Below, piece after piece: positions 1-64,000 of a stretch of 64,000 bases of DNA. A program made the translations under genes and the position numbers. How positions within the stretch are numbered: position 1 is the first letter of the stretch; each line of letters starts with the position of its first letter. The DNA is from Acidimicrobiia bacterium (lineage in GTDB: Bacteria; Actinomycetota; Acidimicrobiia; Spongiisociales; JAOTWH01), in assembly GCA_041619955.1 (NCBI GenBank), contig JBFKDA010000001.1, positions 7,307 to 71,306 on the forward strand, in the 5' to 3' direction. The notes under the pieces were generated by a model. The model was not told the origin of the DNA, did not search any database, and was given only the letters and a program-made list of their open reading frames with translations.

Positions 1-53
1 GAGCCCGTTCGACGCCACCGCGACGACCACCCAGTGCTCGTGGAACGCCCGCA

Positions 54-626
54 TCAGGCCCGGCGGGCGCACAGGCTGCGCTGCTCGGCGCGGAGCACGG
101 CGGCCACGGCCCGCACCACGCCGTGTGCATGGGCCGGGCGCCGGGCACCCGGCGACAGCTCGAGCTGGGCGCCGCCGTGGGCGGGCAGGTTCACCGGGTT
201 GCGCGGGTGCGTCCCGCGCAGCGGCTTCGGCATGCGCTCCAGATCGGCGACCACGTCGAGCGGCGTGTGCGCCCGCAGCGAGCGGGCGAGGTCCGCGGCG
301 AGGCGGCGGTTGCGGCCCCCGACCAGGACGACGTCGTCGAACCCCTTCCGCCCGAACCCGTGCACGGACACGACGACCTGCACGTGGTCGAGAAATCGCC
401 TGAGCTGGGGGCTCTGCGCGGGGTCGAAGCGGATCGACGGGACGTGCCACGCCAGATCGTCGGGCAGCGTCACCCCGTAACGGCTCGCGGCGGCGGCAAC
501 CGCCGCGTCCCGGGCGATCTCCGCAGTGCCTTCCTCGAGACCGCCGTGGAGCGCCATCACCCCGGCCGGGCCACGCAGCAGCGCATCCTCGACCACCCCG
601 GGCGTTGCGATGAGCTCGGCCAGCAC
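54..626 (-). CDS. Poly-gamma-glutamate hydrolase-like / DUF867 (phage-related YjqB/PghP-type) zinc hydrolase
   Basis: 190-aa ORF with balanced composition. ALHGG and SVHGFG motifs are reminiscent of the PghP/UPF0714 zinc-hydrolase fold. Last gene of a co-directional minus-strand run (ybaK, two small membrane proteins, this gene). Confidence 0.5.
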   Translation of the reverse strand: MLAELIATPGVVEDALLRGPAGVMALHGGLEEGTAEIARDAAVAAAASRYGVTLPDDLAWHVPSIRFDPAQSPQLRRFLDHVQVVVSVHGFGRKGFDDVVLVGGRNRRLAADLARSLRAHTPLDVVADLERMPKPLRGTHPRNPVNLPAHGGAQLELSPGARRPAHAHGVVRAVAAVLRAEQRSLCARRA

Positions 627-668
627 GGGGGCGAGGTTACCCGGCGGGGATGCGGCTGTTCGGGGCGG

Positions 669-893
669 TCAGCTGCGCGGCGGAGGGGCTGCCGCCAGCG
701 GCGCGGTGTCGCTGCCCGACGTCATGACCTCGTACCCGTCTTCGACGCGGTCGACCGAGAAGCCCCGCCCGTCGGCGACGCGATCCTCGCGATAGACGCG
801 GTTGAACTGGAGATACCCGAACAGCAGCGTGGCGGTGGTCGTCGCGATGAACACGATGAACCCTATGGAGAACAGGATGCCCTCGGTCACGAC
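669..893 (-). CDS. Small membrane protein (1 predicted TM helix, acidic C-terminal tail)
   Basis: The GTG start overlaps the stop of the upstream small membrane gene (coupling). The hydrophobic segment GILFSIGFIVFIATTTATLLFGYL is followed by a soluble tail. This is the tail end of a longer spurious ORF in the track. Confidence 0.45.
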   Translation of the reverse strand, partial: VVTEGILFSIGFIVFIATTTATLLFGYLQFNRVYREDRVADGRGFSVDRVEDGYEVMTSGSDTAPLAAAPPPRS

Positions 894-1111
894 GTGCGCT
901 CCCCCGTGAGCACGAGCGTGCCAAGCGAGTGGATGGCGGGGACCCAGAGCCCCACGAAGATGCCGAGTTCCCGGTCGACGCCGAACCACAGCGCGACCGA
1001 GAAGACGAACGAGATGAATGCTGCTGCCATGAACACGAGCTTCGTGCGATGGAACGGCGTGATGTCCCGCAAGCCGATGCGCCGATCGGCGACGCGCTCT
1101 GCGGTGGTCAT
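887..1111 (-). CDS. Small membrane protein (2 predicted TM helices)
   Basis: 74 aa. A strong RBS GGGAGGAGGA sits about 8 nt upstream of the ATG at 1111. It has two hydrophobic helices (LVFMAAAFISFVFSVALWF, IFVGLWVPAIHSLGTLVL). Confidence 0.6.
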   Translation of the reverse strand: MTTAERVADRRIGLRDITPFHRTKLVFMAAAFISFVFSVALWFGVDRELGIFVGLWVPAIHSLGTLVLTGERTS

Positions 1112-1201
1112 TGTTGCGTCCTCCTCCCAGAGATTTAGTGCTAAACAACCGGAGCATACCCCCTCGCCGAACGATGCAAACCTCGGGACCCTCGCTGCGG
1201 C

Positions 1202-1672
1202 TCAGGCGGGCTTGGTGACGTCCGCGACGTCGGCGCCGAGGTAGTCGACGAGTGCGCCGCCGGCGAGGTGGATCGCGACGCCGTGCGCGCCGCCGCCGAT
1301 CGACACCTCCGCCAGCGCCGCGACCGCCCGATCGGCGATCACCGGCCAACGGGTGGTCGCCCCGAACGGCGTGATCGTACCCCGCTCGTAGCCGGTGGCC
1401 CCCAGGGCCTCGTCGCGGGACGCCAGCGACAGCCGGGACACACCGAGGTGGGCGCGCAGCGCAGGCCAGTCGATGACGCGGTCGCCGGGCACCAGGACCA
1501 GCACGAAGTCGCCCTCGCCGCGCCGCACGACCAGGGTCTTCACGATCACGCCGACCGCGACGCCGCGCAGCTCGGCCGCCTGTTCGATGCTGTCGACCCT
1601 CCCGTAGCGCACCACGGTGTGGCCGAGGCCGGAGCCGGCCAACTCGGCCAGCGCTGGTGTGACGGCGTCCAT
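1202..1672 (-). CDS. ybaK: YbaK/ProX-family aminoacyl-tRNA editing deacylase (Cys-tRNA(Pro) deacylase-like)
   Basis: 156 aa. ITPFG motif and overall YbaK-like layout. Starts 9 bp after the upstream CAP-protein stop. Confidence 0.8.
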   Translation of the reverse strand: MDAVTPALAELAGSGLGHTVVRYGRVDSIEQAAELRGVAVGVIVKTLVVRRGEGDFVLVLVPGDRVIDWPALRAHLGVSRLSLASRDEALGATGYERGTITPFGATTRWPVIADRAVAALAEVSIGGGAHGVAIHLAGGALVDYLGADVADVTKPA

Positions 1673-1681
1673 GCCGGGACC

Positions 1682-2860
1682 CTAGATGCCGAACTCCCCG
1701 ACGACCGGCAGCCAGTGCGGCGCGGCATGCGGGTAGGGCGTGGCGGTGCCGGCCAACGACCCGCCGGGGCCGACGTGCAGGGCGCGGCTTCGGAACGACG
1801 CCAGGGTGGCCACGCCGTCGCCGTCCCAGTCGGCCGCGAGGAGGTGGTCGCCAGGCGCGCCGAAGGCGGTCCGGACGACACGCCCCGCCGTGAACGTCAC
1901 CACCTGCGCGGCCGCGGCGTCGTGGAGGACGACGTCGTCGACGCCGTCACCGTCGACGTCTGCTGCGACGGGCACCGCATGGCCGGCCCCCGTCGCGACG
2001 CTGCGGTCGGCGACACCGACACCGCGGCCGCCGTCGCCGAGCCGGTCGATCAGGTGGAGGACGCCCGTGGACGGCCGGTACAGGGCGACCGTGTCGCACC
2101 CGTCGCCGTCGAAGTCGCCGGCCACCGCCACGTCGCCCGGGTTGCCGAAGTAGTAGCGGGTGTCGGCGATGCCCGTGCTGTTGGAGTTCCGCAGGTACAC
2201 GTAGCCGTCGGACCGCCGGTGGAGGCCGGGGGTGTCCACGCCGTCACAGTCCCAGTCGCCGGTCAGCGGCGCGTCGCCCGGGTTGCCGTACGTGAACGTG
2301 GCGGGCTGCCCGGCGTCGTCGGGCAGGTGCCAGCGTCCGGTGGCCGGGTCGACGAACCCCACCTGCCACTCGAGCTCGGCCGGTTGCGGGAGCGGCGCGG
2401 CGGCCAACCGGCCGAACTGGACCACCACGTAGACGCGGGTCCCGGCGCGAGCGACCCCGACGCCGGCCCGGTCGTAATCGCCGAGGATCGCAGCACGGTG
2501 GGAAGCCGAGCCGAGAAACGCCGCATGCACGCCGCGGAGGTCGCCGCCCACCCCGACGTTCTCGGCGAACGCAGCCCATGCGCCGTCGAGCGCACGCGGC
2601 GGGCTGTGGAACAGCCTCCCCTCCGCACGCATCGTGGCGGCGTGGTCGTGGCTGTCGGCGGCCATTCCGGCGTCGGGCATCAAGGGAGCGAGCCCGGCCG
2701 CGGCGCGGCTCGCGTTGACGAGCTCGAGCACGGCCGAGCCGTCGGTGGCGACCGCGGCGGCCGGGGGCGCAGCCACGAGGGCGGTCGCGGCGAGGAGCGC
2801 GGCCGGGAGGGCGACTGCGAGCCGGGCGGCGAGAAGCGATGCGATGAGGCGGGCAGGCAA
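1682..2860 (-). CDS. Secreted CAP/SCP/PR-1 domain protein with C-terminal FG-GAP/VCBS-like Asp-rich repeats
   Basis: N-terminal signal peptide (LLAARLAVALPAALLAATALVAAP). CAP-domain core (HSPPRALDGAWAAFAENVGVGG, YVVVQF). Four repeats of the G(D/N)xDGDG(V/C)D type. Confidence 0.8.
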   Translation of the reverse strand: MPARLIASLLAARLAVALPAALLAATALVAAPPAAAVATDGSAVLELVNASRAAAGLAPLMPDAGMAADSHDHAATMRAEGRLFHSPPRALDGAWAAFAENVGVGGDLRGVHAAFLGSASHRAAILGDYDRAGVGVARAGTRVYVVVQFGRLAAAPLPQPAELEWQVGFVDPATGRWHLPDDAGQPATFTYGNPGDAPLTGDWDCDGVDTPGLHRRSDGYVYLRNSNSTGIADTRYYFGNPGDVAVAGDFDGDGCDTVALYRPSTGVLHLIDRLGDGGRGVGVADRSVATGAGHAVPVAADVDGDGVDDVVLHDAAAAQVVTFTAGRVVRTAFGAPGDHLLAADWDGDGVATLASFRSRALHVGPGGSLAGTATPYPHAAPHWLPVVGEFGI

Positions 2861-3006
2861 GGGCGTGTGCGTTCGTTGTGGGAGCTGGGGGTACGGAGCG
2901 ACTGGTGGAAGCGACCGGGCGGCCGCCGAAGCTATCCGTCGGCCCGCCGCCTCCGGCCCTTAAGCATCCGCCCGCCCGCCTGCCGGCCGCGTTGCCGCGA
3001 GACCGG

Positions 3007-4626
3007 TCAGGACTCGAGGACCACGTCCGAGAACTGGTCGCGCAGCACCTTCTTGTCGAACTTGCCGGTGCCGGTCTTCGGCAGCTCGTCGAGGAAGACG
3101 ATGTCGTCGGGCAGCCACCACTTGACGACGCGGTGCCCGAGGTGATCCAACAGCTCCTCCTTGGTGGCGTCGACGCCGGGGCGGAGCACGACGGCGGCCA
3201 TCGGCCGCTCCTGCCACCGGACGTGCTTGACGCCCACCACAGCCGCCTCGGCGACCGCCGGGTGGGCGGCCAGCTCCCGCTCGAGGTCGAGCGACGAGAT
3301 CCACTCCCCACCGGACTTGATCACGTCCTTGGCGCGGTCGGTGATCCGGATGTAGCCGTTCGGCTCGATCTTGCAGACGTCGCCGGTCCGCAGCCAGCCG
3401 TCCTGGAACGACTGCGGTGTCCGGGGATCGTTGAAGTACTCGGCGGCGATCCACGGGCCGCGGATGAGCAGCTCGCCGAACGCCTCGCCGTCGTGGGGCA
3501 GCGCCTCGCCCGCCTCGTCCACGATCTTGCACTGGAGGCCGGCGATGAGCAGGCCGGCGGTCTCGAGGTACTCGAGCTGGCGGTCGAGGTCCCAGTCCTC
3601 CATGCCCGGCTTCAGCTGGGCGACGGCCGCCACCGGGTTGGTCTCCGTCATCCCCCACCCCTGCACGACTTGGATCCCCTGCGCCTCGTGGAACCACTCG
3701 ATCATCGCCCGCGGCACGGCCGACCCCCCGCACAGGAACGCCCGGATCGAGGCGATGTCCTCGTCGGGGTTGTCCATGAGGTGCTGCTGGATGCCGCCCC
3801 ACACGGTGGGCACGCCTGCCGAGAACGTGACCTGCTCGTCGCGGAACAGCTTCACCAGCCCGGCGGGGCTGAGGTCGGGGCCCGGGTACGTGAGCTTGGC
3901 GCCCTGGGTCACGGCCATGAACGGATATCCCCATGCCGAGGCGTGGAACATCGGCACCACCGGCAGCACGTTGTCGTGGGGCGTGATCGCAAAGTTCGCC
4001 AGATTGCTGAGGGTGTGCATGTAGGTGGAGCGCTGCGTGTAGGCGACGCCCTTGGGGTTGCCGGTGGTGCCCGACGTGTAGCAGTACATCATCGGTGACC
4101 GCTCGTCGAGCTCGGGCCACGCTCCCCACGGCTCCTGGTCGGCGATGAGATCCTCGTAGGCGATGGTGTTCGGCAGCGTGGTGTCGGGCACCTCGGCACC
4201 CATCACGACGAAGCGCTCGACGGTGGTGAGCTGCTCGGCGAACCGCTCGACGAGCGGCACGAGGTCGGGGTCGACGAAGATCACCCGGTCGCGGGCGTGG
4301 TTGACGATGTACGCGAGCTGGTCGGGGAACAGCCGGATGTTCAGCGTGTGGCAGACGCGGCCCGTGTTGGCGGTGGCCCAGTACAGCTCGTGGTGGCGCT
4401 GGTTGTTCCACGCGAAGGTGCCGACCGCGTCGCCGATCTCGCAGCGCAGCGGTCCGGCGATCGCGGCGGCCAGCCGCCGCACGCGGTCGTCGGTCTCGCC
4501 GTAGGTGTGGCGGGCTCGGGACAGGTCGTGCTCCACCGAGACGATCTCCCGCTCGGGGTACAGCCACACTGCCCGGTCGTACAGCGTCGACAGCAGGAGG
4601 GGGAAGTCATCCATCATGTGCGGCAT
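3007..4626 (-). CDS. Fatty-acid--CoA ligase (AMP-binding acyl-CoA synthetase, FadD-like)
   Basis: AMP-binding motifs YTSGTTGNPKGV and GWGMTE, plus a C-terminal GDVCKIEPNGYIRITDRAKD...GGEWISS. RBS GAGGAG 8 nt upstream of the ATG at 4626. The 1080-aa track ORF is an artefactual N-terminal extension. Confidence 0.9.
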   Translation of the reverse strand: MPHMMDDFPLLLSTLYDRAVWLYPEREIVSVEHDLSRARHTYGETDDRVRRLAAAIAGPLRCEIGDAVGTFAWNNQRHHELYWATANTGRVCHTLNIRLFPDQLAYIVNHARDRVIFVDPDLVPLVERFAEQLTTVERFVVMGAEVPDTTLPNTIAYEDLIADQEPWGAWPELDERSPMMYCYTSGTTGNPKGVAYTQRSTYMHTLSNLANFAITPHDNVLPVVPMFHASAWGYPFMAVTQGAKLTYPGPDLSPAGLVKLFRDEQVTFSAGVPTVWGGIQQHLMDNPDEDIASIRAFLCGGSAVPRAMIEWFHEAQGIQVVQGWGMTETNPVAAVAQLKPGMEDWDLDRQLEYLETAGLLIAGLQCKIVDEAGEALPHDGEAFGELLIRGPWIAAEYFNDPRTPQSFQDGWLRTGDVCKIEPNGYIRITDRAKDVIKSGGEWISSLDLERELAAHPAVAEAAVVGVKHVRWQERPMAAVVLRPGVDATKEELLDHLGHRVVKWWLPDDIVFLDELPKTGTGKFDKKVLRDQFSDVVLES

Positions 4627-4771
4627 CGGGGCACTCCTCGGGGCGGTGGGCGAAAGCCAATCTAACCGGCACGCTCGGCGCCGGTCCGGGAACCGGTAAC
4701 ACGGAGAGCGCACGTGCGCCGACCCGCCGTGGTTATGCTCGCGGGGCACACGCCCCCTGGGAGGAACGACC

Positions 4772-5977
4772 GTGGCCCGTCGCGCCATCACCGGCGCGCT
4801 GCTGTTCGCCGGCAGCGGCGCCGAGCCCACCCCGTCGACGACGGTGGTGTGGGAGGGCGCAGAGATCCTCTGGGTCGGACCGGACGGCGACGCCGACCTG
4901 GGCGGCGCGACGCAAGTGGACGCCGGCGGGGGCACGGTGCTGCCGGGCCTCATCGACGCACACGTGCACCTGTGCCTCGACGCCACGCTGGACGGCGTGG
5001 AGCGGGTGGCGGAGGAGCCGCGCGCCAGGCTGGCGAACCGCGCGGCGCAGTCGGCGCGCCAGCTGCTCGACGCCGGCGTCACCACTGCGCGCGACCAGGG
5101 CTCGCGCGACGGCGTGGCGATCGACGTGGCTTCGGGCCAGCGGGGGGCGTGGATGATCGGCGCCCGCATCCTCGCCGCCGGCCGGGGGATCACGACGCCG
5201 GGGGGGCATGGATGGATGATCGGGGTCGAGGCCGAAGGGCCTGCGGCCGTCCGGGAGGCGGTGCGGACCGAGATCGAGCGCGGTGCCGACGTGATCAAGC
5301 TGTTCCCGACGGGCGGGGTGCTCGGCAGCGGCGCACACGGGTTCACGGTCACGATGAGCGTCGCCGAGGTCGCGGCTGCGGTGGACGAGGCGCACGAGCG
5401 CGGTCGGCTGGTCGGTGCGCACGTACACGGCCCGGAGGGCGTCGACGTGGCGTTGGACGGCGGCGTCGACACCATCGAGCATGGCACCGGCCTCACGGCC
5501 GAGCAGGCGGCCCGGATGGCGGCGGAGGGCGTGGCGCTGGTGCCGACGCTGGCCGCCCTCCACGCGATCGTCGACAGGGTCGGGGACGTGCCGCCCGAGC
5601 TCGCCCAGCGGGCGCGAGAGATGCTGGAGCTGGCCGGCGACGGGGTGCGGCGGGCAGTCGAGGCCGGGGTGGCCGTGCTCGCCGGCACGGACGCTGGGAC
5701 GCCGTTCAACCCGCCGGGCAACTTGCTCGCCGAGCTGCGGCTGCTGGCCGACCTCGGCCTCGGCACCGCGGGCGCGTTGCGGGCCGCCACGTCACAGGCG
5801 GCCGCCGTGCTCCGGCTCGACGCGTTGGGCACGGTGGAGGCGGGCCGGTGCGCAGATCTCGTCCTGGTGGGCGGCGACCCGCTGGCCGACCTCGGGGTGC
5901 TCGGCGAGCCTCGCGTCGTGGTGCAGGACGGGAAGATGCGCGTGCTGAGCGGGACGTGGTACGGGCCGGACGTATGA
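4772..5977 (+). CDS. Metal-dependent amidohydrolase (imidazolonepropionase/Xaa-Pro dipeptidase-like)
   Basis: HVHL and HGT motifs with a conserved TDAGT aspartate region. GTG start with RBS GGGAGGA upstream. Confidence 0.85.
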   Translation: MARRAITGALLFAGSGAEPTPSTTVVWEGAEILWVGPDGDADLGGATQVDAGGGTVLPGLIDAHVHLCLDATLDGVERVAEEPRARLANRAAQSARQLLDAGVTTARDQGSRDGVAIDVASGQRGAWMIGARILAAGRGITTPGGHGWMIGVEAEGPAAVREAVRTEIERGADVIKLFPTGGVLGSGAHGFTVTMSVAEVAAAVDEAHERGRLVGAHVHGPEGVDVALDGGVDTIEHGTGLTAEQAARMAAEGVALVPTLAALHAIVDRVGDVPPELAQRAREMLELAGDGVRRAVEAGVAVLAGTDAGTPFNPPGNLLAELRLLADLGLGTAGALRAATSQAAAVLRLDALGTVEAGRCADLVLVGGDPLADLGVLGEPRVVVQDGKMRVLSGTWYGPDV

Positions 5978-5978
5978 G

Positions 5979-6005
5979 CGGGCCCGCAGCCGCCTGCCGG
6001 GCCCG
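5979..6005. terminator. GC-rich 8-bp palindromic stem-loop between convergent genes (candidate bidirectional terminator)
   Basis: cgggcccg ... cgggcccg inverted repeat between the amidohydrolase stop (5977) and the minus-strand PH-domain gene stop (6014). No U-tract, which is usual for actinobacteria. Confidence 0.3.
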
Positions 6006-6013
6006 GCCGGGCT

Positions 6014-6637
6014 CTAGAGCTTGTCGAGCAGCTTGGCCTTCTGGGCGGCGAACTCGTCGTCGCTGAGCCGGCCTTCGGCGTGCAGGCGGGCGAGGCGCTC
6101 GAGCTGTGCGGTGGGATCGGAGGCGGCGTGGTCGGAGACGCCGGGTGAGCGCTGGAGGTTGTGCGACCGCTCCTCCCGGATACGGTAGATGAGCGACTGG
6201 AACTCCTCGGGCTCCGGGATGTCGTGGAAGTGGCTCTGGCCCTGCTCACCCGCCGACTCGATGAGCAGATCGCCGGAGCGCAGCAGCCGCTCGATGACCG
6301 TCTGGCTGAACTGCACGTCGTTGATGTTCTCGAGCGGGATCTCGACGCCGCGTCTCGCGATGAATCCGGACCGGCGGATGAGGCGTTCGTTGGTCAGGAC
6401 GTAGTGGGTGAACCACCAGTGGATGAAGGGGCGGACGCCCCACCAGAAGATGAAGACCGCGGCGGCGGCAGTGACGATCCAGTTGACGACGACGGCGGGG
6501 TCCCACAGCCAGACGAGCACGATCGCCGCGAGCGAGAGCAAGACCGCGCCGACGGGGATCGCCAGCAGTCGCCAGTGCGGCCGGAAGTCGCGGACGATCT
6601 CCTCGCCTTCGGTGAGGAGTCTCTTCGGGTAGGGCAT
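6014..6637 (-). CDS. Membrane bPH_2 (YdbT/DUF304-like PH domain) protein with C-terminal SHOCT domain
   Basis: 207 aa. Two TM helices followed by the PH-like segment NERLIRRSGFIARRGVEIPLENI. C-terminal SHOCT signature LERLARLHAEGRLSDDEFAAQKAKLL. RBS GGAG upstream of the ATG at 6637. Confidence 0.8.
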   Translation of the reverse strand: MPYPKRLLTEGEEIVRDFRPHWRLLAIPVGAVLLSLAAIVLVWLWDPAVVVNWIVTAAAAVFIFWWGVRPFIHWWFTHYVLTNERLIRRSGFIARRGVEIPLENINDVQFSQTVIERLLRSGDLLIESAGEQGQSHFHDIPEPEEFQSLIYRIREERSHNLQRSPGVSDHAASDPTAQLERLARLHAEGRLSDDEFAAQKAKLLDKL

Positions 6638-6649
6638 CGTTCTCCATCC

Positions 6650-7968
6650 TAGAGATAGCGGAAACCCCGAGGGAGCTTCGACCGAGGTCTCCACCCTCTC
6701 GGGGTTTCCAGCCGGTTTGGCGATTGGACCCTTGCGGGACCCCGTCGCCAACCCTGATGGACACTCCTTGCGGATCATCCACCTCGCCCGGTCGGACTCC
6801 GGCCGAAGCCGGAACCTCCGGGCTGACGGGCCGCAACCGCCCGGGTCCGCTAGACCCGTCCGGCTGGCTCCCTTGCGGAAGCGCCGACCCGCCCACTCCC
6901 CGTTCGACGTGCCGGACCCGAAGGCCCTGCCCGCCGGCAACCTCTAGCGGAGGCGCCGGGGAGCGCCCCCATCCGGCCCTTGCGGGCCTTCCGGGGGCTC
7001 CCGACCGACCCTTGCGGGCCTCTCGGGAGGCCGCCCGTCCGGTTTCCCGTTCGGGCAACGGCGGGCAATGTAGGGGGGTGCCGCGGCCCCCGTCAAGCTG
7101 AGGCGCTACTTCGTTTTCGCGACCGCCGAATCGTTTTCGCGCTTCCACACCGCAGGTCGGACGAGCCAGCCGCAATGCAGGTCGGACGAGCCAGCCACAT
7201 TGCAGGTCGGACGAGCGTCGTGGTGCGGTGCCGCGCAGTGCGGGCTCGCCGACCTGCGGGCTGCCGCGGTCCACCTGCGCTTGGCGCGCGGCCGGCGCTG
7301 GCGCGCCGGCCTGGAACCGTCACTTGGCTGGTCGGACGCGCGTCGTGGTGCGGTGCCGCGGATTGCGGGCTCGCCGACCTGCGGCTGCCGCGGTCGCTAG
7401 GACGTTTGGGCGTGGCCGGCGCTGGCGCGCCGGCCTGGAGCCAACCATTCTACTTCGTTGCGGATACCGCGCCGAGGGTCCGTCGCCGAAACGCAGCCTG
7501 CCCCCAACCGCGCAACTGCCCGGCGCCGAAGCGCCGGGCAGTTGATGAAGCCCCGAAGGAACCTCCGCCGAAGCATCGGCCCCTCCGGGGCTTCGACCGA
7601 AGCGGTCTTTCGACCCCTCCGGTACCCGTGCTTCCGGCCGAAGCCTTCCGCTCGGGCTGGCGTTGCGCCGGGTTCGACCCGGCTGACCCGAAGGCCCTCC
7701 GGGCCGTCCTCCCGAAGGAGGCCCCCGGCGCAACCTCCCCGAACCTTGCGGCCCGGGGAACCTCACCGAGCCTTGCGGCCCTGTGAAGCCGCCTCTCCGG
7801 GTGTTACCCCTTCGAGGCAGCGGCAATGTACGTGCCGGTCCCCCCCGTCGTCAAGCTGAGGCCATGGTTAGATTTCGCGACCGCTCGTTTCGTTTTCGCG
7901 ACGATCGGAACCGGCCCGACGCGGCGGGGAACTACACGCGTGTCACTCGCGCCGCGTATAGTGCACCC
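6650..7968. repeat. 1.3-kb ORF-free repeat- and hairpin-dense divergent intergenic region
   Basis: It contains seven copies of CCTTGCGG(G/C)CC. A 25-bp unit GCAGGTCGGACGAGCCAGCC repeats 2.6 times (about 7151-7215). A roughly 125-bp unit repeats twice (7205-7329 and 7330-7454). Each large unit carries the hairpin ggtcggacg..gctcgccgacc and the perfect palindrome ggccggcgc-tggc-gcgccggcc. Two diverged roughly 300-bp modules (about 6780-7140 and 7590-7900) both end in ggcaatgta..ccccc..gtcaagctgagg..tcgttttcgcg. An 11-bp stem hairpin lies at 6661-6708. Confidence 0.75.
7941..7968 (+). promoter_or_regulatory. PafBC/RecA-NDp-type damage-inducible promoter driving a leaderless transcript of the Cas4-like nuclease
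   Basis: TGTCACTC - N8 (gcgccgcg) - TATAGT with the ATG 6 nt after the -10 hexamer. This matches the actinobacterial RecA-NDp architecture tTGTCRgtg-N8-TAnnnT with leaderless start spacing. Confidence 0.5.
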
Positions 7969-8772
7969 ATGCCCCATGAGCCGCTCGCCAGCCTGTCGCC
8001 GAGCCGGGCCAGTGACTTCAAGACCTGCCCCCAGCTCTTCAAGTTCCGCGCCCTCGACCGCCTCGAGGAGCCGGCGACCACCTGGCAGGCGCGGGGCACC
8101 ACCGCCCACCTCGCCCTCCAACAGCTCTTCGACCTGCCTCCCGCCGAACGCAGCCCCGGTGCGCTCTACGACCTGTTCCGGCGCGCCTGGTCGTCGGCTC
8201 GCGACGACGAGTACGCCGGGCTGTTCGGCGATCAGGACGCCGAACAGGAGTGGGGTGTCGAGAGCCTCACGCTGCTCGCCAACTACTTCGGCCTGGAGGA
8301 TCCCCGCACGTTCGACCCGCTCGACCGGGAACTCGACGTGACCGAGGAGGTCGACGGGATGACGATCCGGGGGATCCTCGACCGCATCGACGAGACCCCC
8401 GACGGCGACCTCGTCATCACCGACTACAAGACGGGCAAGGCGCCGCCCCAGCGGTATGCGCTCCCGGCGTTCTTCGCCCTCAAGATCTACGCCATGCTCA
8501 TCCGCCGCCAGACCGGCCGGACGCCGGTCGAGTTGCGGCTGCTCTACCTCAACGGCCCGACGATGTACAGCATCGCCGTCACCGACCGCCAGCTCGACGC
8601 TGTCGAGCGGCACGTACGGGCGCTGTGGACCGCCATCGACCGGGCGATCTCCGGAGACCACTTCCCGGCCCGCACCGGTCCCCTGTGCGGATACTGCTCG
8701 TTCCAGGATCGCTGCCCGGCATGGAGCGAGGCGCCCGCCGCCGAGCCTGCGCTGGCGGCCGCCGGCGCGTAG
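7969..8772 (+). CDS. Cas4/RecB-like PD-(D/E)XK exonuclease with 4Fe-4S cysteine cluster (DUF83-type)
   Basis: N-terminal FKTCPQLFKF (first Cys). ITDYKTGK nuclease motif. C-terminal CGYCSFQDRC (C-x2-C-x5-C). No CRISPR/cas context nearby. 267 aa. Confidence 0.85.
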   Translation: MPHEPLASLSPSRASDFKTCPQLFKFRALDRLEEPATTWQARGTTAHLALQQLFDLPPAERSPGALYDLFRRAWSSARDDEYAGLFGDQDAEQEWGVESLTLLANYFGLEDPRTFDPLDRELDVTEEVDGMTIRGILDRIDETPDGDLVITDYKTGKAPPQRYALPAFFALKIYAMLIRRQTGRTPVELRLLYLNGPTMYSIAVTDRQLDAVERHVRALWTAIDRAISGDHFPARTGPLCGYCSFQDRCPAWSEAPAAEPALAAAGA

Positions 8773-8782
8773 GGAGCCGCCG

Positions 8783-10072
8783 CTAGGGGAAGATGCCGCG
8801 GGCCAGCTTGGCGAGGGAGACGCGCCGGATGCCCTTGATCAGCGCGGCGGTGCGCATGTCGACGCCGTCCGAGATCGAGATGTCCAGCACCTCGCTGAAC
8901 GCCCGGCTCATGATCTCCCGCAGCCGCCCGACGATCTCGGACTCCGACCAGAAGTAGTTCTGGAGGTCCTGCACCCACTCGAAGTACGACACGGTGACCC
9001 CGCCGGCGTTGCCCAGCACGTCCGGGACGATGAACACCTTGGCGTCGCCGAGGATCGCATCGGCGTCGCCGGTGGTGGGGCCGTTGGCGCCCTCCATGAC
9101 GATCTTGGCCTTGACCTTCTCCGCGTTGTCGCTGGTGATGACGCCGCCGACGGCGCACGGCGCCAGGACGTCGCAGTCGAGCTCGAACAGCTCGGCGTTG
9201 GTGATCGGGTCGGCGTTCGGGTAGCCCTCCAACAGGTCGTTGCGGTCGGTCCAGTCCATCACCGCCGGCACGTCCAGGCCCGCCTCGTCGTAAATCCCGC
9301 CCGAGACGTCCGACACCGCGAGCACCTTGCAGCCGAGCTGCTGCGCGGCGAGGGCTGCGTACCTGCCGACGTTGCCGAAGCCGTGCACCACCACCCGGGC
9401 GCCGTCGAGCTTCAGCCCCACGTGGTTGGCCGCAGCCGGAAGCAGGCTCATCAGCCCTCGGCCGGTCGCCTCGCGGCGCGCCACCGACCCGCCCAGCGCC
9501 GGCGGCTTGCCGGTGACCACGGCCGGCTCGGTGTGGCCGACATGGCTCGAGTAGGTGTCCATGATCCACGACATCACCTGCTCGTTGGTGCCCATGTCGG
9601 GCGCCGGGATGTCGTTGTCGGGCCCGATGAAGTTGATGATCTCCATCGTGTACCGGCGGGTGACCCGCTGCATCTCGGCTCGCGACAGGCTACGGGGGTC
9701 GACGCGCACGCCGCCCTTGGCTCCCCCGAACGGCAGCCCGACGATCGCGCACTTCCACGTCATCAGCATCGCCAGGGCCGCCACCTCTCCGAGGTTGACG
9801 TCGGCCGCAAACCGGATCCCGCCCTTGGTCGGCCCCATCGTCAGCAGGTGCTGCACCCGGTAGCCGAACACCGTGTCGACCTCGGTGTAGTCGTCGCGAC
9901 GGAACGGGAACGTCACCACCAGCGACCGCTGCGGAGTGCGGAGCCGCTCGCGGATGTTCGGGTCCAGGTTGATGCGCTCGGCGACTCGCTCGAATTGCGC
10001 GAGAGCCTCGCGGTAGAGGGGCGATTCCCACTCCAGCAGCTGGCCCTCGGAGATAGCGACGCTCATGGCCAC
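8783..10072 (-). CDS. gdhA: NAD(P)-specific glutamate dehydrogenase
   Basis: Glu/Leu/Phe/Val dehydrogenase signatures LPFGGAKGG, GFGNVG and a full-length 429-aa match. Confidence 0.95.
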   Translation of the reverse strand: MAMSVAISEGQLLEWESPLYREALAQFERVAERINLDPNIRERLRTPQRSLVVTFPFRRDDYTEVDTVFGYRVQHLLTMGPTKGGIRFAADVNLGEVAALAMLMTWKCAIVGLPFGGAKGGVRVDPRSLSRAEMQRVTRRYTMEIINFIGPDNDIPAPDMGTNEQVMSWIMDTYSSHVGHTEPAVVTGKPPALGGSVARREATGRGLMSLLPAAANHVGLKLDGARVVVHGFGNVGRYAALAAQQLGCKVLAVSDVSGGIYDEAGLDVPAVMDWTDRNDLLEGYPNADPITNAELFELDCDVLAPCAVGGVITSDNAEKVKAKIVMEGANGPTTGDADAILGDAKVFIVPDVLGNAGGVTVSYFEWVQDLQNYFWSESEIVGRLREIMSRAFSEVLDISISDGVDMRTAALIKGIRRVSLAKLARGIFP

Positions 10073-10146
10073 CGTTCTTGCTCGCGGTCGGCGCGAGGCT
10101 ACTTGGAATGCCGCCGAGGCACCACGACCGACCTACATTGCGCCCC

Positions 10147-10632
10147 GTGGAACCTCCCGTCATCTACACGATCGGCCACGGCGACGCGTCGTTCACCGCG
10201 ATCGCTGCCCTGCTGGAGCGCCACCTCGTCCAGACGCTGGTCGACGTGCGCTCGCAGCCGTACTCCCGCCACGCCCCCGACTTCAACAAGGGACCGCTCG
10301 CCGACCTGGCGGCGGCGGCCGGCCTCGGGTACCGCTGGATGGGCGACCGCCTCGGCGGGCGGCCGACCGATCCCGACCTGCTGGACCCGGCCGGCGCGCC
10401 CGACTGGCTCCGGGTGGCGGAGTCGCCGTCCTATCGGGGCGCGATCGCCGAGCTCATCGAGCTGGGGCGCGGCGGCCGCACCGCGATCCTGTGCGCCGAG
10501 CGCGATCCGCGTCACTGCCACCGGACGCTCCTGCTCGCGCCGACGCTGGCGGCGGCCGGGGCGAGTGTCTGCCACATCCTTTCCGACGGGGCGCTGGAGC
10601 CGCACCATCCCACGCTGTTCGGCCCCGCCTGA
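10147..10632 (+). CDS. DUF488 family protein
   Basis: VIYTIGHG N-terminus is typical of DUF488. GTG start 7 nt after a TACATT -10-like hexamer (possibly leaderless). The ORF-track start at 10078 would overlap gdhA. Confidence 0.7.
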   Translation: MEPPVIYTIGHGDASFTAIAALLERHLVQTLVDVRSQPYSRHAPDFNKGPLADLAAAAGLGYRWMGDRLGGRPTDPDLLDPAGAPDWLRVAESPSYRGAIAELIELGRGGRTAILCAERDPRHCHRTLLLAPTLAAAGASVCHILSDGALEPHHPTLFGPA

Positions 10633-10665
10633 TTCGCGTCACACCCCGGCGATAACGTCACGGGC

Positions 10666-13644
10666 ATGAACGGCGACTGGCGGGTGACGCCTGCGACGTG
10701 GGACGAGGCGGTGGCCGCCACCTCCGGGCCCCAGCTCGTGGTGGGCGGCCCGGGCACCGGCAAGACCGAGTTCCTGGTGCGCCGGGCGCTGCACCTCGTC
10801 GCCGAGGAGCGCGTGCGCCCCGAGGAACTGGTGGTGCTCAGCTTCTCGCGACGGAGCGCGGCCGACCTGCGCGCCCGCATCGAACGAGGCCTGGCCCGGT
10901 CGTTCACCGTCGTGCCCGCGTCGACGTTCCACTCGCTGGCCTTCCGGCTGCTCGAGGCCGAGGCGCCGGCCGTGCTCGGCTGGGAGCGGATGCCCACGCT
11001 GCTCACCGGGCCCGAGCACGTCGCGCTGGTCGCCGAGCTGCTCGCCGAGGAGGACCCCGGCGCATGGCCCCTCCCGCAGCGCGACCTGCTGCCGACCACC
11101 ACCTTCGCGATGGAGATCCGCGACTTCATGCTGCGCTGCCAGGAGCAGCTCGTCGGGCCCGGCGAGCTGGCCGCCCGGGCCGACGAGCGAGCCGACTGGC
11201 GTGCCCTGCCCGGCTTCGTCGCCCGCTACCTCGCAGAGCTACGCGCCCGCGGCCGCATCGACTACGGCACCCTCCAGGCCGAGGCCGTGCACCTGCTCGA
11301 CCATCCCGGCGTGCTGGCGCGGGTGACGGAGCGCTGCAGCCACATCGTGGTCGACGAGTACCAGGACACGACGGTGGCGCAAGCAGCCCTGCTGCAGCGC
11401 CTGTACCGCCCGCACCGCAACCTCACGGTGGCTGGCGACCCGTACCAGTCGATCTACAGCTTCCGGGGAGCCGAGCTCGGCAACGTCGCCGCCTTCCCGC
11501 AGGCGTTCCCCGCCGCGACGGGCGAGCCGGCCCGGCGCCTGGTGCTGACCACGTCGTTCCGCGTGCCGGCGGCCGTCCTCGACGCAGCGGTGCGGGTCAC
11601 CGAGAGCGGCGACCTGCCGGGCGCCGCCGGTCCGGTCGCCCCGGCGGCCGGGGCGGGATCGGTCGAGACGTACGTGTTCGACCAGCAGAGCCACGAGGCG
11701 GAGTGGATCGCATCCGAGCTGCAGCGCACCCACCTGCTCGACGGCACCCCGTACCGGCGCATGGCGGTGCTGGTGCGCACCAAGCGGCGCCTGCTCCCGG
11801 AGCTGTCGCGGGCGCTCGAGCGGCGCCGCATCCCCCACGACCGGCCGGATGCCCGCCTCGCCGACCACCGCGCCGTCCGGATGATGCTGGACGTGGTGAT
11901 CGCGGCGACCGAGGACGGCGACGAGCGCCACCGCGCGCTGCGGCGGCTGCTGCTGGGTCCCTTGTTCGCGCTCCCGCTCGGGCAGGTGCGCCAGGCCGAG
12001 CGGCAGGTCGCAGCCGGCTCCTCCTGGAACGACGTGCTGGCCGAGCTGGCGGGCGGCGAGGTAGTCGCCGGCCTGCTCACCGACCCGGCGTGGGCTCGCG
12101 AGCGCCCGGCGGCGGACGGCTTCTGGACGCTGTGGACCACGCTGCCCCACCTCCCCGACCTCGTCGCCGACCCGGCCCATGCGGAGGACCGGGCTGCCTG
12201 GAGCTCGCTGTCGCAGGCGCTCGGCCGGCTGCGGGAGCGCGACCCGGCCGCCACGCTGGAGGGCTACCTCCGGCTGACCGAGGAGGAGGAATTCGAGGCG
12301 ACGCCGCTGCTCGGGTTCCGCCCCCCGGATGAGGACCGGCTGACCCTCACCACCCTCCACCAGGCCAAGGGCCTGGAGTTCGACTTCGTGGTCATCGCCG
12401 ATGCCGTGGAGGGGTCGTTCCCCGATCTCCGGCCACGCGAGTCGCTGCTCGGCGCCCGCCACCTGTCCCCGTCGCAGCCGGCAGGAGCGGCAGAGTATGC
12501 GCGGTTCCGCCTGCAGGAGGAGATGCGCCTCGCCTACACGGCCATGAGCCGCTCACGGCGGCGGGTCGTGTGGACCGCGACCGCCGCCGGGGTCGACCAG
12601 GGCGAGGGGGCGCCGAGCCGGTTCCTGGCCCTGGTCGCGGGCACGACCACGGTGGCGGAGGCGGCCCGCACCCCGGCCGAGCCCGATCGCCAGGTCGTCA
12701 CGCCGCTGGAGGCGGAGGCCTACGTGCGCCGCCGGTTGCGCGACCCGGCCGCCGGCGAAGCTGCCCGGTTGGCGGCGCTGTGGGCGCTCGGCGAGTGGGC
12801 CCGGTGGCGGCTGCGATGGCCTGGCGCGTACCGTGGCTCCCGGGAGCGAGGCCCCGACGGCGGCCTCGTCGGCCCCGACCACACGCTGTCCCCCAGCCAG
12901 GTGCAGGCGTACGTGACCTGTCCCCGCCGGTACGCCCTCGAGCGCCGCCTGCACGTCGGTGACCGGCCGACCGTGTACAGCTCGTTCGGCACGACCATCC
13001 ACGACGTCCTGGAGGCGGCCGAGCGGGCCGCGCTCGACCGCGGCGCCGACCGGTCGGACCTGGCCGATGCGCTGGCGGCGCTCGACGAGCGCTGGCAGCC
13101 CGCCGACTACGGGGGCGGTGCCTGGGCGGCGGGTTGGCGGGCCCATGCCGAGCGCACGCTGCGGCACCTCTATGCGAACTGGCCGGGGAAGGGCCGGCCG
13201 GTGGCCCTGGAGCACCCGCTCGACCACGAGCTCGACGGCGTGCGCTGGGTGGGCAGGGCCGACCGCATCGAAGTCGACGGGAAGGGGCGTATCACGGTCG
13301 TCGACTACAAGACCTCGAAGAGCCCCGCGACCAGCGAGGAGGCGGCGGCGTCGATCCAGCTCGCGTTCTACCTCATCGCCGCGGCGGCGGACCCGGAGAT
13401 CACGGCGGCCGGGCGGCCGGCGGCCGCCGAGTTCTGGTACCCCGCCACCTACAAGCTGCGGTCGGTCGCCACCCGCAGCCTCGACGTCCGGCGGCTCGAC
13501 GAGGTGCTGGCCGTCATGCATGACGCGGCGGCGGGCATCGCCGCGGAGCGATGGGACGCACGGCCGGGCCCGGGCTGCGAGTCGTGCCGGGTGCGGCTCG
13601 TGTGCCCGGCGTGGCCCGAGGGGCGGGAGGCGTACGTCGCATGA
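10666..13644 (+). CDS. adnA: AdnA-like subunit of heterodimeric helicase-nuclease (UvrD-like SF1 motor + C-terminal RecB-type nuclease with Cys cluster)
   Basis: Walker A GGPGTGKT, VVDEYQDT, UvrD-like motifs. C-terminal VTCPRRY, VVDYKTSK and CESCRVRLVCP. Its stop overlaps the adnB start (ATGA). Confidence 0.8.
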   Translation: MNGDWRVTPATWDEAVAATSGPQLVVGGPGTGKTEFLVRRALHLVAEERVRPEELVVLSFSRRSAADLRARIERGLARSFTVVPASTFHSLAFRLLEAEAPAVLGWERMPTLLTGPEHVALVAELLAEEDPGAWPLPQRDLLPTTTFAMEIRDFMLRCQEQLVGPGELAARADERADWRALPGFVARYLAELRARGRIDYGTLQAEAVHLLDHPGVLARVTERCSHIVVDEYQDTTVAQAALLQRLYRPHRNLTVAGDPYQSIYSFRGAELGNVAAFPQAFPAATGEPARRLVLTTSFRVPAAVLDAAVRVTESGDLPGAAGPVAPAAGAGSVETYVFDQQSHEAEWIASELQRTHLLDGTPYRRMAVLVRTKRRLLPELSRALERRRIPHDRPDARLADHRAVRMMLDVVIAATEDGDERHRALRRLLLGPLFALPLGQVRQAERQVAAGSSWNDVLAELAGGEVVAGLLTDPAWARERPAADGFWTLWTTLPHLPDLVADPAHAEDRAAWSSLSQALGRLRERDPAATLEGYLRLTEEEEFEATPLLGFRPPDEDRLTLTTLHQAKGLEFDFVVIADAVEGSFPDLRPRESLLGARHLSPSQPAGAAEYARFRLQEEMRLAYTAMSRSRRRVVWTATAAGVDQGEGAPSRFLALVAGTTTVAEAARTPAEPDRQVVTPLEAEAYVRRRLRDPAAGEAARLAALWALGEWARWRLRWPGAYRGSRERGPDGGLVGPDHTLSPSQVQAYVTCPRRYALERRLHVGDRPTVYSSFGTTIHDVLEAAERAALDRGADRSDLADALAALDERWQPADYGGGAWAAGWRAHAERTLRHLYANWPGKGRPVALEHPLDHELDGVRWVGRADRIEVDGKGRITVVDYKTSKSPATSEEAAASIQLAFYLIAAAADPEITAAGRPAAAEFWYPATYKLRSVATRSLDVRRLDEVLAVMHDAAAGIAAERWDARPGPGCESCRVRLVCPAWPEGREAYVA

Positions 13645-16600
13645 CCGGCGCGCCGCGGCTGGTGCCGACTCCCGAGCAGCAGGACGTGATCGACCACCCG
13701 CTCGAGCCGCTGCGGGTCGCGGCCGGGGCCGGCACCGGTAAGACCACCACGATGGCGCTCCGGCTGGCGCGGCTGGTACGCGAGGCGGGCGTGGCCCCGG
13801 AGAGCGCGCTCGGCATCACGTTCACGAACAAGGCCGCCGCCGAGCTGGCCGATGCCATCCGCCTCCGACTCCCCGGCCTCGCTGCGGAGGGGCGGGAGGT
13901 GCAGGTCGCGACGTATCACGGCTTCGCATACGACCTGCTCCGCGAGTTCGGCGCTGCGGTCGGCGTCGAGCGGTCGGTGCAGGTGATCACGCCCGGCTAC
14001 TCCCGCCAGCTGCTCCGCGACGCGCTCGCGGCCGGCACGTACGACGCGCTCGACCTGACGTGGGCGCCGGGCCGGGTCGCCGAACTGGCCGGGCTGGCGG
14101 GGCGGCTCGGCGACCACCTGCGCACACCGGCCGACCTGCTGGCCGGGCCTGCGCCGGATCCAGGTGACGACGTGGAGGCGAGGCGCCGGGAGCTGGCGCG
14201 CGCGCTCGTCCGGTACCAGGACATCAAGGCCCGCATCGGCGGCGTCGACTACCCGGACCTCATCCGGCTCGCCCACCAACTCGTGACCGGCCGGCCCGAG
14301 ATCGCCGGCCTGGTCCGCGCCCGCTACCGGGTGGTCATCCTCGACGAGTACCAGGACACCAACCCCGCGCAACGCGAGCTGCTGCTGCGCATCTTCGGCA
14401 ACGGGTTCCCGGTGACCGCGGTCGGCGATCCCGACCAGACGATCTACGAGTGGCGGGGCGCGTCGCTCGACAACTTCGCAGCGTTCCCGCGTCACTTCCA
14501 CGGGCCGGACGGGGCGCCGGCGCCGACCCGACGGCTGCTGCTCAACCGCCGCTCCGGCGTGGCGATCGTGGCCGCCGCCAACGAGGTCCGCCGCCGGATC
14601 ACCGGCGCAGCCGACGATCCGGACGACGCAACCGCCGATGGCCTGACGCCCGCGCCCGGAGCGTCGCCGGGGGCGGTCACCGTGGGGTGGTTCCCCACCG
14701 CGCTCGCCGAGGCCAACTGGGTGGCGTCCGAGGTGCGGCGCCTCCACGACGACGAGGGCGTCGCCTGGCGCGACGTGGCCGTGCTCTTCCGCAAGAACCA
14801 GCAGATCGGGCTGGTGCGGGAGGCACTCGAGGCGGAGGGGATTCCGGTCGAGGTCGCGGCACTCGGCGGCCTGCTCGGCATCCCCGAGGTCGCCGACCTG
14901 CACGCCTGGCTCCGCATCCTGGGCAGGCCCGACGACGGGCCGGCGCTGGTCCGGATCATCGTCGGCAGCGCGTTCCGGCTGGGCCTCGGCGACCTGGCGC
15001 CGCTCGCCCGCTGGGTGAGGGAGCGCAGCCGCGACCGGCCCGACGACGACGAGCACGTCCCGGAGTGGACGATGCTCGAGGCCATCGAGCACCTCGGCGA
15101 GTGCGACGGCGTCCGCCCCGGCGCGGCCGGGCGCCTCGGGGAGTTCATCGGGCTCTACCGCCAACTCCTCGCCCACGCCCAAGGCGACAGCCTCGTGGAG
15201 CTGTGCCGCCGCATCCTCGATCGGACCGGCGCGTGGCCGGAGGTCGAGGCGCTCGACGACGCAGCGCGCCTCTCGGCGAGGCTGAACCTCTACCGGTTCC
15301 TCGATCTCGCCGAGGAGTGGAGCCCGCTCGAGGGGCGGCCGTCGCTCGACGCGTTCCTGGACTACCTCGACCTGCTCGCCGAGGATCGTGGCGCCGAGGA
15401 GCTCGACACCGCGCGCCTGGGCGGCGCCGACGCGGTCGCGCTGCTCACCGTCCATCGCGCCAAGGGTCTGGAGTGGCCGGTGGTGTTCCTGCCGGCCCTG
15501 TGTACCGGCACGTTCCCCGCCGCGTCGCGCGGCTTCCCCGACCCGTTGCGGTTCCCCCAGTACCCGCCGCACGAGCTGCGCCTCGACGCTCAAGCTGTCG
15601 GCCCGCTCCCCTCCGACCACGGCGAGCGCATGGCCCTGCTGCGCGCCGGGCACGACGCGCAGGAGTGGCGCACCGCGTACGTCGCCGTGACGCGGGCCAA
15701 GGAGCGCCTGGTCGGCACGGGTGCGTTCTGGTACACCGACCGCCAGCCGAAACAGCGCAGCGAGCTCTACGAGCTGCTCGCCGCCATGCCGGCGACGCTG
15801 GTGGCCGCCGACGCGGCCGATCCCGGCGACGCGCCCCCGCCGCCGCGGGTGATCGACCTGACCGAGACCGCCCCGGACCCGCACTTCGGGCCCGGCGGCT
15901 GGCACGAGGCGCTGCGCGCCGAGTTGGCCGCTCCCGGGTGGGCGACCGGGGAGGCCACGCGCCGGGGCCGGGCCGAGCCGTACCATGCCCAGGTGGACCA
16001 GCTCCGCATCATGCTGGAGGGCCTTCCCGACGTGCCCGACGCCGCCGGCAGCTCCGAGGGCGCGTTCGCCACCTCGGTCACGGGGCTGGTGACCTACGCG
16101 CAGTGCCCGCTGCGCTTCCGCTGGAGCGAGGTCGACCGGCTGCCGCGGCGCCCCTCGGCGGCGGCGCGGCGCGGCGTCGAGGTCCACCGCCGGATCGAGC
16201 TCCACAACCGCGGGAACCTGGCCCTCGACGAAGCCGACCCCGGGTTCTACGACACCGCGCCAGGCGAGGGCACCGGCAGCCGGGCGGCGGCCGCCGCGGC
16301 ATACGACGCATTCCTCGCTTCGCGGTTCGCCGACGTGCGGCCTCGCTTGGTTGAAGCGCCGTTCGACCTGGCGCTGGCATCCGGGCGCGTCAGGGGGCGG
16401 ATCGACGCCGTCTACGAGCCCGAGCCGGGCAGCTGGGAGATCGTCGACTTCAAGAGCGGGTCGCCGCGGGCCGGCGCCGCGGCCCGCGTCCAGCTCGAGG
16501 CGTACGCGGTGGCGGCCACCGATGCCGGCTTCGCCGCGACGACCCCGGAGCGGCTCGCGGTGACGTTCGCCTACCTCGGCGATGGGCCGGTGGAGATCAC

Positions 16601-16871
16601 CGAGGAGGTCGACGCCGGCTGGCTCGAGGCGGCGCGCGATCACCTCGACGCGCTCGTCGCCGGCGCCGCGGCCGGCGACTTCCCGGCGGCGCCCTCACCC
16701 GAATGCGCCCGGTGCGACTTCCTCCGATTCTGCGCGGACGGGCAGGCATGGCTCGCGGCGCACGGGGAGGGGCCCCCGGGGCAGGCGGTGGGGACAACCG
16801 TTGCGGCGTCGCCGCCGGAGGGCGCCGCGACGCCTGCCGATGGCGCAACGCCGCCGGGGTTGGGGCCCTGA
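13641..16871 (+). CDS. adnB: AdnB-like subunit of heterodimeric helicase-nuclease (UvrD-like motor + RecB-type nuclease with Fe-S cysteines)
   Basis: GAGTGKTT Walker A, ILDEYQDT, TVHRAKGLEW. C-terminal AQCPLRFRW, IVDFKSG and CARCDFLRFC. 1076 aa from the ATG at 13641. Confidence 0.8.
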   Translation: MTGAPRLVPTPEQQDVIDHPLEPLRVAAGAGTGKTTTMALRLARLVREAGVAPESALGITFTNKAAAELADAIRLRLPGLAAEGREVQVATYHGFAYDLLREFGAAVGVERSVQVITPGYSRQLLRDALAAGTYDALDLTWAPGRVAELAGLAGRLGDHLRTPADLLAGPAPDPGDDVEARRRELARALVRYQDIKARIGGVDYPDLIRLAHQLVTGRPEIAGLVRARYRVVILDEYQDTNPAQRELLLRIFGNGFPVTAVGDPDQTIYEWRGASLDNFAAFPRHFHGPDGAPAPTRRLLLNRRSGVAIVAAANEVRRRITGAADDPDDATADGLTPAPGASPGAVTVGWFPTALAEANWVASEVRRLHDDEGVAWRDVAVLFRKNQQIGLVREALEAEGIPVEVAALGGLLGIPEVADLHAWLRILGRPDDGPALVRIIVGSAFRLGLGDLAPLARWVRERSRDRPDDDEHVPEWTMLEAIEHLGECDGVRPGAAGRLGEFIGLYRQLLAHAQGDSLVELCRRILDRTGAWPEVEALDDAARLSARLNLYRFLDLAEEWSPLEGRPSLDAFLDYLDLLAEDRGAEELDTARLGGADAVALLTVHRAKGLEWPVVFLPALCTGTFPAASRGFPDPLRFPQYPPHELRLDAQAVGPLPSDHGERMALLRAGHDAQEWRTAYVAVTRAKERLVGTGAFWYTDRQPKQRSELYELLAAMPATLVAADAADPGDAPPPPRVIDLTETAPDPHFGPGGWHEALRAELAAPGWATGEATRRGRAEPYHAQVDQLRIMLEGLPDVPDAAGSSEGAFATSVTGLVTYAQCPLRFRWSEVDRLPRRPSAAARRGVEVHRRIELHNRGNLALDEADPGFYDTAPGEGTGSRAAAAAAYDAFLASRFADVRPRLVEAPFDLALASGRVRGRIDAVYEPEPGSWEIVDFKSGSPRAGAAARVQLEAYAVAATDAGFAATTPERLAVTFAYLGDGPVEITEEVDAGWLEAARDHLDALVAGAAAGDFPAAPSPECARCDFLRFCADGQAWLAAHGEGPPGQAVGTTVAASPPEGAATPADGATPPGLGP

Positions 16872-16876
16872 GCGGG

Positions 16877-17500
16877 GTGGCAGTGGCGCTCGCCGCGCTC
16901 GCCGGCTACCTGGCGGGCAGCCTGCCGTCGGCCGACTGGGTCGGCCGGGTGGTCGGGCTGGACCTGCGGCGGTCGGGCACCCGCAACCCGGGCACCGCCA
17001 ACGCGATCGGGCTGGGCGGTTTCCGTGTGGGGCTGGTGGTGCTGGCGATCGACTTCGCGAAGGGGGCGGCGGCGGTGGGGGCGGGCCGGCTCCTGGCGGG
17101 CGACGGCGGCGGCTTGGTGGCAGGCGTGGCCGCCGTCGCCGCGCAGATCGCCAACCCGTGGTACGGCTTCCGGGGCGGCAAGGGCCTCGGCGTCACCGGC
17201 GGCGTGGCGTTGGCCGGGTGGCCCGTGGCGTTCCCGGTGCTCGCGCCGCTCCTCGTCCTCGCCAGCAGGGTGCTGCGGTCGTCGGCGCGCGGGGTGGTGG
17301 CAACGCTGGTGGCGATGGTCCCCGTCGCCGCCGCCTGGGCGGTGGCGGGCTGGCCGACGTGGTGGGGGGTGCGTCCGGGCCCGGGCCTCGTGTGGTTCGC
17401 CGCAGCGCTGGCTGCGCTGCTCGCCCCGAAGTTCGTGCGAGACGCCGTCCGGGAGGGCCGCACTCGATCCCCCCGGACCGATCCCGCCCGGCGAAGCTAG
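16877..17500 (+). CDS. plsY: Glycerol-3-phosphate acyltransferase PlsY
   Basis: AGYLAGSLPSADWVGRVVGLDLRRSGTRNPGTANA matches the PlsY GSGNxGATN region. Multi-TM. Starts 6 nt after the adnB stop. Confidence 0.85.
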   Translation: MAVALAALAGYLAGSLPSADWVGRVVGLDLRRSGTRNPGTANAIGLGGFRVGLVVLAIDFAKGAAAVGAGRLLAGDGGGLVAGVAAVAAQIANPWYGFRGGKGLGVTGGVALAGWPVAFPVLAPLLVLASRVLRSSARGVVATLVAMVPVAAAWAVAGWPTWWGVRPGPGLVWFAAALAALLAPKFVRDAVREGRTRSPRTDPARRS

Positions 17501-17511
17501 GCTCGCTGGTG

Positions 17512-18150
17512 ATGCCGATGCTGAGCCTGTGGAGCGACATGCTGGATCCCTGGGCGTACGTCGCGACGCTTCGGATTCACCGGGCCCGCGACCGGCTCCG
17601 CGCCGACGACCTCGAGATCGACTTGCGGGCGTGGCCGGCCGAGCTCGCCGGGGGCGACCCTCCCGACGAGCACCAGGTCCGATCGGACGTCGGCGCACTG
17701 GCACAACTCGAATCCGCGCTCTTCTCGCAGTACGCCGCGCCGGTGTGGCCGCGCTCCTGCCTCCCGGCCCACGAGGCCCAGAAGTGGGCGCTGGAGATCG
17801 GCCAGGACGTCGGGGAGCAGTTCGACATGGCGCTGCGGAGGGCGTTCTTCCTCCACGGCCACAACCTCGAGGAGATCGCGGACCTCGCCGCCGTCGCCCG
17901 GCTGGAGGGCCTCGACGGCGACGACCTGATCGCCGCGCTGGAGTCCGGCAAGTACCGGGCGGCCGTCCAGGCCGACGTCGACGCCGGGCACGACGCAGGG
18001 GTCGAAGGCTCGCCGACCGTGGTGCTGGCCGACGGCACCCTGCATCACAACCCGGGCATCGACGTGCGCCGGGTGCGCGGGCTGGCGATCGTCGCCAGCG
18101 ACCACCCGTCGGTGTACGAGGAGATCGTCCGGGTCGCCGCCATCGACTGA
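17512..18150 (+). CDS. DsbA/FrnE-like thioredoxin-fold protein lacking the CxxC active site
   Basis: DsbA-like layout (LWSDMLDPWAY in place of the CPWC motif, and a C-terminal EGSPTVVL). Both catalytic cysteines are replaced. Confidence 0.7.
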   Translation: MPMLSLWSDMLDPWAYVATLRIHRARDRLRADDLEIDLRAWPAELAGGDPPDEHQVRSDVGALAQLESALFSQYAAPVWPRSCLPAHEAQKWALEIGQDVGEQFDMALRRAFFLHGHNLEEIADLAAVARLEGLDGDDLIAALESGKYRAAVQADVDAGHDAGVEGSPTVVLADGTLHHNPGIDVRRVRGLAIVASDHPSVYEEIVRVAAID

Positions 18151-18158
18151 CCGGCCGC

Positions 18159-18614
18159 TCAGCTGACCCGGCCGCCGTCGACGTCGACGACGACCGTGAC
18201 CGGGCCGTCGTTGACCAGCCGCACCTGCATCGTGGCGCCGAAGCGGCCGACCGGGCACCGCACCCCGTGGCCCGCCACCCGCGCCGCCACCTCGGCGACC
18301 AGGGGCTCGGCGACCTCAGGGTCGGCGGCGCCGGTGAAGGAGGGACGGCGGCCGCGCCGCACGTCGGCGAGCAGCGTGAACTGGCTCACGACCAGCACCT
18401 CCCCGCCGGCCTCGGCGACGGACAGGTTCATCCTCCCCTGGGCGTCACCGAAGATGCGCAGGCCCACCAGCTTGTCTCCCAGCGCGTGCGCGTCGGCAGC
18501 GGTGTCGCCGGGCGCGACGCCCACGAGCACCGCCAGCCCCCGCCCGATCTCGGCGACCACCTCGTCGCCGACGTCCACCGCCGCGGAGGCCACCCGCTGC
18601 ACCACTGCCCGCAT
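18159..18614 (-). CDS. dtd: D-aminoacyl-tRNA deacylase
   Basis: MRAVVQRV N-terminus, SQFTL motif, 151 aa. Confidence 0.9.
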   Translation of the reverse strand: MRAVVQRVASAAVDVGDEVVAEIGRGLAVLVGVAPGDTAADAHALGDKLVGLRIFGDAQGRMNLSVAEAGGEVLVVSQFTLLADVRRGRRPSFTGAADPEVAEPLVAEVAARVAGHGVRCPVGRFGATMQVRLVNDGPVTVVVDVDGGRVS

Positions 18615-18705
18615 CGCGAGAACTTACCCCCGTCCTCACACCTCTCGTACCTGAGCGCCCGATGGTGGGGCCACGCACTGCAACGGAAACAACAGGAGGT
18701 GTCCC

Positions 18706-19182
18706 GTGCGTAAACGAATCCTGACAGTCCTCGCGCTGGCGGTGTCGCTGCTGATGGTGGCCGGTGTCGCCGTCGCCCAGGAGGCCGACACCGAGGCGAA
18801 CGGCACGGTGCTCCACGGCAAGGGCACGCTGGTCGCGAAGGGCAACGGCACCGCGATCCTCGACATGGGCGGCACGCTGCGCATGCGGGTCCGCGGCGAC
18901 GTGACCATCACCGACCTGGCAGGCAACGCCACGATCGTCGTCAACGACGGGCCCGACGCGCCGCTGAGCGACCGGGCTCACGACGGCGGCACCACGGTGG
19001 TTCTCGAGAACTTCAGCGGCTCGATCGCCGTGCGGGGCAGCCACTTCCGGGTCCGGGCGCACGGGGCGATGGAGTTCGCCGCCCGTGGCAAGGGCACGGC
19101 GTTCCTCGCCGGCCACGGCTGGTGGAAGACCCGCAACAACCGCGGCACCTGGTCGAAGCTGCGGGTGGCGTTCGAGTCCTGA
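18706..19182 (+). CDS. Secreted hypothetical protein (signal peptide)
   Basis: RBS AGGAGG 6 nt before the GTG. N-terminal signal MRKRILTVLALAVSLLMVAGVAVAQ. No recognisable domain. Confidence 0.7.
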   Translation: MRKRILTVLALAVSLLMVAGVAVAQEADTEANGTVLHGKGTLVAKGNGTAILDMGGTLRMRVRGDVTITDLAGNATIVVNDGPDAPLSDRAHDGGTTVVLENFSGSIAVRGSHFRVRAHGAMEFAARGKGTAFLAGHGWWKTRNNRGTWSKLRVAFES

Positions 19183-19256
19183 CGCCGTCCGCTCCACCGA
19201 TCCCGGGAGGCCCGTCGATGGGCCTCCCGGGCGCGTGTGGCGGGTAGCCTCGCCGG

Positions 19257-20228
19257 ATGCGCTTCCCGGCACGCAGCTCCCGCGGCTTCCTCGCGGCCCG
19301 CGATCACCTGGCACAGGCCGCCCGCGGCTTCCTCATGGGCTCCGCCGACGTCGTGCCCGGCGTATCGGGCGGCACCGTCGCGCTGGTGCTCGGCATCTAC
19401 GAGCGGCTCGTCACCAACATCCGGGCGGGGGCGGCGGTCCTGGGGGCGGCGGTGCAGGGACGGTTCTCCGAAGCCTGGCGACGCTTCCGAGCCGTGGAAT
19501 GGGACTTCATCCTGCCGCTGCTCGCCGGCATCGGCACCGCGCTGGTGGTGCTGGCCGCCCTGCTGGAGGGCCTGCTGGAGGACCACCCGATCGGCACTGC
19601 TGCGGTGTTCTTCGGCCTCGTGGCGGGATCGATCCCCGTCGCCTGGGCGGCGGTCGGCCGGTGGGACCCCGCCCGGGCCGTCATCTTCGCGGCGACGGCG
19701 GCCGCCACCTTCGGCCTGCTGGGCCTCCGGTCGGAGGAGGTCGCCGACCCCGCGCTCGTGGCGTTCTTCCTGGCCGGCGCGGTGGCGGTGGTGGCGATGA
19801 TCCTGCCGGGGATCTCCGGGTCGTTCATCCTGCTGATGCTGGGCATGTACGAAGGGGTGCTGGCGGCAGTCAACGACCGCGACGTGGCGATCATCGGGGC
19901 GGTCCTCGTCGGGGCGGTGGTGGGCCTGGCGTCGTTCGCCACCCTGCTCGACCGCCTCCTGCGCGGCCATCACGACACGGTGATGGCCGCCCTCGTGGGC
20001 CTGATGGCCGGCTCGCTGCGGGTGCTATGGCCGTGGCCGGACGGCACCGACACGGCCCGCCTGGCCGCGCCCGACGGGGCCGGAGGGGTCGGCGCCCTGC
20101 TCCTCGCGCTCGCCGGCTTCGCGGCCGTGCAGGCGATCGTGGCGCTGGGCCGGGCGCGGGAGCACCCGCCACCGGCCGATCCGGTCAATCAGCCGAAGCC
20201 CGCTTCAGCTCGGCCAGAGCCGCGATGA
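19257..20228 (+). CDS. DUF368 family membrane protein
   Basis: Duplicated PGVSGGT / PGISGSF motifs are typical of DUF368. Polytopic membrane protein. Confidence 0.85.
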   Translation: MRFPARSSRGFLAARDHLAQAARGFLMGSADVVPGVSGGTVALVLGIYERLVTNIRAGAAVLGAAVQGRFSEAWRRFRAVEWDFILPLLAGIGTALVVLAALLEGLLEDHPIGTAAVFFGLVAGSIPVAWAAVGRWDPARAVIFAATAAATFGLLGLRSEEVADPALVAFFLAGAVAVVAMILPGISGSFILLMLGMYEGVLAAVNDRDVAIIGAVLVGAVVGLASFATLLDRLLRGHHDTVMAALVGLMAGSLRVLWPWPDGTDTARLAAPDGAGGVGALLLALAGFAAVQAIVALGRAREHPPPADPVNQPKPASARPEPR

Positions 20229-21093
20229 AGTCGGGACGCCGGGCCGAGCCGGGCACCACGGCGATGAACCCGTCGACGCCCTGGGCGGCGTAGGCGCGCA
20301 CCCGCTCGGCCGCCGCGTCGACGGTGCCGACCAGCCCGACCTTCTCCAGGTCGCCCATCCAGTTCAGGTGGATCCTGCCGACCTCCAGCGCCGCGTCGGC
20401 CTCCTCGCGGGTTCGCCCCACCGCCACCGGGATCTGGACGGTGGTACGCACCGGCCGGCCGGCGGCGGCCTCCAACACCACTGCCCGGGCAGCCGGCAGG
20501 TCGCCGAGCAGCTGCGCGGGGCAGTTCCACACGTCGGCATGCTCGCCGGTGAAGCGGCGCATCACCTCACCGCCGGTGCCGACGACCAGCGGGGGCCTCG
20601 GCTGCTGCAGCGGCACCGGCTCGCAGTAGGCGCCGGAGAGCTGCACGTAGTCGCCGTCGTAGTCGACCGGGCCACCGGCGAACAGCAGATCGAGCGCCTC
20701 GACGACCTCGCGGAACGCGGCCACCCGCTCGCCGGGCGATGGGAACTCCCAGCCGAACGCCTCGTACTCCTCCCGGAACCAACCGGCGCCGAGCCCGAGG
20801 TCGAGCCGGCCCCCGGATGCGTGGTCGAGGGTGGCGGCCATCTTGGCGAGCAGTCCCGTGTTGCGGAACGAGACGCAGTTGACGAGGTGGCCGAGTCGGA
20901 CCCGGTCGGTCTGCCCGGCCAGCACGGCCAACGCGGTCCAGGCCTCGAACACCGGGGCGTCGTGGCCGCCGGGGGCCAGCAGATGGTCGGCCAGCCATAT
21001 GCTGTCGAGGCCGTGCTCCTCGGCGGCGGCCGCGTCGGCGGCGACGTACTTCCACTTGGTACGGAACTGCGACAGGACCAGGCCGAACTCCAC
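20185..21093 (-). CDS. LLM-class (luciferase-like) F420/flavin-dependent oxidoreductase
   Basis: FGLVLSQF N-terminus and the GxGAGW-type region (LGLGAGWFREEYEAFG). RBS GGAAGGAG before the GTG at 21093. Confidence 0.85.
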   Translation of the reverse strand: MEFGLVLSQFRTKWKYVAADAAAAEEHGLDSIWLADHLLAPGGHDAPVFEAWTALAVLAGQTDRVRLGHLVNCVSFRNTGLLAKMAATLDHASGGRLDLGLGAGWFREEYEAFGWEFPSPGERVAAFREVVEALDLLFAGGPVDYDGDYVQLSGAYCEPVPLQQPRPPLVVGTGGEVMRRFTGEHADVWNCPAQLLGDLPAARAVVLEAAAGRPVRTTVQIPVAVGRTREEADAALEVGRIHLNWMGDLEKVGLVGTVDAAAERVRAYAAQGVDGFIAVVPGSARRPDFIAALAELKRASAD

Positions 21094-21125
21094 GGCGGCT
21101 CCTTCCCGGGGCGGGGCTCGGCAGG

Positions 21126-22352
21126 CTACCGCCGCTCGGCGCGCGCCGGCTCCGCCACGTCGTCCGGCGAGCCGACCAGCAACCTGAACGCGACTGGCGA
21201 CACCACCGCCGTCACCGCCACCAACAGGATGGCGCCTGCTGCCAGTTCCGACGTCAGCAGGCCGAGGTCGACGCCGAGATCCGCCAGCGCGATCACCACG
21301 CTGAGCTGCCCGGCGAGGAGGATGCCCGCGCCGAGGGCCTCGCGCACGGCGAAGCGGCGCAGCACGAGCAGCAGGGCCGGCACCACCTTCACGATCAGCG
21401 CGACGAGGATCAACCCCACCGCGGTGCGCAGCACCACCGGGTCGTTGAGGCGGTCGACCGGGAAGCCGATGCCGACGTTGATGAAGAAGATCGGGATGAA
21501 GAACCCGAACGCGAACCCGGACAGGCGCTCCTCGAGCGTGCCGGTGTTGCGGAACACGAACGCGAACAGCGCCCCGGCGAGGAACGCGCCGAGGATCGCC
21601 TCGATGCCCAGCGCCAGCGACACCCCCACGAACACGAACATCAGCGCGAGGCTCGTCCTGATCCCCAACTCGTCGGGATCGTCCTCCGAGAACAGGCGCT
21701 TGAAGCGCTCCGGGTACCACCACGCGGTCCGGCGCACGATGACCAGCGTCAGCACCATCCCCGTGAACAGGATCGGGATCGAGGCCAGCCCGATCCCGAA
21801 GCCCTCCTCCACCCACACGCCGAGGACGACGATGCCGATCAGGCTGAGGAACTCGGCGAGCAGCGCGGTGATGAGGACGAGCTGACCGAGGTTGGTGCCG
21901 GCCTGGCGGGTGGCGCGCAGCGCCGGCACCACCAGCCCGACCGAGGCAGCCGAGATGAGCAACGTCAGGAACACCTGCTGGCTGGTCGACTCCACCGCGA
22001 GGAACCCCGTGCCGACCCACGAGACGCCGAGGATCACCACCCATAGACCAAGTCCCCACGCGATCTGCGTGACCCCCTGGCGCTCGATCCGCTCGAAGTC
22101 GACCTCGAAGCCGGCCAGGAACATCAACAGCAACAAGCCGAGCTCCGCGAGCAGCGCGATCGTCTCCTGGTCGGCGACGGCGATCAGTCCGAGCACGTCG
22201 GGCCCGATCATCGCGCCGAACAAGATCTCGAGGACGATGGCCGGCAGGCCAACTCGGCCGGCGAGCAGCGGGAGCGCAAACGCCGCGGCCCCGATCAGCA
22301 CGAACGCTGAGGCGTCGGGGAGCACCTCGGCGGCGAAGACGAACGGGTTCAT
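21126..22352 (-). CDS. Cation:proton antiporter (CPA/Kef-type Na+ or K+/H+ exchanger)
   Basis: 408 aa. About 12 TM helices. Its start overlaps the upstream TrkA/USP gene stop (ATGA). Confidence 0.85.
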   Translation of the reverse strand: MNPFVFAAEVLPDASAFVLIGAAAFALPLLAGRVGLPAIVLEILFGAMIGPDVLGLIAVADQETIALLAELGLLLLMFLAGFEVDFERIERQGVTQIAWGLGLWVVILGVSWVGTGFLAVESTSQQVFLTLLISAASVGLVVPALRATRQAGTNLGQLVLITALLAEFLSLIGIVVLGVWVEEGFGIGLASIPILFTGMVLTLVIVRRTAWWYPERFKRLFSEDDPDELGIRTSLALMFVFVGVSLALGIEAILGAFLAGALFAFVFRNTGTLEERLSGFAFGFFIPIFFINVGIGFPVDRLNDPVVLRTAVGLILVALIVKVVPALLLVLRRFAVREALGAGILLAGQLSVVIALADLGVDLGLLTSELAAGAILLVAVTAVVSPVAFRLLVGSPDDVAEPARAERR

Positions 22353-23812
22353 CGCGGGGCCGGCACCAGCAGGATGGACGAGTCGAGGCGCCGCAGCAGG
22401 TGGCCTGCCGCGGTCGGCTTCAACACCGAGGGCGTGCCGGGCGGCTCGGGCAGCACCACGAGGTCCGAGTGGGCGGCACCGCCGAGGACCTTCGACAGGA
22501 CGCCGCGGCGCACGAGGCGCTTCACCTGCACACCAACCGCGGCCGCCTCCACCCGCAGCTGCTCGGCGGCGCGCATCGCCCGGCGCAAGGTCCGCCCACC
22601 GCCGCCCTGGGGCACCGCCGCCACCGCGAGGAGGTTGACCGCGTCGGCCTCGGCGAGGTCGACGGCGGCGCGCGCGGCCGCGACCGTCCCGGGCGCGTCG
22701 ACGAGCGCCACGGCAATCCGCTCGTAGTGGTCCCGTCCCCGGGTGAACAGGACGGGCACGCCGGCGGCGCGCACCCGCCGCAAGGCCGCAGGCACCTTGA
22801 ACCGCAGGCTCAGCCGGCCACCGGCCGGCGGGGCGAGCATCACCACCCCCACCGATTCCTCGCCGGCGATCGAGATCAGCGCCTTGTCCGGAGCTCCGCG
22901 CACCGCTCGCAGCCGCACCTCGAGGCCGGGTGCCCGCTCGGCGAGGTCGTCCAGCTCGGCGGTGAGCGCCGGCGGCGGGCCCGCCTCGCCTTCCCGGTGC
23001 ACCACGAGCAGCGCCTCCACCGACGTCGAGCGAGCGAGCTGCACCGCCTCTGCCAGCCGCGCCCGGTCGTCGGCGGTGTCGAAGGCCACGACCACCTGGC
23101 GCCCGTAGTCGGCCGGGAAGCGGGCGTGGCCGCTGATGAAGCTGCGGACGATGAGCCCCCGGTCGGCGGCAGCACCGACGACCGTCACCAGGTCGCCGGT
23201 CTGGAAGCGGGTGGCGCCGTGCGGGACGACCACCCGGCCCTCGCGCAGGATCGCCGCGACCAGCCAGCGGTCGGAGCGCAGCTCCGCCAGCGACCGGCCC
23301 CGCATCGGTGAGTCGTCGGTGATGCGGAACTCCACGGCCTCGGCCTTGCCCTCGGCGAACGGCACCGACGAGACCCGGCCCGGCTCGAGGTTGATCTCCA
23401 CCCGGCGCGCGGCCAGCCGGTCGGGCGAGTACGCGAGGACCCCCAGGTCGCGGTAGTCGGCGAGCACCTCGGGGTCGTTGGCGATCGCGGCGACCCGGAC
23501 CACACCGGCATCGAGCGCGAGCCGGCACGCCTCGAGGTTGACCGCGTCGTCGCCCGAAGCGGCCACGAGGGCGTCGGCCCGGTCGAGCTGGGCCAGCCCC
23601 AGCACGACCCGGCTCGACCCGTCGCCTTCGATGGCGTCCAGGTCGCGCACCTTCTCGGCTCGCGACAGGCGCTCGCGGTCGGGGTCGATCACGGTGACCC
23701 GCCAGATGGCGCTGAGGCCGCGTAGGAGGTCCACGGTGGTCGTGCCCGCGCCGACGACGACCAGCCGGAGCCGGCGGCGGGCGCGCTCGTTGCGGGGCCC
23801 GGGCGCCGTCAC
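22349..23812 (-). CDS. TrkA-N (RCK NAD-binding) / TrkA-C / universal-stress-protein-like fusion regulator
   Basis: LVVVGAGTTTV Rossmann motif. TrkA-C segment SPMRGRSLAELR...GDLVTVVG. USP-like C-terminal domains. GTGA overlap with the upstream paralog. Confidence 0.8.
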   Translation of the reverse strand: MTAPGPRNERARRRLRLVVVGAGTTTVDLLRGLSAIWRVTVIDPDRERLSRAEKVRDLDAIEGDGSSRVVLGLAQLDRADALVAASGDDAVNLEACRLALDAGVVRVAAIANDPEVLADYRDLGVLAYSPDRLAARRVEINLEPGRVSSVPFAEGKAEAVEFRITDDSPMRGRSLAELRSDRWLVAAILREGRVVVPHGATRFQTGDLVTVVGAAADRGLIVRSFISGHARFPADYGRQVVVAFDTADDRARLAEAVQLARSTSVEALLVVHREGEAGPPPALTAELDDLAERAPGLEVRLRAVRGAPDKALISIAGEESVGVVMLAPPAGGRLSLRFKVPAALRRVRAAGVPVLFTRGRDHYERIAVALVDAPGTVAAARAAVDLAEADAVNLLAVAAVPQGGGGRTLRRAMRAAEQLRVEAAAVGVQVKRLVRRGVLSKVLGGAAHSDLVVLPEPPGTPSVLKPTAAGHLLRRLDSSILLVPAPR

Positions 23813-25266
23813 GTGCCGTCCCCGCCGTCCGCGTGCGGGGTGGGCACCAGGAGCACCGACGCCTCGGCGCTCCGGACCAGGTGGCCCACCGTCCCCAGCC
23901 GCCAGGGGGCCGGGTCGCGATCGGGCATGCCGGCCACGAGCAGGCTCCGGCGCCCGGCCAGCTCGGCCAGCGCGCGCACCGGGTTGCCCTCGCGCTCGAC
24001 GCGCCGCATCGCGACGCCGCGTACCGCGGCCTCCTCGCGGAGGCGGGCGCCGAAGCGCTCGGCGTGCTCGGCGCCGTGGGCGGCCACGAACGACGGCGGG
24101 CGCACCGCAGCCGCCACCAGGCGGGTGTTGCCTCGCGCGGCCAGGTCGACCGCGGCGGCCGCCGCCGCCCACTGCGAGGGCCGGTCGTAGAGGGAGATGA
24201 CGACGGAGTCGTATGGCTGCGTGCCGCGCGCCACGAGCAGCGGCACGTTGCGGCGCCGGGCGCGGCGGATCAGGTCGGCAGTACCCCGCCAGGGTGCCAG
24301 CAGGCCCTTTTCGGGCGGGGCAGTCACGACCACGCCGACGTGGTCGCCGGCCTGGTCGTCGAACGCCGCCTCGGCCGGGTCGGCCGCGACGATGGACCGC
24401 ACGTCGAGGCCCGGCGCCTCCCGCGCCGCCGCCAGGACCTGGTCCAGCCGCCTGGCGGCGCCGGCGCCGAGGGCACGCGGGTGGGGATGCATGATCAGGA
24501 GCTCGGGGGTGAGGCTCACCTGGGCCAGGTGCAGGGCTTCGCCCACGACCTCGGCAGCCCGCTCACCGTGAGGGTCGAGCAGCACCGCCACCGCCTGCCC
24601 GTAGTCCAGCGGGAAGCGCGCCTCGCCGGCCGTGAACGTCCGGACGATGTCCGCATAGCTGTCGGCGGGACCGACGATCGTGACGAGGTCGCCGGCCTGC
24701 AGGCGGTTCCGGCCGTGGGGGATCACGAGCTCGCCGCCGCGGAGGATCGCCACCACCAGCCAGGTCTCGGCCCGCAGCTGCGCGAGCATGCGGCCCCTGA
24801 CCGGCGAGTCGCCGGCGACCCGGAACTCCAGCGCTTCGGCCGCCCCGCCGGCGAAGCCCGCGGCCGACACCCGCCGCGGCTCGAGGGCCGTCTCGATGCG
24901 GCGGGCCGCCATGCGGTGCGGCGACCAGGCGGCCACGTCGATCTCCCGGTAGTCGGGCAGGCGCTCGGGATCGGCCGCGAGCGCAGTGATGCTGGGGACC
25001 CCGGCCTCCTTGGCGGTGCGGCACACCGCCAGGTTCGCGTCGTCGTCGCCGAGCGACGCCAGCACCGCATCGGCGTCGTCGAGACCGGCCCGCAGCAGCG
25101 TCATGGGATCGGTGACGTCGCCGTGCACCACGTCGACGTCGCGGGAGCGCTCGGCCATCTCCAGCGCCACCGGATCGGCGTCGAGCACGGCCACCTGCCA
25201 CCGGTCGCCCAGCGCGCGCAGCAGGTCGCGGGTGGCGCCGTCCACGCCAACGGCGATCAGGCGCAC
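23809..25266 (-). CDS. TrkA-N / TrkA-C / USP-like fusion regulator (paralog of 22349-23812)
   Basis: Same domain order: LIAVGVDGATRDLLRAL, SPVRGRMLAQLR...GDLVTIVG, then a USP-like tail. Confidence 0.8.
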   Translation of the reverse strand: MRLIAVGVDGATRDLLRALGDRWQVAVLDADPVALEMAERSRDVDVVHGDVTDPMTLLRAGLDDADAVLASLGDDDANLAVCRTAKEAGVPSITALAADPERLPDYREIDVAAWSPHRMAARRIETALEPRRVSAAGFAGGAAEALEFRVAGDSPVRGRMLAQLRAETWLVVAILRGGELVIPHGRNRLQAGDLVTIVGPADSYADIVRTFTAGEARFPLDYGQAVAVLLDPHGERAAEVVGEALHLAQVSLTPELLIMHPHPRALGAGAARRLDQVLAAAREAPGLDVRSIVAADPAEAAFDDQAGDHVGVVVTAPPEKGLLAPWRGTADLIRRARRRNVPLLVARGTQPYDSVVISLYDRPSQWAAAAAAVDLAARGNTRLVAAAVRPPSFVAAHGAEHAERFGARLREEAAVRGVAMRRVEREGNPVRALAELAGRRSLLVAGMPDRDPAPWRLGTVGHLVRSAEASVLLVPTPHADGGDGT

Positions 25267-25278
25267 CCGCGGGCCCGC

Positions 25279-26358
25279 TCAGACGGAGAAACGAACGAGG
25301 ATGACATCATCGTCCTGCACAACGTAGTCCCGACCTTCGACGGAAACGACACCTGCGGCCTTGGCGGCGTCCCACCCGCCGGCCGCGATCACCTCCTGGA
25401 TGCCCGCCACCTCGGCGCGGATGAACCCCCTGGCGAGGTCGGTGTGGATCTTGGCGGCCGCCTCCCGGGCCGACGCGCCGCGCCGCACCGTCCACGCGTG
25501 CGCCTCCTTCGGCCCCAGCGTGTAGAACGACTGGAGGCCCAGCGCCTCGTACGCCGCCCGCACCATCGTCGCCAGGGCCCCCTCGCCGAGGCCCAACCCC
25601 TCGAACAGCTCGGCGCGTTCAGCCGGGTCGAGGCGGGCGCCCTCCTCCTCGAGGCGGGCGGACATCGTCACCACCAGGTCGCCTGCCGGCACCGCCGCGG
25701 CCACCGCCGCTGCCTGGGCATCCGCATCGGTGGCGTCCTCCGCGACGTTGACCACCCACACCACCGGTTTCAGCGTGAGCGGGGCGAGATCGCGGAACGA
25801 CGCCAGCTCCTCCACCGACCAGCTCGCCTCGCGCAGCTGCCGGCCGTCCTCGAGCATGGCGGCCGCCTTGGCGACCGCGTCGGCGGCCGGCCGCTTGGAC
25901 GGGTCGGCGGTGGCCTCCTTGGCGATCTTGTCCTTGCGGCGGCCGAACACCTCTGCGTCGGCGAGCGCCAGCTCCAGGCCCAGCTCCTCGGCCTGGCCGG
26001 CCGGGTCGACACCGGACTCGTCGGCGGGCACGGCGGGGTCGTCGAACGAGCGCAGCACCACGGCGAGGGCCTCCATCTCGCGCAGCCGTGCCAGGAACTT
26101 GGCGCCGAGGCCGCCGCCGGCTCCCGGCTTGGCCATCGCGGGCAGGTCGAGGAGGTCGAGGGTGGCGTGGACGAGCTTCTTCGACCCTTCGACCTCAGCT
26201 GCCCGGTCGAGGTGGTCGTCGGGGACCGCAGCGACGCCGACGTTGGGCTCGGTGGTCGAGTAGGGATGGGCGGCGGTCAGCGCCTCCAGGCCGCTGAGGG
26301 CGTTGAAGAGGGTCGTCTTGCCGACGTTCGGGTAGCCGAGGATGCCGATGGTGGGCAT
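25279..26358 (-). CDS. ychF: Redox-regulated ribosome-binding ATPase YchF
   Basis: GYPNVGKTTLFNAL P-loop and the TGS-like C-terminus RDYVVQDDDVILVRFSV. Confidence 0.95.
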   Translation of the reverse strand: MPTIGILGYPNVGKTTLFNALSGLEALTAAHPYSTTEPNVGVAAVPDDHLDRAAEVEGSKKLVHATLDLLDLPAMAKPGAGGGLGAKFLARLREMEALAVVLRSFDDPAVPADESGVDPAGQAEELGLELALADAEVFGRRKDKIAKEATADPSKRPAADAVAKAAAMLEDGRQLREASWSVEELASFRDLAPLTLKPVVWVVNVAEDATDADAQAAAVAAAVPAGDLVVTMSARLEEEGARLDPAERAELFEGLGLGEGALATMVRAAYEALGLQSFYTLGPKEAHAWTVRRGASAREAAAKIHTDLARGFIRAEVAGIQEVIAAGGWDAAKAAGVVSVEGRDYVVQDDDVILVRFSV

Positions 26359-26383
26359 GGTGGGCCGGGAGCGTACTCGGCCG

Positions 26384-26437
26384 GGCTGCCTCAGCCGAGT
26401 ACGCCGGCTGTGCTGCCTCAGCCGAGCACGCCGGCTG
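26384..26437. repeat. 27-bp tandem duplication (x2, 1 mismatch) spanning the CoA-transferase stop codon
   Basis: gctgcctcagccgagtacgccggctgt / gctgcctcagccgagcacgccggctgt. It duplicates the last 7 codons plus stop (TAGVLG*) of the minus-strand gene. Confidence 0.7.
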
Positions 26438-27551
26438 TGCGCAGGCCGGCGATCTCATCGGCGGCGTAGCCCCAGTCGGCGAGCGCCTCCTCCGTGTGCT
26501 GCCCGGGCACCGGCGGCGGGCCCTGGATGGCGCCCGGGGTGCGGCTGAACCGCGGCGCAGGTGCCGGCTGCGACACCCCGCCGACGTCGACGAACGTCTT
26601 CCGAGCGGCGAGATGCGGATGGGTGGCCGCCTCGGAGAGCGGGAGGACCACCGCGGCGCATGCGTCGGTGCCTTCCAGGCGCGCGGCCCAGGTCGCCCGC
26701 GTCTCGGCGGCGAACGCCGCGCCGAGCCGGGCCCGCAGCACCGGCCACCTGGCCCGGTCGTGCTGGTGGGCGGGGTCGAAGTCGACGCCGGTGCGGGCCA
26801 GCAGCTCGGCGAAGAACTGCGGTTCGAGCGCGCCTACCGCCACGTAGCCGCCGTCGGCCGTGGCATAGGTGGCGTAGAAGGGCGCGCCGCCGTCGAGGAG
26901 GTTGGACGCCCGGTCGTCGGTCCACAACCCGGCGGCGGCCATCCCGTGGAACATCGTGGTGAGCACGGCGGCACCGTCGACCATCGCCGCGTCGATCACC
27001 TGTCCCTCGCCGCTCCGGGCCCGCTCGACGAGGGCGGCGGCGATGCCGAACGCGAGGAACAGGGCGCCACCGCCGAAGTCGCCGATCAGGTTGAGGGGCG
27101 GGGGCGGCGGCCGGTCGGCGTCGCCCATCGGGTGGAGGGCGCCCGCCACGGCGATGTAGTCGATGTCGTGCCCGGCCGACGAGGCCAGCGGCCCGTCCTG
27201 GCCCCAGCCGGTCATGCGGCCGTACACCAGCCGCGGGTTGCGGGCCAGGCAGGCGTCGGGGCCGATCCCGAGCCGCTCCGCGACGCCGGGGCGGTACCCC
27301 TCGAGGAGCACGTCGGCCCGGTCGGCGAGGCGCAGCACGACCCCCGGCCCGTCGGGGTGCTTGAGGTCGACGGTGACCGAGCGCCGGCCGCGGTTCAGGA
27401 GATCGCGGGCCGGGTCGACGGCAACCCCGGTGCCGCCCGGGCGGTCGACCCGCACGACCTCGGCGCCCAGGTCGGCCAGCAGCATCGCGCAGAACGGCCC
27501 GGGGCCGATCCCGGCGAGCTCGACCACCCTGATGCCGTGGAGGGGTCCCAT
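26418..27551 (-). CDS. CoA-transferase family III (CaiB/BaiF-type)
   Basis: [36 protein letters not shown]-terminal signature and a catalytic Asp region (GxxxD). Start could be the upstream ATG at 27578 or the ATG at 27551. Confidence 0.8.
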
Positions 27552-27589
27552 GGAGGCGGGAGGGTACTTCGGCGGCATAGGATCGGCGC

Positions 27590-28930
27590 GTGCCCCCCCA
27601 GTTCGATCCCGCCTACTACAACACCGTCGACCAGGCGTTCCACGCCGACTGGACGATCCAGAAGCTCACCCGCCAGGAGCTGACCCGGCGGGCGGTGGCC
27701 GAGCTCTGGCCTGACGGCCACCCGACCTCGCTCGTCCAGGTGGCCGGCACCAGCGGCAAGGGCTCGACGTGCCGGCTGCTCGAAGCGGCGCTGGGTACCG
27801 CGGCACCCAGCGGGGCCTACCTCAACCCGCACGTGTTCGACTACCGGGAGCGGTTCTCGATCGGCGGCGAGCCCCCGGCCCCGACAGCGGTGACTGCCGC
27901 GTGGGAGGGCACGGTGCTGCCGTACTGCGTCACCGCCAGCGCGGACCGCGGGATCGTGCACACGTTCGCCGAGGTGGGGATCCTGCTGGCCCTGACGCTG
28001 TTCGACCGGTTCGGGGTGGCCTGGGCGGCGATGGAGACTGGCCTGGGCGGCCGGTACGCCCAGCTGCGCGGGCTCGACGTGGCGGCCGGCGTGCTCACCA
28101 ACGTCGGCGACGACCACCCGGTGAGCCTCGGGACCGAGCCCTGGCAGCGGGCGCTGGACAAGGCGGGCATCGCCCGCCATGACGTCCCGCTGTTCACCTC
28201 GGAGTCCGACCCGGAGATGCTGGCGTGGATACGGGGAGTCGCCGCCGGCGCCGGGGCCGACCTCGTGGAGGTCGGCGACGGCGAGGTGGCCGCGGTCCGG
28301 GACGGGCTCGGCGATCCGGCCGCGGAGGCGCTCGCCGCCAACCCGGTGCAGCACCGCAACATCGCACTTGCGCTGGCGACCGCCCGCCACCTCGTCCCCG
28401 ACCTCGACGCCGCGGCGGCGCTCGCCGCCATGGCGGCGGTCCGCTTCACGGGCCGGCTCAGCGAGGTGGCGCCCGGCGTCTTCGCCGACATCGCGCACAA
28501 CCCGGACAAGACCGCCGCGCTCGCCGCCGAGGTCCGCCGGCGCGAGATGGCGCCGGTCCTCGTCGTGGGCCTCTCCGGGGAGCGCCGGGCGCCCGAGGTG
28601 CTCGGCCCGCTGCTCGACGTGGCGGCGGCGGCGGTCGTCGTGACGCCGCCGTACCGCGGACGCGCGGCCGAGGAGGTGGCCGGCGAGATCGCCGCGGCCG
28701 CCCCGGACCTGGCGGTCGAGGTGGTCGCCGACCCGCGCCGCGCGGTCGAGGCCGCCCGCCGGCTCGGCCCGGGGCCGGTGCTGGTGACCGGGTCCACCTA
28801 CGCCGTCGACGCGGTCCTCAACGACGATCCCTACCTCCGCCATCTCAACGCCACGATGGGGTGGCGGTTCGATACCCCGGTGTACGAGCCCGGCAAGGGC
28901 CCCGGCAGGCCCGTCTCGCCGAGCTCCTAG
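27590..28930 (+). CDS. Mur-ligase family protein, FolC-like (folylpolyglutamate/dihydrofolate synthase)
   Basis: P-loop [18 protein letters not shown] about 50 aa from the N-terminus. 446 aa. C-terminal Mur-ligase-C-like region. The FolC assignment rather than another Mur-ligase paralog is uncertain. Confidence 0.6.
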
Positions 28931-31431
28931 GCCCGCACCACCCTCGTCGCGCCGGTCACCGGGTCGCGGTCGAGCTCGATCAGGTCCTCGATGCGATGGC
29001 GCATGTCGAGGACGTGCGACACCACCACGACCAGCCGGTCGGGCGAATCGGCGACGAGGCGCTCGATCCCCTCCATGGCGAGGTCGAGGTGGTCACGGTC
29101 GAGGCTGCCGAAGCCCTCGTCGAGGAAGAACGCGTCCAGCCGCCCGCCGCTGCGGGTGACCATCTCGGCGAGGGCGAGCGCCAGCGCCAGCGACGCGAGG
29201 AACGTCTCGCCCCCCGACAGCGACTCGGGCCGCCGCTCGGCCTCGGCGGCGGCGAGGTCGACGATGCCGAACGTGCCGTCGGTCGTGAACCGGTAGCGCC
29301 CGCCCGACAGCAGCTCGAACCGGTCGGAGCCGAGATCGGCGAGGCCCTGGCGTTCCTCCTCCAACAGGAAGCGCAGGAACCGGGCCGGGGCGAGGTCGTC
29401 TGCGAGCCGGCGGTACGTCGCCAGCCCGGCGACCGCCGCCGCGTTCTCGCGCTCCAGCTCGCCGAACCGGGCGACCCGTTCCTCCAGCAGCTCGACCTCC
29501 TTCGCCACCGCCGCCGCGTCGGACGCGGCCTGGCGGCGGGCCGTGGCGAAGTCGGCGTCGGGCGCCAGCTCCAGCGCTTCCAGGAGCGTGGCGCGTTGCG
29601 CGGCCGCGGAGTTCGCCGCCTCGCTCGCGTCGGAGGCGGCCTGGTCGACTGCGGCCGCCTCGGACTGCCACAGCTCCCGGACGCGTGCCAGCGCGGCGGC
29701 GACCCCGTCCGGGTCGGCAGGCACCGCCACATCGCTGCCGAGCCGACCCGCCAGAGCGGCGACGTCGGTGGCGAGCGAAGCCAGCTCGTCCGCGGTGGCC
29801 GCCCGCCGCTCCCGCGCGGCCGCCGCGCGCTCGGCGGCGGCCTGCTCGGCCGCCCGCGCCGCGGCGAGCGCCTGGTCGGCTGCCGCCACGGCTGTCTCCG
29901 CGGCGGCCAGCAGCTCTCCCGGATCACCGTCGCCGAGCAGATCGGCCGCCTCGCCGGCCGCCTCCTCCACCGCCGCCGCGCCGTCCGCCAGCTCGGCCTT
30001 GCGGGACGTCACCGCCGCCGCCGTCGTCGCGAGCCGCTCGGCGGCCACCGCGGCCGTGCTCGCCGCAGCCGCGGCCGCCTCGGTGGCGGCGGCGTGCTGC
30101 GCAGCGGCCTTCGCCTCCTCGCGCTCGGCCTTGCCGACCGCCTTCTCGAGGGTGGCCAGCCCGGGCCGCCGGCCCCGCTTCGGCAAGGTCGCGACGGTCT
30201 GCCCGCACACCGGGCAGTCCTCGCCGGCGGCCAACGTGCTGCGCAGCTCGGCGGCGGCGTCGGCGTGGCGTGCTTCGTGCCACGCTTCCCGCGCAAGCGC
30301 CAGCGCCTCGCGGGCGCCCGCCAGGGTGCGCTCGGCGACGGCGCGCTGCGAGTCGGCAGCGGCCGCGTCGGCAGCCGCGGTGGCGACGTCCTCGCCGGCG
30401 GCGGCGTGCGCCGCCTCCGCAGCGGAGACGCGCCTCTCGGCAGCGGCCACTGCGTCCCGGCGATCGCCGAGGCGCGCCACGACGATGCGGGCCGCCTCCA
30501 GCCGGGACCGGCCCCCGACGGTCGCGAGCGCGGCCTCGAGCGCAGACTCGGCCGCCTGCCGCGCCGCCTGCCCCTCGTCGGCTTCTTGCGCCGCGGCCGC
30601 GACAGCCGCCGCGGATTCCTGCGCCGCGGCGACGAGCGCGTCGGCGCGGGCGCGCCCCGGGAGCTGTCCGGCCAGCTCGTCGAGGCTCGCCCGGCGGGCG
30701 CGGGCCTCCTGGTGGGCTGCCCGCGCCGCGGCGATCTCGGCGTCGGCCGCCGCGACCGCGGCGGCGGCCTCGTCGAACAGCGCGGCTCGCTCGGTGGTCT
30801 CCTTGCTGCGCAGCCGGGCCGCCTCGAGCCGCAGCCGGTCCTCCTCGATCTCGCGGCGCCGCCGTTCCAGCTCCTCGAGGTCGCGAGCGGCGGCGTCCCG
30901 ACGCGCCTTGGCCACCGCCTGCATCGCTTCGACCCGGTCGAATCCGAACACGCCCTTCAGCACGGCATCCCGCTCGGCCGGGGCCGCCCGCAGGAACTCG
31001 GCGAACTGGTTCTGCGCCAGCAGGGTCGAGCGCCGGAAAGCGGCGAAGTCCAGCCCGAGGAGCCGCTCCACCCGCTCGGTCACGGCCCGGGCGCCGGTCA
31101 CTTCCTCGACGCGGGCGGAGGTCGGGTCGCTGGTCTCGTGCCGGTACAGGGCGTGGGCGGCCTGGCCCTGCACCCGGAGCACCCGCACCGCCCGCCACGG
31201 CTGGCCGTCGACCTCGAACCACAGTTCCACGTGCGCGGCATCGGCCCGCTGGTGGACGAGGCTCCGCGTGTCGCGCTCGAACGTCGGCGTCTTGCCGTAG
31301 AGCGCGAACGCCACGGCGTCCAGCAGCGACGACTTGCCGCTGCCGATCGGTCCGACGACGCCCACCAGGCGCCGGCCGCGGAAGTCGAACGTCTGCTCGG
31401 CGGCGTACGAGCGGAAGCCGCGCAGCGTCAC
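28927..31431 (-). CDS. sbcC: SbcC/Rad50-like DNA repair ATPase
   Basis: N-terminal P-loop GPIGSGKSSLLDAV. Long Ala-rich coiled coil. Zinc hook CPVCGQ. C-terminal signature LSGGETFLASLALALALAE and D-loop FLDEGFGSLD. Confidence 0.9.
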   Translation of the reverse strand: MTLRGFRSYAAEQTFDFRGRRLVGVVGPIGSGKSSLLDAVAFALYGKTPTFERDTRSLVHQRADAAHVELWFEVDGQPWRAVRVLRVQGQAAHALYRHETSDPTSARVEEVTGARAVTERVERLLGLDFAAFRRSTLLAQNQFAEFLRAAPAERDAVLKGVFGFDRVEAMQAVAKARRDAAARDLEELERRRREIEEDRLRLEAARLRSKETTERAALFDEAAAAVAAADAEIAAARAAHQEARARRASLDELAGQLPGRARADALVAAAQESAAAVAAAAQEADEGQAARQAAESALEAALATVGGRSRLEAARIVVARLGDRRDAVAAAERRVSAAEAAHAAAGEDVATAAADAAAADSQRAVAERTLAGAREALALAREAWHEARHADAAAELRSTLAAGEDCPVCGQTVATLPKRGRRPGLATLEKAVGKAEREEAKAAAQHAAATEAAAAAASTAAVAAERLATTAAAVTSRKAELADGAAAVEEAAGEAADLLGDGDPGELLAAAETAVAAADQALAAARAAEQAAAERAAAARERRAATADELASLATDVAALAGRLGSDVAVPADPDGVAAALARVRELWQSEAAAVDQAASDASEAANSAAAQRATLLEALELAPDADFATARRQAASDAAAVAKEVELLEERVARFGELERENAAAVAGLATYRRLADDLAPARFLRFLLEEERQGLADLGSDRFELLSGGRYRFTTDGTFGIVDLAAAEAERRPESLSGGETFLASLALALALAEMVTRSGGRLDAFFLDEGFGSLDRDHLDLAMEGIERLVADSPDRLVVVVSHVLDMRHRIEDLIELDRDPVTGATRVVRA

Positions 31432-31432
31432 G

Positions 31433-32599
31433 CTAAGCGGGCGCGTCGTGCACCTCCTCGAGCACCGACCGGAACGCGGCCAGTACCGCCTCGGGAGGTG
31501 GCGTCCCGTGGGCCTCCTCGTGGTACTCGGCGTACAGCTCGTCCCACGGCCGGCCTGCCCGGGCCACCCGGTCGTCGGCCGTGCGCGGGTAGTCGGCCCG
31601 GACGTTGACGAGCCACGGGAACGCCTCCTGAGCCCGGTCGCCCAGCCCGGGGTCCGGGCCGGCGGTGGTCACCGTCAGGTCGACGTAGGCATCCGCCAGG
31701 TCGGCGCGGCCCGCCAGCTCGTCCCACGAGCCGGTCGCCTGCACCAGCGACCGCCCCGCCGTGATCGGTACGCTCCGCAGCTCGGCGCGCCGGCCCGGCG
31801 CGACGTCGACCAGCACCACGCGTTTCTCCTCCCCGGCCTCGCCGAAATCGAGCTGCAGCAGCGACCCGGCGTAGGTGGCCGGCACGTTGGCATGCGGCAC
31901 CGGCTGCGGGGCGTGGATGTGGCCCATGGCCACGTAGCCCAGCCCGGGGGGGACCGCTTCCTCCGATGCCGTGTACGCCTCGCCCAGGTGCAGCGCCCGC
32001 TCCCCGCGCGGGGCGCCGGTGCGGATGCGGGCGCCGGTGACCATGAAATGGGCGACCAGCAGCGTCACCGCGTCGCTCCCCGCCTCGGCCATCACGTGGC
32101 CGGCGTACTCCTCGCAGATACGCCGGACCCGGCCGGCGTAGCTCTGGTACCAGTCACCGGTCTGGTCCATGAAATCGACCACCCGGCCCTCGCGCAGGAA
32201 GGGGAAGCCGGCCACCAGCGCCCGGCCGCCGGGGGTCGCCAGGTCGAGGACCCCGCCGCCGGCCGGGGCCTTGATGTCACCGATCAGGTGGATGTTGGCC
32301 GGAGCGAGGAAGGGGGCCAGCGCCTCGAAGAACGCCGGCGAGTCGTGGTTGCCGGCCACCGCCACCACCGGGCGGCGCCCGCCGCCGGTCAGCGCCACCA
32401 GCCCTCCGAGCACCGTCTGCAGCGCGTCGATGGGCGGCAGCGGCCGGTCGAACAGGTCGCCGGACACCACCGCCAGGTCGGCGCCCTCGGCGTCGGCGAT
32501 GGTGACCACCTCGGCCAGCGCGGCCCGGTACTCGTTCATCCGGTCGAACCGCCCGAGCCGCTTGCCGACGTGCCAGTCGCTCGTATGCAATATCTTCAT
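31433..32599 (-). CDS. sbcD: SbcD/Mre11-like nuclease
   Basis: MKILHTSDWHVG, GDLFD, GNHD and HxH phosphoesterase motifs. Stop is 1 nt before the sbcC GTG. Confidence 0.9.
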   Translation of the reverse strand: MKILHTSDWHVGKRLGRFDRMNEYRAALAEVVTIADAEGADLAVVSGDLFDRPLPPIDALQTVLGGLVALTGGGRRPVVAVAGNHDSPAFFEALAPFLAPANIHLIGDIKAPAGGGVLDLATPGGRALVAGFPFLREGRVVDFMDQTGDWYQSYAGRVRRICEEYAGHVMAEAGSDAVTLLVAHFMVTGARIRTGAPRGERALHLGEAYTASEEAVPPGLGYVAMGHIHAPQPVPHANVPATYAGSLLQLDFGEAGEEKRVVLVDVAPGRRAELRSVPITAGRSLVQATGSWDELAGRADLADAYVDLTVTTAGPDPGLGDRAQEAFPWLVNVRADYPRTADDRVARAGRPWDELYAEYHEEAHGTPPPEAVLAAFRSVLEEVHDAPA

Positions 32600-32603
32600 C
32601 GCT

Positions 32604-32730
32604 CTTCGCTTCGCTCAGAGCGATGAGGGGCGCCGCCTTCGACGGCGGCTGCCGCAGAGATCCATCGTCCTTCGCTTCGCTCGGGCCGAAGGGGGGCGCT
32701 GCCTTTGGCGGCGGTTGCCACCGCGTCGGA
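32604..32730. repeat. Imperfect tandem repeat (about 63 bp x2) with GC hairpins in the herA-sbcD intergenic region
   Basis: cttcgcttcgctc...gggcgcc gcc ttcgac ggc ggc..tgcc repeated. Each copy holds a gccgcc/ggcggc stem-loop. Confidence 0.6.
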
Positions 32731-32761
32731 GGTCGGGGGGGTGCTCGGCCGGCGCGGCAAG

Positions 32762-34473
<1,712 letters not shown>

Positions 34474-34477
<4 letters not shown>

Positions 34478-35421
34478 GGCGCCGCCACCTCCCGGGTCAC
34501 GGCGTCGCGGAGCTGGCGGTGGACGAACGCCGGGTCGCCGAGGCGGCGGCGCAGCTCGCGCTCCATCGCGGCGATCGGGACGAGGTTCTGCGGGGCCCGG
34601 GCGTCGATGTGCGGCTCGGAGCCGACCTCGGGCAGCAGCGCGGCGGTGCGATCCGCCAGCCCGCGCGCCCTCTCCAGCCCCACCGCCCGGGCGACCTCGC
34701 AGCGCACCACGCCCGACCAGCTGTGGCCGTGGTTCGTGGTGCCGAGCCGCAGGTACCACGAGAACCGGGGGTACGTCGTGATCTCGAACAGCGGGGTGCG
34801 CTCACCGGGGCCGAGCGCCGCGACGGCGGCCATCCGGTCCGGCGGCAGGTACGGCGCCCGGTGCGACTTGACGTACCCCACCTTGTCGGTGCCCGACAGC
34901 TCGTTCAGCGGGCCGTCGGCGACGACGAAGTAGCCGCCGTGGGCCAGGTCCTCTGCGAGCCGGCTCTCGGCGCTGCGCATCGCGCCGTGGAAGTGCCGGA
35001 TCAGCGACGAGGGGTCGCGGTCGGGCACGGTCTCGGTGCGGTAGGCGAGGCTCGGACCGACCGCCGGGAACTGCTCGTCCCGTCCCCCGGCCAGCACCAC
35101 CATCCGGTCGATGGAGATGTCGACGATCTCCGACCGGCGCTCGTGGCGGCGCCACAGCACGGCCGCGACCCCGTACGAGCCGCAGATCCCCGGCAGCGGC
35201 CCGAGTACCGGGTCGTCGACGGTGACCCTGGCGTCGATGCGGCGGACGCCGTCGACGAAGGCGACCACCGGCACACCGTCGTCGCGGCCCGGCAGCGGCT
35301 CACACGCACCGGCGACCTCGACGTCGGCGTCGACCGCGCCCACCACCGGCCCGAGGTCGTCGTCGGCTTCGAAGGGGCTGCCGTAGTCGGGCGCCCATTC
35401 CTCGACGTGCAGCTTGGCCAT
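34474..35421 (-). CDS. NurA-like nuclease (RNase-H-like fold)
   Basis: AFVDGVRRID (NurA motif-I-like xiDG) and a later VVADGPL. 315 aa. Translationally coupled to the HerA-like ATPase. Assignment by motif only. Confidence 0.5.
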
Positions 35422-35481
35422 CCGGCGATGGTAGCGATGGGGCCCGACGCGGCCCGGGCACTCCCGGTAGCGTTGCCGGCC

Positions 35482-36261
35482 ATGACCGAACAGCTCTCCG
35501 GGCGGGTGGCGCTGGTCACCGGGGCGAGCCGGCGGCGCGGCATCGGCTTCGCGATCGCCGACCAGCTCACGTCGCTCGGCGCCGACGTCGCCGTGCACGC
35601 GTGGCGCCCGTACGACGCGGCGATGGGCTGGGGGGCCGACGCCGACGACGCCGCGCTGCTCACCGAGCTGCGGCGCCGCGGTACCCGGATCGAGCGGCTG
35701 CACGAGGACCTGCGGGACCCGGAGGGCCCAGAACGGCTGGTGGCGGCGACCGTGGAGCGCTTCGGGACGGTCGACATGCTGGTGGCCAACCACACGCACA
35801 GCGTCGACGGGGCGCTGGGCGAGCTGACCGCCGACCACATCGACGAGCACTTCGAGGTCAACGTGCGGGCCACCCTGCTGGTGGTGCAGGCATTCGCCGC
35901 GCAGCGCGACGGCTCCCGACCGGGAGGCCGGGTCGTGATGCTGACGTCCGGCGCCCACCTGTCGCCGATGGGTCGTGAGATCGCCTACGCCGTCTCGAAG
36001 GGGGCGCTGGCGATGGCAACGTGGACGCTGGCGGACGTGCTGGCCGACCGGGGCGTCACCGTCAACACGGTGAACCCAGGGCCGACCGACACCGGCTGGG
36101 CCGACCCGGAGGTGCTGGAAGCGGTCGCGGCACGGTTCCCGGCCGGCCGCTGGGGCCAGCCGGAGGACGCGGCGCGGCTCATCGCGTGGCTCTGCACCGA
36201 CGACGCAGCCTGGGTCACCGGCCAGGTCATCGACTCCGAGGGAGGTTTCCGACGATGGTGA
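35482..36261 (+). CDS. SDR-family short-chain oxidoreductase
   Basis: VALVTGASRRRGIG (TGxxxGxG), a YAVSK catalytic dyad region, NTVNPGPTDT. Confidence 0.85.
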   Translation: MTEQLSGRVALVTGASRRRGIGFAIADQLTSLGADVAVHAWRPYDAAMGWGADADDAALLTELRRRGTRIERLHEDLRDPEGPERLVAATVERFGTVDMLVANHTHSVDGALGELTADHIDEHFEVNVRATLLVVQAFAAQRDGSRPGGRVVMLTSGAHLSPMGREIAYAVSKGALAMATWTLADVLADRGVTVNTVNPGPTDTGWADPEVLEAVAARFPAGRWGQPEDAARLIAWLCTDDAAWVTGQVIDSEGGFRRW

Positions 36262-36878
36262 AGTCTGGCGACGAGGCGTACTACGAGCGGACAAGGGAGA
36301 CGCTGGAAGAGGCCTACCTCGCCGGCGACGACCCCCGCCAGCAGTCGGGGTTCTCCGGCGACGACGCCAGGTGGGAGGCCATGCGGCGGCCGATCACGCA
36401 GGCATTCCATCGGGACGGCTCCTTCCTCGACGTCGGGTGCGCAAGCGGCTACCTGATGGAATCGGTCGTCCGGTGGGCCGCCGCGGACGGGCTGGACATC
36501 GAGCCGCACGGGCTGGAGCTGATCGGCTCGCTGGCCGAGCTGGCCCGCCGTCGCCTGCCGCAGTGGGCCGACCGCATCCACCACGGCAACGTGATGACGT
36601 GGGATCCGCCTCACCGGTACGACTTCGTCCGGAGCGAGCTGGTCTACGTGCCCGACAAGCGGGGCCCGGATCTCGTCTCGCGGCTGCTCGACCGCTTCCT
36701 GCTGCCCGGCGGTCGGGCGATCGTCTGCTCGTACGGGACGACGTCGAGCGACCGGGCGGTCGCCCGTCCCGTTGCCGAGCTGCTCGCCGGCTGGGGGTAC
36801 GAGGTGGCCGGGTCCGACGAGGTCGCCGCCGACAACGGCCGGGTGGGGATGCGGGTGGCCTGGGTGGAGCGGAGCTGA
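36255..36878 (+). CDS. Class I SAM-dependent methyltransferase
   Basis: Motif I FLDVGCASGYL. RBS GGAGG upstream. 7-bp overlap with the SDR stop. Confidence 0.8.
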   Translation: MVKSGDEAYYERTRETLEEAYLAGDDPRQQSGFSGDDARWEAMRRPITQAFHRDGSFLDVGCASGYLMESVVRWAAADGLDIEPHGLELIGSLAELARRRLPQWADRIHHGNVMTWDPPHRYDFVRSELVYVPDKRGPDLVSRLLDRFLLPGGRAIVCSYGTTSSDRAVARPVAELLAGWGYEVAGSDEVAADNGRVGMRVAWVERS

Positions 36879-37201
36879 CGGCGCCGGGGCGACGCTCGTG
36901 ATCGCCGCCGCTGCGGTGATCGGACTGCGGCGCCGGCACCGAGCTGATCGACCACTACGGCTGCGGCAGCGCGCCCGGACGATCGTCAACGTCATCAGCG
37001 TTTCCGGCGACACGCTCACCGGCCCCCGCGAGCAGGTCCAGCACCTCATGACGAGCTGGGGGTCGAGACGCCGGATGAGTTGAGCCGGGAGATCAATCGG
37101 CCGTTGCGCAAGCAGATCGACGACCCCGACGAGCAAGGCGCTCGAGGCGCGGCCTCGCCCCCGCAGCCGACGCCTCGGTCGCAGGGCCCGCTACGCAGCG
37201 C

Positions 37202-38476
37202 CTACCCCCGCACCAGCCGCCAGACGCCGCCCTCGAGCGATGTGACGTAGAGCTCGCCGGCGCCGTCGACGCCGAACGACGACAGCCCGCCCACCCGGCC
37301 GAGCTGGCCGGTCCAGTCGAACGTGCGGCCCGATGTGCGGTCCCAGCTCCGCACGAACCCGGCACAGAAGTCACCGTAGAAGTACTGGCCGGCCAGCTCC
37401 GGCAACGCCGCCCCCCGATAGACGAAGCCGCCCGTGATCGAGCAGCCCTCGCCGTGGTCGTACGCGAACGCCGGCAGCTCCAGTCCGGTCGTCGAGCAGT
37501 TGGCCGACCGGAAGCACTCGTTCGCCTCGATGATCGGCCACCCGTAGTTGACGCCCGCCTCCCCCACCGGGACGACCGACACCTCCTCCCATTCGTTCTG
37601 GCCGACGTCGGCGACGTAGACGAAGCCCTCGTCGAACGAGAAGCGCCACGGGTTGCGGAGCCCGTACGCCCACACCTCGGCCGCCCCGCCGCCGGCCACG
37701 AAGGGGTTGTCGGGCGGGACGGCGTACGGGTCGCCGCCGTCGACGTCGAGCCGCAGCAGCGCGCCGAGCAGCGTGTCGGGCCGCTGGCCCTGGCCGAACC
37801 GGTCGTCGGCGCCACCGCCGTCGCCCAGCGCGATCCACAGGTAGCCGTCGGGGCCGAACGCGATCATGCCGCCGTTGTGGTTGCCGGCCGGCTGGTCGGC
37901 GCCCAGCAGCCGCCGGGCGCTGGCGGGGTCGGCCCGGTCGCCGTCGGCCGTGTACTCGGCGACCGTGGTGTCCCCGTTGCGGTCCGTGTAGTGGACGAAG
38001 AGGCGCCCGTTCGATGCGAAGTCCGGGTGGAACGCCAGCCCGAGCAGCCCCCGCTCGCCACCGAAGGACACGAGGTTCTGGATGTCGAGGAACGGCCGCT
38101 GCTCCCCGCCCTCCAGCACCCACACCACCCCGGGTTGGTCGACCACGAACAGCCGGCCGTCGCCGAGGGGCGCCGCCACCAGCACCGGCGCCTCGAAATC
38201 CCCGGGCACCGGCGCCAACGCCAGCCGGAGGTCGTCGACCGAGCCGGTGGTCGCAGGCGGGGCCGGCTCCTCGGCCGGCTCTTCGGCGGACGTCGTCGGC
38301 ACCACGGTGGAGGGCACGGTGGGCGTCGCCGGGGGCACGGACCCCGGGTCGGCAGGGCCGGCCGCCGTCGACGGCGTGGTGGCGGTGGCCGGCGGCACCG
38401 ACGAGGAACCTGCGTCGCCACATCCGGCGGCGACCACCGCGACGAGCGCGGCAACGAGTACTAGGCGGGCACGCAT
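37202..38476 (-). CDS. PQQ-dependent sugar dehydrogenase (soluble glucose/sorbosone dehydrogenase-like) lipoprotein
   Basis: Lipobox LVAVVAAGC. Thr/Pro-rich linker. HNGG, GLRNPWR and GDxCAGF-type beta-propeller signatures. Confidence 0.85.
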   Translation of the reverse strand: MRARLVLVAALVAVVAAGCGDAGSSSVPPATATTPSTAAGPADPGSVPPATPTVPSTVVPTTSAEEPAEEPAPPATTGSVDDLRLALAPVPGDFEAPVLVAAPLGDGRLFVVDQPGVVWVLEGGEQRPFLDIQNLVSFGGERGLLGLAFHPDFASNGRLFVHYTDRNGDTTVAEYTADGDRADPASARRLLGADQPAGNHNGGMIAFGPDGYLWIALGDGGGADDRFGQGQRPDTLLGALLRLDVDGGDPYAVPPDNPFVAGGGAAEVWAYGLRNPWRFSFDEGFVYVADVGQNEWEEVSVVPVGEAGVNYGWPIIEANECFRSANCSTTGLELPAFAYDHGEGCSITGGFVYRGAALPELAGQYFYGDFCAGFVRSWDRTSGRTFDWTGQLGRVGGLSSFGVDGAGELYVTSLEGGVWRLVRG

Positions 38477-38535
38477 CGGGCGAGCGTATCCCCGCCGCCG
38501 TCCAATACGCGCAGGCCCTACCCTCGCCGTCGCCG

Positions 38536-39897
38536 ATGACCGCCACCGCCGTGAAGAACGACCGCCGCTCGCTGTTCGGGTGGGCGATGTACGACTGGGC
38601 GAACTCCGCCTACGCGACCACCGTGGCCGGGGCGTTGCTCCCGGCGTTCTTCGCCGAGGAGGTGGTGCCCGAGGAGGGCTTCGAGATCCTGGGGCGCACC
38701 GTGGGTGGCGAGACGTTGTGGGCGGCCGTGGTCGGCGTCGGGGCGTTCGCGCTGTTCCTGCTGACACCGGTGCTCGGCGCCATCGCCGACTACACGGCGT
38801 CGAAGCGCCGGTTCCTCCAGGTCTTCGCCTACGGCGGCGCGCTGTTCACCACCACCCTGTTCTTCGTCGGCAGCGGCGACGTCCTGCTGACGCTGGGGTT
38901 GTTCTTCGCCGCCCACCTCGGGTTCGTCGGCGCCAACGTCTTCTACGACGGTTTCCTGCCGGACCTGACGACCGACGACTCGATCGACCGCCAGTCGGCT
39001 CGCGGCTATGCGTTCGGCTACGTCGGCGGCGGGCTCCAGCTCCTGCTGGCGGCCGCGCTGCTCCTCGCGCACGATTCGCTGGGCATCGGCGAGGCCACCG
39101 CCGCTCGCACCGGCGTCGCCATGGCGGGGCTGTGGTGGGCCGGCTTCACGTGGTACGCGCTCGCCCGCATCCCCGAGACCGGCACCGCCCACACGCTTCC
39201 CGGCTCCTCCGGCGTCTCAGGTGTGATCGCCCACGCTCGTCTCGGCTTCGGCCGCACGTGGGCAACCGCCCGCCGCCTGGTGCGGTTCCGCCAGCTCCTG
39301 CTGTTCGTGGTGGCGTACATGCTGTTCATCGACGGCGTCCAGACCGTCATCGCGATGACCAGCGTCTACGCCAGCGACACGCTGGACCTGAGCACCGAGA
39401 CGATCCTCGTCGGGTTCCTCATCGCGCAGTTCGTCGCCTTCGCCGGGGCGCTGGCGTTCGGCCGGCTGGCCGGCCGGCTCGGCGCCCGCGACGCACTGCT
39501 GGTCGCGATCGGCGTGTGGGCGGCCGTGGCGGTGGCTGCCTACTTCCTGCCCGAGGGCGCGGCGACGCCGTTCTACGCCCTCGCGGCGGTGGTCGGCCTG
39601 GTGCTCGGCGGGGTGCAGGCGCTGAGCCGCAGCCTCTACGGCTCCATGATCCCGGAGGAGGCCTCGGCCGAGTTCTTCGGGTTCTTCTCGGTGTTCGGCA
39701 AGTTCTCGGCCATCTGGGGGCCACTGATCTTCGTGTTGGTCAACGAGACGACCGGATCGGCCCGCAACTCGATCCTGTCGCTGATCGTGTTCTTCGTCGC
39801 CGGCGGGTTGCTGCTGGCGAAGGTCGACGTCGGCGCGGCGCGTGCCAGCCGGGATCGCTGGCGGTTCGCCGGCGACGAGGTCGACGTGGCCGGCTGA
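38536..39897 (+). CDS. MFS transporter (UMF1-like family)
   Basis: WAMYDWANSAY N-terminus. About 12 TM helices. Confidence 0.85.
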   Translation: MTATAVKNDRRSLFGWAMYDWANSAYATTVAGALLPAFFAEEVVPEEGFEILGRTVGGETLWAAVVGVGAFALFLLTPVLGAIADYTASKRRFLQVFAYGGALFTTTLFFVGSGDVLLTLGLFFAAHLGFVGANVFYDGFLPDLTTDDSIDRQSARGYAFGYVGGGLQLLLAAALLLAHDSLGIGEATAARTGVAMAGLWWAGFTWYALARIPETGTAHTLPGSSGVSGVIAHARLGFGRTWATARRLVRFRQLLLFVVAYMLFIDGVQTVIAMTSVYASDTLDLSTETILVGFLIAQFVAFAGALAFGRLAGRLGARDALLVAIGVWAAVAVAAYFLPEGAATPFYALAAVVGLVLGGVQALSRSLYGSMIPEEASAEFFGFFSVFGKFSAIWGPLIFVLVNETTGSARNSILSLIVFFVAGGLLLAKVDVGAARASRDRWRFAGDEVDVAG

Positions 39898-39949
39898 CCT
39901 CGAACACCCGCCTCACGGACCTCTGACATTCGGCCCGCAGGCTGGAGGC

Positions 39950-41200
39950 ATGGCCTACTCCACCCGGGAACGGGTCAGCCACGTCGTCCGCAGGCTGGGC
40001 ATCGGCGCCCACCCGGCGCTCGCGGCCGGCCTGGCCACCCCCGACGATGCCGTCGTGGCGGCGCTCGACCTGGCTGCGCCGCCGCCCGCGCCGCCCCGGC
40101 TGGACCCGCCACCCGACCGGGACTCGGCACGGGACGACGGCACCGCGCAGGCGGCCTTCGCCTTCTGGCTGGGAGCGATGGCCACCAGCCCCCGCCTCGT
40201 CGAGGAGCGCCTGGTGTGGTTCTGGCACGACCACTTCGCGACCTCGCTGCGCAAGGTGCAGGTCCCCTACCTCATGTGGGTCCAGCACCTCATGATCCGC
40301 CGCTACGCCACCTCCGACTTCGCTGCGCTGCTGCACGCCGTCGCGACGGACCCGGCGATGCTGCTCTTTCTCGACGGCGCCGCCAACCGGGCAGGTGCGA
40401 TCAACGAGAACTTCGGCCGCGAGGTCATGGAGCTGTTCACGATCGGGCGCGGCAACTACACGGAGGACGACGTGGTCGCCGCCGCCCGCGCGTTCACCGG
40501 CTGGGTGGTCAACGTGCCCGGCCGGCGGCGCGCCGTGGACCTCGGCGAGGCGTGGGCCGCCGTGTTCGTCCCCTTCCGCCACGACGACGGCTCCAAGACG
40601 CTGCTCGGGACCACCGGCAGCCTCGACACCACGGCCGCGGTCGACGTGCTGCTCGACCACCCGGCGACCGCCGAGCGCATCGCCGCCAAGCTCCATACGG
40701 AGATCGTGGGGCTGCCGCCGGCCGGCGCCGCAACGGCGCGGCTGGCGGCGGCCTTCCGGCGCGACTACTCGCCACTGGCGCTCGTCGAGGCGATCGTCGC
40801 CGAGCCGGCGTTCCTGTCGGACGCGGCGATCCGGGCCCGGGTCCGGACGCCGGTCGAGCGGGCCGTCGGCCTCGCCCAGGGCTTCGCCGGCCACGACCGG
40901 GCCGGGCGGGCTCTGTTCGGGGCGCTCCGCAACCTCGACTACGTGCCCTGGCTTCCGCCGAACGTCGCCGGGTTCCCCGCCGGCACGCGGCTGCTCGGGC
41001 CGCATCGCCTCGTCCACGGCTTCGACCTGGCGGCGGTCGCCGACCCGCGCGCCCTCGACGGGATCGGCCCGGCCGAGGTGATGGCCCGCCTCGGCGTCCA
41101 CGACGTCGCCGACGCCACCCTCGCGGTGCTGGGTGCCGCCCGCGACCCGGCGCACCGGCTGGCGCTGGCCGTCAACGCCCCCGAGTACCTCGTCGCATGA
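39950..41200 (+). CDS. DUF1800 family protein
   Basis: HVVRRLGIGAHPA N-terminus, WFWHDHF and ELFTIGRGNYTEDDV motifs. Its stop overlaps the DUF1501 start (ATGA). Confidence 0.8.
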   Translation: MAYSTRERVSHVVRRLGIGAHPALAAGLATPDDAVVAALDLAAPPPAPPRLDPPPDRDSARDDGTAQAAFAFWLGAMATSPRLVEERLVWFWHDHFATSLRKVQVPYLMWVQHLMIRRYATSDFAALLHAVATDPAMLLFLDGAANRAGAINENFGREVMELFTIGRGNYTEDDVVAAARAFTGWVVNVPGRRRAVDLGEAWAAVFVPFRHDDGSKTLLGTTGSLDTTAAVDVLLDHPATAERIAAKLHTEIVGLPPAGAATARLAAAFRRDYSPLALVEAIVAEPAFLSDAAIRARVRTPVERAVGLAQGFAGHDRAGRALFGALRNLDYVPWLPPNVAGFPAGTRLLGPHRLVHGFDLAAVADPRALDGIGPAEVMARLGVHDVADATLAVLGAARDPAHRLALAVNAPEYLVA

Positions 41201-42483
41201 CCGCCTGCCCCGTCACCCGGCGCGAGTTCGTCCAGGGCCTCGGGGCGACGGTCGCCGTCGCGGTCGCCGGCGGCTACGGGATCTCCGTGTGGGGCCGCAA
41301 CCCGTCGCTCGCCGCCCCCGCCCCCCCGCCGGGCGCCTGGCCGACCGCCGCCGGGCGGACGCTGGTCGTCGTGGAGATGGGCGGGGGCAACGACGCGCTC
41401 AACATGGTGGTGCCGCACCACGCCGGCGTGTACCACGACCTGCGCGGCGAGCTGGCGATCACCGACCCGATCGACCTCGACGGCCGGATCGGCTTCCACC
41501 CCGCGCTCCCCCGCCTCGCCGACCGATACCGCGCCGGCGGGGTGGCGGTGGTCGAGGGCGTGGGCTATCCGGACCCCGACCTGTCCCACTTCGCGTCGCT
41601 GAGCACGTGGTGGGGTGCGGCGCCGGGGACGATCGCCGGCACCGGCTGGCTGGGCCGCTGGCTCGACGGCGCGGTCGGGGACGGCGACCCGCTGGCGGCC
41701 GTGGCGGTGGGTCCGGGCCCGGCGCCGGCGCTGGTCGGCGACACGTCGTTCGTCGTCACCGTGCAGGACGCCACCGGCCTGGCGCCCGACCTCCCGCCCT
41801 GGATCGACGACCCCGCCGAGCTGGTGGCCGCCTGGGCAGGATTCGCGGCGGGGCCGGTCGACTCCCCGGCGCTGCTGGGGCGCGTCCACGGGGCGATCGC
41901 CGCTACCCGGGCCGCACACGACCGCCTGGCCGGTGCGCTCGGCGGCGCCGCCGCGGGCGCGCGCCGGCAGCGGGGCACGCTGGCCGAGTTCCTGGACGTG
42001 GCGGCCCGCCTGGTGGTCTCCGACGACGTCGCGCCGTCCGTGATCTACGTGCACGGCTTCGGCGACTTCGACACGCACCAGGGCCAACCGGGCCGCCACG
42101 CCGGTCTGATGGGGCAGCTCGACGACGCGCTCGACACGTTCCTCGGCGAGGTGGACGCCGCCGGGCGAGCCGGCGACGTGGTCGTGATGACGGCGAGCGA
42201 GTTCGGCCGGCGGGCTGCGAGCAACGGCAGCGGCACCGACCACGGCACCGCGGCCGCCCACCTGCTGATCGGCGAACCGGTGGCCGGGGGCCGGCACGGC
42301 GAGCCGCTCGACCTCCGCGACCTCGACCGCCGCGGCAACCCCCGCCACACCGTCGACTTCCGCTCGGTCTACGCCACCGTCCTGGGCGACTGGCTCGGGG
42401 CCGACGCCGCCACCATCCTCGACGGCGACTACGAGCGGCTGCCGCTCCTGGAGCGGCGCCGCAGCCCCCTCGGCCCTCGCTGA
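41197..42483 (+). CDS. DUF1501 family protein with Tat signal
   Basis: Tat motif TRREFVQGLGA. Sulfatase-like core (VVEMGGGNDALN, SEFGRR, GTDHG). Confidence 0.85.
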   Translation: MTACPVTRREFVQGLGATVAVAVAGGYGISVWGRNPSLAAPAPPPGAWPTAAGRTLVVVEMGGGNDALNMVVPHHAGVYHDLRGELAITDPIDLDGRIGFHPALPRLADRYRAGGVAVVEGVGYPDPDLSHFASLSTWWGAAPGTIAGTGWLGRWLDGAVGDGDPLAAVAVGPGPAPALVGDTSFVVTVQDATGLAPDLPPWIDDPAELVAAWAGFAAGPVDSPALLGRVHGAIAATRAAHDRLAGALGGAAAGARRQRGTLAEFLDVAARLVVSDDVAPSVIYVHGFGDFDTHQGQPGRHAGLMGQLDDALDTFLGEVDAAGRAGDVVVMTASEFGRRAASNGSGTDHGTAAAHLLIGEPVAGGRHGEPLDLRDLDRRGNPRHTVDFRSVYATVLGDWLGADAATILDGDYERLPLLERRRSPLGPR

Positions 42484-42531
42484 CCTCGCGGCCAGTTCGC
42501 GCTACCCCCGCCTCGCGGTAGCGTGCCGGCC

Positions 42532-43419
42532 ATGCTGCGCCCCCTCGCGATGCTCGCCGTGGTGACCGTCGTCGCCGCCGCCTGCACGCTCGACAACGAG
42601 CCCGAGGCCGTGCCGCCGTCGACCGCCCCACCGGCCACCGAGGCGACCAGCACGGTCGCCACCGTCCCGCCCACGATCCCCGCCGGCGACCGGGCGGGAG
42701 TGGTGCGCGCACTCGACGGCGACTCGCTCGTCGTCACCGTCGACGGCGTCGAGGAGGAGGTGCGGCTCCTCGGCATCAACGCGCCCGAGGGCGACGAGTG
42801 CTTCGGCGACCGGGCAGGCGAGGCGCTGACGGCCCGGCTCGTCGGGCAGGACGTGGTGCTGGTGGCCGACGGCGAGGACGACCGCGACCAGTTCGGGCGG
42901 CTCCTCCGCCACGTGTACGTGGACGTGGTCAACGTCAACGCGGCCATGCTCCGCAACGGCTTCGCGGTGGCGATGAGCGGCAGCCACTCGCTGGCCGATG
43001 ACTACCGCGCCGCCGAGGAGGCAGCCTTCGCCGACCGGCTCGGGATGTGGGCGACGTTGCCCTGCGGCGGCGAGGGGCAGCCGCAGCAAGCGATCGTGAT
43101 CACGGAGCTGGCCTCCGACCCAAGTGGTCCCGACGAGGACGCGCTCGAAGCCGAGTGGGTGGCGATCCGCAACGACGGGGAGCTCCCGGCGGACCTCAGC
43201 GGTTGGTCGCTGCGCGACGAGTCGTCCGTCAACCGCTACGTGTTCCCCGACGGGTTCGGCCTGGCGCCTGGACGTGAGGTGCGGGTGCGCACCGGGTGCG
43301 GCACCGACGACGCCGCCAACCTGTACTGGTGCGCGGACGGGCCCATCTGGAACAACGGCGGCGACACGGCCCTGCTCCTCCACTCGAATTCGACCGTGAT
43401 GTCCCGGCTCACGTATTGA
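42532..43419 (+). CDS. Secreted thermonuclease (SNase-like) lipoprotein with C-terminal lamin-tail domain
   Basis: Lipobox AVVTVVAAAC. SNase core (GDSLVV...VRLLGINAPE...RYVYV). LTD region ITELASDP...EWVAIRNDGELPADLSGWSLRD. Confidence 0.8.
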   Translation: MLRPLAMLAVVTVVAAACTLDNEPEAVPPSTAPPATEATSTVATVPPTIPAGDRAGVVRALDGDSLVVTVDGVEEEVRLLGINAPEGDECFGDRAGEALTARLVGQDVVLVADGEDDRDQFGRLLRHVYVDVVNVNAAMLRNGFAVAMSGSHSLADDYRAAEEAAFADRLGMWATLPCGGEGQPQQAIVITELASDPSGPDEDALEAEWVAIRNDGELPADLSGWSLRDESSVNRYVFPDGFGLAPGREVRVRTGCGTDDAANLYWCADGPIWNNGGDTALLLHSNSTVMSRLTY

Positions 43420-43432
43420 CCCGAGGGGTATC

Positions 43433-44482
43433 GTGACGGCGATGCGGTTGTTCACCGGCACGCGCAAGGGGCTGTTCACCCTCGTCGGCGAAGGCGATCG
43501 CTGGGAGGTCGAGGGCCCGGCCTTCGCCGGCTGGGAGGTCAACTCCGTCGACCACGACCCGCACACCGCCACCACGTACGCCGCGGTCACGTCGGCCACC
43601 TACGGCCCGGTGATCGCGCGCCGCCGCGACGGCGGCGCCAGCTGGGAGCACTCCAGCGAGGGCTTCACCTACGGCGACGGCGGCCCCGAGCTGGTGGGAG
43701 CGTGGGCGGTCAAGGCCGGCCGCGACCCCGGCCTTGTGTACGCGGGCGCCCGCCCCGCCGGCCTGTTCCGCAGCACCGACGGCGGCGAGACGTGGGCCGA
43801 GCTGGCGGCGCTGCGCAGCCACCCGACCAGCGAGCTGTGGTCGCCGGGCGCCGCCGGGCTCATCCTGCACACGATCGTGCCGCACCCCAGCGACCCGCAG
43901 CAGCTGTGGGTCGGCATCTCGGCGGCGGGGGTGTACCACACGGCCGACGGGGGGCAGAGCTGGGAGCCCCGCAACGCCGGCATCGGCGCACCTTGGGAGA
44001 CCCCCGAGCCCCCACCCGCCGGGCAGTGCTGCCACAAGGTCCGCCTCGCCGGCGGGTCGGCCACCCGCATGTTCCAACAGAACCACGTGGGCCAGTACCG
44101 GAGCGACGACGCCGGCGCCACCTGGGACCCGATCGACACCGGGCTGCCGTCGAGCTTCGGCTTCCCGGTGGCGGTGCACCCCACCGACCACGACACTGCG
44201 TGGTTCCTGCCGCTGGTGGGCGATTCCCGGCGTTTCGTGCCCGACGGCCAGCCGGCGGTCTACCGCACCCGGGACGGCGGCGCCACCTACACCCGGCACG
44301 TCGATGGGCTGCCCGCGTCGCATGCCCACCTCGTGGTGCTGCGGGACGCGATGATCGCCGACGCCGACGGCGTGTACTTCGGCACGTCGACGGGCCAGGT
44401 GTTCGCCAGCCACGACGAGGGCGACAGCTGGAGCCACGCCGCCGACTTCCTGCCGCCGGTGCACGCGCTCGCGGTCGGATGA
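43433..44482 (+). CDS. BNR/Asp-box repeat beta-propeller protein (Ycf48/sortilin-like)
   Basis: Five S/TxDGGxxW-type Asp-boxes (STDGGETW, TADGGQSW, SDDAGATW, TRDGGATY, SHDEGDSW). Confidence 0.8.
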   Translation: MTAMRLFTGTRKGLFTLVGEGDRWEVEGPAFAGWEVNSVDHDPHTATTYAAVTSATYGPVIARRRDGGASWEHSSEGFTYGDGGPELVGAWAVKAGRDPGLVYAGARPAGLFRSTDGGETWAELAALRSHPTSELWSPGAAGLILHTIVPHPSDPQQLWVGISAAGVYHTADGGQSWEPRNAGIGAPWETPEPPPAGQCCHKVRLAGGSATRMFQQNHVGQYRSDDAGATWDPIDTGLPSSFGFPVAVHPTDHDTAWFLPLVGDSRRFVPDGQPAVYRTRDGGATYTRHVDGLPASHAHLVVLRDAMIADADGVYFGTSTGQVFASHDEGDSWSHAADFLPPVHALAVG

Positions 44483-44739
44483 GCGTGTCGGTGCGCCTGC
44501 CGCGGGAGCTGCGGCAGGTCTACGAGCTGCCCGACCCCGTCGAGGTGGAGGGCGGCACGGTGGCGGAGGTGATCGCGGCGCTGGACGACCTCGGCCCCGG
44601 CGTGGCGCACCGGCTCGTCGACGCCGGCCGGCTGCGGCGGCACATCGTGGTCTTCGTCGGGGTCGGCCACGCCGACCTCGACACCGAGGTACCTGTGGAC
44701 GGCGACGTCACCGTGGTGACGGCGGTCGCAGGCGGGTGA
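44479..44739 (+). CDS. MoaD/ThiS/CysO-family ubiquitin-like sulfur-carrier protein (C-terminal GlyGly)
   Basis: 86 aa ending ...VVTAVAGG*. The ATG overlaps the BNR-protein stop (ATGA). Confidence 0.75.
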   Translation: MSVSVRLPRELRQVYELPDPVEVEGGTVAEVIAALDDLGPGVAHRLVDAGRLRRHIVVFVGVGHADLDTEVPVDGDVTVVTAVAGG

Positions 44740-44757
44740 GCGCGGCGGCGCGGCGGG

Positions 44758-46305
44758 TCAGAGCCGCTCGGCGACCGTCTTCATCTCCATGAACAGCCGC
44801 AAGTAGTCGGGCCCGCCGGCCTTGGCGTTGGAGCCCGACATGTCCATCCCGCCGAACGGCTGGATGCCGACGAGCGCCCCGGTGATCTTGCGGTTGAGGT
44901 AGAGGTTGCCGACCCGCAGCTCGCGGCGAGCGCGATCGAGGCGGTCCCGTTCCCGGCTGAACAGGCCGCCGGTGAGGGCGAAGTCGGTGTCGTTGAAGAT
45001 CCGCACCGCGTCGTCGAAGTCGGCGGCCCGCAACACCGACAGCACCGGCCCGAAGATCTCGTGGCGGGCCAGGCGCGCATCGGCCGGCACGTCGGCAAAC
45101 ACGGTCGGCTTGATGTAGAAGCCCCCGTCCCGATCGATGGCGTCGCCGCCGAGGACGAGCTTCGCCTGGTCGCGTCCGCTCTCGATCTCGGCGAGGATGC
45201 TGGCGTGCTGGCGGCCGCTGATCACCGCAGTCACGGCCGAGTTGTCCACCGCCGGGCCCACGTCGAGCTGGCCGGCCCCCGTGACGACCCGGTCGAGTAC
45301 CTCGTCGTACACCTCGTCGACGACGATGAGCCGTGAGCACGCCGAGCACTTCTGGCCCTGGAAGCCGAAGGCGCTGGTGACGGCTGCCGCGGCGGCCGCC
45401 TCCAGGTCGGCGGTCTCGTCGACGATCAGCGCGTCCTTGCCGCCCAGCTCCATGAAGGCCCGCTTCAGGAAGCGCTGACCGGGGTGGACGACTGCGGCCC
45501 GCTCGGCGATGCGCAGCCCGACCTCCTTGGAGCCCGTGAAGTTCACGAAGCGGGTGCGGGGGTGGTCGACCAGGTGGTCGCCGAGCGCGGCGCCGGGCCC
45601 GGTCACCAGGTTGAACACGCCGGGCGGGATGCCGGCCTCCGCGACCGCGTCGAGGAAGCGGGCTGCGATAACAGGCGTGTCGGACGCCGGCTTGATGACG
45701 ACCGTGTTGCCGGCGGCGACCGGCCCCGTGCTCATGCCCACCAGGATCGCCAGCGGGAAGTTCCACGGCGGGATCACCGCGCCGGCGCCGATGGCCTGCA
45801 GCCACGAATGGTTGATCTCGCCGGGCCAGGGGTGAACGGGCACCGGCTCGGCCATCGCCAGCGCGCTCCGGGCGTAGTACTCCACGAAGTCGATGGCCTC
45901 GGCGACGTCCGCCTCGGCCTCCGCCCAGTTCTTGCCCGCCTCGTAGGTCTCCCATGCGGCGAACTCGAACTTGCGCCTCCTGAGCACGGCCGCCAGCTTG
46001 ACCAGCGCCTCGGCGCGCTCGACGGCGGGCCGCGTCGACCATGCGGCGAAGGCGCCCCAGGCGGCGTCGAGCGCCTGGTCGACGTGCTCGGTGCCGCCCT
46101 GCGCCACGGTGCCGACGAGCTCGGAGGGACGGCACGGATCACGGCTCTCCAGTGGCTCGCCGGCGTCGACGTGCTCGCCGCCGATCACGAGCGGGTCATG
46201 GCCGCCGAGCGCGGCCCCGACGCCGGCGAGGGCCAGCTCGTAGGCCGCGCGGGCCTCGGGGCGGCGGAAGTCCGAGTAAGGCTCGGTGCGGTACGGCTCG
46301 AACAT
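44758..46305 (-). CDS. pruA: L-glutamate gamma-semialdehyde (1-pyrroline-5-carboxylate) dehydrogenase
   Basis: ALDH-family catalytic motifs ELGGKD and [10 protein letters not shown]. 515-aa PruA/RocA-like architecture. Confidence 0.9.
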
Positions 46306-46353
46306 CGGCGATCTCCTCGGGACGGCGCGGCCCTCAGTATGCCGAAGTCGCGG

Positions 46354-48489
46354 TCACGCGGCGGCGGGCAGCCTCACCTCGACCCGGCACCCGACTCCGT
46401 CCGCCCCCGAGCCGATCTCGACCGACCCTCCGTGCGCCTCGGTCAGCTCGCGCACCAGGTAGAGGCCGATCCCGGTCCCGGGCTTGCCGTGCGCCCCCTC
46501 CAGCCGGAAGAACCGGTGAAAGACCTGCTCGCGATACTGCTCGGGGATGCCCGGCCCCGCGTCCTCGACGATCACGGCCACGTTCTCGCCGGCCGGCTCG
46601 GCGTGCAGCCGGACCGGCGTCCGCTCCGGGCTGTACTTCGCGGCGTTCTCCAGCAGGTTCACGAGGATCTGGCGCACCCGGACCGGGTCGCCGGTCATCG
46701 CTGGCAGGGAACCGGGTATGTCGAACGTGATGTCGCGTGACGGGTAGCTGTGGCGCACGACCTCCACCGACTCCGCCGCCAGCCGGTGCAGATCGATCTC
46801 GACACGGTCGATGTGGAGCACGCCTGCTTCGAGGCGCGACGTGTCGAGCAGGTTGCCGATGATGCCCTCGAGCACCACGGCCTCCCGGCGCACGTCGTCG
46901 ACGAACTCGCGCAGCCGGTCCTCCTCGAGCCACTCGTTGAGGATCTCCGAGAAGCCGATGATCGCGGTGAGTGGGGTGCGCAGCTCGTGCGAGACCGTGG
47001 CGACGAAGCCGGTCTTCTGGCGGCCCAGCTCCTCCAGCCGGTTGACCGAGGTCCGCTCGGTCTCGAGGACCGCAACCGTGCTGAGGCTGAGCGCCCCCTG
47101 GGTGGCGAGCGCGGCCACGATCCGCAGGTCGGTGTCCCGGTACGGTCGCCGGCTGGGGCCGAACGACACCACCCAGCCGAGCTCCTGGGAGGCCCTGCGC
47201 AGCGGCACCACGAGCGCCCGGCCCACCCCGGGCTCGAGGCCGGGCAGCTGGGCGAGGTCGTCTCCGTACAGGGCGTGCGCCCCGTCGGTCCCCACCAGCG
47301 CCTCGCCGTCGCCCGCCGCGAGCCGCCCGGCGAGCTCACCGCCCTCGCTCTCGTTGCCGCGCACCGCGGTGGCGCCGTTGGCGGCGACGACCACCGTAGC
47401 GGAGTCGCCGATCACCTCGTGGACCGCATCCCCGATCACCGCCAGCACGCCCTCGGTGGAGAACTGCGCGCCGGCGTGCGCCATCGCGGCCAGCACGACG
47501 CGGGCGTGCCGGCGACTCTGCTGGAGCCCGTCGACCAGTCGGGCGACCTTCACGCCGACGGCCGCCTGATGGGCGAGCCCGCAGCCGATGCGGAGATCGC
47601 GGGCAGGCACCGGCACCGCCTCCGTGTCGTCCAGCACCATCACACCGACCGCCTCGTCCCACGCCATCATCGGCACGATCAGCACCCTGGCGACGCCTTG
47701 CGGCACCACCCATGCCGCCGGGCGCAGGTCGGCGGCCGACGCCGGGGCGGTGAACATCAGCGGGTCCCCGGTGGCCATCGCGGCATTGGCCGCCGGCAGA
47801 CCGAGGCCGTCCGCGAAGACGCGCCACCCGGCCAGCGGCGCCGGGCCTGCCGCCGTCTCCGACGCCGCCGCGACGAGCCCGTGGTCGCCGCTGCGAAGCA
47901 GCACCGTGCAGCGGCCCAGCCCGGTCGCCCACACCGCATTGCGAGCGGCGGCTGCCAGCACGCGACCGAGCTGCGTCGTCCCGGCCAGCGTTGCTGCCAT
48001 AGCCCGCAGGGCACCAGCCTCGGACACCGGCCGCCCCCCCTCGACCGCGAGCACGGCCTCGATGGCGATCGTCATCGCCTCGCCGACCGCCACGAGATGC
48101 TCGAGCGCCGCCGCGCCGACATTCGCGCCGTCTGCGACGAGCGCGCCCCTGAGCCCGTCGCCGCCGGACAGCGGCACCAGCGGCGTCGGGCCGTCGATCG
48201 CCAGCTCAGGCGGGATCCGGCCGCCGTCGGTGACCAGCTCGGGTCCGGTATGGCGAACGCGCGCCAGCAACGCCTGGGCGGGGAGGGCGAGATCGCGGCG
48301 CACCACCGCGCCGCCCGGTCCGGCCTCGACCACGAGCGGTCGCTCGGGCTCGGGCTCGGCGAGGACGACTGCAATCACGCGCGCGGCGCCGAGCCGCCGG
48401 GCGGCTCCGGCCACGATCTCGGCGATGAGCGCGTCGCGGTCGCCGGCCGGCTCGGGGGACGGTCGCCGCCCGGCGCTCCCCGCCGTCAT
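46354..48489 (-). CDS. Soluble multi-GAF sensor histidine kinase
   Basis: Three GAF-like segments. HisKA H-box VSHELRTPL. HATPase_c N, G1, G2 boxes (NLLENAAKY, DAGPGIP, GTGIGL). No TM segment, and no response regulator in the window. Confidence 0.9.
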   Translation of the reverse strand: MTAGSAGRRPSPEPAGDRDALIAEIVAGAARRLGAARVIAVVLAEPEPERPLVVEAGPGGAVVRRDLALPAQALLARVRHTGPELVTDGGRIPPELAIDGPTPLVPLSGGDGLRGALVADGANVGAAALEHLVAVGEAMTIAIEAVLAVEGGRPVSEAGALRAMAATLAGTTQLGRVLAAAARNAVWATGLGRCTVLLRSGDHGLVAAASETAAGPAPLAGWRVFADGLGLPAANAAMATGDPLMFTAPASAADLRPAAWVVPQGVARVLIVPMMAWDEAVGVMVLDDTEAVPVPARDLRIGCGLAHQAAVGVKVARLVDGLQQSRRHARVVLAAMAHAGAQFSTEGVLAVIGDAVHEVIGDSATVVVAANGATAVRGNESEGGELAGRLAAGDGEALVGTDGAHALYGDDLAQLPGLEPGVGRALVVPLRRASQELGWVVSFGPSRRPYRDTDLRIVAALATQGALSLSTVAVLETERTSVNRLEELGRQKTGFVATVSHELRTPLTAIIGFSEILNEWLEEDRLREFVDDVRREAVVLEGIIGNLLDTSRLEAGVLHIDRVEIDLHRLAAESVEVVRHSYPSRDITFDIPGSLPAMTGDPVRVRQILVNLLENAAKYSPERTPVRLHAEPAGENVAVIVEDAGPGIPEQYREQVFHRFFRLEGAHGKPGTGIGLYLVRELTEAHGGSVEIGSGADGVGCRVEVRLPAAA

Positions 48490-48586
48490 GAGTCGAACAT
48501 CCGTACTCCAGTCGGTTCATTGCTGGTATCGGCTGGAGTCGGCCGGGAGTTGACACATAGCGGACGGCCAGTGCTCGCTCGGGCGG

Positions 48587-48670
48587 CGTGCCGCCGGCTG
48601 CCTACTCGGGCAGCGTGCCGCCAGCTGCCTGCTTCGGCCGCGTGCCGCCGCCAGCTGCCTACATTTGCGG
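48587..48670. repeat. Tandem 27-bp repeat x3 (CGTGCCGCC..GCTGCCT..CGG) in a divergent promoter region
   Basis: Three imperfect copies lie between the histidine-kinase start (48489) and the MFS start (about 48669). Confidence 0.7.
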
Positions 48671-49922
48671 CGTGGCGGCCCGAGTCGACGTATGGCGACC
48701 GACTCGCCTGAGCGTCGCCGCTTGGGCGTCCTACGACCTCGCCAACACCATCTTCGCCCTCGGCGTCAGCGCCCTCTACTTCCCCCAGTGGCTGACCGAA
48801 CGCAACGTTCCCGACCTGGCCCTCGCCGTGGCCATCGACGCGGCGATGGTGGTCGTGATCGTGCTGGGGCCGTGGATCGGCGCACGCTCCGACCACCGCG
48901 GCCGGCGAAAGCCGTACCTGGTCCCGGCGACGATGCTCGCCGTCGTGCCGACCCTGTTCCTCGCCGGCGTGGGCGTCGTCGGGTCGCTCGTCCTGTTCTC
49001 GGTGGCGTTGATCGGCTTCAACCTCGGCGCGGTGATCTACGACGCGCTGCTCCCGGACGTGAGCACGGAGGCCAACCGCGGCCGCGTGTCCGGGCTCGGC
49101 GTCGCGGTCGGCTACCTCGGGTCGTTCGTTGCGCTGGCAACGGGGATCCTGCTGCTCGACCGGGTCGGGCATGACGGCCTGTTCCGGGCGATCGCCGTGC
49201 TGTTCCTCCTGTTCGCGCTGCCGACGTTCGCGTTCGTCCGGGAGCGTCCCCGGCCTCGGATGCCGGGCCCGCCTCCGGCCCTGCGCTCCAGCCTCCGGGG
49301 GCTGGCGGCGTCGTGGCGGCGGGCCCGGGCGGTGCCCGGCGTCGCCAGGTTCCTGGTGGGGCGCTTCCTCTACGCCGACGCGATCAACACCCTCATCGGC
49401 GGCTTCGTCACGATCTTCGTCATCGAGGAACTGGACTTCAGCGACCGGGAAGTGGAGGTGCTGCTCGGCCTGTCGATCGCCGCCGCGATGGCCGGCGGCG
49501 CGGTGGCCGGCCGCTTCGTCGACCGGGTGGGCGCGCGCCGGGTGCTCCATGCCGCCCTCCACACGTGGATCGCCGGCATCGTGGCGGTGGTGGCGGCCGC
49601 GGTGTTCGACCTGCGGTCGCTCGCCTGGCTACTCGGACTCGCCGGCGGCGCGGCGCTCGGCGCCACGTGGGCGAGCGACCGCGCCTACATGGCCGCTCTC
49701 ACGCCCGCGGCGCGGTTCGGGGAGTTCTACGGCCTCTACGCCACCGTGGGTCGATTCGCGACCGTACTCGGGCCGCTGATCTGGGGGCTGCTGGTGACCG
49801 TCGCGGGTCTGCCGAGGACCGTGGCGATGGGCGCCCTGCTGGCGTTCCTCGTTGCGGGGCGGCTCGTGCTGGCCGGGGTCCCGCCGGTGCGGACCTACGC
49901 CAGCGCCGACTCCAGCGTGTAG
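48669..49922 (+). CDS. MFS transporter
   Basis: About 12 TM helices. WASYDLANTIF N-terminus. The start was chosen downstream of the tandem repeats; the ORF-track start at 48588 would translate the repeats. Confidence 0.75.
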   Translation, partial: GVAARVDVWRPTRLSVAAWASYDLANTIFALGVSALYFPQWLTERNVPDLALAVAIDAAMVVVIVLGPWIGARSDHRGRRKPYLVPATMLAVVPTLFLAGVGVVGSLVLFSVALIGFNLGAVIYDALLPDVSTEANRGRVSGLGVAVGYLGSFVALATGILLLDRVGHDGLFRAIAVLFLLFALPTFAFVRERPRPRMPGPPPALRSSLRGLAASWRRARAVPGVARFLVGRFLYADAINTLIGGFVTIFVIEELDFSDREVEVLLGLSIAAAMAGGAVAGRFVDRVGARRVLHAALHTWIAGIVAVVAAAVFDLRSLAWLLGLAGGAALGATWASDRAYMAALTPAARFGEFYGLYATVGRFATVLGPLIWGLLVTVAGLPRTVAMGALLAFLVAGRLVLAGVPPVRTYASADSSV

Positions 49923-50920
49923 AGATCCGGGAGGCCGTCGGTGCCGGCCGCGCCCGCGGCCAGGCGCCGCCCGACCTCGACGAGGACATCGCGACTGGCG
50001 ATGTCCCAGGGCCACTCGGTGGCACCGGTGCGGGCACCGACCACGGCACCGGTGATCGCCGCCATCGTGTCGGCGTCGCCGCCCAGGGAGACCGCGAGCC
50101 GCACCGGTCCGGCGGGCTCGTCGCGCTTGTCCGCCGCGAGCACCAGGGCGGTCACGACCGAGGCCGGCGCGTACGCGTCGGTCCCCGCTCCGACGGCGCG
50201 CGTCGAGGTCTGGCGGGCCCGTTCGCCAACCATCCCGGCCATCTCCCCGGCAGGCCGCCCGACCAGGGCGGCCGCCCCCCGGAGCGCCGACGAGAACGCA
50301 TGCCACTTGTCGCCGGGGCTGACCCGGGAGAAGTAGTCGCTGAACATCTCGTGCTCGGCGTCGGCCGCGGCGTCCGCCGCCTCGTGCACCAGGTCGGCTC
50401 CGGACAGGCCACGCGCCGCGGCAGCCACGGCCGTCGCCACTGCGGCGGCCGCCGCGACCCCCCGCGGGTCGCCGTGGGTGACCAGCGAAGCCGCCACCGC
50501 CTGCCCCACGACCCGAGCCCGGTCGCTCGCGAACCGGATGCCCACCGGCGCCACTCGCATGGCCGCGCCGTTGCCGGCGCTCGGCTGCGCGGCCTCCGCC
50601 ACCGCCGCTCCGTCCCGGCGGAGCGCGACGAACGAGCGGAAGCCGGGACCGGCGCCCCGGTAGACGCCGGTCCCGTCCGGCTCGGCGAGCTCGACGAGCG
50701 CATCGGCGAGCGCATCGGGGTCGACCTCGCCGTGGTCGAGCAGGTGATACGCGAGCACCAACGCCTGCTGAGTGTCGTCGGTATACACGGAACCGGGCCG
50801 GGGCATCAGCGGGCCGGGGCCGGCGACCGCCGCCACCCCTGCCGGGGTGAGCCCCTCGTACCCGGCGCCGAGCACGTCGCCGGCCGCCAGCCCCACCAGT
50901 GCGGCGGCGATGCCGGTCAT
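49895..50920 (-). CDS. ADP-ribosylglycohydrolase family protein (DraG/ARH-like)
   Basis: ARH-fold signatures (YTDDTQ, GNGAAMR, GGDADT). ATGA overlap with the upstream phosphoribosyltransferase. Confidence 0.8.
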   Translation of the reverse strand: MTGIAAALVGLAAGDVLGAGYEGLTPAGVAAVAGPGPLMPRPGSVYTDDTQQALVLAYHLLDHGEVDPDALADALVELAEPDGTGVYRGAGPGFRSFVALRRDGAAVAEAAQPSAGNGAAMRVAPVGIRFASDRARVVGQAVAASLVTHGDPRGVAAAAAVATAVAAAARGLSGADLVHEAADAAADAEHEMFSDYFSRVSPGDKWHAFSSALRGAAALVGRPAGEMAGMVGERARQTSTRAVGAGTDAYAPASVVTALVLAADKRDEPAGPVRLAVSLGGDADTMAAITGAVVGARTGATEWPWDIASRDVLVEVGRRLAAGAAGTDGLPDLYTLESALA

Positions 50921-51561
50921 CCGCGGCGCTGGGCTGCGGCGAGCAGCCCGCGCACCTCGTCGTCGCCGACCTGGTGGAAGTCGCGGTACCACTCCCCCAC
51001 CGCCATGAAGAAGGCCGGCCGCAGCGGGCAGACCACCTCGTCCGCGTCCTCGGCGAGCCGCGCCAGGGTGTCGGCCGGCCCCACGGGAATCGCACACACC
51101 AGCCGGGCCGGGCCGCGGCGCCGCACGGCGGCCAGCGCCACCCGCAGCGTGGCGCCGGTCGCCACGCCGTCGTCGACGACGATGCACGTCCGGCCGGCCA
51201 CCTCCGGCAGCGGCCGGTCGGCGCGATAGGCGGCCTCCCGCCGCCGCACCTCGTCGGCCTGCCGCGCCGCCTCGGCGGCGATCGCGTCGTCCCCGATGCC
51301 GAGGCGGCCGGCGAGTTGGCGGTCGACGTACGGAACGCCGTCGCCCGCCACCGCCCCCATGGCGAGCTCGGGGTTGGACGGGGTGCCGATCTTGCGAGCT
51401 ACGACGACGTCGAGGTCGGCGTCGAGGGCCTCGGCGATGGCCGCACCCACCGGCACGCCGCCGCGCGGTATCGCGAGCACGAGCGGCCGGCCGTCCCGCA
51501 GGTGCTCCAGCTCGGCCGCCAGCGCCTGTCCGGCGTCCCGCCGATCGGCATAGCCCCGCAT
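50917..51561 (-). CDS. Phosphoribosyltransferase-domain protein (COG1926-type predicted PRTase)
   Basis: PRPP-binding motif CIVVDDGVATGAT. 214 aa. Confidence 0.8.
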   Translation of the reverse strand: MRGYADRRDAGQALAAELEHLRDGRPLVLAIPRGGVPVGAAIAEALDADLDVVVARKIGTPSNPELAMGAVAGDGVPYVDRQLAGRLGIGDDAIAAEAARQADEVRRREAAYRADRPLPEVAGRTCIVVDDGVATGATLRVALAAVRRRGPARLVCAIPVGPADTLARLAEDADEVVCPLRPAFFMAVGEWYRDFHQVGDDEVRGLLAAAQRRG

Positions 51562-51603
51562 CCAGCCAGGGTACCGGGACGCCGCCGCGGCTACCCTGGC
51601 AGG

Positions 51604-52530
51604 GTGGCACGGCTCCTCCTCGTCGCCAACCCCGCTGCGTCCGGCTTCACCGGTGCACTACACCGCGAGGTCGTCGCCGCGCTGACGCCTGCGTTCGACG
51701 TGGCGCCCGTGTGGCCCGACTCGGCCGACCAGGCCCGCCAGGCGGCGGCCCACGCCGTCGACGGGGGATTCGACGTCGTCGCCGCGATGGGCGGCGACGG
51801 GGTGCTCCACCACGTCGCCAACGGCCTCGCCGGCACCGGCATCCCTCTCGGCATCATCCCCACCGGCACCACCAACGTGCTGGCCCGCATCCTCGGCATC
51901 CCCGGCAAGCCCCGGCCCGCCGCCAAGCGGCTGGCTGCGGCGACCACGGCGCACCCCGTCGACCTCGCCCACGTCGTCGTCGAGGGCCTCGACGGTGTCG
52001 AGCGCAGCTTCTACGGCCTGTTCGCCGTGGGGTTCGGCTTCGACGCCGCCGTCGTGGACGCCGCCGAGCGCTTCCCGCACCGCAAGCTCCATTTCGGGGG
52101 CCTGCACTACGCCCGCAGCGCGGTGGGGACCGCCGCCCGCTTCCGCAACCTGCCGCCGAACCTCCACGTCGAGGCGGAGGGGCAACGCGCCGCCGGCGTG
52201 GCGGCGATGGTGCAGGTCCACGACACCTACACCTACCTCGGCGTGCGGCGCATCGGGCTGGCGCGCGGCCCCAGCGAAGGGCTCACCGCGCTGGTCCTGC
52301 CGAGGCTGTCGCTGGGTGCGGCGGCGGCGCTGGCCCCCCGGCTGCTCGGCGGGCGAGACCTGACCGGCGTCGCCGGCGCCGAGGTGTGGCCGCGCCTGGC
52401 CAAGCTGGTGGTCGACGCAGACCCGCCGGCGCCGGTGCAGGCCGACGGCGAGCTGCTGGGCTTCGCCGCCGGCGCCGAGATCTCCACCGCCCGCGGTGAG
52501 CTGTTCGTCGCCGGGGTGCGCGATCTCTGA
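51604..52530 (+). CDS. Diacylglycerol-kinase catalytic-domain lipid kinase (YegS/DgkA-like)
   Basis: LLVANPAASG, GGDGVLHHVANGL, GIIPTGTTN motifs. Confidence 0.8.
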   Translation: MARLLLVANPAASGFTGALHREVVAALTPAFDVAPVWPDSADQARQAAAHAVDGGFDVVAAMGGDGVLHHVANGLAGTGIPLGIIPTGTTNVLARILGIPGKPRPAAKRLAAATTAHPVDLAHVVVEGLDGVERSFYGLFAVGFGFDAAVVDAAERFPHRKLHFGGLHYARSAVGTAARFRNLPPNLHVEAEGQRAAGVAAMVQVHDTYTYLGVRRIGLARGPSEGLTALVLPRLSLGAAAALAPRLLGGRDLTGVAGAEVWPRLAKLVVDADPPAPVQADGELLGFAAGAEISTARGELFVAGVRDL

Positions 52531-52541
52531 CCCCCCGGCGG

Positions 52542-53471
52542 TCAGGCCTGCGGGCCTGCCAGCAGCTCCTGCCAGCCCGGACCGGGGACGAGCGTCCGCT
52601 GCGGGAACGGGATCTCGATGCCCTCCGCGTCGAAGCGGTTCTTCATCCGGCGGAGGAACTCCCGCCGCACTCGCCACCTGGCGTCCGGGAAGACCCTGAA
52701 CGTCGCCCGCAGCACCACCGCGGAGTCCGCGAGCGCCTCGACCCCGAGCAGCTCCGGCTCGCCGAGGAAAAGCTCGGCCCAGTCCTCGGCCGCCATGAAG
52801 TCGGCCATCTCGGATCGCACGACCTCCAGCGCGCGGTCGAGGTCCTCGCCGTAGGAAACGCCGACGTCGGCCACCACCGTGGCGAACTGCTGGGTGAGGT
52901 TCGATGCAACCGTGATCGACCCGTTCGGCACGTAGTGGACGTGGCCCTCGAGGTCCCGCAGCACCGTCACCCGCAACCGGATGTCCTCCACCTTGCCCGC
53001 GACCTCACCGAGGCGCACCACGTCGCCGATCGAGAACTGGTTCTCGCTGAGGATGAAGAAGCCGCTGATCACGTCCTTCACCAGCGATTGCGCGCCGAAG
53101 CCGAGCGCCACGCCGACCACGGTCCCGACGGCCAGGAAGGAGGCGATCGGCACCCGCCACCAGGCGAGCAGCGTCAGGCCGGTGAGCACGACGAGCGTGA
53201 TGACGAGCAACCGCCGCAGCGCCGCCCACAGCGTCTCCAGCCGCTGGCGGCGCTCGATGGCGCCTACCGCGTCGGCCTCGTCGACGGGCGCGGCCCGCCG
53301 CCCGACGCCGACGAACGCCCGCCGGCCGACCCGGTCGACGAGGAAGTAGACGGCGGCCGCGCCGAAGACGATCCCCACCGACACGAGGAACTTGTCGCCT
53401 CCGAGGAAGTCGGCGAGCCGGTCAGGCAGCGACTCTTCGGCCGCTTGGGCGAGCACGGGCAGGAGGTGCAT
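52542..53471 (-). CDS. Mechanosensitive ion channel, MscS family
   Basis: TM helices plus the MscS beta-domain signature FSIGDVVRLGEVAGKVEDIRLRVTVLRDLEGHVHYVPNGSI. Confidence 0.8.
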   Translation of the reverse strand: MHLLPVLAQAAEESLPDRLADFLGGDKFLVSVGIVFGAAAVYFLVDRVGRRAFVGVGRRAAPVDEADAVGAIERRQRLETLWAALRRLLVITLVVLTGLTLLAWWRVPIASFLAVGTVVGVALGFGAQSLVKDVISGFFILSENQFSIGDVVRLGEVAGKVEDIRLRVTVLRDLEGHVHYVPNGSITVASNLTQQFATVVADVGVSYGEDLDRALEVVRSEMADFMAAEDWAELFLGEPELLGVEALADSAVVLRATFRVFPDARWRVRREFLRRMKNRFDAEGIEIPFPQRTLVPGPGWQELLAGPQA

Positions 53472-53524
53472 CGTCGGCGGAGAGTAGGTCGGGCGTCTGC
53501 TCCAGCCCGGCTTTTCGGGCTCGC

Positions 53525-54784
53525 TCAGCGGGCGGGCGGCGGGGTCCCTCGGTCGGGCAGGAGGCGGGCTTCGGCGGTGGTCAGCTCGACGCCGAACGAC
53601 GCCAGGCTGGCACCGAGGAGCGCCCGCGGGAAGAGCTCGGCCGACAGCAGCGGCCGCAGCCGAGCGTCGATCTCGAAGGCGACGGCTTCCGGGGCCGGCG
53701 TCCCGCCCGCCTCGGGCGCGCGCCGGCGCCACCTCCGGCGCGGCGGCGCCGGGACCGGGACCGCGGCGACGGCGGCGCCCACCGCCTCCTCGATCCGCTG
53801 CTGCGGGACGGCGGCACGTAGCTGGCGGCCGACGTCGCCCCCGGCCTCGACGGACAGGGTGGCGACGAAATCGGCGATGCGGCAGACCGCGTCGGGTTGC
53901 GCCGCGACGCCACCGGCGACCAGCCCGGCCGCAGCGTCGTGGAGAACTGCCGCCCAGCGCCGGTCGAAATCGACGGACCCGCCCCCGGTCACCGCCGCGC
54001 CCGCCGCCACGGAGTCCGCGGTCCGCCGGACGTCGGCGAGCAGCTTGCCCAAGGCCACCCGTTTGGCGTCGAGCCGCTCCCGGAGGAAGCCGGCCAGCTC
54101 GTCGACCCCGAGGGGCGGCCCGGTGGTCGGGTCGGCGGCGATGGTGAAGATGCCCGGAGTGCCCATGCCGGACGCGGCGAGGGCCGCAGCCGCGTCGGCG
54201 GCGACCTCGCCGACCTCGCCGGTCACCCGGTCGATCTGGTTGAGCACGAACACGAACTGGTCGGCGTAGTCGGCGAGGGGGGCGAGCCGCTCGCGATGCA
54301 GCGCCCGGTCCCGGTACTTCTGGGGATCGAGTACCCACAGCACCCCGTCGACGTCCGGCAGCACCGCGTCCACCGTGGCGCGGTGGGCCGAGACGATGCT
54401 GTCGTGATCGGGGAGGTCGATCAGGGCGAGCCCGGGGAACCGGTCGTGGCCGACCCGTTGGTCGATGCCGTGGCGGTCGAACAGGCGGGCAAGACCGGGC
54501 TCGGCGTCGTGCGGATACCAGGCCAGCGGCCGGTCGGTGTGCGGCCGGATTCGGCTGACCTCGGCGACCTGCTCGCCGGCGAGCGCGTTGAGCAGGCTCG
54601 ACTTGCCCGATCCGGTGCCGCCGGCGATCGCCAGCACCAGCGTGCCACCGAGGAAGCCGCGGCGCGCCCGCGCCGCCTTCGCCGCCTGCGCGGCGGCGGC
54701 GAGCTGCTCGTCGTCGAGCACCCCCTCGGCCCGCCCGATGGCGAGGTCGAGGGCGTCGAGCACGGTTGCGAGGTCGGCGCTCAC
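53525..54784 (-). CDS. P-loop GTPase with helical extension (dynamin/IniC-like or MMR_HSR1-type), subunit B
   Basis: G1 GGTGSGKSSLLNAL, G3 DLPD, G4 NQID, followed by an Ala-rich helical region. GTGA overlap with the upstream GTPase. Confidence 0.65.
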   Translation of the reverse strand: MSADLATVLDALDLAIGRAEGVLDDEQLAAAAQAAKAARARRGFLGGTLVLAIAGGTGSGKSSLLNALAGEQVAEVSRIRPHTDRPLAWYPHDAEPGLARLFDRHGIDQRVGHDRFPGLALIDLPDHDSIVSAHRATVDAVLPDVDGVLWVLDPQKYRDRALHRERLAPLADYADQFVFVLNQIDRVTGEVGEVAADAAAALAASGMGTPGIFTIAADPTTGPPLGVDELAGFLRERLDAKRVALGKLLADVRRTADSVAAGAAVTGGGSVDFDRRWAAVLHDAAAGLVAGGVAAQPDAVCRIADFVATLSVEAGGDVGRQLRAAVPQQRIEEAVGAAVAAVPVPAPPRRRWRRRAPEAGGTPAPEAVAFEIDARLRPLLSAELFPRALLGASLASFGVELTTAEARLLPDRGTPPPAR

Positions 54785-56307
54785 TCGAGTGCCTTGGCCG
54801 CGGCGGCCACTCGCTCGGCGGCGGTCGTCAACGCACTGGCGGCCTCGGCGAGCCGCTCGGTGCCCCCGAGCGCGGCGAGGAACCGGCCGGCGTCGCGGCT
54901 CAGCACCGCCGCGAGCTCGCTAGCGAGCGCGTCCGTCGCCCAGGCGACGAGCTGGCGTCCGTCGGCACTGCCGAAGGCGCGTTCCACGGTCTCCGGCACG
55001 GGCGACGAGCCGCCGAGCGCGGCGGTGCTCACCGCCTGGGCGACCCGGCGCCGCCGCCGGGCCCGCATGCGCCGCGGTGCGCGCTCCCCGACGGCCTGCT
55101 CGACCGTCCCGGCCCACCTGGCCACGGCGGCCTCGGCGTCGTCGTGGGTGCCGGACCCGTGCCGCCACAGCGCGCCGCCGCTGCGTTCGAGCAGCGCGAC
55201 GCCGGCGTCGGACCGCTCCCACCCGGCTGCCGCTTCCTGTGCGGCGGTGCCGGCGAGGTTCGTGACGAGGTGGGCGAGCGTGGCACGGTCCGCCGGGAGG
55301 GGCCCCCGCTCCAGCCGCTCGAGGAGCGCCTCGCCGGCGCGCCGGTACGGGTCCTCGATCGCCGCGGCCAGCCCGCGGGCCCGGGCCTCGGCGGTGGCCA
55401 CGGCTCCCGCCAGCGGCCGGACCCGATCGGCGAGATCGACGACCGCGCCCTGGGTCGCCTGGCGGGCGAGCCGCCGGCGCAGCGTGAGGTCGGTCAGTTC
55501 CTCCAGCTCGCGGCGGAGCGGGGCCACCGCGGTGGCCGGCACGCCTCCGTGCTGAAGGTCGACCTGCTGCTCCCGGACCGCGAAGATCAGGGCAGGGTCG
55601 GCGTCGAGCAGCAGCCCGGCGGCTGCGAGCTTCGATGCGTAGTCCTCGACGAGCGCCTGCCTGTCCGGCGGGCTGGCAGGCAGCCGGTTGAGGACGAACA
55701 GCATCGGCACGCCGCGGCGCTGCACGAGGCGCATGAAGGTCCAGGCGTCGGCGTCGGCGTACCGCAGCGCCGACGATACGAACACGCACAGGTCGGTGAT
55801 GGCGAGCACGTCCCGTGCCACCACGCGGCCGTCGTCGGCGACGTGGTCGAACGGCGGCGTGTCGACCAACGTCAGCATCCGCGTGACCGGGTCGTCGCCG
55901 AGGATGGTCTCCACGGTCGATCCGGCCCGCTCCCGGACCTGCCGCATGAACTCGCGCCAGTAGCGGGCTCCGTGGTCCCGGTGGGCCCACACCACGGTCG
56001 TCGAAGTGCTGGGCCGGATCGCCCCGGGGGTGCCGACCTTGGCCTGCGCGAGGCTGTTGACGATCACCGACTTGCCGGTACCGGTGGCTCCGAAGCACGC
56101 GACGACCAGCGGGGCCTCCCGGTCGTGGAGGCGAGGCAGGAGGTGCTCGCGGATGTCGCGCACCGCCTCGGACCGGACCCGCTCGGCGCTGCCGAACCCG
56201 GGCAGGTCGAGCGAGAAGGCCTCGAGCACGTCGGCGAGCGACGCCAGGGCCGGGCCCAGGTCGCCGGTGCTCCCGCCGGCCTCGGCCGATGGCTGTGCCG
56301 CGATCAC
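54781..56307 (-). CDS. P-loop GTPase with helical extension (dynamin/IniA-like), subunit A
   Basis: G1 GATGTGKSVIVNSL, G3 DTPP. Long Ala-rich coiled-coil C-terminus. RBS GGGAGAA upstream of the GTG at 56307. The track ORF is over-extended at its N-terminus. Confidence 0.6.
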   Translation of the reverse strand: MIAAQPSAEAGGSTGDLGPALASLADVLEAFSLDLPGFGSAERVRSEAVRDIREHLLPRLHDREAPLVVACFGATGTGKSVIVNSLAQAKVGTPGAIRPSTSTTVVWAHRDHGARYWREFMRQVRERAGSTVETILGDDPVTRMLTLVDTPPFDHVADDGRVVARDVLAITDLCVFVSSALRYADADAWTFMRLVQRRGVPMLFVLNRLPASPPDRQALVEDYASKLAAAGLLLDADPALIFAVREQQVDLQHGGVPATAVAPLRRELEELTDLTLRRRLARQATQGAVVDLADRVRPLAGAVATAEARARGLAAAIEDPYRRAGEALLERLERGPLPADRATLAHLVTNLAGTAAQEAAAGWERSDAGVALLERSGGALWRHGSGTHDDAEAAVARWAGTVEQAVGERAPRRMRARRRRRVAQAVSTAALGGSSPVPETVERAFGSADGRQLVAWATDALASELAAVLSRDAGRFLAALGGTERLAEAASALTTAAERVAAAAKALE

Positions 56308-56443
56308 ACACCAATTCTCCCATACCGGCGGCGCGGGCCCGCGCACCGCCGGTCTCGCCCGACCCCCCTCGCGACGGTTCCCGGTCCGGTGCCTGCCTGC
56401 CCCCGCCGGAAAAATGTCGCACCCCCCGCTTACGGTGGCCGGC

Positions 56444-57742
56444 ATGACCACACCAGAGTTCTCAGATCCCGCCCCCGCCGCCGGCGCGTGCCTGCCACCG
56501 TGCGGCGTGGCACGCGGCAGTGGCCACCAGGTCCGCATCGCCGACCTGTCCGTCGACGACCAGGTGCTGGCCGAGCTGCTCGACGCCCAGCCGGCCGAGG
56601 CCTGGCCTGGCCTGGTCCGCCGGGCGCTCACGGTGGGAGCGGCTGGCCTCGTCGACATGGGGGTCGGTGTCGGGCTGCGCGCGCTCGACGAGCGGGTGCG
56701 CGCCACCCTCGACGCGGTGGCCACCGAGGCGCACACGCGGGCGCGCGACACGCTCGACGAGGCCGGCCGGGCGCTCACGGCCCAGTTCGACCCCGAGATG
56801 CGCTCGTCGCTCGTCGCCAGGGCCATCGCCGAGTTCGGCGCCACCCACGACCGGCTGCTCGGGGAGCTCGACCCGTCGTTGTCCACCAGCCACACGGCAC
56901 GGTTCATCGCCGCGGTCACCGAGCTGCTCGGACCTGGCGGCCGGCTCGCCGAGACCCTCACGGCCGCGCTCGACCCCGACGCCGACGGCTCCGCGCTGGC
57001 CAGGTTGGGGGCTTCGGTCGACGCCCGCTTCCAGGAGCTGCGCGACCTGATCATGCACGAGAGCGGGCGGGCGGCCGAGGCGGAGCGCGGCACCGCGAAG
57101 GGCGGCGAGTTCGAGGAGACGGTCGAGCTGCGGCTGCGCGAGCTGGCGCGCGGGCTCGGCGCAGTGGTGGAGCGGGTGGGTCGCGAGCCGGGCGCGCTGG
57201 GTGCCGACTCGGTGGTCGGCGACTTCGTCGTCACCTTCCAGGGCGGCGCCCGCCTGGTGGTCGAGGCCAAGAACGTCGCCAAGCTGAGCCTGGCCGGGCG
57301 CAACGGCATCCTCGGCGAGCTCGACCGGGCCGCCGCCAACCGTCAGGCGGACTTCGCCATCTGCGTGTCGGCGCAGGACGCCTACCCGGCGGAGGTCGGC
57401 CACTTCGGCGTGTACGGCAGCCGGGCGCTGGTCGTCGACGGCGGCGACGGCGTGCTGCTGGGCGTGGCGGTGCGGTGGGCCCGGGCAGTGCTCGCCGCGG
57501 CCCCGGCGAGCGCGGCCGAGCTCGACCCGGGCTTCATCCTCGAGCGGCTCGCCCGGCTCAAGAAGCTCGCCCAGCGCTTCGTCACCGGCCGGCGGACCCT
57601 GTCCGACGTCCGCAGCTCGGTCGAGCGGGTACGGGACGACCTCGACGCCATGCGGTGCGACCTGCTCGAGCTGGTCGACGACATCGGAAGGGAGGTGGCT
57701 CCGACCTCACAATCGAGCGACGCGGTGGCCCGCGTGGCGTGA
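56444..57742 (+). CDS. Coiled-coil protein with C-terminal PD-(D/E)XK nuclease-like domain (RmuC/DUF2130-like)
   Basis: N-terminal helical/coiled-coil half. C-terminal DFVVTFQGGARLVVEAKNV (D...EAK motif resembling RmuC ViDSK). Divergent from the GTPase pair. Confidence 0.55.
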   Translation: MTTPEFSDPAPAAGACLPPCGVARGSGHQVRIADLSVDDQVLAELLDAQPAEAWPGLVRRALTVGAAGLVDMGVGVGLRALDERVRATLDAVATEAHTRARDTLDEAGRALTAQFDPEMRSSLVARAIAEFGATHDRLLGELDPSLSTSHTARFIAAVTELLGPGGRLAETLTAALDPDADGSALARLGASVDARFQELRDLIMHESGRAAEAERGTAKGGEFEETVELRLRELARGLGAVVERVGREPGALGADSVVGDFVVTFQGGARLVVEAKNVAKLSLAGRNGILGELDRAAANRQADFAICVSAQDAYPAEVGHFGVYGSRALVVDGGDGVLLGVAVRWARAVLAAAPASAAELDPGFILERLARLKKLAQRFVTGRRTLSDVRSSVERVRDDLDAMRCDLLELVDDIGREVAPTSQSSDAVARVA

Positions 57743-57862
57743 CGTGTGGAGCGCGGCGGGACGAGGCGGCCAAATCACGCTGGCCGCGGCGACCGGGCCG
57801 TCCGGCCCGGACCAGCCCGGCTCAGCCCGGCCCCAGACGGATTGCGGCGACCAGAGCTGCGG

Positions 57863-58840
57863 TCAGCCGGCCGCGGCGAGGCGGCGGTGCTCGGCGGCGA
57901 GGCGCCGGCCGGGGAGGCCGTGCAGGAACCGCTCGGCGGCCTCCACCCCGCTGAGGAACAGGGCACGCGCGTCGGCGGCGGTGATGGCGAAGTCCAGCGG
58001 GTCGCGGTCGACGGGGATCTCCACGACGGCCGCTCGCTGCAGCAATGGGCTGTTGAGCGTGGCCTGCGCGCCGATCGCCGATGTGATCAGTGCCGTTGCC
58101 AGCGAGATAGGGCCGCGCACGTCCCGGTGGATGTGGTGCGATGACCCGGGCCCGATCCGGAACCCCACCACTGGCCGCTCGCCGCCCCAGTCGGCGAGGC
58201 GCAGCGGGAAGTTGGCGGCCACGGCGCCGTCCACGAACAGCGCGGCGTCCTGGCGGCGCAGGTGCTGGAGCGGCACCGGGCGGAAGAAGAACGGCGCGGC
58301 CGCCGACATGTGCACGGCCTTGGCGACCGGGAAGAGCCCGGGCCGGAACCCGTAGTCGGGGAGGTCGTCCGGCAGCACCACCCCGCGCTGGTGGGTGATG
58401 TCGGTGGTGACGACCCGCAGCGCGCCGTCGGGGAGGTCGCCGAAGTGGCGCACGCCCCTGGCGCGGAGCAGCGCCCGCCAGGTCCGCTCCAGGCGAACCC
58501 CGCGGTACATGGCCTGGCTGGTCACCATCGCGATGTGGCGGCCCAGCAGCGGGATGCGCGCCCCGGCGACGGGGTCGGCCAGCGACGGCCAGTCGATCTC
58601 GATGACCGCGTCCCGCAGGTCGTCCGGCCCGTAGCCGGCAGCCACCAATGCCCCGACGAGGGCGCCCGACGACGTGCCGACGACCTGGGTGAACCGGTAG
58701 CCGGCCTCCATCGCGGCCGCCGCGGCGCCGGCGAGCGCGATGCCCTTGACACCGCCGCCCGAGAAGACGCCGTCGATCGCCAGTCCCGGCGGCGGGGCGC
58801 CGGGCGGCGCGCTGGCGGATGGCAGGGAGCCGGATGTCAT
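57863..58840 (-). CDS. Patatin-like phospholipase
   Basis: Oxyanion GGGVKG, nucleophile GTSSG, catalytic DGA (FVDGAVAANFP). The start coordinate has a +/-1 nt indexing uncertainty. Confidence 0.8.
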   Translation of the reverse strand: MTSGSLPSASAPPGAPPPGLAIDGVFSGGGVKGIALAGAAAAAMEAGYRFTQVVGTSSGALVGALVAAGYGPDDLRDAVIEIDWPSLADPVAGARIPLLGRHIAMVTSQAMYRGVRLERTWRALLRARGVRHFGDLPDGALRVVTTDITHQRGVVLPDDLPDYGFRPGLFPVAKAVHMSAAAPFFFRPVPLQHLRRQDAALFVDGAVAANFPLRLADWGGERPVVGFRIGPGSSHHIHRDVRGPISLATALITSAIGAQATLNSPLLQRAAVVEIPVDRDPLDFAITAADARALFLSGVEAAERFLHGLPGRRLAAEHRRLAAAG

Positions 58841-58877
58841 GGCCTCGATTGGTGCATCGGCGCCGGCGGCGGCGCTC

Positions 58878-59729
58878 TTAAGCGGGCGGGATGCGGCTGA
58901 ACAGGTCACCCTCGCCGCGGTCGAGGCCGACCCGGCTGGCGAGCAGGACGAAGTCCTCGTACGGGTACACCTCGGCGACCAGCTCCTCCGGCACCTGGAA
59001 CCAGGGGCCGTCGGGGTCGATCTGGGTGCGGTGGGCCCGCAGCGCAGCGCGCGCCGTGGCCAGGTACCCGGTGACGTCGATCCTGGTGAGCTCGGCCGGG
59101 TCGGGCTCGTCGCCGCGCCGGGCCAGCCATTCCTCCAGCGGCGACGATCCCGTACGGGCGACCATGGCCCGGTGCAGCGCGTCGAGCCGCGCCCACGTGA
59201 AGGTGGGCGCATAGAGCTTGGCAACCTCCCAGGGCGGCCCGGCGCCCGGGAAGGCGGCCGGATCGGCCGCCGCCGCGAAGGCGTCGAGGCCGAGGCGGTG
59301 GACCAGCACATGGTCCGGGTGCGGGTAGCGGACGTGCTCGTCGTAGCCGAGCAGCACCTGCGGCTGCTCCTTGCGGACCAGCCGCACGACGGCTTCGAGC
59401 GCGCCGGCGTAGTCGGCGTTGGCGAACGCGTCGGGGTGGGCGTTGTGCGGCGAGTCGGGCATGCCCGAGTCGCGGTAGCCGAGCAGCTCGACCCGGTCGA
59501 ACCCGATGATCCGGACGGCCTCGCCGAGTTCGGCCCGCCGCAGCTCGGGCAGCCGGGCATGGACGTCGGGGGTGTCGAGCGCCGGGTTGAGCACGTCGCC
59601 GGCCTCGCCGCCGGTGGCGGTCACCAGGATGCATCGCACCCCGGCCGCCGCGTAGCGGGCGACGGTGCCCGCCCCCTTCGAGCTCTCGTCGTCGGGGTGG
59701 GCGTGCAGCGCCAGGAGGGTGCGGCTCAT
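58878..59729 (-). CDS. PIG-L/LmbE-family N-acetylglucosaminyl deacetylase (MshB/Mca-like)
   Basis: LALHAHPDDES zinc-binding motif. 283 aa from the internal ATG. The upstream 51 codons of the track ORF look non-coding. Confidence 0.8.
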   Translation of the reverse strand: MSRTLLALHAHPDDESSKGAGTVARYAAAGVRCILVTATGGEAGDVLNPALDTPDVHARLPELRRAELGEAVRIIGFDRVELLGYRDSGMPDSPHNAHPDAFANADYAGALEAVVRLVRKEQPQVLLGYDEHVRYPHPDHVLVHRLGLDAFAAAADPAAFPGAGPPWEVAKLYAPTFTWARLDALHRAMVARTGSSPLEEWLARRGDEPDPAELTRIDVTGYLATARAALRAHRTQIDPDGPWFQVPEELVAEVYPYEDFVLLASRVGLDRGEGDLFSRIPPA

Positions 59730-59845
59730 CGGCGAGCGAGCGTACCAGCGGGCCGCCGGCTGCAGGCCGCCCGGCTGGAACCGGCCGCCGGCCGGCGTCG
59801 TCCCATCGGTGACAGACTTGGACCACCAACCAGAAGGAGCATCGG

Positions 59846-60574
59846 ATGAAACGACTCGCCCTGTTTGCGGGCGCAATCGCATTGGTGGCGGCAGCGTGTG
59901 CCGACCCCGCCGACGTGGTCGTGCAGGCCGGGGCGGGGGACGGCGCCACCAGCGGCATCTCGGTGTCCGGCGAGGGCCGGGTCAGCGGGGTGCCGGACAC
60001 GATGTCGGTGAACGTCGGCGTCTCGGTGCTGCGGGATTCGGTCGACGCGGCGGTGCAGGACGCAGCGTCGCTGGCCGAGCAGCTCATCGCCGCCCTCCGG
60101 GCCGAGGGCGTGGCCGAGGAGGACGTCCGCACCATCGACTACTCGATCTTCCCCGAGTACGACTACTCCCGCGACACCCGTCGCCTCCAGGGCTACCGGG
60201 TGAGCAACCGGCTCGACGTCAAGATCCGCGACCTCGACCGGGCCGGGGCCATCCTCGACGCGGTCACCGGCTCGGTCGGCGACGAGGTCGAGGTGTCCGG
60301 GCTCAGCTTCAGCATCGAGGACAACGACGGCCTGGTGGCCGCTGCCCGCGCCGACGCTTGGGCGGACGCCGAGGCCAAGGCGCAACAGCTCGCCGGCCTG
60401 GCCGGCGTCGAGCTGGGCGCCCCGGTGGCGATCGTCGAAAGCGTCAACCCCTCGCCCCCGGTGGTGCCGTTCGCGGCCTTCGACGTGGCGCAGGAGGCGG
60501 CCGCCACACCCATCGAGAGCGGCCAGCTCGCGGTGACGGTCACGATCAACGTCCAGTACTCGATCGCAGGTTGA
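59846..60574 (+). CDS. SIMPL-domain (DUF541) lipoprotein
   Basis: RBS AAGGAG. Lipobox LVAAAC. SIMPL-like core. Confidence 0.85.
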   Translation: MKRLALFAGAIALVAAACADPADVVVQAGAGDGATSGISVSGEGRVSGVPDTMSVNVGVSVLRDSVDAAVQDAASLAEQLIAALRAEGVAEEDVRTIDYSIFPEYDYSRDTRRLQGYRVSNRLDVKIRDLDRAGAILDAVTGSVGDEVEVSGLSFSIEDNDGLVAAARADAWADAEAKAQQLAGLAGVELGAPVAIVESVNPSPPVVPFAAFDVAQEAAATPIESGQLAVTVTINVQYSIAG

Positions 60575-60608
60575 CGCACCCCACACCCAGGGGATCCGAG
60601 CGCGAAGG

Positions 60609-61394
60609 TCAGGCCGAGGCCATCACCAGGGCGGCGGCCTGGCCTTCCGCGCATTCGTCGACCTGCGGGCAGTAGCGGCACCACGGCCCGCCCACGCGCA
60701 GGGCGTCCCGGCCGGCCGACCAGGCTTCCCGCAGCGCCGTCACCATGCCGGCGACCGCATCGGCGGTGGCGGCGACCTCGGGGAGCGTCGGAGCCGCCTC
60801 GCGGCGCTCCCCGGTCTGCACGCTCACCGCTTCGACCCGCCCCGGAAGCTCGCCGCGCTCCAGCGCCCACAACAGCGCGTAGAAGCCCAGTTGGTGGACC
60901 GCAGCCTCCGGTACCCGGCCCGTCTTCCAGTCGACCAGGCAGGAGGTCCCGTCGTCGTCGAACACGGCGTCGACGGCACCTCGCAGCGTCACGCCGGGGG
61001 CCGGCTGCGCCTCCAGCGCCACCTCGGCGGCCACGAACCCCGAGAACGCCTGCGCCTTGAACCGGTCGTACAGGTCGCCGACCTCCCGGATGAGGCCGGC
61101 CAGCGCGCTGGGCCGCAGGCCGAGGGACGCCAGCTTCGGGTTCATGCCCGCCCCGATCTCCTCCCGGCAGGCCTGCTGCACTGCACCGGCCTCGATGGGC
61201 CCGTCACGCAGGTGCCTGGCGAAGATGCGGTGGCTGAGCCCGCCCACGAACGAGCGCGCGGTGTCGGGCCCGTACTCCCCGCGCAGGCGGCCCGCCGCCT
61301 GTTCGGGACACTGGCGGTAGACCAGGTACGTGGAGGCGGATACGACCACGTCGGGCCCGGCCGGGACGGCTGGGAAGGCGATCACACCGGCCAT
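60609..61394 (-). CDS. Cas4/RecB-like PD-(D/E)XK nuclease with Cys cluster (second copy in window)
   Basis: YRQCPEQ (first Cys), CLVDWKTG nuclease motif, C-terminal CRYCPQVDEC (C-x2-C-x5-C). Confidence 0.8.
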   Translation of the reverse strand: MAGVIAFPAVPAGPDVVVSASTYLVYRQCPEQAAGRLRGEYGPDTARSFVGGLSHRIFARHLRDGPIEAGAVQQACREEIGAGMNPKLASLGLRPSALAGLIREVGDLYDRFKAQAFSGFVAAEVALEAQPAPGVTLRGAVDAVFDDDGTSCLVDWKTGRVPEAAVHQLGFYALLWALERGELPGRVEAVSVQTGERREAAPTLPEVAATADAVAGMVTALREAWSAGRDALRVGGPWCRYCPQVDECAEGQAAALVMASA

Positions 61395-61494
61395 CGTACG
61401 AGGCGCCACCCGGGTTCCCTGGCAATGCGGGCCAACTTCCGGCCGCCCACTACAATCCCGGCGGAACCGGTCCCACCACCCCACCCTCTCCCCC

Positions 61495-63630
61495 ATGGCC
61501 CCCAGGCTACGCAACGCGCTCATATGGGCTGCCGCGGTGCCCGTCGCTCTCCTCCTCGTGACGATCGCCGTGTTCGCCGCCGACCGCTTCGCCCATCGCG
61601 GCGAGGTGCTGCGCAACGTGTCCGTGAACGGCGTCTCGCTCGCCGGGATGGACGCCGACCGGGTCACGGTGGCCATCCAGACGATGGAGGCCGAGCTGGC
61701 CGCCGAGCCGGCCCTGTTCAGCGTCGACGACACCGAGTTCCTGCTGCTCCCGTCCGAGGTCGGCTTCGACGTCGACGAGCGGGCGGTGGTGGACGCGGCG
61801 CTCGAGGCCGGCCGCGACGGCGGGCTGCCGTCGCAGTTCGGCTGGTGGTTCGCGCGGCTACGCGGCGCGGAGGTCGAGCTGACGCTGCCGACCGCCGTCG
61901 ACCCGGCCGCCGTCGAGACCGTGGTCGACGGGTGGGAGGAGGTGGCGGTCGACGCGCGGGTGTCCGAAGGAGGCGTCGAGATCGTGGACGGGGCGCCGGT
62001 GCCGGTGTACCCCGAGCCGGGCCGCGCCATCGACCGCGAGGTCGCCGAGGAAATCGTCGCCGTGACGATGGCGTCCCTGGAGCGCAGCCGGGTGGAGGTG
62101 CCGGTGATACAGGTGGTGCCCACCGTCACCGCGGCCGACGTCGACGCCGCGGTCGAGGAGGCGAAGCTGATCCTCGGCGGGGCGGTGACGCTGCGCGAGC
62201 AGAGCCCGCAGGTGGAGGTGACGTTCACACCGGAGCAGCTCGCCACCGCGTTTCGAAGCGAGGTGGCGGTCAACTCGCCGGTCCGCATCGACCTGTTCTT
62301 CGATGTCGACGCCGTCGCGGCGCTGCTGGACCCGCTGCGGCCGGAGCTGGAGCTGCCTCCGAAGGACGCCGAGTTCCGGGTGAACGCCGACGACACCGTC
62401 ACGCTGCTGCCGGGCCATCCCGGCACGATCATCGACACCGAGGCGGTCGCCGCCGAGCTGTTCGAGGCCGCCAAGGCCTTCAACCGCACGGGCGGGTTCC
62501 CGTTCCAGGAGGGCGTCGATCCCGAGTTCACCACCGCCGAGGCCGAGGCGATGATGCCGATCACACTGGTGTCGTCGTTCACCACCAAGCACCGCACCGG
62601 CGAGCCGCGGGTCATCAACATCCAGCGATTCGCCGACATCGTCGACGGCACGGTCGTCTGGCCCGGCCAGATCCTGTCGCTCAACGAACTGGTCGGCCGG
62701 CGGACGCCCGACAAGGGCTTCGTGCCGGCCCCGATGATCGAACAGGGCGAGCTCGTCGACGACGTCGGCGGCGGGGTGAGCCAATTCGCCACCACGTTCT
62801 ACAACGCCGTGTTCTTCGGCGGCTACGAGGACATCGAGCACAAGCCGCACAGCATCTACATCAGCCGCTACCCGGAGGGCAGGGAGGCGACGATCTCGTT
62901 CCCCCAGCCCGACCTGAAGTTCCGCAACAACACCGACGCGGTGGTCATCATCAAGACGGCGTACACGGCCGATTCGATCACCGTGAAGTTCTTCGGGAAC
63001 AACGGCGGGATCGAGGTGGAGGCCGGGCTGTCGGAGCGCTCGAACTTCACTGAGGCGCGGGAGCGGGTCGAGGCCGACCCGTCGGTGAGACCTGGGCAGG
63101 AGAAGGTGCTCCAGAGCGGCTCGGGCGGCTGGACGGTGACCGTCACCCGGACGATCCGCTACCCGGACGGGCGGGAGCCCACGGTGGAGCGCTGGCCGGT
63201 GCGCTACCTGGGCGCGGCGCGCATCGTCGCCAAGAACCCCTGCGACCTGCCGGGCGGCGGCGACTGCGGCGAGCAGATCCCGCCGCTGGGCGGCCTGAGC
63301 GCCGCCGAGGCGCAGGCCCGCGTGCAGGCAGCCGGCTTCGTCTACGCGCTCGGCGCGCCGGTGGAGGTGACGGTGGAGTCCGGCCTGGCGGGGCTGGTGG
63401 CGCAGCACACCAGCGGCATCGCCCCGCTCGGCAGCACGGTGACCGTGCGCCTCGGTGTCCTGCCGGCGGGCGCCACGACCACCACCACGACCACCGTGCC
63501 TCCGTCGACGTCCAGCACCAGCTCCACGACGACGACCAGCACCACGACGACGACCCTGCCCCCGCCCCCGTCTTCGACCACCACGTCGTCGACCACCACG
63601 ACGACGACAACGACGACGACGACGCCTTAG
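61495..63630 (+). CDS. VanW-domain protein with PASTA-like domain and C-terminal Thr/Ser-rich tail
   Basis: N-terminal TM anchor. VanW-like core (ILSLNELVG, FPFQEG region). TACAAT -10 about 40 bp upstream. The last ~50 aa are TTTTTTVPPSTSSTSSTTTTSTTTTTLPPPPSSTTTSSTTTTTTTTTTTP. Confidence 0.85.
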   Translation: MAPRLRNALIWAAAVPVALLLVTIAVFAADRFAHRGEVLRNVSVNGVSLAGMDADRVTVAIQTMEAELAAEPALFSVDDTEFLLLPSEVGFDVDERAVVDAALEAGRDGGLPSQFGWWFARLRGAEVELTLPTAVDPAAVETVVDGWEEVAVDARVSEGGVEIVDGAPVPVYPEPGRAIDREVAEEIVAVTMASLERSRVEVPVIQVVPTVTAADVDAAVEEAKLILGGAVTLREQSPQVEVTFTPEQLATAFRSEVAVNSPVRIDLFFDVDAVAALLDPLRPELELPPKDAEFRVNADDTVTLLPGHPGTIIDTEAVAAELFEAAKAFNRTGGFPFQEGVDPEFTTAEAEAMMPITLVSSFTTKHRTGEPRVINIQRFADIVDGTVVWPGQILSLNELVGRRTPDKGFVPAPMIEQGELVDDVGGGVSQFATTFYNAVFFGGYEDIEHKPHSIYISRYPEGREATISFPQPDLKFRNNTDAVVIIKTAYTADSITVKFFGNNGGIEVEAGLSERSNFTEARERVEADPSVRPGQEKVLQSGSGGWTVTVTRTIRYPDGREPTVERWPVRYLGAARIVAKNPCDLPGGGDCGEQIPPLGGLSAAEAQARVQAAGFVYALGAPVEVTVESGLAGLVAQHTSGIAPLGSTVTVRLGVLPAGATTTTTTTVPPSTSSTSSTTTTSTTTTTLPPPPSSTTTSSTTTTTTTTTTTP

Positions 63631-63636
63631 CTCCTG

Positions 63637-63945
63637 CTACTCGTCGGGGTAGAACCGGAAGAAGCCCGCGATGACGTCGGCGGCGGCCTGCACGGACGGA
63701 TCGTCCCACCCGCCGCTCCTCCGCACGGTGACGACGTTCGACTGCACGAATACGTGATCGATCGACGCGTCGACGGCGAGCAGACGGTCGGCGAGCTGCC
63801 CGGGGAAATCGCCGGCATCAGCCGGAGATCCCTCCGCTTCCGGCTTTCCGGAAGCGGAGCCATCCTGGCCGGTGATGGTGCGGTTGGTGTCGAAGATCGC
63901 GACGTCGCCGACGACCTGCGGCGAGACGGTGATCTGCTGACCCAC
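63637..63945 (-). CDS. Nfu/NifU N-terminal-domain-like small protein
   Basis: 102 aa. HVFVQSNVVTV (like the NifU_N FITV motif). Follows the VanW gene convergently. Confidence 0.6.
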   Translation of the reverse strand: MGQQITVSPQVVGDVAIFDTNRTITGQDGSASGKPEAEGSPADAGDFPGQLADRLLAVDASIDHVFVQSNVVTVRRSGGWDDPSVQAAADVIAGFFRFYPDE

Positions 63946-64000
63946 GGGGCATGCTCCTCTGTCCGGTCCGGCTCGTACCGGCGGGACTCTACCGGCTGCC

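Follow-up and report, generated by a model that had tools for sequence, protein, structure and literature searches.

Probable tandem genes for highly structured non-coding RNAs, conserved between a nuclease gene and a bPH_2/SHOCT gene in Acidimicrobiia

The region analyzed here is the gap between two divergent protein genes within a 64-kb stretch of DNA, referred to as the window. It covers positions 6638-7968 without protein genes and is bounded by the ATG of a bPH_2/SHOCT membrane protein gene (6637, minus strand) and the ATG of a PD-(D/E)XK nuclease gene (7969, plus strand), as listed in Table 1. Homologs of the nuclease with 64-100% identity came from metagenome-assembled genomes (MAGs) of Acidimicrobiia, and other genes nearby encoded AMP-binding, amidohydrolase, GDH, DUF488 and AdnAB proteins. 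All sequences compared were MAGs, and the promoters, start sites and 3' ends given below are predicted. A sequence-only reading of this DNA had described the gap as unusually long and free of any credible open reading frame (ORF). Both points held: in the conspecific contig L081 the adjacent intergenic gaps measured 10-145 bp versus ~1.1-1.2 kb for the gap in question, and no Pfam match at E<=0.1 was obtained for the gap's five longest ORFs. A -10-like hexamer was present close upstream of each of the two flanking start codons, indicating that the RNA units described below are likely independent of the flanking genes. The same arrangement at the nuclease start was seen in the related locus L011 (TATAGT-N6-ATG), and the nuclease mRNA is probably leaderless.

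Table 1 Features of the region and its flanks, in window coordinates (RNA genes, promoters and boxes are predictions).
Feature	Position	Strand	Details
bPH_2/SHOCT membrane protein, 207 aa	6017..6637	-	Pfam bPH_2 E=2.5e-19, SHOCT E=4e-6
TAGGAT, -10-like hexamer	6646..6651	-	8 nt upstream of bPH_2 ATG
RNA gene L, ~405 nt	6655..7060	-	Predicted start near 7060; hairpin string capped by GCAA or UUCG tetraloops
H hairpin of RNA L	6660..6709	-	GGAAACCCCGAGAGGG...CUCCCUCGGGGUUUCC, then tail UUUCCGC; nhmmer H match, covariation
RNA L promoter	7067..7096	-	-35 TTGACG 7096-7091, 18-nt spacer, -10 TACATT 7072-7067
RNA L upstream boxes	7115..7141	-	CGCGAAA 7141-7135; GTCGCGAAA 7123-7115
Inter-gene spacer	7142..7504	.	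25-bp and 125-bp repeats, palindromes
25-bp repeat	7145-7216		2.9 copies (TRF)
125-bp repeat	7205-7439		1.9 copies, 88% matching (TRF)
Palindrome GGCCGGCGC-TGGC-GCGCCGGCC	7290-7311 and 7414-7435
RNA gene R, ~310 nt	7505..7818	-	Start predicted near 7818; folding, tetraloops, conservation
Second hairpin of RNA R	7544-7513	-	Perfect 14 bp, UUCG-capped, 3' of H
H hairpin of RNA R	7593-7546	-	Part of RNA R
RNA R promoter	7825..7854	-	-35 TTGACG 7854-7849, 18-nt spacer, -10 TACATT 7830-7825
RNA R upstream boxes	7873..7902	-	GTCGCGAAA at 7902-7894 and 7881-7873; in divergent promoter region common with nuclease gene
TATAGT, -10-like hexamer	7958..7963	+	5 nt before nuclease ATG, read from sequence
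PD-(D/E)XK (RecB-family, Cas4-like) nuclease, 267 aa	7969..8772	+	Pfam PF12705 E=7.6e-38

The region very probably holds two paralogous genes, each transcribed on its own, whose products, RNA L and RNA R, are highly structured non-coding RNAs (ncRNAs); both lie on the minus strand. Their plan has four parts, namely two CGCGAAA boxes, a near-consensus sigma-70-type promoter, a variable body of tetraloop hairpins, and a terminal hairpin of ~50 nt, termed H. A scan for the promoter pattern TTGACG-N18-TACATT returned two sites versus 0.1 expected. Folding energies were -267.8 kcal/mol for RNA L (z=-9.2 versus dinucleotide-preserving shuffles) and -220.7 kcal/mol for RNA R (z=-10.5, same control), and each unit contained three GNRA and three UNCG hairpins on the minus strand and none on the plus strand. 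The two diverged ~300-bp modules with shared ends that had been noticed earlier were confirmed, with 73% identity between the ends (7064-7126 and 7822-7884) and 75% column identity over the full modules. The motif CCTTGCGG was indeed present in the seven copies reported before, all on the plus strand at 6730-7778, with seven more in the other 62.7 kb and ~3 expected over the whole 64-kb window; these copies are best read as hairpins with GCAA tetraloops that had been viewed on the opposite strand. The earlier suggestion of a structured ncRNA locus is therefore retained in a sharper form, as two minus-strand genes each with its own promoter and H, the strand, promoters and tetraloops having gone unrecognized.

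Comparison with the conspecific L081 showed no difference in RNA L (0/406) or RNA R (0/314). Over units and promoters together there were 0 differences in 885 nt, against 13 in the 363-nt spacer between the genes, which thus accounted for 13 of the 15 substitutions; the RNA units are, by this comparison, under strong purifying selection. The 25-bp repeat, the 125-bp repeat and the palindrome described previously in this spacer were all present. The internal ~125-bp duplication is real, and it fits what the sequence-only reading had itself named as signs of duplication debris. It is unique to the species, varies in copy number between strains, and lies where nearly all within-species substitutions fall. 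Only one 125-bp copy occurred in the conspecific L081 and L082 assemblies (both MAGs), and the spacer repeats were missing from L084, a relative with 83% identity. No GNRA or UNCG loops were found in the spacer, and blastn matches of the ~300-bp middle repeat within the 64-kb window were no better than those of Markov-1 controls. The spacer looks like fast-evolving, unconstrained duplication debris.

The comparison with orthologous intergenic regions proposed in the sequence-only reading revealed promoter-to-H units in 73 of 80 loci from related Acidimicrobiia genomes, which had been retrieved by way of the nuclease. They were also present in at least 72 metagenome contigs among the 120 listed by the promoter pattern alone, and in all 72 contigs with enough flank the units sat between the nuclease and bPH_2 genes. 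Altogether, the 145 loci carrying units shared the same gene context, with one to five tandem copies per locus. Unit lengths ranged from 142 to 831 nt (about 150-800 nt) and the bodies aligned poorly between lineages, so that much of the body is possibly only weakly constrained. Both minimum-free-energy and alignment-based folds gave strings of 4 to ~15 independent hairpins followed by a local 3' hairpin. Because the bodies do not align, RNAalifold recovered H alone from 27 medium units, and H plus a 4-bp 5' stem from mixed short units. The short units could be split into two subtypes with four-hairpin consensus folds, and a short-unit subclass in other genomes carried a fully invariant 10-nt hairpin loop within GGGGGCCCGCUUUCC (17/17 copies) flanked by covarying stems. 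Across 115 distinct units, 570 GNRA/UNCG hairpins were counted on the sense strand versus 44 on the antisense strand, at a density of ~17 per kb compared with ~1 per kb elsewhere in the window. About 85% of the predicted hairpin loops were UUCG (330), GAAA (107), GCAA (101) or GAGA (71), and 45% of the unpaired non-loop positions were A. In a pairwise comparison of RNA R with its counterpart in L083 (82% identical), 13 of 20 changed pairs still paired and 7 were broken; covariation in this body is modest, a point against the ncRNA reading.

H was almost invariant and common to all family members. The structure and covariation analysis, which had likewise been suggested at the outset, gave a clear signal here in addition to the folding z-scores: over 136 distinct copies of H, 95.8% of cells were paired and 9 of the 18 pairs had changed on both sides (96 cells), values reached by 0 of 500 shuffles. 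Its invariant positions included a G.U wobble (136/136 copies), an A.C mismatch and the lower stem. The consensus tail after H was UUUCUCGCG; that of RNA L reads UUUCCGC, and H of RNA R, without a U-rich tail, is followed by CUUCAUC and then the second hairpin. A simple terminator scan called neither the RNA L nor the RNA R hairpin as an intrinsic terminator. On the same strand after the last H, a bPH_2 homolog was found in 79 fetched loci, usually at a distance of 22-150 nt (only 22 nt in the window), and this linkage persisted despite local rearrangements in L001, L044, L066 and L072, making the bPH_2/SHOCT gene the conserved downstream neighbor of the RNA array. Of the 53 loci with an H-to-ATG distance of <=160 nt, most had a TANNNT hexamer 6-8 nt ahead of the bPH_2 start codon; this gene is accordingly predicted to have its own promoter, which implies a leaderless or near-leaderless mRNA.

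Upstream of the promoters, TTTCGCG box pairs occurred at 7115-7141 and 7873-7902 (2 pairs versus 0.00 expected) with a start-to-start distance of 20-21 bp, in agreement with the ~21-bp spacing of direct repeats noted before. In 199 distinct promoter copies the boxes, the TTG of the -35 element and the TA..TT of the -10 element were 99-100% conserved and the spacings of 21 nt and 18 nt were fixed, a level of conservation inflated by the fact that the metagenome copies were picked by the box and -35 pattern. A metagenome scan for boxes before other genes gave, among the matches listed, just the RNA-unit promoters and 48 chance matches in unrelated contigs. The sequence-only reading had taken these boxes for TTTCGCGAC operators in an expanded regulatory region, with the right-hand module overlapping the nuclease promoter. 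The boxes themselves are real and conserved, whereas a role as nuclease operators is improbable, and the module abuts the nuclease promoter back-to-back instead of overlapping it. The "TTTCGCGAC operators" are best assigned to the RNA promoters, since they recur in the internal units of tandem arrays, next to which no protein gene lies.

Several other explanations of the region were weighed against two ncRNA genes. That the whole is a divergent regulatory region, with nuclease operators and incidental hairpins, appears highly improbable. In many loci box 1 of the right unit does lie ~55-75 bp ahead of the nuclease start and could also affect the divergent nuclease promoter, but the same pair precedes every internal tandem unit far from the nuclease, always 18 nt upstream of a -35/-10 pair directed away from that gene, and operators would leave the strand-specific tetraloops and the covariation of H unexplained. 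An origin of the entire region as a decayed MITE/REP-like element or as neutral duplication debris has almost nothing in its favor beyond the spacer, with its strain-variable tandem duplications, fast substitution and lack of a counterpart in relatives. The units themselves are under purifying selection, every copy elsewhere was at the orthologous locus, and terminal inverted repeats and target-site duplications were not seen. No further RNA-unit copies were detected in the 64-kb window, and the 18 pattern matches among viral contigs included no H hairpin by profile; since copies were absent from both, the earlier idea of a decayed MITE/REP-like element was given up, and a dispersed REP/MITE repeat was rejected with 145/145 loci in the same slot. 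Unannotated proteins or small peptides are scarcely credible as the product. Long ORFs exist on both strands, and in L084 the gene annotation of the assembly includes a 287-aa ORF that spans the orthologous array. At 70% G+C, however, chance alone should produce such ORFs, no Pfam match was obtained for any tested ORF or for the 287-aa ORF, and homologous units are separated by many indels and range in length from 150 to 800 nt, base pairing rather than codons being the conserved signal.

The proximity of H to the bPH_2 gene, on the same strand in most loci and surviving rearrangements, would suit a cis-acting leader, in which a riboswitch-like 5' leader or attenuator controls bPH_2/SHOCT through terminator read-through and the other unit is a duplicated leader. 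This is nonetheless very unlikely and was rejected: the -10-like hexamer that most loci carry 6-8 nt ahead of the bPH_2 start codon argues for a separate leaderless promoter, the nuclease-proximal unit and the internal units of 4-5-copy arrays have the same promoter and H with no gene after them, and the hypervariable bodies show no conserved core resembling a ligand pocket. Base-pairing regulatory sRNAs, that is, tandem paralogs targeting mRNAs through an exposed seed in the manner of OmrA/B or LhrC1-5, fit the dedicated boxes, strong promoter, putative terminator and tandem paralogs, and the invariant loop of GGGGGCCCGCUUUCC in the short units could be a seed. We consider them unlikely, since the two RNAs of the window lack that loop, nearly all loops are structural tetraloops, no single-stranded segment is conserved family-wide, and a search of the fetched loci for sites complementary to the invariant loop found none. 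Taken as a whole, the region is probably explained best by two tandem ncRNA genes of a family that is kept at this locus and acts in trans.

For these two genes, a mechanism can be proposed in which RNA polymerase would start ~7 nt downstream of each TACATT, with either a factor or DNA curvature at the phased boxes determining the output, and H would serve as the stop point for transcription. The tetraloop-rich body would yield a very stable RNA. Rather than seed-pairing sRNAs, the products would be abundant RNAs acting in trans, binding or titrating a protein that recognizes them via H. This proposal follows from H being the sole RNA element common to all members, a helix with sequence-specific features and not an exposed strand; protein binding through H is offered tentatively, as a possibility that we rate at somewhat less than even.

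The family was compared with known systems. Using the 4227 models of Rfam 15, with membership defined by a covariance-model score that reaches or approaches the gathering score, no match at the gathering threshold was obtained in the 64-kb window. In E-value mode, positions 6400-8200 and six related loci with short and long units gave weak sub-threshold matches only, well below gathering scores; the family is thus without any Rfam 15 match. Tandem or multi-copy RNAs under regulator control include RsmX/Y/Z (GacA upstream activating sequence), OmrA/OmrB (OmpR boxes), LhrC1-5 (LisR) and the NsiR1 array of Nostoc. With these the present family shares paralogous RNA genes arranged head-to-tail, each with its own box-preceded promoter, a conserved terminal hairpin and a variable center. 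In contrast to them, it has no sequence or Rfam relationship, its size varies five-fold, its conserved element is the terminal helix, and its loops are structural UUCG/GNRA tetraloops in place of GGA (Rsm) or CU-rich seeds. The rarity of GGA-type loops in the loop census argued against a protein sponge of the CsrB/RsmZ type. Type III antitoxin arrays consist of short near-identical tandem repeats with a terminator and an endoribonuclease toxin gene. Such an array was rejected here, as the units are 150-800 nt long with their own promoters, the paralogs are 75% identical, and the downstream gene, which is predicted to have its own promoter, encodes a bPH_2/SHOCT membrane protein. REP, BIME and MITE elements resemble the region in their GC-rich imperfect palindromes clustered between genes, but the family is locus-specific rather than dispersed, promoter-bearing, strand-specific and under purifying selection.

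Ms1/MTS2823/scr3559, 6S RNA and CoRP are abundant RNA-polymerase-binding RNAs of Actinobacteria (PMC9130861, PMC4191392, PMC11077062), and one of these three studies, a RIP-seq paper on such RNAs, argues that lineage-specific ones remain undiscovered. A 'PH domain' gene is a recurrent neighbor of Ms1 in Cellulomonas-type genomes (PMC9130861). The RNAs described here resemble Ms1, 6S RNA and CoRP in being highly structured and 150-500 nt long, in lying within a long gap between genes of a high-GC actinobacterial genome, and in having a strong promoter and a 3' hairpin. Identity with 6S RNA, which is defined by a rod-like fold of ~160-200 nt with paired 5' and 3' ends and a large central bubble, was rejected given the lack of an Rfam match, the independent-hairpin folds and the lengths of 142-831 nt. 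Ms1 identity was rejected as well: the H and promoter profiles had no nhmmer match at E<=10 on a single S. coelicolor Ms1 sequence (supplement of PMC9130861), and blastn against 119 units gave one chance match (E=0.18). Ms1 synteny is recognized by a HAD-IB hydrolase gene on one side of the RNA and an oxidoreductase or PH-domain gene on the other. No HAD-IB hydrolase was seen among the close neighbors of the region; within this comparison of nearby genes, the bPH_2 protein gene is the immediate neighbor, but a nuclease lies on the other side. The family also differs from Ms1 in forming a series of independent hairpins instead of a rod with a central bubble, and tandem multi-copy arrays have, to our knowledge, not been described for Ms1. 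That the family is the Acidimicrobiia counterpart of 6S, Ms1 or CoRP, multi-copy and very abundant RNAs binding RNA polymerase or another global protein via H, is an idea we regard as distinctly unlikely; dosage would then be set by copy number together with a factor at the CGCGAAA boxes. More remote still is a functional coupling to the adjacent Cas4-like nuclease.

Soils, sediments and waters harbor abundant and mostly uncultured Acidimicrobiia, and we know of no characterized regulatory RNAs or sRNA biology in this class. The comparisons delineate a conserved family of probable RNA genes. Its recognizable signature, a promoter preceded by two boxes, then a body of tetraloop hairpins and the invariant hairpin at the end, can be used for genome annotation and would allow spurious ORF calls and N-terminal extensions to be removed. 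It also provides experimental handles in the form of the H hairpin as a bait and a candidate box-binding factor. Should the RNAs turn out to act as global regulators by sequestering a protein, their role would correspond to that of 6S, Ms1 and CoRP in other Actinobacteria.

The gap between the gene for a 207-aa protein with bPH_2 and SHOCT domains and the gene for a PD-(D/E)XK nuclease very probably contains two noncoding RNA genes on the minus strand, here called RNA R and RNA L. In the conspecific locus L081, the neighbouring intergenic gaps measure 10-145 bp versus ~1.1-1.2 kb for this gap, and its length is therefore truly exceptional, as the sequence-only reading had claimed. All the features which that reading listed for the region were present. 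Its proposal of a structured noncoding RNA locus was right and can be sharpened to two genes whose promoter-like and terminator-like elements are almost 100% conserved, with strand-specific tetraloops, a covarying terminal hairpin (H), units under purifying selection and specificity for this locus. ORFs within the region gave no Pfam match, in line with the earlier judgement that none was credible. The RNA array misleads public gene annotation: the annotated nuclease of L081 (4001-4909) is 35 aa too long and reaches into the intergenic region, and in L084, a relative at 83% identity, a 287-aa ORF without Pfam match was called across the RNA units (325-1188).

Features of the bPH_2-nuclease gap and its borders (window positions)
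Feature	Position	Strand	Basis
bPH_2 + SHOCT gene (left flank), start codon	ATG 6637	minus	
Intergenic gap	6638-7968		
bPH_2 -10-like hexamer, TAGGAT	6651-6646	minus	sequence
RNA L, predicted gene	~7060->6655	minus	
H of RNA L	6709->6660	minus	
Spacer between the RNA genes	7142-7504		
Palindromes with 9-bp arms	7290-7311; 7414-7435		
RNA R, predicted gene	~7818->7505	minus	
14-bp stem with UUCG loop	7513-7544		
H of RNA R	7593->7546	minus	
Nuclease -10-like hexamer, TATAGT	7958-7963	plus	sequence
Nuclease gene (right flank), start codon	ATG 7969	plus	

The window has a G+C content of ~70-77%, and the nearest homologs of its nuclease gene came from Acidimicrobiia metagenome-assembled genomes. 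A glutamate dehydrogenase gene and AdnA/AdnB-like helicase-nuclease genes lie further right; no tRNA or tmRNA was found in the window. On the left, an amidohydrolase gene, identified by the L081 annotation (1033-2238 in L081), occupies window 4772-5977 on the plus strand, between the AMP-binding and bPH_2 genes. The minus-strand ORF of 1080 aa at 3007-6249 is a high-GC ORF that extends too far, and only its C-terminal ~540 aa constitute the AMP-binding enzyme.

The two modules of ~300-400 bp indeed end alike, and their shared end, "ggcaatgta...gtcaagctgagg", is the reverse complement of TTGACG-N18-TACATT, which makes the minus strand the key to the locus. A promoter scan returned exactly two such sites, both on the minus strand (0.1 expected), and the TTTCGCG boxes occurred as two pairs (0.00 expected). 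Two nhmmer profiles were built, P for the boxes with the promoter and H for the ~50-nt hairpin. Among 199 distinct P copies, two CGCGAAA boxes in a 21-nt register, a -35 TTG and a -10 TA..TT at an 18-nt spacing were 99-100% conserved, a figure inflated by the preselection of part of these copies on the box and -35 pattern.

Seven copies of CCTTGCGG were confirmed at 6730-7778, against ~3 expected in the whole window. Read on the minus strand, the motif becomes CCGCAAGG, a GCAA (GNRA) tetraloop closed by C-G, just as CCGAAGG becomes CCUUCGG with a UUCG loop. When stems of 4 bp or more were counted, the minus strand of each window unit, the stretch from promoter to H, carried three GNRA and three UNCG tetraloop hairpins, and the plus strand carried none. 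Across the family the sense strand held 305 GNRA and 265 UNCG hairpins versus 14 and 30 on the antisense strand, with a density of ~17 per kb in units versus ~1 per kb in the rest of the window. Both RNAs were predicted to fold as chains of short hairpins (RNA R, -220.7 kcal/mol, z=-10.5; RNA L, -267.8 kcal/mol, z=-9.2; dinucleotide-preserving shuffles). In the family as a whole the commonest predicted loops were UUCG (330), GAAA (107), GCAA (101) and GAGA (71), and A made up 45% of unpaired non-loop bases versus 17% overall. Comparison of RNA R with L083 (82% identity) gave modest support for the predicted pairing, as 13 of 20 changed pairs still paired (three by double change) and seven were broken. 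Seven more CCTTGCGG/CCGCAAGG sites in the window (22778, 25932, 29997, 32803, 34027, 47696 and 59369), still above the whole-window chance expectation, may mark gene ends as terminator hairpins with GCAA caps.

The H hairpin closes both window units. Its 136 distinct copies aligned without gaps, with 95.8% of cells paired, and both sides had changed in 9 of 18 pairs (96 cells); none of 500 shuffles reached the observed values and slid controls collapsed, so that the covariation suggested as a check came out in support of H. The lower stem CCCGAG/CUCGGG is nearly invariant and a G.U wobble is present in all 136 copies; the stem is interrupted by an A opposite C and continues into a purine-rich 2x2 internal loop and a 3-bp stem with a UUCG cap. 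Judged from this alignment, the constraint on H exceeds the need of a terminator. Immediately after the H of RNA R, which is without a U-rich tail, the perfect 14-bp stem is probably the effective terminator; it gave a weak chance match to Rfam Rubella_3 (23 bits; gathering score 35). The tail right after H (UUUUCGCG or UUUCUCGCGUC; for example 3005-2995 in L011, and consensus columns 50-60 of alignment A5) resembles an inverted promoter box CGCGAAAA, which would give every unit a box at either end, the two facing each other; the resemblance may be chance, or the tail may serve as a DNA site or as a signal for the RNA 3' end.

The conspecific loci L081 and L082, whose nuclease proteins are 100% identical to that of the window, differ from it at 13-15 positions over 6600-8000. 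None of the L081 differences and only two of those in L082 fell in the 885 nt of units and promoters, whereas 9-13 fell in the 363-nt spacer, a distribution that shows the predicted RNA units to be under purifying selection. The internal segmental duplication is real (2.9 copies of the 25-bp repeat and 1.9 of the 125-bp repeat). Since the spacer is variable (one copy of the 125-bp unit in L081 and L082 versus two in the window), has no GNRA or UNCG loops, lacks a counterpart in L084 and has no dispersed copies above Markov-1 controls, the best interpretation of its repeats is debris of slippage or duplication that evolves fast between two genes under constraint. The comparison with related strains, which the sequence-only reading had suggested as a check, showed conservation of the units and not of the spacer. 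Spacers between units in other genomes also hold short tandem repeats of their own (in L011, for example, GTACTTC x3 and GGGTACT-like repeats at 4890-4860); together with window 7145-7216, they suggest that repeat instability upstream of the boxes is a general property of the arrays.

To follow the family, 80 genome loci were fetched through alignment of nuclease homologs. Units from P to H were found in 73 of them, in one to five tandem copies (five in L011); in nearly every case they lay upstream of the nuclease gene and pointed away from it. In five of the seven loci without units, the upstream flank covers no more than 1.4 kb. The other two, L035 and L037, have a full 5 kb upstream of the nuclease (at 5001), and no promoter or H element was detectable near the nuclease gene; loss, relocation or divergence past recognition may have occurred in that lineage. 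Unit lengths formed a tight short class (142-196 nt) and a variable long class (238-831 nt), the window units measuring 277 and 405 nt, and many genomes, such as L084, place a short unit beside the nuclease and a long one beside the bPH_2 gene. Long unit bodies aligned poorly between lineages, and short units comprised two subtypes, for each of which the consensus fold has four hairpins. Metagenome contigs were scanned independently, by the promoter pattern alone (CGCGAAA-N13-15-CGCGAAA-N17-19-TTGAC), which matched at least 120. Among the 120 matches listed, 72 had a true P and 70 an H, and all of these with enough flank showed the nuclease, units, bPH_2 and AMP-binding context; the other 48 were chance matches on unrelated contigs (33-71% G+C). 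This locus specificity in the loci and contigs covered, with no further copies in the 64-kb window and none found in viral contigs, led us to reject the earlier suggestion of a MITE.

The units might instead be a read-through leader of the bPH_2 gene, which lies downstream of the last H in the same orientation in 79 loci (22-150 nt away in about two-thirds) and keeps with the array in rearranged loci. However, most loci have a TANNNT hexamer 6-8 nt before the bPH_2 start codon. Leaderless transcripts are prevalent in Actinobacteria, and in ~50 related loci, as here, both flanking genes have TANNNT 5-8 nt before the start codon without a Shine-Dalgarno sequence. This pattern suggests leaderless mRNAs from their own promoters, so the RNA units would be independent genes and a leader is very improbable. 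It is equally hard to credit the boxes as a nuclease operator. The right-hand pair, within a compact divergent promoter region, could additionally act on the nuclease promoter.

For two independent RNA genes, transcription would start at ~7818 and ~7060 and stop at H, tetraloop hairpins would confer high stability, and the phased CGCGAAA boxes would control output through a bound factor or A-tract curvature. The RNAs would act in trans, with a protein recognising H; binding or titration through H is proposed tentatively. Action as seed-pairing sRNAs appears unlikely. In one ~150-nt short subtype, a hairpin loop within GGGGGCCCGCUUUCC never varies (17 exact copies; carriers include L012, around 4739, L014, L021, L030, L034, L043, L055, L063, L070 and L078), and the stems on either side of it covary; this loop is absent from the window's units, and a search of the fetched loci for a complementary target returned none.

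RsmX/Y/Z, OmrA/B, LhrC1-5 and NsiR1 are regulator-controlled multi-copy RNAs and come closest in architecture: an upstream element of their own, a strong promoter, a conserved terminator, a variable central part and paralogs in tandem. The family described here has no GGA loops or family-wide seed. The rod-and-bubble fold of 6S/Ms1 is not the one predicted here, and Streptomyces coelicolor Ms1 (sequence from the supplement of PMC9130861) showed no similarity. The several synteny words for Ms1 (PMC9130861) include a PH-domain neighbour; the Ms1 anchor gene, a HAD hydrolase, is not adjacent here. The Rfam check gave nothing: no Rfam 15 family matched, whether in the window or in six related loci, and permissive settings did not change this. 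With nothing relevant found in the literature searched, the RNA family appears undescribed. A RIP-seq study of actinobacterial RNAP-bound RNAs (PMC11077062) suggests that lineage-specific abundant RNAs of this sort are probably still to be found. The noncoding RNA reading is now precise, the repeat-rich middle being read as debris, and the family would add a new kind of RNA to the structured RNAs of bacteria.

What the first reader, a model, noticed from the sequence alone, without database searches (positions are those of the whole stretch)
7941..8772. Cas4-like Fe-S nuclease behind a PafBC/RecA-NDp-type leaderless damage promoter, next to adnAB
The sequence TGTCACTC-N8-TATAGT ends 6 nt before the ATG at 7969. 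This matches the actinobacterial RecA-NDp promoter architecture tTGTCRgtg-N8-TAnnnT, which the WYL-domain activator PafBC uses for LexA-independent DNA-damage genes. The spacing makes the transcript leaderless. The downstream product is a stand-alone Cas4/RecB-like PD-(D/E)XK nuclease with a C-x2-C-x5-C cluster. It lies 1.9 kb upstream of the adnA-adnB helicase-nuclease genes and has no CRISPR context. It may be an uncharacterised damage-inducible end-processing partner.
Basis: partly seen in the sequence, partly recalled or inferred. Interest (0 to 1): 0.6.

Follow-up and report, generated by a model that had tools for sequence, protein, structure and literature searches.

The report
Damage-inducible nuclease gene, PafBC-type promoter

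Summary
TGTCAC-N10-TATAGT lies at 7941-7962, followed by 6 nt and ATG 7969. This opens a 267-aa PD-(D/E)XK nuclease with four invariant cysteines. The stop is at 8772, 1.9 kb before adnA-adnB, and there is no CRISPR context.

It is not chance. Three more genes in the window, adnA among them, carry GTC-N12-TAnnnT followed by 6-7 nt and ATG (4 observed, 0.05 expected). In 72 of 80 orthologue loci across Actinomycetota the same box sits 6-8 nt before the in-frame start.

The protein is the orthologue of M. tuberculosis Rv2119. It is 42% identical over its full length, is the reciprocal best hit, and a Mycobacterium locus shows the mpa-trmI-nuclease-hisG gene order. A published dataset already lists Rv2119 as mitomycin-induced in a recA mutant and as a PafBC candidate, with its box 7 nt from the start, like adnA.

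New here are the phylum-wide conservation, an Acidimicrobiia box variant (TGTCAC/TGTCAT), and nuclease-adnAB linkage in 33 of 37 Acidimicrobiia loci, operon-like in seven.

Untested are pafBC in this genome, damage induction, the transcription start and the enzyme's activity.

The parts
7941..7946 (+). PafBC-type -26 element TGTCAC, containing the GTC triplet that PafB reads
   Evidence: Sequence. Motif definition from PMC8635444. The GTC is kept in 72/80 orthologue promoters and T precedes it in 66/72.
7957..7962 (+). -10 hexamer TATAGT (TANNNT), 10 nt after the -26 hexamer
   Evidence: Highest information content in the promoter alignment together with TGTC. No sigma-70 -35/-10 pair was found on the + strand in 6500-8100.
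7969..8772 (+). CDS of the 267-aa Rv2119-family Fe-S PD-(D/E)XK nuclease; predicted leaderless, with transcription starting at or 1 nt before the A of the ATG
   Evidence: Translation. PF12705 at 7.6e-38. Homologues are about 263-270 aa. Invariant H47, D138, D152-Y-K154, Y174, C20, C240, C243, C249. AlphaFold pLDDT 94. Foldseek. Reciprocal best hit to the Mycobacterium Rv2119-synteny gene.
7864..7968 (+). N-terminal extension in the public 302-aa gene call; probably not coding, because it contains the promoter
   Evidence: P0001 is 302 aa and 100% identical. The extension is Arg-rich and not shared by homologues.
10637..10658 (+). Second box, cGTCAC-N10-TAACGT, 7 nt before the adnA ATG at 10666
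   Evidence: An equivalent GTC(A/G)CAyCC box precedes adnA in 10 Acidimicrobiia loci. M. tuberculosis adnA has its box at distance 7.
10666..13644 (+). adnA-like helicase-nuclease (UvrD domains plus C-terminal PDDEXK_1)
   Evidence: The stand-alone nuclease aligns to its residues 737-986 at 28% identity, E 2e-13.
13551..16871 (+). adnB-like helicase-nuclease (the ORF as listed; the true start probably lies near the end of adnA)
   Evidence: adnB follows adnA directly in related loci.
35428..35448 (-). Box cGTCGG-N10-TACCAT, 6 nt before ATG 35421 (minus strand). It leads a 315-aa ORF (35421-34474) with no family match, upstream of a second unknown ORF and sbcD/sbcC.
56415..56436 (+). Box TGTCGC-N10-TACGGT, 7 nt before ATG 56444. 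It leads a 432-aa ORF (56444-57742) with no family match.

Best explanation
Positions 7941-7962 form a PafBC-type ('RecA-NDp' or P1) promoter. It has a -26 element TGTCAC, a -10 hexamer TATAGT and no -35 element. By analogy with the mycobacterial mechanism, DNA damage produces single-stranded DNA, which activates the WYL-domain heterodimer PafBC. PafBC inserts between sigma-A region 4 and the -26 element ('sigma adaptation'), so that the housekeeping RNA polymerase fires at a promoter it otherwise ignores. Transcription starts at or 1 nt before the A of ATG 7969, so the mRNA is leaderless. The product is the Acidimicrobiia orthologue of M. tuberculosis Rv2119: a 267-aa stand-alone PD-(D/E)XK nuclease with a four-cysteine Fe-S cluster, of the Cas4/AddB/AdnA/Dna2 fold. 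It belongs to a damage regulon that in this window also includes adnAB and two unknown genes. Shown here: the motif, its geometry, its recurrence in the window, its phylum-wide conservation in front of this gene, the fold and catalytic residues, orthology to Rv2119, and linkage to adnAB in Acidimicrobiia. Inferred: that a PafBC orthologue is the factor in this organism, that the gene is damage-induced here, the exact transcription start, and that the enzyme trims single-stranded 5' tails or DNA ends, probably on substrates unwound by AdnAB.
For: Motif and spacing were read directly and equal tGTCgg(N10)tA(N3)T (PMC8635444). Four boxes in the window each sit 6-7 nt before the ATG of a long ORF, against 0.05 expected, and one of them is adnA, the reference PafBC-dependent gene (PMC8682763). 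In 72 of 80 orthologue loci, from Acidimicrobiia to Streptomyces, Mycobacterium, Nocardia and Bifidobacterium, the box lies 6-8 nt before an in-frame ATG or GTG even where the N-terminus differs in length. Information content peaks at TGTC and TA...T, with the flanks unconserved. The background is 12 unrelated ORFs in 1.36 Mb. There is no + strand -35/-10 pair and no LexA box nearby. Orthology: 42% identity over residues 8-261 to the Mycobacterium sp. gene lying between trmI and hisG next to the proteasomal ATPase gene, with a reciprocal best hit of E 5e-51 against 5e-11 and 4e-9 for the AdnB and AdnA domains. Rv2119 is mitomycin-induced in a recA mutant, and its box TGTCGGCGCCCAACCCTAAGCT lies 7 nt from the start (PMC8151990). 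MSMEG_3908(3907) is listed with the P1 motif (PMC5656591 Table S1). Fold: PF12705 at 131 bits, pLDDT 94, Foldseek matches to ACE1, AdnA, AddB, Dna2, Exo5 and Cas4. The catalytic D138, D152-x-K154 and Y174 and four Cys are invariant. Link to AdnAB: adnA-adnB lie next to the nuclease gene in 33 of 37 Acidimicrobiia-like loci (32 downstream on the same strand, one on the opposite strand upstream) and in 0 of 43 loci of other classes. In 7 loci the gap from the end of the nuclease match to the start of the adnA match is under 160 nt.
Against: No pafB or pafC homologue is in the 64-kb window or in any Acidimicrobiia locus fetched. The published PafBC species sets hold no Acidimicrobiia, so the regulator is assumed, not seen. 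The Acidimicrobiia box reads TGTCAC or TGTCAT where other classes have TGTCGG or TGTCCG, so a diverged or different factor is possible. The promoters of this gene in Acidimicrobiia also carry a conserved GAATCCCA / GAACTACA stretch just 5' of TGTC, which the PafBC model does not explain. There are no expression data, transcription-start data or enzymology for this protein or, in the papers searched, for any orthologue. Outside Acidimicrobiia the gene is not linked to adnAB.
Confidence: 0.8

Rival explanations
1. The promoter is real and leaderless, but in Acidimicrobiia it is served by a regulator other than a PafBC orthologue. Candidates are another WYL-family activator, or a factor that reads the palindrome ACACGCGTGT (7934-7943) overlapping the box. 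In that case the regulon may respond to a signal other than DNA damage.
For: The box variant is TGTCAC/TGTCAT rather than TGTCGG. There is extra conserved sequence 5' of TGTC that is specific to this gene's promoter in Acidimicrobiia. No pafBC was seen. Actinobacteria average about 5 WYL proteins per genome (PMC6789036).
Against: The GTC triplet, the 12-nt distance to TANNNT and the regulon content (adnA plus the Rv2119 orthologue) are the same as in mycobacteria. The box changes gradually across classes in front of the same orthologous gene, as expected if regulator and site co-evolve.
Confidence: 0.12
2. It is a constitutive, -10-only leaderless sigma-A promoter, and the TGTC is conserved for reasons unrelated to activation.
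For: From general knowledge of mycobacterial transcription-start maps, many actinobacterial leaderless promoters have only a TANNNT element. Rv2119 has a sizeable basal read count in untreated cells (supplement row).
Against: TGTC is as conserved as the -10 hexamer at a fixed 12-nt distance in 72 of 80 loci. Only about 1% of other ORFs in the same loci show it. Rv2119 is induced by mitomycin C.
Confidence: 0.05
3. The public 302-aa gene call (ATG 7864) is right, and the 'promoter' lies inside coding sequence by chance.
For: An ATG at 7864 is in frame with no intervening stop, and a public annotation uses it (P0001).
Against: Most of the homologues listed are 258-280 aa and align from residue 5-9 of the 267-aa form. 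The extension is Arg-rich and unconserved. The box-plus-start arrangement is conserved even where N-termini differ.
Confidence: 0.03

Closest known systems
M. tuberculosis Rv2119 ('RecB-like exonuclease', UniProt O33254), with probable M. smegmatis counterpart MSMEG_3907
   Same: It belongs to the same protein family and is of similar size (278 aa against 267 aa). A Mycobacterium orthologue is 42% identical over its full length and is the reciprocal best hit. The promoter type and box-to-start distance are the same. It is induced by mitomycin C independently of RecA.
   Different: In Mycobacterium the gene lies beside trmI and the proteasome ATPase gene with no adnAB within 10 kb of it; in M. 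tuberculosis adnAB is over 1 Mb away. Here and in 33 of 37 Acidimicrobiia loci it lies next to adnAB. The box is TGTCAC here and TGTCGG or TGTCCG there. Neither protein has been characterised biochemically in the papers I could search.
AdnA nuclease domain of mycobacterial AdnAB (PDB 6PPJ, 6PPR, 6PPU, 7SJR)
   Same: It is the nearest solved relative by sequence (E about 1e-8) and among the best by fold (TM 0.66-0.71). It shares the D-x-K motif and the C-x2-C-x5-C Fe-S cluster. The window's own AdnA C-terminus is 28% identical.
   Different: AdnA's nuclease is fused to a UvrD-type motor, whereas this protein stands alone.
Cas4 (SSO0001, PDB 4IC1; type I-C Cas4, PDB 8D3L) and ACE1, the Argonaute-associated Cas4-family protein (PDB 9IAB, 9IAC)
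   Same: The fold class is the same and there are four cluster cysteines. ACE1 is the top Foldseek match (TM 0.69, E 1.6e-10), and Cas4 entries match at E about 1e-5.
   Different: Sequence identity is 14-16%. The score is below the curated Cas4 cut-off (TIGR00372 33.3 against 65), and PF01930 is not reported. There is no CRISPR, cas or Argonaute context.
PafBC / RecA-NDp (P1) promoters of mycobacteria, such as recA P1 and adnA
   Same: They share the GTC triplet at about -26, 12 nt to TANNNT, no -35 element, and frequent leaderless targets.
   Different: The promoter type has been described only for the class Actinomycetes. Here it is seen in Acidimicrobiia with A-C or A-T instead of G-G after GTC.

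Membership tests
PafBC-dependent (RecA-NDp / P1) promoter | GTC triplet in a -26 element, placed 12 nt upstream of a TANNNT -10 hexamer: tGTCgg(N10)tA(N3)T | tested here: met
   TGTCAC-N10-TATAGT at 7941-7962. Motif taken from PMC8635444.
PafBC-dependent (RecA-NDp / P1) promoter | No canonical -35 hexamer | tested here: met
   The hexamers 16-18 nt upstream of TATAGT (TACACG, ACACGC, CACGCG) match TTGACA at no more than 2 of 6 positions. The consensus scan finds no + strand sigma-70 promoter in 6500-8100.
PafBC-dependent (RecA-NDp / P1) promoter | Motif conserved in front of orthologous genes and shared by other damage genes of the same genome | tested here: met
   72 of 80 orthologue loci carry it. 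In the window, adnA and two more genes carry it.
PafBC-dependent (RecA-NDp / P1) promoter | pafB and pafC (HTH-WYL-WCX pair) present in the genome | not testable with these tools
   Neither is in the 64-kb window (Pfam scans; tblastn and phmmer with a B. breve PafB).
PafBC-dependent (RecA-NDp / P1) promoter | PafBC occupancy and PafBC-dependent, RecA/LexA-independent induction by DNA damage | not testable with these tools
   Only indirect evidence exists. The M. tuberculosis orthologue is induced by mitomycin C in a recA mutant and is flagged as a PafBC candidate. No LexA box lies near the promoter.
Leaderless transcript | Transcription start coincides with the start codon: -10 hexamer 6-8 nt upstream and no Shine-Dalgarno sequence | tested here: inconclusive
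   The geometry fits: 6 nt (gcaccc) here, and in orthologues 7 nt in 37 loci, 6 nt in 30 and 8 nt in 5. The start itself can only be shown by 5'-end mapping.
Rv2119 orthologous group (stand-alone actinobacterial RecB-family Fe-S nuclease) | Full-length similarity and reciprocal best hit to the gene in the mpa-trmI-Rv2119-hisG neighbourhood | tested here: met
   The L101 gene has 42% identity over residues 8-261. Its neighbours are a proteasomal ATPase, TrmI and HisG. The reciprocal hit is E 5e-51 against no better than 5e-11 for the AdnA/B domains. The identification with Rv2119 itself rests on the H37Rv gene order from my own knowledge and on the shared annotation. The Rv2119 sequence could not be fetched.
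PDDEXK_1 (PF12705) | Score above Pfam's gathering threshold, with catalytic D, D/E-x-K and Q/x-x-x-Y residues | tested here: met
   131.3 bits against a cut-off of 22. D138, D152, K154 and Y174 are invariant.
Cas4 (TIGR00372 / PF01930) | Score above the curated family cut-off | tested here: not met
   TIGR00372 scores 33.3 bits against a cut-off of 65. PF01930 is not reported at E <= 0.01.
Cas4 (TIGR00372 / PF01930) | Encoded with cas1/cas2 or next to a CRISPR array | tested here: not met
   No cas domains and no CRISPR-like array in the 64 kb.
Cas4 (TIGR00372 / PF01930) | One N-terminal and three C-terminal cysteines (C-xn-C-x2-C-x5-C) for an Fe-S cluster on a RecB-type core | tested here: met
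   C20, C240, C243 and C249 are invariant. Foldseek matches Cas4 entries at about 1e-5. Cluster binding itself was not tested.

The most novel reading that the evidence does not exclude
The Rv2119-family nuclease may be the unidentified 'alternative nuclease' that works in trans behind the AdnAB motor. It is co-regulated with adnAB by the same damage promoter across Actinomycetota, and in Acidimicrobiia it is physically coupled to adnAB, in some genomes as one nuclease-adnA-adnB operon. It would trim the unwound 5' strand. That would explain why M. smegmatis with both AdnAB nucleases inactivated still carries out AdnB-motor-dependent homologous recombination (PMC5314763).
Probability: 0.25. 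Interest if true: 0.65.

Novelty: new member of a known kind. Interest (0 to 1): 0.33.

Why it matters
For this window the result is mostly a confirmation: a known promoter type in front of a known, though uncharacterised, damage-regulon gene. Three points go a little further. (1) The PafBC-type box is shown to be an ancient, phylum-wide feature of this one gene, reaching into Acidimicrobiia, where the system has not been described. It could be used to correct start codons; the public call here is 35 codons too long. (2) The Acidimicrobiia box variant and regulon sample (adnAB, the nuclease and two unknown genes) give a starting point for defining the damage regulon of an uncultured class. (3) The conserved nuclease-adnAB neighbourhood gives a concrete, testable candidate for an open question in mycobacterial recombination: which nuclease, if any, resects ends when the AdnAB nucleases are dead. 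The test is to delete MSMEG_3907 in the adnA-D934A adnB-D1014A background.

Tried and rejected
(1) I tried to fetch Rv2119 itself by an exact scan of genome contigs for its published box TGTCGGCGCCCAACCCTAAGCT. It gave 0 hits, so orthology was shown through a Mycobacterium sp. locus instead.
(2) The 36-sequence alignment A1 was too diverse for the search for related loci. A 10-sequence alignment, A2, worked.
(3) The listing of cluster members on 10 representatives gave no organism names.
(4) The 2018 Cell Reports PafBC ChIP-seq paper is not held. The supplements of PMC8682763 are not held. A search on guessed locus tags (MSMEG_3907, SCO1651, Tfu2914, cg1688) returned only unrelated papers. No paper links PafBC and Acidimicrobiia.
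(5) I searched for pafB in the window and in all 116 loci by a WYL regex, tblastn and phmmer. Only the B. breve locus L114 has it.
(6) A LexA/SOS box was considered and rejected. There is no CGAAC-N4-GTTCG-like site within the promoter region.
(7) True Cas4 or a CRISPR role was rejected on the family cut-offs and the genomic context.
(8) I first suspected that the TTTCGCG repeats upstream were a second operator of the nuclease promoter, possibly ClgR-like. This was rejected: they belong to a minus-strand sigma-70 promoter module.
(9) RNAalifold on the heterogeneous 63-sequence leader alignment gave no consensus. Per-sequence folding statistics were used instead.
(10) Rfam gave nothing at gathering thresholds, and only chance-level hits at E <= 1 in 6500-8000.
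Full report
**1. The observation**

The sequence reads gTGTCACtcgcgccgcgTATAGTgcacccATG.
- TGTCAC is at 7941-7946 and TATAGT at 7957-7962. Six bases follow, then ATG at 7969.
- The ATG is in frame with the stop at 8770-8772 and gives 267 aa.
- The arrangement equals the 22-nt in vivo PafBC motif tGTCgg(N10)tA(N3)T, a -26 element plus a sigma-A -10 hexamer, defined in PMC8635444.
- The weakly conserved 'gg' positions read AC here.
- No -35-like hexamer lies 16-18 nt upstream, and the consensus scan reports no + strand sigma-70 promoter in 6500-8100.
- No actinobacterial LexA box is nearby.

**2. Is it more than chance?**

- TGTCR-N11-TANNNT occurs twice in the 74% G+C window against 0.28 expected. 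This is suggestive only.
- Relaxing to GTC-N12-TANNNT gives six sites. Four of them are followed at 6-7 nt by the ATG of a long ORF:
  - the nuclease (7969);
  - adnA (box 10637-10658, ATG 10666);
  - an unknown 432-aa ORF (box 56415-56436, ATG 56444);
  - an unknown 315-aa ORF on the minus strand (box 35448-35428, ATG 35421), upstream of sbcDC.
- First-order Markov simulations give 0.05 such sites per window, or 0.003 with an ORF of at least 200 aa.

**3. The protein**

- It matches PF12705 (PDDEXK_1) end to end at 131 bits.
- It scores below the curated Cas4 cut-off: TIGR00372 33 bits against 65.
- About 5,700 cluster representatives match at E <= 0.001, and 325 at E <= 1e-30.
- In an alignment of 36 diverse full-length members, these residues are invariant: C20, G43, H47, R61, D138, R139, D152-Y153-K154, Y174, C240, C243 and C249. 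They make up the RecB-type catalytic set plus the C-xn-C-x2-C-x5-C cluster ligands.
- The AlphaFold model is confident (pLDDT 94, pTM 0.89).
- Foldseek places it with ACE1 (Argonaute-associated Cas4-family protein, TM 0.69), the AdnA nuclease domain (TM 0.66-0.71), AddB, Dna2, Exo5 and Cas4.
- By sequence, the nearest solved relative is the M. smegmatis AdnA nuclease domain.
- The window's own AdnA C-terminus is 28% identical (E 2e-13) and AdnB's is 26% identical (E 1e-6).
- Most of the listed homologues are 258-280 aa. The public 302-aa gene call starting at ATG 7864 therefore probably over-extends the gene across its own promoter.

**4. Conservation of the promoter**

- Metagenome relatives at 62-70% identity already showed TGTCAT(T)-N-TAnnnT followed by 6-7 nt and ATG, even where the N-terminus is longer.
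- A scan of species-representative genomes returned 80 loci. There are 37 Acidimicrobiia-like loci at 57-71% identity. The other 43, at 37-45% identity, come from other actinomycete groups, including Streptomyces, Mycobacterium, Nocardia, Aeromicrobium, Jiangella, Sanguibacter, Frankiaceae, Streptosporangiaceae and Bifidobacterium.
- In 72 of the 80, (T)GTC-N12-TAnnnT lies 6-8 nt before an in-frame ATG or GTG with no intervening stop.
  - Spacing is 7 nt in 37 loci, 6 nt in 30 and 8 nt in 5.
  - The start is ATG in 61 and GTG in 11.
  - T precedes GTC in 66 of 72.
- Information content peaks at TGTC and TA...T, while the spacer and flanks drift.
- As a control, the same pattern with an ORF of at least 100 aa occurs 94 times in the 1.36 Mb of loci. 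Of these, 72 are this gene, 10 are adnA and 12 are others.
- Acidimicrobiia mostly use TGTCAC or TGTCAT. The other classes mostly use TGTCGG or TGTCCG.

**5. Orthology to Rv2119 and what is already known**

- In a Mycobacterium sp. locus (L101) the homologue lies between TrmI (divergent) and HisG, next to the proteasomal ATPase gene. From my own knowledge of H37Rv, this is the order Rv2115c (mpa) ... Rv2118c (trmI), Rv2119... Rv2121c (hisG).
- Its best match in the window is the stand-alone nuclease (E 5e-51), against 5e-11 and 4e-9 for the AdnB and AdnA domains.
- Rv2119 is called a RecB-family or RecB-like exonuclease in PMC2587704 and PMC8151990.
- PMC8151990 reports it among the few repair genes over-expressed in a mitomycin-treated recA mutant.
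- The PMC8151990 supplement lists a PafBC motif, TGTCGGCGCCCAACCCTAAGCT, at 2378358-2378379 with the gene start at 2378386 (distance 7), flagged 'PafBC_candidate'. It lists adnA (Rv3202c) with its motif also at distance 7.
- PMC5656591 Table S1 lists MSMEG_3908 (operon head 3907) among the proteins lowered in a pafBC mutant whose genes carry the P1 motif. That 3907 is the Rv2119 orthologue is my inference from gene numbering.
- The pair 'this nuclease plus a PafBC box at leaderless distance' is therefore on record. I found no biochemical or genetic study of the protein.

**6. Gene neighbourhood**

- In 33 of 37 Acidimicrobiia-like loci, adnA-adnB lie next to the nuclease gene: downstream on the same strand in 32, and on the opposite strand upstream in one (L066). 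Three of the four exceptions are cut by contig ends.
- In 16 loci a glutamate dehydrogenase gene sits between them on the other strand, as it does here.
- None of the 43 loci from other classes has adnAB within 10 kb.
- In seven loci the gap from the end of the nuclease match to the start of the adnA match is under 160 nt, which looks like an operon. In ten others adnA has its own GTC(A/G)CAyCC box, as in the window.
- This recurrent linkage, together with co-regulation, is the main new evidence that the nuclease functions with AdnAB.

**7. Mechanism and how sure each step is**

- Promoter class: high confidence, from geometry, recurrence, conservation and regulon content.
- Activator: inferred to be a PafBC orthologue that acts by sigma adaptation after binding single-stranded DNA (PMC8635444; PMC11804915 abstract). 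No pafB or pafC is in the window or in any Acidimicrobiia locus fetched, and the published species sets are all from the class Actinomycetes.
- Leaderless start: inferred from spacing.
- Enzyme: a metal-dependent nuclease with an Fe-S cluster. From general knowledge of Cas4, AddB and AdnA, it most likely acts on single-stranded 5' tails or ends.
- Role behind AdnAB: a hypothesis. Gupta et al. showed that M. smegmatis with both AdnAB nucleases dead still recombines through the AdnB motor. They noted that an alternative nuclease might compensate, and that no mycobacterial 5'-3' single-strand DNA exonuclease had been characterised (PMC5314763). The same text indicates that AdnA handles the 5' strand. 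AdnA's nuclease domain is this protein's nearest solved relative by sequence.

**8. Verdict**

The case is a new member, in a different class, of a known gene-promoter pair, so the interest is modest. The phylum-wide footprint, the Acidimicrobiia box variant and the linkage to adnAB add some value and a testable idea.

**9. By-products**

The 1.3-kb region upstream of the promoter (6638-7940) is not empty.
- It holds two copies of a minus-strand sigma-70 promoter module: CGCGAAA-N13/14-CGCGAAA, then about 15 nt, then TTGACG-18-TACATT. The -35/-10 pairs run 7854 to 7825 and 7096 to 7067.
- The modules drive strongly structured RNAs that begin with a GNRA-capped hairpin and match nothing in Rfam.
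- They are conserved in 2-3 tandem copies between a bPH_2/SHOCT gene and the nuclease gene across Acidimicrobiia.

Separately, some family members carry an intein with a LAGLIDADG domain inserted exactly in the catalytic DYK|TG motif.

Noticed in passing
window 7825-7899 and 7067-7141 (minus strand); loci L001-L087: There are two copies of a conserved minus-strand promoter module: CGCGAAA-N13/14-CGCGAAA, about 15 nt, then TTGACG-18-TACATT. They point away from the nuclease gene. I found 79 non-redundant copies in Acidimicrobiia loci, usually 2-3 in tandem within 0.1-3 kb upstream of the nuclease gene. TTTCGCG density is 5.1/kb there against 0.25/kb elsewhere. The factor that binds the 20-21-nt-spaced repeats is unknown.
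   Followed up: partly
window about 7817 to 7510 and 7059 to 6638 (minus strand): The transcripts predicted from those promoters are strongly structured. 48 of 63 start with a GNRA-capped hairpin (2.7 of 63 in shuffles). Mean MFE z is -4.0 over 170 nt, with about 3 GNRA/UUCG hairpins per 170 nt, and stem changes that look compensatory by eye. There is no Rfam match. The distal copy is a roughly 420-nt leader of a bPH_2/SHOCT gene (true ATG about 6637), and the proximal copy has no ORF. This may be a new RNA or leader family, tandemly duplicated.
   Followed up: partly
window 6902-7140 vs 7672-7905; 7145-7219; 7196-7444: The intergenic region is a patchwork of repeats. A block of about 235 nt is duplicated 760 nt apart (73-80% identity). 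There is a 25-nt unit in 3 tandem copies and a 125-nt unit in 2. Short tandem repeats also follow the promoter module in other loci (for example L003, L009, L037, L062).
   Followed up: partly
window 7928-7943; Acidimicrobiia promoters: Just 5' of TGTC, this gene's promoters (not those of adnA or the other boxed genes) keep a GAATCCCA / GAACTACA stretch. In the window, ACACGCGTGT (7934-7943) is a perfect 10-bp palindrome overlapping the box. It could be a second, gene-specific operator.
   Followed up: no
window 35421-34474 (-) and 34477-32762 (-), then sbcD (start 32599, -) and sbcC (31668-28927, -): A boxed, apparently leaderless 315-aa ORF and a following 571-aa ORF match no Pfam or NCBIfam family. 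They lie directly upstream of sbcDC on the same strand and are possible new damage-regulon members. The 32600-32760 spacer holds a direct repeat of about 68 nt.
   Followed up: partly
window 56444-57742 (+): A boxed, apparently leaderless 432-aa ORF has no family match. It lies next to a dynamin/GTPase-like gene (53525-54919, -) and further unknown ORFs.
   Followed up: partly
window 10148-10632 (+): A DUF488 gene ends 5 nt before the adnA box. It is not found next to adnA in the related loci (tblastn).
   Followed up: partly
proteins P0199, P0222, P0268, P0210 (family members): These members carry an insertion of about 330-450 aa exactly inside the catalytic motif (DYK | GLA(L/V)xTPLPTP...(I/V)PTHN | TG), and three of the four have a LAGLIDADG_3 domain. 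It looks like an intein without a Cys1 nucleophile (class-3-like: block-F Cys, THN end). Inteins favour conserved sites of important DNA-metabolism proteins.
   Followed up: partly
L114 357-1448 (-) (Bifidobacterium breve): A PafB orthologue (E 4e-50 to chain AY of PDB 7P5X) lies about 9 kb from the nuclease gene. In L086 and L099 a Dop/PafA-like gene (MSVLRVMGTETE...) also carries the box at 6 nt.
   Followed up: partly
window 7864-8772: The public annotation of this gene (302 aa) starts 35 codons too early, judging by homologue lengths and the conserved promoter. The box could serve as a start-codon guide for this family.
   Followed up: yes
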